Of a DNA stretch of 29,287 bases, positions 1 through 29,287 are shown piece after piece. Numbering within the stretch: the first letter of the stretch is position 1; each line of letters begins with the position of its first letter. The stretch comes from Gammaproteobacteria bacterium (GTDB lineage: Bacteria > Pseudomonadota > Gammaproteobacteria > SZUA-229), in contig JAESSQ010000253.1 in NCBI GenBank assembly GCA_016764035.1, forward strand, positions 1-29,287, written 5' to 3'. The notes under the pieces were generated by a model. It did not search any database and was not told the origin of the DNA. It worked only from the letters and a program-made list of their open reading frames with translations. The translations under genes were made by a program, and so were the position numbers.

Positions 1-1
1 C

Positions 2-919
2 TACCCACTCAATGACAATGGCAGCCTGACCTCAGCATATCGCATGTACCAACTGGCCTGCCTGAATGATTCACCACTGTCATCCTGTAACACACCACTT
101 ATCTATCCGTCTACGGTAGCAGCAGGTGATGCGGCGTCAGTTCGTTGGGGTAACCGGCCGGGGAAAGTTGTTTATCCTGAATTTTCAAAAGCCGTCTGCG
201 CAGATAACAGTGACTCACTTCTTGAAGTCGGGCGCCAGTTGGTGTTCGGGTTTATCGAAGGGCTAGTGAGTTACGATGATAAAGAAGACCCTGTCAATGC
301 ACAGTGTGCATACCATTCCGTCATCTATGCAGATGAATTAGTCTATGTTGATAAGGCAGGCACCGTACAACAGAAACAACGTCTTGCTGAAGCGTTGAAA
401 AATAAAGTAGTAATGTATGGACTTAGTCTCGAAGGCCTACATGACAACATCGACTCACCGGTTCACGGACTGTTGCCCGGTGTATTTTTTCACGCCATGG
501 CACTGGATAACCTGATGCATTATGGCGCCGATTACGTACATGCCAGCGATGATCGTATAGAACGCATCAATCAGTACATATGGATAGTGATGACTTTACT
601 GTTCAGTTTTATCCTGTTCTATTACGAACGCAGAGGAATCTCATTCGGCGATAGTGACGATTCAGATACGAACACTGATTCTGAAAGTCGCTTATCTGTC
701 TGGTGGCTGGCGGGTACAGCCACTTTGTCGATAGTCCTAATTTCTGCCTGGATGTTTTTAGTGCTACGCTACGAACCACTCAATTCACTAGGATTTCTAG
801 TATTGATAGGCGTATCCTCAGGGCTGGTACATAGTAACTTTGCAGAATGGCTATTAGAAAAACTGGTACTGCCATGGCGATATGCAAGAGTCTGGCGCAG
901 AAAACTCAGAAACTTATAG
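2..919 (+). CDS. CHASE2 domain membrane protein, 5'-truncated by the window edge; no cytoplasmic output domain
   Basis: The frame is open from base 2 (YPLNDNGSLTSAYR...) into the ORF-track protein. PGVFFHAMALDNLM resembles the CHASE2 C-terminal motif and is followed by three hydrophobic segments and a short basic tail. Confidence 0.75.
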   Translation, partial: YPLNDNGSLTSAYRMYQLACLNDSPLSSCNTPLIYPSTVAAGDAASVRWGNRPGKVVYPEFSKAVCADNSDSLLEVGRQLVFGFIEGLVSYDDKEDPVNAQCAYHSVIYADELVYVDKAGTVQQKQRLAEALKNKVVMYGLSLEGLHDNIDSPVHGLLPGVFFHAMALDNLMHYGADYVHASDDRIERINQYIWIVMTLLFSFILFYYERRGISFGDSDDSDTNTDSESRLSVWWLAGTATLSIVLISAWMFLVLRYEPLNSLGFLVLIGVSSGLVHSNFAEWLLEKLVLPWRYARVWRRKLRNL

Positions 920-932
920 GAGAAGGATTACC

Positions 933-1310
933 ATGTTCACAAAACGTTTACGTGTTGTATTGATTATTCTGTTAGGAAACTTACTGACTGCACAAACAGG
1001 GTTAGCAGACAGTCATCTCGGAAAAATCGTCTCGTTCGATGACGAGGAAGTAGAAGTCAAAGTCAAAGGTGAGTTTGATTACTGGCCAGCCAGCAAACTC
1101 GGAACATTGCCTATAACCATACTGGAAAAAGACAGCAGTAATTTTGTCCGCATTAAATCTTCAAACGGCGCGATTGTATGGGTGAGCCTTTCCTACGTCA
1201 CCACCGACCAACAAGCGGCTATGAAAACATCTTGTCAATCACAGCAGTTAGCACAAAATGCAAACAAAAAGCAGTATGGTGTTCGCGGGATTGGTGAGTC
1301 ATGCAATTAA
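933..1310 (+). CDS. Small secreted protein, possibly SH3-like beta fold
   Basis: ATG 933 follows GGAGAAGGA and is preferred over the track start at 882. Sec signal MFTKRLRVVLIILLGNLLTAQTGLA; beta-rich core (NFVRIKSSNGAIVWVSLSYV); two Cys near the C-terminus; overlaps the next gene by 10 bp. Confidence 0.7.
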   Translation: MFTKRLRVVLIILLGNLLTAQTGLADSHLGKIVSFDDEEVEVKVKGEFDYWPASKLGTLPITILEKDSSNFVRIKSSNGAIVWVSLSYVTTDQQAAMKTSCQSQQLAQNANKKQYGVRGIGESCN

Positions 1311-2803
1311 TCACCAGGTGTCACTTAAAAATATTTTTATTCGCATCCTGTGTCGCTGCCAGCCTGGTACTGGTCGGTTGTAAAAGTACGGGCGATGTTC
1401 TCGGCATGTTTTCCGGCGGTTCGGATTCGGGCAGCCAGTCACAAGATACACAGGGTAAATTCATCGATAGCGTTAAAAGCGACTTGAATATAAATAATGA
1501 TTCGCGTAATCCAAAGCAACAGCTAGCTCTATGGCAACAAGATATCGGCTACGTGCGATACGGCAATAAAACAATCGCAAATATTCCCCTACTACAGAAC
1601 TATGTCAACGATGTGCTGGTTCGTTTGCACGGTGGCTTACGAGGTAAACCGACACAGGTTAAAATATTTATCACACCGCAAAAAAACTTCGAAGCCTATA
1701 CGTTAGAGCACGGAGCCATCTTCGTCAGCCTCGGCACATTACTGGCGTTAAAAAACGAAGATGAACTTGCGGCCTTACTTGCACATGAATACGCTCATGT
1801 ACTGTTAAGCCATCATGCCAAAGACACGTTTGAGCTGTTAACACGATATGGCATGCGCTACGCGAATGTTTATCTGCAAGCGTCAGCGGAATCTGGTCGT
1901 GAGCAGAAAACACAAATGCGAACGTTACAAATTGCCAACTGGGTATCGGACAAGGCGCTGTTTCCCAACTGGAATAAAGGTCAGGAGAATGATGCCGATA
2001 TCCTCGCCGTCGATTTGGTCATACAGGCTGGTTACAATGCTGATGCTGTCATCGCAATGTTAAAAAAGGTTGAATTAACCGTACTGGAAAAGAAAGAATT
2101 TATTGAACAAAACCCAGTTAAGGTGAGTAAAAAAGCAAAAGAAAACAGTAAACTCAATGTCGACCTCGACGTATTGGCGGCCAATGCAGTCGGCAATCTG
2201 GAGCAGCAATTAGATCGCGATTACGAGTCGGCCAAAGTCAGACAGAAACAAGTAAGGAGCTACATTAAACGAGAATATAAAAAACGCGCCCGCCCCAGCT
2301 ACCTTACTCGTTCGTATCAAGCGAAATTTACCCAGCGGGAAACAAGCGCCAGAGTCAAGCAATATACAAGTGCACATAAAGCCGAACAGACACTATTGGA
2401 CAAACAAGACTTAAACCAGGCCGCACGACTCGGTGCACGTTCAATCGGTGGCAGCATCGGCGAAGACCCCTATACCCGCATGCTAATGTATAACATCAGA
2501 AATGCTCAAGCATATACCGACAAGGCGCAGATTAATCTGAACAAAGCGTATGCTACAAACGGCGCACCGATGTATACCTATGAACTACTGGTAAAACAAC
2601 ACATGGAGAAAAAACAATTCGATCAGGCGAGGATACTTCTGGAAGAAATGGATGCAGTGTTCATCAAACCTGATGAGATTCTGCCGAACCTGATTACTGC
2701 ACGCAAACGCTCTGGAAAATCAACGTTCTCATATCTCATGCGGTGCCTGACGTCGGGTGATATGGAATTAATCAAGCAGTGTAATCAAGCATCAGGTAAA
2801 TAA
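1301..2803 (+). CDS. M48-family zinc metallopeptidase lipoprotein
   Basis: Lipobox LVLVG-C; NEDELAALLAHEYAH (HExxH); ENDAD third-ligand motif followed by QAGYN; helical C-terminal region. Confidence 0.88.
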   Translation: MQLITRCHLKIFLFASCVAASLVLVGCKSTGDVLGMFSGGSDSGSQSQDTQGKFIDSVKSDLNINNDSRNPKQQLALWQQDIGYVRYGNKTIANIPLLQNYVNDVLVRLHGGLRGKPTQVKIFITPQKNFEAYTLEHGAIFVSLGTLLALKNEDELAALLAHEYAHVLLSHHAKDTFELLTRYGMRYANVYLQASAESGREQKTQMRTLQIANWVSDKALFPNWNKGQENDADILAVDLVIQAGYNADAVIAMLKKVELTVLEKKEFIEQNPVKVSKKAKENSKLNVDLDVLAANAVGNLEQQLDRDYESAKVRQKQVRSYIKREYKKRARPSYLTRSYQAKFTQRETSARVKQYTSAHKAEQTLLDKQDLNQAARLGARSIGGSIGEDPYTRMLMYNIRNAQAYTDKAQINLNKAYATNGAPMYTYELLVKQHMEKKQFDQARILLEEMDAVFIKPDEILPNLITARKRSGKSTFSYLMRCLTSGDMELIKQCNQASGK

Positions 2804-2995
2804 TCACGGTATCGGTATATAAAAAATTTAAGTAATCATTATTGTCTGGAGCCAAAGACATTTCTAGCATTATTAAATAAATGGTGAGCGTCTTTCACGT
2901 GCATCCTTTTCTTCATTAAAACGAGTGTTTGTTTTTTGCATGCTCAAGCCTCTGTTAATTACTACAGAATTTTCTTCATTCCTACAAATGCACCG

Positions 2996-4234
2996 CTACG
3001 CATCAAACGGTAAATATTTAATGCTATCGTTTTTGGCAATACGTTGATTGACTGGTACTTCAACCAAACCATCTGCCCAGCTTGCTGAACTTAATACGCC
3101 TGAACCTTGATGCGGATAAAGTTCGGCTATGGTTTGATCGTTTTTTTGTACTAATTTCACCCTCAGATATTCTTGCCGTTTTACTTCTGGCCAATCAAAA
3201 CCTGCAACCACTGAAAAACGTTGTAAGGTAAAATCTTTAGCGCCTTGCATCTTAAAGATTAACGCCCGAACAAAAATGATGAAAGTAACAAAGACCGACA
3301 CCGGGTTTCCCGGCAAACCCATGAATAATGTTTTGTCAATCTTGCCAAATGCCACTGGCTTTCCCGGTTTCATGGCTATACGCCACATGGTTAACTCACC
3401 CAGTTTTTCCAGAGCTATGCGCACGTAGTCTTCCTCACCAACAGATACACCGCCACTGGTAATAACAAGGTCTGCGTTTGCAGCCGCTTTTTTCAATATG
3501 TCTGTTGTTGCCTTCAAGGTATCAGGCACAATACCTAAATCAATAATTTCGCAATGCATCGATTGCAACAAGCCTTGCAAGGTATAACGGTTAGAATTAT
3601 AAATTTGTCCCGCAGCTAATGTCTGACCGGGAGTGATGATTTCGTCACCGGTAAAAAATATAGCGACTTTTAATTTTCTTTTAACCGCAATTTTCGCCAG
3701 ACCAATCGAGGCCAATAAACCAAGCTCTTGTGGACGTATGCGCTTACCTTTACTTAATACAGTATGCCCTGTTGCTATGTCTTCGCCAGCACGTCTTACA
3801 TTATCGCCCGTTTTTACGACTGTATTAACGGTTACTGAATCGGCACTAACTTTACACAGCTCCTGCATGACGATGGCGTCAGCACCTTCGGGTATGGGCG
3901 CGCCTGTAAAAATTTGCGCCACAGTACCTGGCTCAAGTTTAGTACCAACGTGTCCTGCGGCTATGCGTTGTGACACAGGTAATTGACAGCCTTCACGTTG
4001 ACAGTCTGTGCTGTTTACCGCATAACCATCCATTGCACTGTTATCGTAACCAGGCACATCGATTGTCGAACGTATATCTTCAGCAAGCACAGTATTTAAT
4101 GCGTGAAGAATATCAATCGTTTCTGTTTCTTCGACAGGGGTAGCTTCATCGAGAATAGTCTTAATCGCCTGTTTAACCGATATCAAACCGGTCGAAGCAC
4201 AATTATCGTTATGGGTTTTATTTTTCGTCTTCAT
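2996..4234 (-). CDS. moeA: Molybdopterin molybdenumtransferase MoeA
   Basis: Motifs PGYDNSAMDGYA, IFTGAPIPEGADAIVMQE, TGDE, SGGVSVGE, MKPGKP, GLPGNPVS and QGSGVLSS; 412 aa. Confidence 0.97.
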   Translation of the reverse strand: MKTKNKTHNDNCASTGLISVKQAIKTILDEATPVEETETIDILHALNTVLAEDIRSTIDVPGYDNSAMDGYAVNSTDCQREGCQLPVSQRIAAGHVGTKLEPGTVAQIFTGAPIPEGADAIVMQELCKVSADSVTVNTVVKTGDNVRRAGEDIATGHTVLSKGKRIRPQELGLLASIGLAKIAVKRKLKVAIFFTGDEIITPGQTLAAGQIYNSNRYTLQGLLQSMHCEIIDLGIVPDTLKATTDILKKAAANADLVITSGGVSVGEEDYVRIALEKLGELTMWRIAMKPGKPVAFGKIDKTLFMGLPGNPVSVFVTFIIFVRALIFKMQGAKDFTLQRFSVVAGFDWPEVKRQEYLRVKLVQKNDQTIAELYPHQGSGVLSSASWADGLVEVPVNQRIAKNDSIKYLPFDA

Positions 4235-4268
4235 TTATTGCTATTCATAATTTAGGTTTTTTATAAAA

Positions 4269-6281
4269 TCATTCTAATGTAGAGGCGTTTATCATAGGTA
4301 ATAGTAATATAACGTCAACACCTTGTTTACACTCCAAATGATTTGTAGCCACTGTTTGCCAATTTTTTATTTGTAAAACCGCCTGATGAAATTGGGCTAT
4401 CCGGTTTGCAACAAATAAGCCTATGCCTAAATGCGGCACATTTTCATCACTTGTTGTATTAACTGAACGACTAGACACCATGCCTGTAAATTGATTAGCA
4501 AGTTGTTGCTGTGACAGTATCTCACCTTCGTTCTTTACACTAAGCCTCACCTTATCACCCTGAAAAATATCAAGCTGAAATAGAATCGTTGTTCCTGATA
4601 ACGAAAAGTCCAGTGCATTATCTTTAACCTTATCTAAAAGCTGCACGATACGTATATCGTTACCCTGAATATAAACATGCTTTTCTACACCCTGATAACG
4701 AAGTTTTGCATGCCTATGTTTAGCTTGTGAATTTCTCACGTACTCAATTAAAAGAGCTGCTATATCAATTGTTTCTACATCATCATGTTTTAACGCCTGA
4801 TCAATATTGGCAGCTTCCGTCAGGCTTGAAACTATCATCTGTAATTGCTTGATTGCACTATTAGCAACGGCAATATCTGACAGTGTATGTTCAGGCGATA
4901 CAGTTTGTATTTTTTGCAAAGACATACTTAAGGTATTTACCGGATTAAGTATTTCATGACGCAACATGCTCGGTACAGTTTCTAAAAACTGTGTATAACG
5001 ATGAAGACTATCTAACAGCACCGTAAAACTACGTGACAAATCACCAATTGCATCGCCGTGTCTTACATCAGATAATTCAACACTAGTGATAATACGGCCG
5101 CTATCGTCTAAGAGTGATGCGGTTTGTTTTGTTAAGCGATTAATTCGAAAAGTTAGCCACGAACTAAAAATTAGCAAACTTAAAAATACCAGAAAAAATA
5201 AGCCGATGGTTGCAAACACGACATCGCGTAAAGTTTCACGTTGCAAAGAAAGTATCTGTTGACTATCTTTGCTCACCAACACAGCACCAATTATTTCCTC
5301 GCCATCAAACACAGGGTAAGCGGCGACGATAATTATTTCACCTTGCTGTTCAATACGTGTCACCTGCTTATTACCCTGTAATACTTCACTGACAAGTGAC
5401 TCACTAACTTTATCAATCGCCTGGCAAAGTGATGTAGACATCAAGTTACCGCCAATGACAGAACGCACACGGCGAAATATATCTATAACGCAGATACGTG
5501 ATTCTAATTCGCTTAAATTTTGTATAACGTTATTTATTTCCTGCGATTGATACAATATCGGGTTCAATGATTCAACATCATGATTTCGTGTGGCATGAAC
5601 AGTATCAGGCTTGCGTTGGTTTTCGTTGAAAACATTAACCACACTAAGTGACAAGCGACGATTAGGTTCCAACCATTTAACGGGTAGACGTAATTCAAGA
5701 TCATAGCCATCGCTCGTTTCACGCCAATTACCAAACACCGCATTAAGGTGATTGCCACGTTTCCAGAGCCGCCAGTTACTATCTACTTCATAGACACTTA
5801 TATTTCCCTGGCCTTCTGTTAATAAAACCAAACGATGTCGTTTATTATTTTCATCAAGGTATTCGAGGCGAACGTGATCGCTGGAATCCAATGCAATATA
5901 ACGCGGATTACGATAAACGATATTGTCATCTTTTACTCGTAGGTAAGCGTATAAATATTGTGCATCGTTGGTCAGCAATAACGAAAACACATTCGCTGCC
6001 TGAAAACTAAACTGGTCTTTAAGTTGCGTCCAGTCTTCGTCATAGCCATCGATGGTTATCACCTGATGCGCCGGATAAACATAGAGTGCATGTTCATCTG
6101 CATCAAACAGACGAGTATAGCCTCGAAGAACCGTCGATATTGCCGACGCCGTCATCGACTGGGCTTCTTCCTGACCCTGTAAAAGAGATTGCTCAATTTT
6201 GGTTATAAAATGAAAACCAAACCAGGGTAATAGCACTAAAAATATTGAGCTAAATATAAGTAAGCGTGTTCCTAGCTTCAT
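4269..6281 (-). CDS. pdsS: Proteobacterial dedicated sortase system sensor histidine kinase
   Basis: N-terminal TM, large periplasmic region, second TM, HAMP-like linker, H-box LRHEILNP, N-box DNALDFS, G-box HLGIGL. ATGA overlap with pdsR; position in the Pds cluster. Confidence 0.85.
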   Translation of the reverse strand: MKLGTRLLIFSSIFLVLLPWFGFHFITKIEQSLLQGQEEAQSMTASAISTVLRGYTRLFDADEHALYVYPAHQVITIDGYDEDWTQLKDQFSFQAANVFSLLLTNDAQYLYAYLRVKDDNIVYRNPRYIALDSSDHVRLEYLDENNKRHRLVLLTEGQGNISVYEVDSNWRLWKRGNHLNAVFGNWRETSDGYDLELRLPVKWLEPNRRLSLSVVNVFNENQRKPDTVHATRNHDVESLNPILYQSQEINNVIQNLSELESRICVIDIFRRVRSVIGGNLMSTSLCQAIDKVSESLVSEVLQGNKQVTRIEQQGEIIIVAAYPVFDGEEIIGAVLVSKDSQQILSLQRETLRDVVFATIGLFFLVFLSLLIFSSWLTFRINRLTKQTASLLDDSGRIITSVELSDVRHGDAIGDLSRSFTVLLDSLHRYTQFLETVPSMLRHEILNPVNTLSMSLQKIQTVSPEHTLSDIAVANSAIKQLQMIVSSLTEAANIDQALKHDDVETIDIAALLIEYVRNSQAKHRHAKLRYQGVEKHVYIQGNDIRIVQLLDKVKDNALDFSLSGTTILFQLDIFQGDKVRLSVKNEGEILSQQQLANQFTGMVSSRSVNTTSDENVPHLGIGLFVANRIAQFHQAVLQIKNWQTVATNHLECKQGVDVILLLPMINASTLE
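4291..4318 (-). promoter_or_regulatory. Candidate sigma-70 promoter for moeA, embedded in the last codons of pdsS
   Basis: Minus strand TTGACG (4318-4313), 16-nt spacer, TATGAT (4296-4291); both hexamers match consensus at 5/6; about 57 nt upstream of the moeA ATG. Confidence 0.5.
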
Positions 6282-7009
6282 TCACACAACCACTGATAAC
6301 CAAAACCGTAACGTGTCTTTATGCATTTAAAATTGCTATCGATATTTTTAAATTTCTTCCTGATATGCAGTATGTGAGTATTAACCGTATTATTTTCTAC
6401 AACCCCCTGACAAGTCGATTTTATAAGCGCATCGATGCTGACCGGTTCATCCGTTTTTACCATGGCGATTAATAATGAAAACTCGGTCGGTGTTAAATTT
6501 ATTTCTTTTTCCTGCCAATAACATTGCATCGATTTTTCACTAAGTCTAAGTTTACCTAGATTGATATGCGCACTTTTTTGTTTAACGTTATTTATATGTT
6601 TCTTGTTTTCATTTTGCTTGTTTCGTTGATGTTGTATGCGAAAAAATGAAGCCACTCTTACAATTAAAAATTCCAGCGAAACCGGTTTTGTCTGATAGTC
6701 CCAGGCACCTAATTGCAAGCCATATATCTTATCCAGTTCATCGCCACGGCTGGTGAGAAATATTATGGGTAAATTTGCATCGCGTTCATTGAGATAACGA
6801 CATATCTCGTAACCACCACCAACATCAGCATTAAGTGCAATATCTAAAATAGCCAAATCAGGTAGGCCAAGTTCAAAGGCTTCGATTGCACTTTCGCGTG
6901 ATGCGTATTCGGCCACATGGTAATCATGTGCGCGCAGCGCATCCGCATAGAGGCGACGCTGCTGTAAGTCATCTTCAACAATAGCAATACTTTGTGTCAC
7001 GCTTAACAA
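6278..7009 (-). CDS. pdsR: Pds system OmpR-family response regulator (start may be GTG at 7000)
   Basis: Receiver motifs IVEDD, AILDI, FLTS and TKP; winged-helix C-terminus (LTPTEF, NTHILHIRKK, TRYGFGY); coupled to pdsS and divergent from pdsO. Confidence 0.88.
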   Translation of the reverse strand: MLSVTQSIAIVEDDLQQRRLYADALRAHDYHVAEYASRESAIEAFELGLPDLAILDIALNADVGGGYEICRYLNERDANLPIIFLTSRGDELDKIYGLQLGAWDYQTKPVSLEFLIVRVASFFRIQHQRNKQNENKKHINNVKQKSAHINLGKLRLSEKSMQCYWQEKEINLTPTEFSLLIAMVKTDEPVSIDALIKSTCQGVVENNTVNTHILHIRKKFKNIDSNFKCIKTRYGFGYQWLCE

Positions 7010-7076
7010 TTCCGTGGGTGTTATTTACTGCGTAATATAAACGATAACTCACCGTTGTTTCTTGTAAAAAGACCAT

Positions 7077-7104
7077 CTCCATATTTTCTCCATGATTCCT
7101 CCAC
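7077..7104. promoter_or_regulatory. Three direct repeats CTCCAT/CTCCAT/CTCCAC at 11-bp period; candidate PdsR binding array
   Basis: Hexamers start at 7077, 7088 and 7099 in the pdsR/pdsO divergent intergenic region. Confidence 0.55.
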
Positions 7105-7198
7105 CTGCTAGCAATGATTGAAATCAGTGTCGATGTTGTAATGCCTGCGCAGTAACGCATAACAGACATATTGATTCATTACACATTTGGAGATAACG

Positions 7199-8143
7199 AT
7201 GAAAAAATCATTAATAAATTTTGCCACATCAATGGCGATTTCAAGCACAATATTTACCGGTTCTGTACTATTCAGCACGGCACATGCAGATTCGCCGCCA
7301 CTGATAAATCATAGTGCTAGCAGTAATAATAACAGCAACGACAAAACAACTGAAAACTATATGTTACCGGGTATGGGTGTCGGTGCAGCCACTGGCGTGG
7401 TTATTGCTGGCCCTGTCGGTTTAGTGGTAGGCAGCCTAATTGGTGCATTTGTTGGTGCTGGTCAAGATGTAAAAAGTGATAATGCAACAACGCTAACTAG
7501 CAAAAATTCAAGCGTCACATTAGCAAATGACAGGAAACAAACAAAAGACATAATTACTAGCCGCACAGCAACATCACAAACACATCTTGCTCAACTGGGA
7601 AGTACTCATTCCGCCAAGATAAATAAACCAGCGAATCATAACCTGGTTGAAATTCTTACCACTGAATTAAGTCTCGACATTTACTTCCGATCAGGTGGCA
7701 CAAATATCGAAACGTTTTACACGTCACGCCTGACAACGGTTGCCGACATGGTAAAGAGTATGGATAACGTTGATATCCACCTCGAAGGTTATACCGATAG
7801 ACGCGGCAATAAAAAACAGAATATTGCTCTCGCTAATCGACGCGTCGAAAACGTACGTCAACAACTCATCAATGCCGGCATTTTAGAAAATCGCATTAAC
7901 AGCAAAGTCTATGGCGAAAAGAAAATGGTATCACGCGTCGGTGACCTTGAAGCTTATGCGTTTGACCGTAAAGTCGTTATCAGCTTTAAAAAGTCTTTAC
8001 CCAACCATGATACTACAGCGGTTGTCGCAGCCAACACTAAACCCACATCATCGAACACAGCATCATCGGTAGACGAAAAAAACACAAGCAATGCCATCGT
8101 CGCTGATATGACCGCGCATTTTTTATGCCTTCTTCAACGGTAA
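7199..8143 (+). CDS. pdsO: Sortase-associated OmpA-like protein PdsO
   Basis: ATG 7199 follows GGAG. Signal peptide; glycine zipper GMGVGAATGVVIAGPVGLVVGSLIGAFVG; OmpA C-terminal motifs IHLEGYTDRRG, NIALANRRVENV and DRKV. Confidence 0.88.
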   Translation: MKKSLINFATSMAISSTIFTGSVLFSTAHADSPPLINHSASSNNNSNDKTTENYMLPGMGVGAATGVVIAGPVGLVVGSLIGAFVGAGQDVKSDNATTLTSKNSSVTLANDRKQTKDIITSRTATSQTHLAQLGSTHSAKINKPANHNLVEILTTELSLDIYFRSGGTNIETFYTSRLTTVADMVKSMDNVDIHLEGYTDRRGNKKQNIALANRRVENVRQQLINAGILENRINSKVYGEKKMVSRVGDLEAYAFDRKVVISFKKSLPNHDTTAVVAANTKPTSSNTASSVDEKNTSNAIVADMTAHFLCLLQR

Positions 8144-8214
8144 CAGGCGCAACCACACTAAGTGGCGTGAATATGATATCGATGAATATTTTCAGTAAAA
8201 CATCAGGATTTAAG

Positions 8215-8481
8215 ATGACTAAACACGCACTGGAAAGATCACAACAATGTTGTATTTCGCCACTTATTATTCACTGGTTATGCCAATACGGTACACGCAG
8301 AAGAAAGGATAACGGCACCATGATTTGTTACTTCGATAAAAAAAGTTTGCGTCTGGTCTCCTCTGACGTTGGCCAGGTCGTAATAAGACGACTGTCCGGG
8401 CTACTGAACGCCTATCTGGTAATTACCAAAGATCAAATCATTACGGTTGGTCATCGTTATAAACGAATAAAAAACTTCTAA
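8215..8481 (+). CDS. Small basic DUF4258-like hypothetical protein
   Basis: ATG 8215 follows AGGA (in-frame ATGs also at 8173 and 8182). MTKHALERSQQ..I start and IITVGHRYKR end resemble DUF4258-type proteins, recognised from memory. Confidence 0.6.
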   Translation: MTKHALERSQQCCISPLIIHWLCQYGTRRRKDNGTMICYFDKKSLRLVSSDVGQVVIRRLSGLLNAYLVITKDQIITVGHRYKRIKNF

Positions 8482-8491
8482 CACTCATGCA

Positions 8492-8517
8492 TCGGTGGCA
8501 CATCTATGTGCCACCGA
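8492..8517. repeat. Perfect 12-bp-arm inverted repeat TCGGTGGCACAT-CT-ATGTGCCACCGA
   Basis: Read directly from the sequence. It ends 2 nt before the GGAG (8520-8523) of the sortase-target gene; no U-tract on either side. Confidence 0.85.
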
Positions 8518-8531
8518 ATGGAGTCATCAAC

Positions 8532-10673
8532 ATGCACAGCGTAAACACATATAGCTTTCATCACATTGTAAAAGATCATAAACATACTAACAGGTTATTT
8601 TATGTCTTAAAAAAATCATCGATTGTTCTCAGCATATACTTTCTTTTCGGTTTGTTGTTTCAGCATGTATACGCCAACACTAAAAACTCTGACAACATTG
8701 ATCCTTATCAAGCACAACACGGGTCGGTCTGGTTGTTAGCAAACAATGACGAAAACAATGGCGTTTATCTCGAAGCCTTACAGATGCAAACCGATGTCGA
8801 TTTTAAAATTACAGGCCCTATTGTTCGGGCAAAAATTAAACAAACATTTAAAAATACAGGTGTATTTTGGGCTGAAGGCATTTATGTTTTCCCCTTACCC
8901 GAAAATGCTGCGGTTGATACATTCAAAATGATAATAGGCGAGCGTCATATTGAAGGACAAATAAAAGAAAATGTTATCGCCAAAAGAACCTATGAAAAAG
9001 CAAAACGAGCAGGAAAAAAAGCCAGCCTAATAGCACAACAACGACCGAATATATTTACCACCTCACTCGCCAATATTGCACCTGGTGAAGAAATAACCAT
9101 AGAGTTTACGTATCAGCAAGTACTCTCGTTACGAGACAATCGTTATCGATTACGCTACCCAATGGTCATAGGGCCACGTTATAACGTCAGTACCAATACT
9201 GATAATTCGACGGATAAAACACAAAGCACACATATTAATACTCAAACAGATTCAAAAAGTAACAGCAATAATCTAACACGTATCCATATCTTGTTAGATG
9301 CAGGTGTAAGCCTTTCACAACTCGAAAGCAGTTATCATAAAATACATATAAATCAGACCAGTGAAACGCGTTACAGTATATCAACCACAGGCGAGAACAT
9401 TATTGCCAATCGTGATTTCGAGCTAGTATGGCAGCCGCAACGAGATGACAACCCTGTAATCAGTATATTTAATGAGACACCTCATAATGATGACAGTTAC
9501 ACTTTGTTATCACTTCTGCCACCTGCATTAAATTATTTAGAACAAAAAATACATGCCCGGGATATCGTTTTTGTATTAGATGTATCCGGTTCGATGGCCG
9601 GCACATCTATACAGCAAGCAAAAGCTGCACTTTCCTCAGCACTAGATAATCTTCGTTCGATAGATAGCTTTAACATTATCTGGTTTAATCACTTGAGTGA
9701 AAAGCTATTCCCAACCACCGTGACCGCAACATCACACAATAAAGATTACGCTAAACAATTCATCCGCCAGTTACATGCTGATGGTGGCACAGAAATGTTA
9801 GCAGCACTTAAACTTTCTCTCCCAGATCAACAGGCTTTCTCACGCCTGAGGCAGATAGTTTTTATAACCGATGGCAATATCAATAACGAATCCGAGCTAT
9901 TTCAACTTATTACTAAAAACATTGGCAACAGTCGCCTGTTTACCATTGGCATTGGTTCTGCACCCAATTCGTATTTTATGCAAAGAGCTGCAGAGCAAGG
10001 CCGCGGCACTTTCACCTATATCGGCAACATTAATGATGTACATGAAAAAACTACGCAGTTATTTAAAAAGCTGGAAAACCCAGCACTGATTAATATTCAA
10101 CTACGCATTAATAACGATACAGATACTAACGACCAGTACGAAATATTTCCGAAAAATATCCCTGACCTTTACGCCAACGAACCCTTAACCATTTTAATAA
10201 AAGGTAAAAAAACACCTGAAACAATGACCATTAAGGGCGACTATGGAAATTCCGAATGGCAAACGAACGTAACACTAACAAGCACTGATAGTGCTGGCAT
10301 AAGAATAGCCTGGGCCCGTGAAAAAATTAAATCCTTAATGAATCAGCATCGTGAGGCCAACAACAATGTCGAGCGTGAACAAATAAAGCAGACCTTAACC
10401 AAAACAGCACTGCGACACAGTCTAGTCAGTCAATATACAAGTCTGGTCGCGGTAGATGTAACACCAACCAATACAGAAGGCCTTTTATACCAAGAACAAA
10501 TCAAAAACAATCTTCCTCATGGTTGGAAGATAAACACATCCAGCAGGAGCCTATTGCTTGCACAAACTGCCACCGATTCAACACTCAACCTGCTAATCGC
10601 TATAACATTTTTTATCATGGCAGCGATTCTGTTCAGTTTAAGAAAAACAACCTATAAACAACATAGCTTATGA
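8532..10673 (+). CDS. Marine proteobacterial sortase target protein (VIT + vWA domains, C-terminal sorting signal)
   Basis: VIT motifs (EGIYVFPLPENAAVD, QQRPNIFTTSLANI); vWA MIDAS DVSGSM, GGTEM and FITDG; C-terminal LAQTAT + TM + basic tail. ATG 8532 follows GGAG; the track start 8487 merely translates the hairpin. Confidence 0.9.
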   Translation: MHSVNTYSFHHIVKDHKHTNRLFYVLKKSSIVLSIYFLFGLLFQHVYANTKNSDNIDPYQAQHGSVWLLANNDENNGVYLEALQMQTDVDFKITGPIVRAKIKQTFKNTGVFWAEGIYVFPLPENAAVDTFKMIIGERHIEGQIKENVIAKRTYEKAKRAGKKASLIAQQRPNIFTTSLANIAPGEEITIEFTYQQVLSLRDNRYRLRYPMVIGPRYNVSTNTDNSTDKTQSTHINTQTDSKSNSNNLTRIHILLDAGVSLSQLESSYHKIHINQTSETRYSISTTGENIIANRDFELVWQPQRDDNPVISIFNETPHNDDSYTLLSLLPPALNYLEQKIHARDIVFVLDVSGSMAGTSIQQAKAALSSALDNLRSIDSFNIIWFNHLSEKLFPTTVTATSHNKDYAKQFIRQLHADGGTEMLAALKLSLPDQQAFSRLRQIVFITDGNINNESELFQLITKNIGNSRLFTIGIGSAPNSYFMQRAAEQGRGTFTYIGNINDVHEKTTQLFKKLENPALINIQLRINNDTDTNDQYEIFPKNIPDLYANEPLTILIKGKKTPETMTIKGDYGNSEWQTNVTLTSTDSAGIRIAWAREKIKSLMNQHREANNNVEREQIKQTLTKTALRHSLVSQYTSLVAVDVTPTNTEGLLYQEQIKNNLPHGWKINTSSRSLLLAQTATDSTLNLLIAITFFIMAAILFSLRKTTYKQHSL

Positions 10674-10706
10674 ATAACTTCATCAGCAATAACGCGAAAA
10701 ACCCCA

Positions 10707-11336
10707 ATGATAAAACCACGGCAACGACTTAAGTGGCGACTAAGCACGTTTGTCATAATAATATTATTAAGTATTAGTGTGTGGCAATTGGCTACTGCCG
10801 GATGGATACATGGAAAAGCCATCGTTGCACAACGATTACTGAATATTTCATGGCATCAGACAATGGCAAATGCTCGAATAAAAAACGCTGAAAACCTCAA
10901 TGTTAAAGACAAGGTTTATAAGCCATGGCCATGGGCCGACACCTGGCCTATCGCAAAACTTATCGTACCGGCGCATAATATTAAACAGATTATTCTTGCT
11001 GGTGATAGCGGTAATAGCCTGGCTTTTGCACCGGGTCACGCTTTTGCCAGTGCGCCACCAAATACCCACGGCACAAGCGTAATCAGTGCGCACCGCGATA
11101 CGCACTTCGCCTTCCTAAAAGATATTCGTTTGGGCGATGAGCTCTTTTTAGAAACGACAGATGAGACTCTTCATTACAAGATATATGATATGCAAGTCAT
11201 TGATAGTAAAACATTTGTATTACCACTTTCTACAAATAATAAAAACCTAGTGTTAGTTACCTGTTACCCTTTTAACAGTGTATTGTCGACAAACACATTA
11301 CGTTATGTCGTCTATGCCAAAAATATTGACCGATAA
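10707..11336 (+). CDS. Proteobacterial (class GN-type) sortase
   Basis: N-terminal TM; KPWPWADTWP; catalytic His in AHRDTHF, Cys in LVTCYPF and Arg in RYVV; directly follows its target gene. Confidence 0.93.
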   Translation: MIKPRQRLKWRLSTFVIIILLSISVWQLATAGWIHGKAIVAQRLLNISWHQTMANARIKNAENLNVKDKVYKPWPWADTWPIAKLIVPAHNIKQIILAGDSGNSLAFAPGHAFASAPPNTHGTSVISAHRDTHFAFLKDIRLGDELFLETTDETLHYKIYDMQVIDSKTFVLPLSTNNKNLVLVTCYPFNSVLSTNTLRYVVYAKNIDR

Positions 11337-11484
11337 TTAAAAATTTAATGATGATTTACTCTATAAATTACATTATCCAAAAGCCAACCACACTGTTCAC
11401 ACTCATATCAGGGTATTCCGACTTGCTCTAAATCATGTACAATTTAATGTGTACATATAATATTGCGCGCGACACCAGCACACC

Positions 11485-12489
11485 ATGAATTCTAACCATC
11501 AAAACCTATCACCCACGCTCATCGACCCGTTTGGTCGCCGCATCGAATATGTACGTCTTTCGGTAACCGATAAATGTAACCTACGTTGTTTTTATTGTAT
11601 GCCCGAAGGCTTCAAAGACTTCGAGCAACCCGACCACTGGCTAACGTTTGATGAGATCGAGCGCGTTATAAAAGCCTTTACCGAACTGGGTGTTGGACGC
11701 GTTCGCATAACCGGTGGTGAACCATTAGTAAGAAAAAACATCGCCGAATTATCCCAGCGCCTTACCATGCTACCTGGTCTGAATGATTTATCTCTTAGCA
11801 CCAATGCCTCATTGCTTACAAAACAGGCCAATGACTTGTTCGACGCCGGCGTTTCAAGAGTCAATATCAGCCTCGACACCTTAAATGCTAAACGCTTTAA
11901 AGACATTACCGGCAGTGACTTACAGCCTGTTATCGATGGATTGATGGCGGCTAAACAGGCGGGATTCCAGCCGATAAAAATCAACATGGTTGCCATGAAA
12001 GGCATCAATGATGATGAATTCGAAGCGATGATTGAGTTCTGTCTCGAACATGATTTCACCCTACGCTTTATCGAAACTATGCCCATGGGAGCCACCGGTA
12101 GTGATGCCACTGATCATTACCTTGACTTACAGACTGTCAAAAAACAGCTATCAAGAAAGTTTGAGTTTATCGCGGGTGTCATGCCAGGTGGCGGACCTGC
12201 CAGGTATGTACGAGTAAAAAACACAGACTTACGCATCGGGTTCATTACGCCTATTTCACAGCACTTTTGCGAAACCTGTAATCGTGTACGAATATCTGTC
12301 GATGGTACTCTTTATCTATGCTTGGGTCAGGATGATAAAGTCGAACTGCGCCCACTACTCCGCAGCGGTATAAGCGATGATGAATTAAAGACAATTTTAA
12401 TCGACGCCATAAAATTAAAACCAGAAAAGCATGAGTTTAAAGACAAACCCAACCAGGTCGTTCGCCTGATGAGCATGACCGGAGGATAA
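11485..12489 (+). CDS. moaA: GTP 3',8-cyclase MoaA
   Basis: YVRLSVTDKCNLRCFYC, RITGGEP, C-terminal cluster CETCNR...LYLC and terminal GG. Confidence 0.98.
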   Translation: MNSNHQNLSPTLIDPFGRRIEYVRLSVTDKCNLRCFYCMPEGFKDFEQPDHWLTFDEIERVIKAFTELGVGRVRITGGEPLVRKNIAELSQRLTMLPGLNDLSLSTNASLLTKQANDLFDAGVSRVNISLDTLNAKRFKDITGSDLQPVIDGLMAAKQAGFQPIKINMVAMKGINDDEFEAMIEFCLEHDFTLRFIETMPMGATGSDATDHYLDLQTVKKQLSRKFEFIAGVMPGGGPARYVRVKNTDLRIGFITPISQHFCETCNRVRISVDGTLYLCLGQDDKVELRPLLRSGISDDELKTILIDAIKLKPEKHEFKDKPNQVVRLMSMTGG

Positions 12490-12546
12490 GGCTGCACGGT
12501 TATCCCATAAAGCCTTTTACGAACTAAATAAAATGATAATAATCTA

Positions 12547-14070
12547 TCATTGCAGCATTTGCCGCTGCCTCTTGTTTGCAACACCTATCCGCGCTACTTT
12601 ATTATTCTTATTCATCAGTATTTCAAATGACGCTTTTTCTGCCGTGCGTTGATAATCTGCACTCATCGCTGCAAACAAAACCGCCTCATCGACATTACCT
12701 GTATTTTTTATACATTCAAATAACAATACGAATAAACGTTGTTGTGAAATTTTCCACGAGCTACCCGCTGCCTGATATAAATCATTGCTTAATTGCATAA
12801 AACAATCAAACGGTGCATCTTGCAACATTAAGGGCAGCGTATTTTTAAAACGACCTGAATTTGCGATCATGTCCCAAAAGCGAGCAAAACGGTTAACCTG
12901 TTGCATGGTAGTAAAATCAATATCACGCGTACTTAATATGTTATACGGCGGATTTGGGTTGTAACGTAACTGGTACGCATCATTATGTCGATTCAGTGGC
13001 ACACCTCGCAGACGTTTCAATATACCCAACTGTATCTCATGCGGCTTTAGGCCAATAAGTTGGTCAAAACTTTTTGAAAAATTTTCCAGGGTATCCGACG
13101 GTAAACCGAATATAAGGTCAGCGTGGATATAAGCGTATGTGTTTTCTTTTAACCAACGCAAATTTTCACAGGTTTTTGTATTATTCTGTTTTCGACTTAT
13201 CAATGCCTGAATGTCAGTATCAAAGGTTTGCACGCCTATTTCAAACTGCAATGCATTTTCAGGAAATTTTGCAATGACTGATTTTAAAGCATCCGGAAGA
13301 TTGTCAGGGACAACTTCAAAGTGCAGATATAAATCGTCTGTCATCCTTGCTAAAAAAAATTCTAGAATAGCGATACTGCTACGAACTTTTAAATTAAACG
13401 TACGATCAATAAATTTAAAGTTACGCGCTCCCCTTTGGTATAGTTTATCCATCTCATCTAGAAACACACCCAGTTCAAACGGTTTAGCCGTTTTATCTAA
13501 TGAAGAAAGACAGAACTCACATTTAAATGGACAACCTCGTGACGCTTCAACGTACATCAATCGATTTTTTATATCGTCATCGTTATAAAACTGATAAGGA
13601 AGTTTCAATTGGTCCAGTGGTAATTCATCACTTTGTATAACTCGGTTAAGCGGTTTATTTCCAGACAATATCAACTGACATAATTCACCAAAACTTTTTT
13701 CGGCCGCGCCCATAACAACATAATCGACAAGATCAACTACCGCAGGTTTGTCTGGCAAGTGACTAACCTCTGGCCCACCAAGAACGATGACGGTTTTTGG
13801 TGATATCTGTTTTAATAACTCGACCGTTTTTGTTATCTCAGTAACGTTCCAGATATACACACCGAAACCAATAATTTTTGGTTGCTGCTCTAATAATATT
13901 TCAGCAATATCGATGGGACGTTGTTGAATAGTAAATTCGTTGATGGTAGCTGAACCCTGTAAATCACCGAGGTTCGCATACAGGTAACGTAAACCAAATG
14001 CACTATGCATATAACGTGCATTGAGCGTAGTTAGGATAATCGGGAATTCAGTAACTTTTTTCATGAACAC
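12547..14070 (-). CDS. B12-binding-domain radical SAM protein (DUF4080-like C-terminus)
   Basis: N-terminal cobalamin-binding-like region (IGFGVYIWN, VLGGPEVS); EASRGCPFKCEFC; FEIGVQT; HADLIFGLP. Start at 14070 or 14064. Confidence 0.88.
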   Translation of the reverse strand: MFMKKVTEFPIILTTLNARYMHSAFGLRYLYANLGDLQGSATINEFTIQQRPIDIAEILLEQQPKIIGFGVYIWNVTEITKTVELLKQISPKTVIVLGGPEVSHLPDKPAVVDLVDYVVMGAAEKSFGELCQLILSGNKPLNRVIQSDELPLDQLKLPYQFYNDDDIKNRLMYVEASRGCPFKCEFCLSSLDKTAKPFELGVFLDEMDKLYQRGARNFKFIDRTFNLKVRSSIAILEFFLARMTDDLYLHFEVVPDNLPDALKSVIAKFPENALQFEIGVQTFDTDIQALISRKQNNTKTCENLRWLKENTYAYIHADLIFGLPSDTLENFSKSFDQLIGLKPHEIQLGILKRLRGVPLNRHNDAYQLRYNPNPPYNILSTRDIDFTTMQQVNRFARFWDMIANSGRFKNTLPLMLQDAPFDCFMQLSNDLYQAAGSSWKISQQRLFVLLFECIKNTGNVDEAVLFAAMSADYQRTAEKASFEILMNKNNKVARIGVANKRQRQMLQ

Positions 14071-14180
14071 ACATTATATCATCCCGTGAAACAGCAGCAC
14101 GGCATACATGGCGTGACAAGTTGACAGCAACAGACGAGGTTGACCATTGATGATTTCATGAGCCCGCTGGTTAGACAGCA

Positions 14181-15033
14181 TCAAACAATAAACTTACCTG
14201 TTTCTCGCAGATGATATTCCATCAATTCTATCTCACGTGTACCGGAATAATATACTTCAGGGTCTTCGGTGTAATCCAGACTCATGTTTCGTCCTTCATG
14301 ATCTACTTTATTTAATATGCTTTTAATGGCATTGAGGTGCGCCCGGTGTTTGTCATTACTGCGAATAACAGCCCAAGGACTAACATGACTATGCGTTCGT
14401 TTGAGCATTTGATATTTCATCTCGGTAAACTCGTCCCATTTTTCCTGCATTTGTATATCAATTTCTGACAACTTCCATTTTTTCAGATGGTTGGTTTCAC
14501 GTTCACCAAAACGTTTTTCCTGCGTTTCTTTAGAAACAGAAAAATAAATTTTATGAAATAAAATGCCACTTTCGACCAGGTCGTCTTCAAACCGAGTAAC
14601 GGTTTTCATAAAAGTGGTATATTGCTGTTGCGTACAAAAACCAAAGATAGGTTCGACCATGGCACGGTTATACCAGCTTCTATCAAACAACACGATCTCA
14701 CCACCACGTGGAAACTGCTCCACATAGCGTTGGAAATGCCATTGGCTTAATAGTACATTCGAGGGCTTACCCAGCGCGACAACACGGTAATGTTTTTCGT
14801 TCATATAACGAGTAACGACGGATACTGCCGCCTTTTCCTGCGGCGTCACGCCCTTCTATTAGAACTATCATTTTCTGCTGATATTTGTCGAGATGATCCT
14901 GTAACTTAATTAACTCAGCCTGATAAGGTTTCATCAGCTCGTCATCGATGTATCTTAAGTATTGTTCATATAAGGTGCGCTTAAAATCATCATCCGCTTG
15001 CTCTAAAGTTTATAAAAATTCATGGTAGTCCAT
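14181..15033 (-). pseudogene. ppk2: Polyphosphate kinase 2 pseudogene (premature TAA plus frameshift)
   Basis: The upstream frame reads MDYHEFL*TLEQADDD...LIKLQDHL...EGRDAAGKGGSIRR (TAA at 15012-15010). It shifts frame at about 14814 into (V)TRYMNEKHYRVVALGKP...FDRSWYNR...WKLS. Confidence 0.9.
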
Positions 15034-15152
15034 TTTCAGCCATCACCATTCATGTTAGATAAACATTACCTTATAAAATATAACTCACCATAGGTAACTA
15101 TATTGTTGACCAGTAGTAACTCACCGTTTAATCACAACCAATTTAAAAACCC

Positions 15153-16541
15153 CTAACTTTTCACCGGCTCACTGACCAGAAATAACCAGATAAAACCTGC
15201 CACGCCTGAAAATATTGAAGCAGCAAGAATGCCCGTCTTGGCCAGTAGCAATAATTCGTCGTTATGCGCAGAACCAAGCTGAGCGACAAATATCGACATA
15301 GTAAAACCGATGCCGGCCAACAAAGACACACCCGCAATCTGTGTAAATCGCGTGTCTTTCGGCAACTCTGCAATACCCAACTTTAATACTAGCCAGCTCG
15401 CCCCGGTAATGCCGATAAACTTGCCCAAAACCAGGCCAAACGAAACACCAAGCAACACGGGATGAGCAAAGGTCTCACTAAGTGAATCAAATGCTATCGG
15501 GATACCAGCATTGACAAGGGCAAACACCGGTATTATCAAATACGCCACCGGCATATGCCAGACATGCTCTAACCGTTGCAAAGGTGCTTCAACGCTATGT
15601 ACGCCATTCTCCAATGTCTGTACTACGGCTCGCAAGGCGTCATTAGTCATTATACTTTTACCCGGCTCATGACTTGCATCAAAACGTTTCATTAATGCCT
15701 TAACCTGCGCACTAAAACGTGCCGGGTCATATTTAGGTGTCGCTGGCACAGACAAAGCACCAATAATACCCGCCAGAGTGGCGTGTACACCTGATAACAG
15801 TAAGGCATACCATAACAGTAATGACACAATAAAATACGGTATGGCGTTACGAATGCCACTCAGGTTAAATATTATCAGTATGGCGAACAAAGAACCGGCA
15901 AGCATCAATGGCATTAATGCAATCGTTTCTGTATAAAACATAGCGATGACTAATACTGCACCCAGGTCGTCAACAATGGCCAGTGCGACCAGGAAAGTAA
16001 TCAATGCTTTTGGTACACGACTGGCCAAAAGAGCTAATGCCCCAATAGCAAAAGCAATATCGGTAGCCATAGGTATACCCCAGCCAGCCGAAGCTTCACC
16101 CTGCGGATTAATCGCAAAATATATCAATGCGGGTACAACCATGCCACCTACCGCTGCCGCTATCGGTAATATTGCATTACGTAATTCGGCTAACTCACCA
16201 ACTATTATTTCACGTTTTAACTCAAGGCCAACGACGAAGAAAAATATCGCCATCAGTGCATCATTTATCCAATGGTGCAGTGTCATTTTTATAACCCAGT
16301 CACCAATGCCGACACTGGCGTAGGTATGCACGATATGATTATACGTTTCTAAAAATGGTCCATTCGCCAAAAACAAAGCCAGTACAGTCATCCCCATCAG
16401 TAACAAACCACTGGTCGTCTGCCGGTTTATAAATTCATCAAATGGCGTAAGTAGTTTATCGAAACTTTGCTCCCAGGGCGCCTGATACACACCTTTTTTA
16501 ACCATTGTTTCAGTATTCTTATCTGTTGACATCACATCCAT
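15153..16541 (-). CDS. nhaA: Na+/H+ antiporter NhaA
   Basis: HWINDALMAIFFFVVGLELKRE, GWGIPMATDIAFA, LAIVDDLGA, GVHATLAG, GKFIGI and GIGFTMS. Confidence 0.96.
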   Translation of the reverse strand: MDVMSTDKNTETMVKKGVYQAPWEQSFDKLLTPFDEFINRQTTSGLLLMGMTVLALFLANGPFLETYNHIVHTYASVGIGDWVIKMTLHHWINDALMAIFFFVVGLELKREIIVGELAELRNAILPIAAAVGGMVVPALIYFAINPQGEASAGWGIPMATDIAFAIGALALLASRVPKALITFLVALAIVDDLGAVLVIAMFYTETIALMPLMLAGSLFAILIIFNLSGIRNAIPYFIVSLLLWYALLLSGVHATLAGIIGALSVPATPKYDPARFSAQVKALMKRFDASHEPGKSIMTNDALRAVVQTLENGVHSVEAPLQRLEHVWHMPVAYLIIPVFALVNAGIPIAFDSLSETFAHPVLLGVSFGLVLGKFIGITGASWLVLKLGIAELPKDTRFTQIAGVSLLAGIGFTMSIFVAQLGSAHNDELLLLAKTGILAASIFSGVAGFIWLFLVSEPVKS

Positions 16542-16589
16542 CCTGTTGCTTTTTTAATTTCATATGCACTACCAAAGAATAATTATTGG

Positions 16590-16735
16590 GAGCTTGCACA
16601 ATGTAGCGTTTTTGTCAGTGCAAGGCAAAAATTATTGAAAAAGCGCAGTTTACACAGAGCTTGATGCTACACACCCGCGCATTTTAAAACCATTGTTAAC
16701 GCAGCAATAGCAAAAAAAAACTTCGTGCACAGCTC
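16590..16735. mobile_element. Degenerate ~146-bp MITE/REP-like intergenic element with imperfect terminal inverted repeats
   Basis: Left end GAGCTTGCACAATGTAGCGTTTTTG versus reverse complement of the right end GAGCTGTGCACGAAGTTTTTTTTTG. The core GCAAGGCAAAAA...AAAAAGCGCAGTTTAC...GCATTTT...TTAACGCAGCA resembles repeats I recall from gammaproteobacterial intergenic regions (unverified). Confidence 0.45.
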
Positions 16736-17239
16736 TCTATTAAGATAGCTACTAAGGGCTTTTAAATAGGCAAGCTCTCTGTTTCGCCAAAGTACATCCA
16801 GATTGTCATAAATATTACAAAAATTATAAACGTCACCAAACCGATAACAAACTCACTCGGTTTATTCTTCTGTGAATCATTATTATTAGATGGCACCAAT
16901 CCAACTCCCCATTGTTAACGGCCTATATAAACTGCACATTATATTTTCGAACGTCATTATCGCTGATTATTATCCACGAGTCATCCATACTATGCCGCAC
17001 TATTTCAGGTAAATATTCGACAACCTTTTATTCATCAATACTAGCGAAAAACAGCAAAACACCTCTAAGCATAACAGTAGAATTTCCATTAATTTTCAAT
17101 CACTTACGAAAATATTAAGTGACCATCGATCATCGCCATACAAAAACACAAATTTTACATAAGTTTGCTTAAGTTTTTCATCATTCAACCGTTATTAAGT
17201 CATATGATGTACTTGCCCAACGGTAACGTTCGATAGTTG

Positions 17240-19417
17240 ATGAAACAACAGATTAACCTTGCACACAATATCTTAGACAACAGCGATATAGGTATCGTTG
17301 TTATCAAGCATGGCCTGATTATAAATACCTGGAATCACTGGCTTGAAAATAGCTCTGGGATAAAAGCTAACGAGGCTCTAGGAAAAACTATTTTAAATGT
17401 TTTTTCAGAGTTAAATACGCACCCAATAGTTAGCTCTATTCAAGCCTGCCTTGAAAATGCGACAGCCTCAATGTTGATGAGTACCTCGAGCCCACATCCA
17501 CTACCACTGTACAAAAAAGAAAGTGGCAATGCCCGTACACAGCTAATGATGCAACAGATTGATATTAAACCCATCATTAGTGAAAGTGGTGAAACCATGG
17601 CAATGGTACAAATACGTGATATTACGGACGCCGTATTAAAAGAAAGAGCATTACAACACCACGTTGATGAAATTACTGAGCGTGAACTGCAAGTACGCAC
17701 CGTGCTTGAAAACACATTAGACGGCATCATTTCCATTAATGAAAATGGATTAATACTAGAATTTAATGCCGCCGCTGAGAACATATTTGGCTATCATCGC
17801 AATGAGATTCTTGGCCAAAGCATTAATCAATTAATTTTTACCGAATCGAGTAAAGAACAGTCTGAACACGACAGTAACCGCATAACAAATTGCCTGGCAC
17901 TAGCACAAAACGCGACCCAGGAAATACTGGCCATGCGTAAAAATGGCTCTAAATTCATGCTAGAAATTTCATTAAACAAAATGATACTCAATGATGAGAT
18001 TTTATATGTCGGCAGCATGCGTGATATTACTGAACGCACTCAGGCAGAACAATTGATACGCCACATGGCACAGCACGATGCATTAACAGACTTGCCAAAC
18101 CGTAGCCTGTTTCGAGAACGTCTAGAACAATCAATGGCGACCACTCAACGCCACCCTGGTGAAATGCTAGCAATAATGTTTCTCGATCTGGATCGATTTA
18201 AAACCATAAACGATACCCTTGGTCACCACACCGGCGACGCATTACTTATTGCCGTGACCGAAAGGCTCAAAAATGTCACTCGCAATGTTGATACTGTTGC
18301 ACGTTTAGGTGGTGATGAATTTGCCATTATCCAGACAGGTGTACATGACACTGACGGGGTCGTTAAATTAGCCCAAAAGATTATTGATAAAGTAGCCGAA
18401 GTCTATGAGTTTGATGGTAACGAAGTAAATACCAGTACCAGCATAGGGATAACCTTATACCCTGAAGATGAAAAAGATGCTGATCAGTTACTACAAAATG
18501 CAGACATGGCAATGTATAAAGCTAAACGAGCTGGACGTAATAATTTTCAATTTTACTGCAGTGAAATGCACGACGAAATTCAGCACAGCGTCAACATGGA
18601 AAAAGATATCCGACGTGCGTTGATCGCTGATGAGTTTGTTATGTATTTTCAACCGCAAATCAATTTAGCCAATGGTACCATCGTAAGCGTAGAGGCACTG
18701 GTTCGATGGCAACACCCTGAAAATGGCTTGGTGCCCCCCAATGAATTTATACCGATTGCTGAAGACAGTGGCCTGATATTACCATTGGGTAAACTGGTAC
18801 TGGAGAAATCATGTCAATGGGCTAAACAATGGCAAGATGCAGGAAACGCCCCTTTACGGGTCGCGGTTAATTTATCTGCTGTTCAGTTTAATGACCCTGA
18901 ACTGGTAGAAAGTATTACCTCAATACTGGAAAAAGTTGGTCTCGCCGCCGAATACCTGGAACTAGAAATCACTGAAAGTTTTTTAATGGAAAATGCCAGC
19001 AAAACGATCCGCACGTTGAATCAACTGCATGATCTGGGTTTAATGCTGGCGATTGACGATTTTGGTACCGGCTATTCTTCACTGTCTTACCTTAAACGTT
19101 TTCCCGTAAATAAAATTAAAATAGACCAGTCATTTGTGAATGACATCACTACGGATAAAGATGACGCCATCATTGTTCGCTCAGTCATCGGCCTCGGGCA
19201 CAACCTTGGTTTAAACGTCATTGCAGAAGGCGTGGAAACCGAAGAACAATTGCGATTTTTACAAATCAACGGCTGTGATGAAATACAAGGTTATTTTATA
19301 GGTAAGCCGATGCCCGCAGATGCGTTTGTAGAATTTATGAAAAAACCCATTGTACTGCCGTGTGAAGATCTAGACTTGGCCATTGAATCACTACAAATAC
19401 AACAGATTGCTAGTTAA
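17240..19417 (+). CDS. PAS-PAS-GGDEF-EAL c-di-GMP signalling protein
   Basis: Two PAS-like domains; HDALTDLPNR; DLDRFKTINDTLGH; I-site RNVD before ARLGGDEF; VEALVRW; DDFGTGYSSL; KIDQSF; AEGVE; QGY. Start ATG 17240 or TTG 17237. Confidence 0.95.
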   Translation: MKQQINLAHNILDNSDIGIVVIKHGLIINTWNHWLENSSGIKANEALGKTILNVFSELNTHPIVSSIQACLENATASMLMSTSSPHPLPLYKKESGNARTQLMMQQIDIKPIISESGETMAMVQIRDITDAVLKERALQHHVDEITERELQVRTVLENTLDGIISINENGLILEFNAAAENIFGYHRNEILGQSINQLIFTESSKEQSEHDSNRITNCLALAQNATQEILAMRKNGSKFMLEISLNKMILNDEILYVGSMRDITERTQAEQLIRHMAQHDALTDLPNRSLFRERLEQSMATTQRHPGEMLAIMFLDLDRFKTINDTLGHHTGDALLIAVTERLKNVTRNVDTVARLGGDEFAIIQTGVHDTDGVVKLAQKIIDKVAEVYEFDGNEVNTSTSIGITLYPEDEKDADQLLQNADMAMYKAKRAGRNNFQFYCSEMHDEIQHSVNMEKDIRRALIADEFVMYFQPQINLANGTIVSVEALVRWQHPENGLVPPNEFIPIAEDSGLILPLGKLVLEKSCQWAKQWQDAGNAPLRVAVNLSAVQFNDPELVESITSILEKVGLAAEYLELEITESFLMENASKTIRTLNQLHDLGLMLAIDDFGTGYSSLSYLKRFPVNKIKIDQSFVNDITTDKDDAIIVRSVIGLGHNLGLNVIAEGVETEEQLRFLQINGCDEIQGYFIGKPMPADAFVEFMKKPIVLPCEDLDLAIESLQIQQIAS

Positions 19418-19424
19418 ATATAAT

Positions 19425-19442
19425 CTGGCGTTTTTACGTCAG
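19425..19442 (+). terminator. Possible weak terminator hairpin after the GGDEF-EAL gene
   Basis: CTGGCGT-TTTT-ACGTCAG gives a 7-bp stem with one G-U pair, 8 nt after the stop; poor U-tract. Confidence 0.25.
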
Positions 19443-19718
19443 GCTTAACAAATGTATAAGCATGGTCTGTTGCGCCAGCCACACGCCAAGATCTATCTTA
19501 AAAACACGCAAACCATTTCTCAGCCTGACAGATACAAAACTTATTACCTTGCGCAATAGTTACATGTAAAAAATACGTAACATTTATTTTAATCAATAAA
19601 AGATGACCTGTTCACCTCCTGTTTATACTATACTTCAAGCTTAATAGCAGGTGAAGAAAGCGCACGCTGCTAGTGATGCTTGACTCTTATAAATATAATT
19701 ACAACTTCATGTTGCCGT

Positions 19719-21881
19719 ATGAGCAAAAAATATATTCTTTTATCCGTTTCAGCACTGCTGCTTATCTCGTCGATAGTACTAAGCCAGACCACTTCAAATA
19801 ATTCTTCTGCCGCAGATAATTTTTCAAACAACCAACACTCAACACCTCATCGTTTTGATGTCGCAATAAAACAGTCAAAAACAAATGAGGCAGTATCGCT
19901 AACAAAACTTACCTCAGAAACACATCATGATGCGTATACACAAACGCATAATCATAGGCCAGACCCCCTTGAAGACCTTGAAACCAGCATAGATACTACT
20001 GCTACTAAAATACCCTTTTATTCTGACGAAAAGCTGGCGCAACTACGACAATTATTTTTGCACGCAGAAAATGCCATAAAAACAAAAAATGATACACAGT
20101 ATTTTCTGCTAATCGATCAACTAAAAGAATACTCACTGTACCCTTACATTCAGTACCAATGGCTAAAGAAACACCTTAGCCATAAACAAAAGATAAAGCA
20201 CTTCCTTCAATCAAACCCCCATTCAAGGTATGCCAAAAAACTAAAACGCCAATGGCTATATTACTTAGCAAAACGTAAACAATGGCCAATTTTTCTCGAG
20301 TTTTACTACACGACCAACGAAACAACATTGAATTGTTATTACCACCGTGCACAATTCTATACAGGTAATAAACAGGCAGCACTAATTGGCGCAAAAAAAT
20401 TATGGGTTGTTGGCAAATCGCAACCACGTCAATGCGACCCACTGTTTGTACAATTACAAAAATCAAACTTATTCACTCAAGATCTACGATGGCAACGATT
20501 TGAAGCTGCCTTACATAACAATAAAGTCGGTCTCGCTAAATATATAAAAAACCTTATGCCTGGCAAGCACCACGCCACAGCACAGCTCTGGATAAACCTG
20601 CACCGTGACCCAGCACGCTATATGCGCGTTTTTTTAAAGCGTAATGACAAGGCTCAATCAGCCATGATGTTCAGTCACGCTATTAATCGACTGGCAAGTA
20701 AAGATATTACCAGAGCCATTCAAATATGGGATACAAATAAAAAGCGTTTTACTATTAATAAAAATCAGGCCAGAAAGCTGGAAAAACGCTTAGCACTTAA
20801 ACTTGTGTTTAAGCGTGAGTCCGGCGCCTATGATCGCCTCAGCCAATTAGAAGAGCCCGATAGCAGTAGTAGAACATGGCGGATACGAACCGCATTGCTA
20901 GAACAAAACTGGCCTAATGTGTTAACCGCAATACATGCTTTGAGTGATACTGAAAAAGCACAAGAGAAGTGGCAGTACTGGTTAGCTCGCGCATATATGG
21001 AAACCGATGAAATCGCGATGGCTCAAGCACTGCTAACTGACCTTTCCAACAAACGAAGTTTTTACGGTTTTCTTGCGGCAGACAAAGTAAACAGCCTGTA
21101 TAAATTATCCAATAACCCCATCATCGTCTCGCCAGAAGAGATCACAAATCTAAAACACCGCAAGGAATTTCATGTTGCATTTGAATTAATGGTTCTCGAT
21201 AAAAAAAATGAGGCCAAACTGCAATGGTGGCATGCGCTCAAGCAATTAAACAAAAATGAAATTATTATCGCAGCAAAGTTAGCGCAACAATGGCAATGGG
21301 ATGAGATCGCCATTTTCACTATTGCCAAAGCCAAACACTGGGACGATATAGCCATGCGTTTCCCTCAAAGCTATGCCGACAAAGTACATAAAAATTCAGC
21401 CAAACAAAAACTTAACCCAGCTATTGTATTTGGTTTAATACGGCGGGAGAGTGCCTTTAATGAAAAAGCACATTCACCCGTGGGTGCTCGTGGCCTTATG
21501 CAGATAATGCCTCGTACAGGCCGCCAGATTGCCAGACATTTTAACGAACGCTGGCGTGGTGCGAATAGTCTATATAACCCTGCCACCAACGTAAAATACG
21601 GTTCATACTATTATCAGAAATTACTCAACCAGTTTGATGGGCACTATGCACTTGCGCTGGCCGCTTATAATGCAGGGCCTGAACGTGTTAAAAAGTGGTT
21701 ACCGGAAACAAAACCCCTACCAGCAGATATCTGGATCGAAACCATCCCCTTTCATGAAACCAGAGAATATGTCGCCACCGTGCTAGCCTATACGCTAATT
21801 TATCAGCAGCAAGCCCAGTCAACAGAACTATCGATGAATGACTTCACCCGTGACGTACTACCCATAACAATAAAACCCTAG
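19719..21881 (+). CDS. slt: Soluble lytic murein transglycosylase, Slt70-like, with N-terminal extension
   Basis: Catalytic IRRESAF, GARGLMQIMP, AYNAGP and ETREYV; superhelical U/L-domain-like region. ATG 19719 plus signal peptide is preferred over TTG 19680. Confidence 0.93.
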   Translation: MSKKYILLSVSALLLISSIVLSQTTSNNSSAADNFSNNQHSTPHRFDVAIKQSKTNEAVSLTKLTSETHHDAYTQTHNHRPDPLEDLETSIDTTATKIPFYSDEKLAQLRQLFLHAENAIKTKNDTQYFLLIDQLKEYSLYPYIQYQWLKKHLSHKQKIKHFLQSNPHSRYAKKLKRQWLYYLAKRKQWPIFLEFYYTTNETTLNCYYHRAQFYTGNKQAALIGAKKLWVVGKSQPRQCDPLFVQLQKSNLFTQDLRWQRFEAALHNNKVGLAKYIKNLMPGKHHATAQLWINLHRDPARYMRVFLKRNDKAQSAMMFSHAINRLASKDITRAIQIWDTNKKRFTINKNQARKLEKRLALKLVFKRESGAYDRLSQLEEPDSSSRTWRIRTALLEQNWPNVLTAIHALSDTEKAQEKWQYWLARAYMETDEIAMAQALLTDLSNKRSFYGFLAADKVNSLYKLSNNPIIVSPEEITNLKHRKEFHVAFELMVLDKKNEAKLQWWHALKQLNKNEIIIAAKLAQQWQWDEIAIFTIAKAKHWDDIAMRFPQSYADKVHKNSAKQKLNPAIVFGLIRRESAFNEKAHSPVGARGLMQIMPRTGRQIARHFNERWRGANSLYNPATNVKYGSYYYQKLLNQFDGHYALALAAYNAGPERVKKWLPETKPLPADIWIETIPFHETREYVATVLAYTLIYQQQAQSTELSMNDFTRDVLPITIKP

Positions 21882-21974
21882 CCATATAAATATTGCACTT
21901 TAGCCGCACAACGGTATTACTCGTTTGCAGCATACTTTATTAGCCACATATCCAATCATCATCTCGCCAAGTAA

Positions 21975-22009
21975 TGTCATGCCCATGACACGCTGTCTAA
22001 AACATGACA
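21975..22009. promoter_or_regulatory. Two tandem TGTC-N8-GACA (TGT-N10-ACA) palindromes; candidate enhancer-binding-protein sites
   Basis: TGTCATGCCCATGACA (21975-21990) and TGTCTAAAACATGACA (21994-22009). Confidence 0.6.
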
Positions 22010-22184
22010 CAAATTTCTGTAAATCATTATAAATAAAAAATCTGAAAATTTCTGAAATAACTTCCCTCTAATAATATTAAAAATTCAAACAAATGCCTAT
22101 ATCAAAGGCTTTGAAGCTCGCTCACCCATAATTTTCACATCCTTTTTTAATACAAAAGACACAATAAAACTTGCTCTAATTTTT

Positions 22185-22201
22185 TGGCACGCATGTTGCA
22201 A
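22185..22201 (+). promoter_or_regulatory. Sigma-54 (-24/-12) promoter
   Basis: TGGCACG-CATG-TTGCAA matches the TGGCACG-N4-TTGCW consensus; GG at 22186-22187 and GC at 22198-22199 with exactly 10 nt between. Confidence 0.8.
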
Positions 22202-22245
22202 TATGCCTTTACAACGAGTTTCCATTAATCCGATGCGAGTAAATT

Positions 22246-22374
22246 ATGCACATTTTAAAATTTTTCATTGCAGTCACTTTACTGATTATGAGTAGCCAAT
22301 CTCACGCACTCTTTATGCCTAATGGAAGCCAGACAGATACTGTTACCACCACTAATAGTAGTGATGGTTGCTAA
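22246..22374 (+). CDS. 42-aa putative secreted peptide (21-aa signal + 21-aa mature peptide)
   Basis: MHILKFFIAVTLLIMSSQSHA-LFMPNGSQTDTVTTTNSSDGC*; n/h/c-region signal peptide; first ORF after the sigma-54 promoter; weak RBS. Confidence 0.6.
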   Translation: MHILKFFIAVTLLIMSSQSHALFMPNGSQTDTVTTTNSSDGC

Positions 22375-22421
22375 ACATTAAAACCCATATCTAACAACAT
22401 TAAACCAAGAGAGACATAAGG

Positions 22422-22532
22422 ATGAAAACTAAAAAAGAAACAGCACAGGAAACACTGATCGTAGAAATCGTATCATGGTCATTTATTGTCGCTCTTATTT
22501 ACGTAACAGCCAGAGCATTGTTCTTAGCGTAA
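22422..22532 (+). CDS. 36-aa single-pass small membrane protein
   Basis: MKTKKETAQETLIVEIVSWSFIVALIYVTARALFLA*; preceded by AGAGAGACATAAGG. Confidence 0.55.
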   Translation: MKTKKETAQETLIVEIVSWSFIVALIYVTARALFLA

Positions 22533-22608
22533 ACCTTGTCCAATCATATTATTTATGAAGCAATCTAGCCTGAAGACAATGAACAACTTTATTTAGAGAG
22601 ATACAATT

Positions 22609-22779
22609 ATGTGGAAAATTAAATACAAGCCAAACACTAACTCTCATGCATGGATAACATTAGACGCTTATGACAAAAAATCGCAGGCCTTAGCTCATGC
22701 AGACAAGGTTTCAGGCAAACACTTTAAGGTCTATGTCATTGACCCAGAGAACAATATGATCTGGAGTAACTACTGTTAA
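22609..22779 (+). CDS. 56-aa small soluble hypothetical protein
   Basis: MWKIKYKPNTNSHAWITLDAYDKKSQALAHADKVSGKHFKVYVIDPENNMIWSNYC*; preceded by AGAGAG; beta-alpha-beta-like residue pattern. Confidence 0.65.
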   Translation: MWKIKYKPNTNSHAWITLDAYDKKSQALAHADKVSGKHFKVYVIDPENNMIWSNYC

Positions 22780-22843
22780 GCAAAACATGAAGATACCATC
22801 CAGTTATTATTCATTGATTAAAACTCTCGTTTGTATATGAGAG

Positions 22844-24376
22844 TCATTGCCCGCATTGAACGGTTGTAGTCAATCGTAGGTACTGACGAATGCGACGAGA
22901 CAGGCTATCAATACCAATATTGATTATGGCGGTAATCGCAATTAGCAGTATTGCTCGATCGTATCTAATTTCTTCGAATGCGCTATCCACATAAAAACCC
23001 AATGTATATAGCCCTAACATACCGAGTATGGCTGTTTCTCGGAAGATAATCTCCCAGCGATAAAACAGAAAAGCAAGAAACTGTGGATATATTCTTGGCA
23101 CAATCTCCCAGGCAAAAAGATTCACGCCTTTTATAGAATTGTTTGGTAAAACAATCTCATTTGCATAACGGCCACAGAGATGACCAATGATGGCGCCATT
23201 GTGCAACATCAACGCTATCATCGCTGGTAGCATCGAAGGCCCCCATAACTGTAAAAAAATATACGCCAGTAGATACTCCGGCGTTGAACGCAATATAACC
23301 AGAAAGCCATGCCCTAAACCACGTCCGATTGTTCCCTGAAAATGCCGAGTTATTAATGGGAATAAGATTAACGCCAGCATGCCACTTAATACCAACGACA
23401 CCTGTGTTAATAATAATGTTTGCACGATACCATCAAATGCCTGCAACCAGAACAGTTCATAAAACCAATGAAAAAAGTTCTGTATCGTGGCAAATACAGT
23501 CGTCGTACCGTCGTCTAACGCTCGTAGTGGATAAGGCACGATATCTTCAGTAAAAAACCTTTTAACATTGGCCATATCAATATCTACTGCTGCCGGCAAC
23601 AACATATAAATAGATAATATTAGATACACCAATAATAATTGTGGCCGCAACCACCAACGCATCGTCGCTATTAGCAAATAAAAAGTTAACAATAAAGCCG
23701 CCGCCTGTGAATACAAACCTTGTTTAAAAAACACTTCAAGATAAAACCCAAGTGTTGGCAGGCCTATGAAACCTAATACGGCGCTGGTTCGTAAACCGCA
23801 TTCCAGACGATAACTGGTGTAGGTTTTTATGTGCTGCCATACCATGGGTAATCGCGTATAAAAGAAACTGACGACACGACGACTGCCACCTGGCAATGCG
23901 TTATATGGTGCTGTATCTGCCTCTTCAAATATTTCAGCATACACTTTTGCGCAAATCGCAGAAAATGGAATGGCGATAGCCAGTACACCCGTAAGTGGAT
24001 GCAGGCCGAAAAATTGTAAAAAAATTAATGCCCAGAACAATTCATGAACAGAACGCAATATGGCACATGTCATATGAACTAAACGATAGTCAAATACCAA
24101 AGACAGTAAAAAACCAAACACCGCACCTAACGATACACCCAGAAAAGCAAACGCGATTGTCTGCATTAAAGCATTAACAATTACTCGGAAATCACTAAAA
24201 TCAGGCGTTATCAAACCATGCGCTAAGCGTGACATCTCCTGCCACGGATAGAGTGTCGTTATCTCCACGTCGGAAAAAAAAGCGCATACAACAGCGACAA
24301 CGATAAATAACAGACTAATTTTTACGGTTCGAGATCGAGGATATAACGCTGTTAAAGAAACAATAGGTTCAGCCAT
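22844..24376 (-). CDS. PhnE/PtxC-like ABC permease with two fused membrane modules
   Basis: Two repeats (RSVHELFWALIF...LRTSAVLGFIG and RSTPEYLLAYIF...FRETAILGMLG); 510 aa; in an operon with the ATPase and SBP. Confidence 0.88.
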   Translation of the reverse strand: MAEPIVSLTALYPRSRTVKISLLFIVVAVVCAFFSDVEITTLYPWQEMSRLAHGLITPDFSDFRVIVNALMQTIAFAFLGVSLGAVFGFLLSLVFDYRLVHMTCAILRSVHELFWALIFLQFFGLHPLTGVLAIAIPFSAICAKVYAEIFEEADTAPYNALPGGSRRVVSFFYTRLPMVWQHIKTYTSYRLECGLRTSAVLGFIGLPTLGFYLEVFFKQGLYSQAAALLLTFYLLIATMRWWLRPQLLLVYLILSIYMLLPAAVDIDMANVKRFFTEDIVPYPLRALDDGTTTVFATIQNFFHWFYELFWLQAFDGIVQTLLLTQVSLVLSGMLALILFPLITRHFQGTIGRGLGHGFLVILRSTPEYLLAYIFLQLWGPSMLPAMIALMLHNGAIIGHLCGRYANEIVLPNNSIKGVNLFAWEIVPRIYPQFLAFLFYRWEIIFRETAILGMLGLYTLGFYVDSAFEEIRYDRAILLIAITAIINIGIDSLSRRIRQYLRLTTTVQCGQ

Positions 24377-24391
24377 GACTATTGCGCTGGC

Positions 24392-25087
24392 TCAGGATTC
24401 ATATAAAAACTGTAAGTCAGCTAGCGAAACGGATGTGGCCGGCTGGTCTATGACGATACTGCCATTTTTAATTCCGATAATTCGATTAGCAAAACATAGC
24501 GCCATTTCTACATCATGCATCGCTAGAATGACCGTATCATGCTGATCATGTAATATTTTCATTATATGTCTGGCTTGCGTGGTATCTAATGCTGAAATAG
24601 GCTCATCACCAAGTAACACCTGATTATTCTGATATAGAGCACGCGCAATAGCTACACGTTGTTTTTGCCCACCAGACAGCTCGCCAGTACGACTAAATAA
24701 TAAGTCATGTAAACCCAACGGTCGCACCAGTTGTTGGATATCATTCAACTTATCCTGCTGCGGCCAAAATAAATTTAACAAGTTATAAAACGTATTGTAC
24801 TGATTCAACCGACCCATAAAGACATTATGAAATACGTTTAGAGCTTCGACCAGGGCGACGTTTTGAGGCACCAAGGCACAATAAGAACGTTGTTGTTGAT
24901 ACAAGGCATGCAGCAGTGTCGACTTGCCTGCACCACTCTTGCCGAGTAATGCCACGTGTTCACCAGCACCTATAGACAGGTTGATATTTGTTAGTACATC
25001 TACATTTTTATAACATAGATTGGCAGATTTTAATTCAAACGAAAACGGCATAGTTTTTAACGAAAGCGTTTTTGATGTAATCGTCAA
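24392..25087 (-). CDS. PhnC-like ABC transporter ATPase
   Basis: Walker A GKSGAGKS, signature LSGGQ, Walker B LLGDE, H-loop AMHD; TTGA overlap with the SBP stop. Confidence 0.93.
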   Translation of the reverse strand: MTITSKTLSLKTMPFSFELKSANLCYKNVDVLTNINLSIGAGEHVALLGKSGAGKSTLLHALYQQQRSYCALVPQNVALVEALNVFHNVFMGRLNQYNTFYNLLNLFWPQQDKLNDIQQLVRPLGLHDLLFSRTGELSGGQKQRVAIARALYQNNQVLLGDEPISALDTTQARHIMKILHDQHDTVILAMHDVEMALCFANRIIGIKNGSIVIDQPATSVSLADLQFLYES

Positions 25088-25941
25088 TCAATAAGGCCTA
25101 TCTCTTTAGCAACATTTTTAATGGGTTCGTAATCACTGTTAGACGCTGTAATAAAACCACTACGCGGAAAGGCTGCTAATAAGTCAGGTGCATCCATCGC
25201 CAATAAAGCCTGTTGTATTTTACTAACAAACCCACTACCCCATGTTGCATCAACATCACCACGCACACTCCATTGGTAGTCAGGGTATTCAGGGGTTTTC
25301 CAGATTACAGAAACTTTATTGGTGTCTACCTTACCTAACTTAACGGCATTCTCCCACACCTCATAATTTACAGCACCAACTTCATAAGCACCTGACTCAA
25401 CCAGGGCAATGGTACGATTATGGTCGCCACTAAAACCTACTCGAGAGAAAATATTCTTAGGTGCTTCACCAAAATGATTGCGTACATAATACTCCGGCAT
25501 TAAACGTCCAGAGGTAGAACCTTTTGAGCCAAAGGTAAAGACTTTTCCCTTGATAGAATCGGGTAATTTATCCGATAAAGGTATGCCCGTTCTTTTATTA
25601 GCAATCAAATAAGTAACAAACTTTTTATCCTCAACACCCTGTGCAAGTGCTGTAGAACCTTTCACGCGATCTCGTGCCTTAATACCTGATAAGCCTCCAA
25701 ACCATGCCAACTGTACTTGATTATTACTGAATGCGGTTACTGCAGCGGCATAAGATTTAACAGGAACATACTTTACTGGAACACCAAGTTGCTCACTAAG
25801 ATAAGCTGCGACCTTATCAAAACGTTGTTGTAATTTCGTTTCGTCCTGATCGGGAATAGCGGTAAACACAAAGTCTTTAGCATAGCTATTTACCTGCACA
25901 GATAACATAAAACAAAATAATAATAATTTTAAAAAATACAT
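25084..25941 (-). CDS. PhnD-fold substrate-binding protein of the 'putative selenate ABC transporter' family
   Basis: Signal peptide; FTAIPDQD, AWFGGLSG, GSTSGRLMP and GFSGDH. The family name is recalled from TIGRFAM-type annotation and is consistent with the nearby selD. Confidence 0.8.
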   Translation of the reverse strand: MYFLKLLLFCFMLSVQVNSYAKDFVFTAIPDQDETKLQQRFDKVAAYLSEQLGVPVKYVPVKSYAAAVTAFSNNQVQLAWFGGLSGIKARDRVKGSTALAQGVEDKKFVTYLIANKRTGIPLSDKLPDSIKGKVFTFGSKGSTSGRLMPEYYVRNHFGEAPKNIFSRVGFSGDHNRTIALVESGAYEVGAVNYEVWENAVKLGKVDTNKVSVIWKTPEYPDYQWSVRGDVDATWGSGFVSKIQQALLAMDAPDLLAAFPRSGFITASNSDYEPIKNVAKEIGLID

Positions 25942-25953
25942 ATTTACCGTTCC

Positions 25954-26922
25954 TTAATTACTAACAAGATAATGCACACTAAATAATTGATCTTTATCTA
26001 CCCATGTTTTTACGTTTTCAAACCCGGCCTGTGAAGCTATCTGATGAAAGCTTTCGACAGAATACTTATGCGAATATTCAGTAAGTATTGACTGTTCTTT
26101 TTTAAACAAAAACACCTTATCACCAATAAGCACACGTTGATCTTCCTGGCTCACTAGATGCATTTCAATACGATGCTCTTTTTCATTATAAAAAGCATAA
26201 TGTTGGAATTCTGTAACATTAAAATCAGCAGCTAATTCTCGATTTATACGCACCAACAAATTTTTATTGAATCTTTCAGTATAACCAGCTTGATCATTAT
26301 AGGCAGCGTCTAAAACATTCGTGTCTTTGCGTAAGTCAACACCGATCAATAAACCACCTTCCCCACCAACCATTGCGCGTATTTCTTCGAGTACGCTAAC
26401 CGCCTGACTGGGAGAAAAGTTTCCGATAGTTGAGCCTGGGAAAAAAGCGACTCTATTTATTGTTGAAACATGATCAGGTAATTCAAGCTTACCGGTAAAA
26501 TCAGCGCAAATAGCATGCACGTTTAACCAGGTAAACTCAGCCGCCAATTTTTTTGCTTCATTCTGCAAATAGTGTTTCGAAATATCAATTGGCAGATAAG
26601 CTATTGGCCTTAACGCATCGAGCAACAGGCGAACTTTATAACTATCTCCACTACCCGGTTCAATCAATAAACAATCCTTACCAAGCGTTGCAACGATATC
26701 ATCAATATTGTTTCGGATGATGCCAACTTCGGTACGCGTTGGATAGTATTCTTTTGTATTACATATTTTTTCAAATAAACGAGAACCTTCTTCATCGTAA
26801 AAATATTTAGGCAAGATATAAGGTTCTGCAGCAGATAGACCTTCAATAACATCAACACGAAAGTCCGCCGCTTCGGGATGTTGATCGAAAAATTGATAAC
26901 GCATTGAAAGCGAGTCAGTCAT
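25954..26922 (-). CDS. egtD: L-histidine N-alpha-methyltransferase (hercynine synthase) EgtD family
   Basis: PKYFYDEEGSRLFEKIC...EYYPTRTE, LIEPGSG, YLPIDIS, FPGSTIGNF, GVDL, RIEMHL and TEYSHKY. Confidence 0.92.
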   Translation of the reverse strand: MTDSLSMRYQFFDQHPEAADFRVDVIEGLSAAEPYILPKYFYDEEGSRLFEKICNTKEYYPTRTEVGIIRNNIDDIVATLGKDCLLIEPGSGDSYKVRLLLDALRPIAYLPIDISKHYLQNEAKKLAAEFTWLNVHAICADFTGKLELPDHVSTINRVAFFPGSTIGNFSPSQAVSVLEEIRAMVGGEGGLLIGVDLRKDTNVLDAAYNDQAGYTERFNKNLLVRINRELAADFNVTEFQHYAFYNEKEHRIEMHLVSQEDQRVLIGDKVFLFKKEQSILTEYSHKYSVESFHQIASQAGFENVKTWVDKDQLFSVHYLVSN

Positions 26923-27188
26923 AGATTATTTTTGCAAGGCATGGATTTTAAAAACAACCAACAATATCGCAGTCATGAAGATGCTGCAACAAAAGTAGTA
27001 TATTTTATTAACGATTTAATAGAGCAATATCTATTGAACAAGTTCCACAATCATTTGTCGAAAACAAACTTTTACAGATTAAGCATTACAAGCAATTTAA
27101 ATACGCCAAATTTTAACGATGCTTTCAATTTTACGTGTATGCTTAGCGCGTAAAATTTCAAATTAAATTACAAAAGTAACTTGCTCGC

Positions 27189-29287
27189 ATGAATACAACC
27201 GACGACGTACCTGTACTCAAAGACCTTGTTCTTATTGGCGGCGGTCACAGCCATCTATCTGTATTGAAATATTTTGCCATGCATCCTGTGCCTGGTTTAC
27301 GACTCACCTTGATTACGCGTGATTTACACACACCCTATTCCGGCATGTTGCCTGGCTATATCGCAGGGCATTATAGCTATGATGAAGCGCATATCGATTT
27401 ACGCCCATTGGCCCAGTTTACTAAAGCGCGTATCTATCACGCAGAAGTACATAATATCGATTTAGCAAACAATCAAATAATCTGTAAAGATCGTCCACCA
27501 ATCACTTATGATGTTGTCTCGATCAACATCGGTTCAAAACCCGGTACGTTGCATATCCCTGGTGCTGAACAATTTACTTTGCCGGTAAAACCGATCGACC
27601 GTTTTTTAACACAATGGGATGACTTGATAGAGATCATTACTCATACCACTGAAAAAAACTTTCATCTGGCTATCGTCGGTGGTGGCGCCGGCGGCGTGGA
27701 AATGGCATTAGCGACACAATTTCGATTACATACTTTATTAAAACAAAAAAACATATCAACCACTTTTCTAAAATTTGATTTGTATTGTGACAGTGACGAT
27801 ATCCTGCCGACACACAACGACCAGGTAAGAAAACGCTTTAACCGTTTTCTTCGCTTACGTGGAATTAATCTACATACCAATCACCGTATCGAAGAAGTAC
27901 AACAAAACCGCTTGATAAGCAGTAATGGCGAGCAGTATAAAGCTAACGCCGTTTTATGGGTAACCAATGCCACTGCACCCTCATGGTTGGTCGAAGCAGG
28001 TCTTGATGTCGATGCCAATGGCTTCATCTCAGTCAATGACTGTCTGCAATCGACATCACATAAAAACGTATTTGCCGCCGGTGACATCGCTGCCGTCATA
28101 AACCACCCACGTGAAAAATCCGGTGTATTTGCCGTTCGTCAGGGGCCACCTCTTGCGCGGAATCTGGCACGTGCAGTGCAAAATCAACCATTAAAAAAAT
28201 TTACACCACAGAAGAAATTTCTCGGCCTTATCAGCACAGGCAACCAATATGCCATCGCATCACGCGGCAATTGGTCACTCGAGGGTGCATGGTTATGGAA
28301 AGTTAAAGACTGGATCGATCGCCGTTTTATGGACAACTTTAATCAGCTACCAGAAATGCAAACCGACAGCGCACCCCAATTCAATAAAGCCATGGCCAAC
28401 GAACAGACCTTGCATGAGATCTCTGCTATCGCCATGCGCTGTGGCGGTTGCGGCGCAAAAGTAGGCAGCACGGTTTTGTCGCGTGTGGTTAATCGCTTAC
28501 AACCAATCACCCGCGATGATGTCATTATCGGATTAGCCGACCCAGATGATGCTGCGGTCACCGAAGTACCTGCTGGCAAGTTGGTTGTACAAAGTGTTGA
28601 CTATTTCCGTAGCTTTATTGACGACCCTTACCTGTTCGGACAGATTGCCGCCAATCATGCGCTGAGTGATATCTTTGCCATGGGCGCTGAAGCGCAGTCG
28701 GCCATGGCAATAGCAACCATTCCCTACGGCATAGAAAATCAGATAGAAGATCAGCTGTATCAGACCATGTCCGGCGCATTAGAGGTTTTAAACGCAAGCA
28801 ATACTGCGCTGGTGGGCGGTCATTCCAGTGAGGGTGCCGAGCTTTCATTTGGTCTATCGGCTACCGGACTAGCCAGCCGTGAACAGGTGATGCGTAAATC
28901 AGGCATGCAGACAGGTGATGTATTAATCCTGACCAAAGCGCTGGGCACCGGCACCCTGTTCGCCGCTGACATGCGCCTTAAAGCCAAAGGCCGCTGGATA
29001 GATACCGCTTTAAAAAGCATGCTGCTATCAAACCAGGCAGCAGGGTTCTGCATGCATCGCCATGGCGCGACCGCCTGTACAGATGTCACAGGCTTTGGTC
29101 TGCTCGGCCATCTGGTCGAAATGACACGCTCATCAGCTAAGAGTGTCGAGTTACATTTAGATAACCTACCGATTTTAGATGGCGCATTGGAAATGATTGA
29201 AACCGGAATCTTTAGCTCGTTACAGGAACAAAATGTACGACTAAGACGCGCGATAAAAGACCCAGGTATTTTACGGGAACATAAACA
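27189..29287 (+). CDS. selD: Selenide,water dikinase SelD fused to an N-terminal FAD/pyridine-nucleotide oxidoreductase domain; 3'-truncated by the window edge and absent from the ORF track
   Basis: Frame translated by hand from ATG 27189 with no stop: LVLIGGGHSH, TPYSGMLPG, IVGGGAGGVE, FAAGD; then MRCGGCGAKVG (28434-), DDAA, VDYF, NHALSDIFAMG, VGGHSSE, LTKALGTG and TDVTGFGLLGHL. Confidence 0.95.
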   Translation, partial: MNTTDDVPVLKDLVLIGGGHSHLSVLKYFAMHPVPGLRLTLITRDLHTPYSGMLPGYIAGHYSYDEAHIDLRPLAQFTKARIYHAEVHNIDLANNQIICKDRPPITYDVVSINIGSKPGTLHIPGAEQFTLPVKPIDRFLTQWDDLIEIITHTTEKNFHLAIVGGGAGGVEMALATQFRLHTLLKQKNISTTFLKFDLYCDSDDILPTHNDQVRKRFNRFLRLRGINLHTNHRIEEVQQNRLISSNGEQYKANAVLWVTNATAPSWLVEAGLDVDANGFISVNDCLQSTSHKNVFAAGDIAAVINHPREKSGVFAVRQGPPLARNLARAVQNQPLKKFTPQKKFLGLISTGNQYAIASRGNWSLEGAWLWKVKDWIDRRFMDNFNQLPEMQTDSAPQFNKAMANEQTLHEISAIAMRCGGCGAKVGSTVLSRVVNRLQPITRDDVIIGLADPDDAAVTEVPAGKLVVQSVDYFRSFIDDPYLFGQIAANHALSDIFAMGAEAQSAMAIATIPYGIENQIEDQLYQTMSGALEVLNASNTALVGGHSSEGAELSFGLSATGLASREQVMRKSGMQTGDVLILTKALGTGTLFAADMRLKAKGRWIDTALKSMLLSNQAAGFCMHRHGATACTDVTGFGLLGHLVEMTRSSAKSVELHLDNLPILDGALEMIETGIFSSLQEQNVRLRRAIKDPGILREHK

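Follow-up and report, generated by a model that had tools for sequence, protein, structure and literature searches.

A probable selenoneine gene cluster split by a contig break and its putative inorganic-selenium importer in a subsurface gammaproteobacterium

The stretch of DNA analyzed here (the window, 29,287 nucleotides) is one entire contig, C210, of a metagenome-assembled genome that is about 70% complete. Near its right end, egtD heads a tight minus-strand unit that continues with the genes for the binding protein, the ATPase and the permease of an ABC transporter, and a reading frame containing selD is oriented divergently (Table 1). The ORF positions bear out this arrangement as originally predicted, including the 266 bp between egtD and selD. 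Among the ORFs as called, egtD is separated from the binding-protein gene by 12 bp, the binding-protein and ATPase genes overlap by 4 bp, and 15 bp lie before the permease gene, but since relatives align to the ATPase from residue 13 only, its true start is more likely the ATG at 25051, and the overlap is then likely a 32-bp gap. Based on the 12-bp gap, which measures 120-216 bp in two relatives, egtD and the transporter genes are probably co-transcribed.

Table 1. Genes and features at the locus (positions in the window)
Feature	Positions	Strand	Remarks
ABC permease, PhnE-type, internally duplicated, 510 aa	22844-24376	-	
ABC ATPase, PhnC-like	24392-25087	-	PF00005; start probably ATG 25051
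TIGR04553-family periplasmic substrate-binding protein	25084-25941	-	signal peptide present
egtD	25954-26922	-	first gene of minus-strand unit
Divergent intergenic region egtD/selD	26923-27188		266 bp
NDH-2-like flavoprotein-SelD fusion ORF	27189-29287	+	ORF called to 29285; runs off contig end

Profile searches identify the egtD product as an L-histidine N-alpha-methyltransferase (hercynine synthase), with 394 bits for TIGR03438 (cut-off 291) and 359 bits for PF10017; its best solved relatives are the mycobacterial EgtD structures 4UY5 and 4PIM (E ~1e-56), and it is the sole EgtD of the genome. The gene initially described as selD does encode a SelD domain (TIGR00476, 270 bits against a cut-off of 125), but this is the C-terminal half of a 773-aa fusion and not a plain SelD. 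The N-terminal half is an NDH-2-like flavoprotein recognized by TIGR03169 'Nterm_to_SelD' (488 bits, cut-off 310), while the 'fusion_not_SelD' model TIGR04369 reaches 470 bits and stays below its cut-off of 700. The active-site motif of the SelD domain, RCGGCGAK, carries Cys418 and not selenocysteine, and no redox-active Cys pair was found in the NDH-2-like domain. Known oxidoreductase-SelD fusions matching TIGR03169 and TIGR00476 have the identical two-domain architecture and a Cys-type SelD site, with no architectural difference from the protein described here. The literature searched contained no characterization of such a fusion acting as SenC in selenoneine synthesis from a gene cluster, or as a reductase.

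The window stops at residue 699 of the fusion, which is thus truncated. The earlier observation that the window holds no senA or senB is correct, because the window is a complete contig; it does not extend to the genome, in which both genes lie about 3 kb past the window end. The suggested search elsewhere in the genome recovered them on contig C140, where SenA (C140:5175-6509) scores 485 bits with NF041186 (cut-off 420) and only 304 bits with the EgtB model (cut-off 360), and SenB (C140:6441-7490) scores 402 bits with TIGR04348 (cut-off 300). The end of C140 overlaps the right end of the window by 17 exact bases, across which the SelD frame continues, and the SelD tail on C140 is in frame and matches homologues. 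In the resulting gene order, egtD and the ABC genes diverge from oxidoreductase-selD, which is followed by genes for a SulP permease and a small lipoprotein and then by senB, pointing back toward selD, and senA, pointing away from it. The order of egtD divergent from selD, then senB divergent from senA, was also found in 13 relatives of the genus. Taken together, the overlap, the in-frame continuation and this synteny point to a SelD clustered with senA and senB. The genome encodes EgtD, the fused flavoprotein-SelD, SenB and SenA in one continuous stretch, in agreement with the original prediction of a selenometabolite locus. The four sequencing runs, all of DNA with no RNA run listed, come from one subsurface-metagenome study; their contigs placed on positions 27000-29287 were short pieces (98-889 bases) whose loose ends carried adapter, and none was shown to bridge C210 and C140. 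The view that the SulP permease belongs to the cluster by design was not adopted, since relatives hold unrelated cargo in the slot between selD and senB.

To look at regulation, 14 intergenic regions, all from one genus, were aligned. Two blocks were conserved: one at about 26962-26994 (TATCGCA-N14-GCAAC), the reverse complement of which resembles a -35/-10 pair facing egtD, and one at about 27134-27145 (CGTGTA(A/T)GCT), 44 nt ahead of the selD start. These are promoter-like, and no operator shared between the genes was found among the 14 regions, so that the proposed co-regulation of precursor synthesis and selenium uptake was not borne out. A sigma-70 and terminator scan of positions 22600-27400 gave counts not above those of shuffled controls, and Rfam returned no match for positions 21800-29287 at E values up to 0.1.

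In the pathway described by Kayrouz et al. (2022), hercynine arises from histidine through trimethylation by EgtD, and selenophosphate is the product of SelD. SenB forms a selenosugar from selenophosphate and a UDP-sugar, and selenoneine results when SenA couples this selenosugar with hercynine. From its gene content, the cluster is predicted to produce selenoneine, and we consider it likely that the locus represents the left half of a sen (selenoneine) cluster interrupted by the contig break, together with a probable importer of inorganic selenium. The three-gene ABC system would take up an inorganic selenium oxyanion, and the NDH-2-like domain might conceivably aid the reduction of the imported selenium to selenide. 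The fused protein is the only SelD in the source genome and in four relatives checked; SelU was present in five of five genomes, and SelA was not found in five. Given a single SelD per genome and the presence of SelU, the fusion would supply tRNA 2-selenouridine synthesis as well as the selenoneine path.

[quoted passage not shown] The genes for SenA, SenB and a selenophosphate synthetase of the SelD type stand together here, as they do in the senA-senB-senC clusters of Variovorax paradoxus and Amycolatopsis. In contrast to those clusters, SenC is the NDH-2-like fusion and the only SelD of the genome, egtD heads the transporter unit, EgtB is missing, so that hercynine would go to selenoneine alone, and the slot between selD and senB carries variable cargo. 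The egtD linkage is conserved in part: the divergent pairing of egtD with selD is kept in 14 genomes, whereas only in this genus does egtD stand immediately ahead of the transporter. The transporter itself is optional in the genus, being present in 8 genomes, absent from 6 that bear sen genes, and decayed in 1 that retains egtD, selD, senB and senA.

All three parts of the transporter belong to the same fold families as E. coli PhnCDE and share its order (binding protein, ATPase, permease). However, the equivalog models of the E. coli system all remain below their cut-offs: the binding protein reaches 146 bits with TIGR03431 (cut-off 261), the ATPase 175 bits with TIGR02315 (cut-off 266) and the permease, in two stretches, 204.5 bits with TIGR01097 (cut-off 216.7). 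The ATPase has the Walker A motif, the LSGGQ signature and the D-E of Walker B. The permease, rich in hydrophobic segments, differs from its E. coli counterpart in being a fused double PhnE, the halves of which are 32% identical to each other, and there are no C-P lyase genes nearby.

The binding protein scores 389 bits with TIGR04553 ('putative selenate ABC transporter', cut-off 250), and proteins at 41-45% identity still bear this name at NCBI. When the family profile was run on solved structures, the picocyanobacterial PhnD1 proteins of Synechococcus MITS9220 (PDB 7S6G, 358 bits) and Prochlorococcus MIT9301 (PDB 5LQ5/5LQ8; 339 bits for 5LQ5) stood far ahead of the next structure, PtxB (149 bits). 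By these scores, the binding protein is of the same family as PhnD1. Cyanobacterial names were absent from the cluster members of ten distant family representatives, and the Protein Atlas returned the same family names again and nothing further. All direct ligand contacts of 7S6G (Tyr44, Ser124, Thr125, Ser126, His156, Asp203 and Tyr204) are identical here (Y64, S142, T143, S144, H174, D221 and Y222) and are kept in 86 of 86 relatives. The pockets differ in the second shell, where the water-holding Thr65 and Ser123 of PhnD1 are replaced by the smaller Ser85 and Gly141. A further difference is that PhnD1 has been characterized with phosphorus ligands only, whereas the protein described here sits in a selenium cluster.

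Literature searches returned nothing on the binding of selenium species by the TIGR04553 family or by PhnD1, which for selenium agrees with the original remark on the transporter's ligand. For PhnD1 family members, however, structures with phosphite, phosphate or methylphosphonate in the site have been determined, and in vitro PhnD1 takes up phosphate and, with micromolar or better affinity, phosphite as ligands (PhnD1 structural papers). As these phosphorus compounds are the only ligands measured in the family, the ABC system might be an importer of a phosphorus oxyanion, of phosphite or with medium affinity of phosphate, as proposed for PhnD1, and its selenium neighborhood would then be meaningless for selenium supply. 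The complete set of retained contact residues and the fact that sen clusters of the genus can do without the transporter fit such a role, which we nevertheless regard as unlikely in view of the genomic surroundings of the family. The association of TIGR04553 with selenium genes was found both beside selD here and in other taxa, where one or more selenium genes (selD, selU, senA or senB) lie within 10 kb of the transporter in 39 of 79 loci sampled across many phyla, the other 40 having none nearby. These genes comprise SelU (18), canonical SelD (18), fused SelD (14), SenB (11-14) and SenA (8), and senB lies directly upstream of the transporter in three of the loci (L061, L075, L080), the place taken by egtD in this genus. 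Phosphite dehydrogenase, C-P lyase and phosphonatase genes were not found among the recurrent neighbors of the 79 loci. PhnD1 itself is neither responsive to phosphorus limitation nor linked to phosphite-use genes. Since the link between transporter and selenium genes holds also where sen genes are missing, an inorganic selenium source is suggested. Among the EgtB/SenA-type sulfoxide/selenoxide synthase genes covered by the 2026 JACS survey, 3.1% had ABC_peri_selen as a neighbor and 8.1% had senB.

With regard to hercynine, EgtD is common to the ergothioneine and selenoneine pathways, and SenA uses thioglucose poorly in vitro (Kayrouz et al., 2022), so EgtD might feed ergothioneine and lie beside selD incidentally. 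This is very improbable, as no EgtB above the cut-off was found in the source genome by profile search, nor any EgtB in the sen-bearing relatives that are 95-99% complete, where SenA is the single EgtB/SenA-type match. The recurrent egtD-selD pairing argues in the same direction, as does the fact that egtD and senA are both pseudogenes in one genome (G045). In genomes with a sen cluster and no EgtB, EgtD would serve selenoneine only. Import of an organic compound (hercynine, selenoneine or a selenosugar), which the probable co-transcription with egtD and the position inside the selenoneine cluster might suggest, was rejected as scarcely credible, since the pocket, identical to the one in PhnD1, forms a small and closed site for oxyanions, and the transporter adjoins selD or selU in many genomes that have neither sen genes nor egtD.

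For the importer of inorganic selenium that we favor, the conservation of all PhnD1 contact residues makes selenite a plausible candidate ligand. The PhnD1 pocket requires a ligand with three trigonally arranged oxygens, its Asp serving as a hydrogen-bond acceptor, and the conservation of this Asp would argue against fully deprotonated selenate. As the two proteins have identical pockets and selenite is carried by phosphate transporters (2022 review), we infer that the ligand is more likely to be hydrogen selenite than selenate. It is tempting to combine these points into a wider proposal, which we put forward tentatively and rate below an even chance: the TIGR04553 system would be dedicated to importing hydrogen selenite with high affinity, selenite would be the real ligand of PhnD1, and the NDH-2-like domain would reduce the imported Se(IV) and pass selenide directly to the SelD kinase domain. 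Selenite has a trigonal three-oxygen shape like that of phosphite, with a lone pair where the P-H sits. The role of PhnD1 has been called paradoxical, and two structural papers left its phosphite binding unexplained. If the proposal is true, selenite as the real ligand would explain both this 'fortuitous' phosphite binding and the missing link to phosphorus starvation and phosphite use.

The cluster as such is ordinary; as a prediction, it extends the list of selenoneine producers by an uncultured gammaproteobacterial genus from the subsurface. The pathway is compact and self-contained, with its own hercynine supply, an importer that is optional, and one SelD that would also serve tRNA selenation. 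According to a 2022 review, prokaryotes have no known system for taking up selenium with high affinity. The transporter is the useful part of the finding, as it joins the PhnD1 phosphite puzzle to this missing importer through a PhnD1-type family that adjoins selenium genes in many phyla.

The original prediction read this region as a selenometabolite locus, and the rest of the genome was searched for senA- and senB-like genes. Both were found above curated cut-offs on contig C140, where they adjoin each other: SenB matched TIGR04348 at 402 bits (cut-off 300), while SenA matched NF041186 at 485 bits (cut-off 420) and stayed under the EgtB cut-off. The host assembly (2.04 Mb, 70.6% complete) comprises 291 contigs, of which the window is one whole contig (C210), and the reverse complement of C140 opens with the 17 bases that end the window. 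The SelD frame carries on into C140, where its tail matches homologues, and the joined protein has 773 aa. Public contigs from the source runs are too broken up to show the C210/C140 junction independently. The rebuilt order is egtD-binding protein-ATPase-permease <> flavoprotein-selD > SulP/STAS permease, small lipoprotein < senB, senA >. The genes for EgtD, SelD, SenB and SenA are all present, score above curated cut-offs and are clustered, and this complete cluster, together with the egtD-selD order kept in the genus, supports the selenometabolite reading.

Coordinates and identification of the egtD-transporter unit and the divergent selD fusion
Feature	Position	Strand	Identification
egtD	25954-26922	-	TIGR03438, 394 bits (cut-off 291)
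Periplasmic binding protein	25084-25941	-	TIGR04553 'putative selenate ABC transporter substrate-binding protein', 389 bits (cut-off 250)
ABC ATPase	24392-25087 as called; likely start ATG 25051	-	ORF listing and family scans; start from alignment of relatives
ABC permease, 510 aa, two PhnE-like halves	22844-24376	-	ORF listing and family scans
Flavoprotein-selD fusion, 699-aa open frame	From the end of the 266-bp divergent region, running off the window end	+	TIGR03169 and TIGR00476

The gene divergent from egtD across 266 bp lies where it had been placed but is not a plain selD. Its product joins a TIGR03169 'Nterm_to_SelD' flavoprotein (488 bits) to SelD (270 bits), the active site of which, RCGGCGAK, contains Cys and not Sec. 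The N-terminal domain is nearest to type II NADH dehydrogenases, FSP1 and sulfide:quinone reductase, and the redox-active Cys pair is absent from it. Such oxidoreductase-SelD fusions form a curated family that is frequent among gammaproteobacterial MAGs, that of a tubeworm endosymbiont being one. Within the divergent region, two blocks are conserved across the genus, one reading like a -35/-10 pair facing egtD and the other located 44 nt before the selD start; no shared palindrome, Rfam element or excess of promoter-like sites was found there. Judged from the sequence, co-regulation across this region is plausible.

The predicted four-gene layout on the minus strand was confirmed by ORF listing and family scans, and the spacings of 12 bp, a 4-bp overlap and 15 bp hold for the ORFs as called. 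However, the called ATPase ORF starts at a TTG overlapping the binding-protein stop; since the alignment with every relative begins no earlier than residue 13, translation probably starts at the ATG 36 bases inward, in which case the 4-bp overlap disappears. The transporter seems intact in all its parts, with a signal peptide, Walker A, LSGGQ and the duplicated permease all found. Some 960 bp (21882-22843) separate the permease from the transglycosylase gene, but only ∼40 bp do so in G005, another genome of the genus.

According to established enzymology, EgtD forms hercynine, SelD forms selenophosphate and SenB forms a selenosugar, which SenA couples to hercynine to yield selenoneine. In the proposed scheme, the ABC importer would supply selenium for this pathway. 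SelA was found neither in the host genome nor in four relatives that are 92-98% complete, and all five genomes encode SelU (tRNA 2-selenouridine synthase) and have the fused SelD as their sole SelD. One SelD would therefore serve both tRNA selenation and selenoneine synthesis. In sen-bearing relatives (95-99% complete), SenA is the single EgtB/SenA-type match, so that EgtD there is without an ergothioneine pathway to feed. Besides the fused SelD, three members of the genus (G018, G044 and G049) encode another that is stand-alone and canonical (434-450 bits). In two genus members lacking the sen cluster, egtD adjoins an EgtB-like gene of ∼340 bits, under the SenA cut-off (G007:C57:12000-14222, G011:C17:35717-37917); both are probably ergothioneine rather than selenoneine producers, and G011 also carries a stand-alone SelD.

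Fourteen loci were taken from other genomes of the host genus. In 13, egtD and the fused selD diverge, and senB and senA lie beyond selD; the fourteenth, from G023, is a contig of 3.4 kb carrying the transporter alone. The transporter accompanies the cluster in G000, G005, G010, G013, G014, G020 and G049, and is missing from G004, G006, G009, G024, G045 and G046; in several transporter-less genomes (G004, G006) a lytic transglycosylase gene abuts egtD. In G021 (L045 9163-10493) the binding protein is frameshifted and the ATPase and permease are mostly deleted, leaving only remnants, although egtD, selD, senB and senA are intact. In G045 (L052 7301-8258 and 11891-13208), egtD and senA are both broken, with selD and senB intact.

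Directly downstream of selD, the window's genome encodes a SulP-family permease of 615 aa that bears a STAS domain (C140 8140-9984, on the minus strand of that contig) and is a second candidate within the cluster for carrying an oxyanion, selenate or sulfate. In the relatives examined, this position holds no SulP homologue. Between selD and senB lies a variable insertion site, occupied in G013 by a 1297-aa DUF11-repeat giant protein (L040 11536-15429) and in G020 by an RND efflux pump, a membrane-fusion protein and a TetR regulator (L043 13106-18149). Because this slot carries unrelated cargo in different genomes, SulP was not counted as part of the system.

Scanning species-representative genomes with a family alignment yielded 80 transporter loci, mostly from Gammaproteobacteria but also from Campylobacterota, SAR324, Latescibacterota, Poribacteria, Desulfobacteraceae and further groups. 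Neighbours were analyzed by tblastn with the proteins of the window's cluster and by unbiased clustering of all nearby ORFs. At least one selenium gene lay within 10 kb at 39 of the 79 loci outside the host genus (SelU 18, canonical SelD 18, fused SelD 14, SenB 11-14, SenA 8, EgtD 6-7); the remaining recurrent neighbours were lineage-specific housekeeping genes and a bisC-type molybdoenzyme. Among the loci compared, egtD lies immediately upstream of the binding protein in the host genus only, whereas in other lineages senB occupies this position (L061, L075, L080) or is divergent from the transporter. The linkage to selD and selU persists in genomes without sen genes, which argues for a general selenium source, and not a pathway intermediate, as the cargo. 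An 800-aa bisC/TorA-type molybdopterin S/N-oxide reductase adjoins the TIGR04553 transporter in eight loci (L122 7041-9449 and seven among L054-L132); a possible role is to process an oxidised selenium compound ahead of its uptake or use. The cluster is of a kind already known; in a 2026 survey, ABC_peri_selen adjoined 3.1% of the sulfoxide/selenoxide synthase (EgtB/SenA-type) genes examined, compared with 8.1% for senB.

The solved structures nearest to the binding protein are those of picocyanobacterial PhnD1 (7S6G/7ZCK, 5LQ5/5LQ8). A profile made from 35 diverse TIGR04553-type proteins scored 358 and 339 bits on them and 149 bits on the next family, PtxB, indicating that PhnD1 and the 'putative selenate' proteins are one family. 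PhnD1 is published to bind phosphite more tightly than phosphate or methylphosphonate, and its ligand must offer three oxygens in a trigonal arrangement to Tyr44, Ser124-Thr125-Ser126, His156, Asp203 (a hydrogen-bond acceptor) and Tyr204. The authors of the PhnD1 work termed its phosphite affinity fortuitous, since the strains cannot use phosphite. Uptake of a phosphorus oxyanion is a serious but less likely alternative for the transporter: the phnD1 gene is unresponsive to phosphorus limitation and without link to phosphite-use genes, and no phosphite or phosphonate catabolic gene was among the recurrent neighbours at our 79 loci. Selenium is unmentioned in both PhnD1 structural papers, and the literature searched held no paper linking PhnD1 to selenium oxyanions.

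All seven contact residues are kept in the window's protein and in 86 of 86 close relatives, while two second-shell residues are smaller than in PhnD1 (Thr65 to Ser85, Ser123 to Gly141). Hydrogen selenite has the same trigonal three-oxygen shape as phosphite and holds a proton near neutral pH, which suits the Asp acceptor, whereas selenate retains no proton. Selenite is a known substrate of phosphate transporters, and according to a 2022 review no high-affinity selenium transporter had been identified. On these grounds we infer that selenite would be a better candidate ligand than selenate. Relative to the literature searched, the new elements are the demonstrated completeness of the cluster across a contig break, a transporter that is optional and decaying within one genus, and the recognition that the 'selenate' binding proteins and the solved yet functionally puzzling PhnD1 belong to one family. 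This last element puts the ligand question within reach of straightforward bench work.
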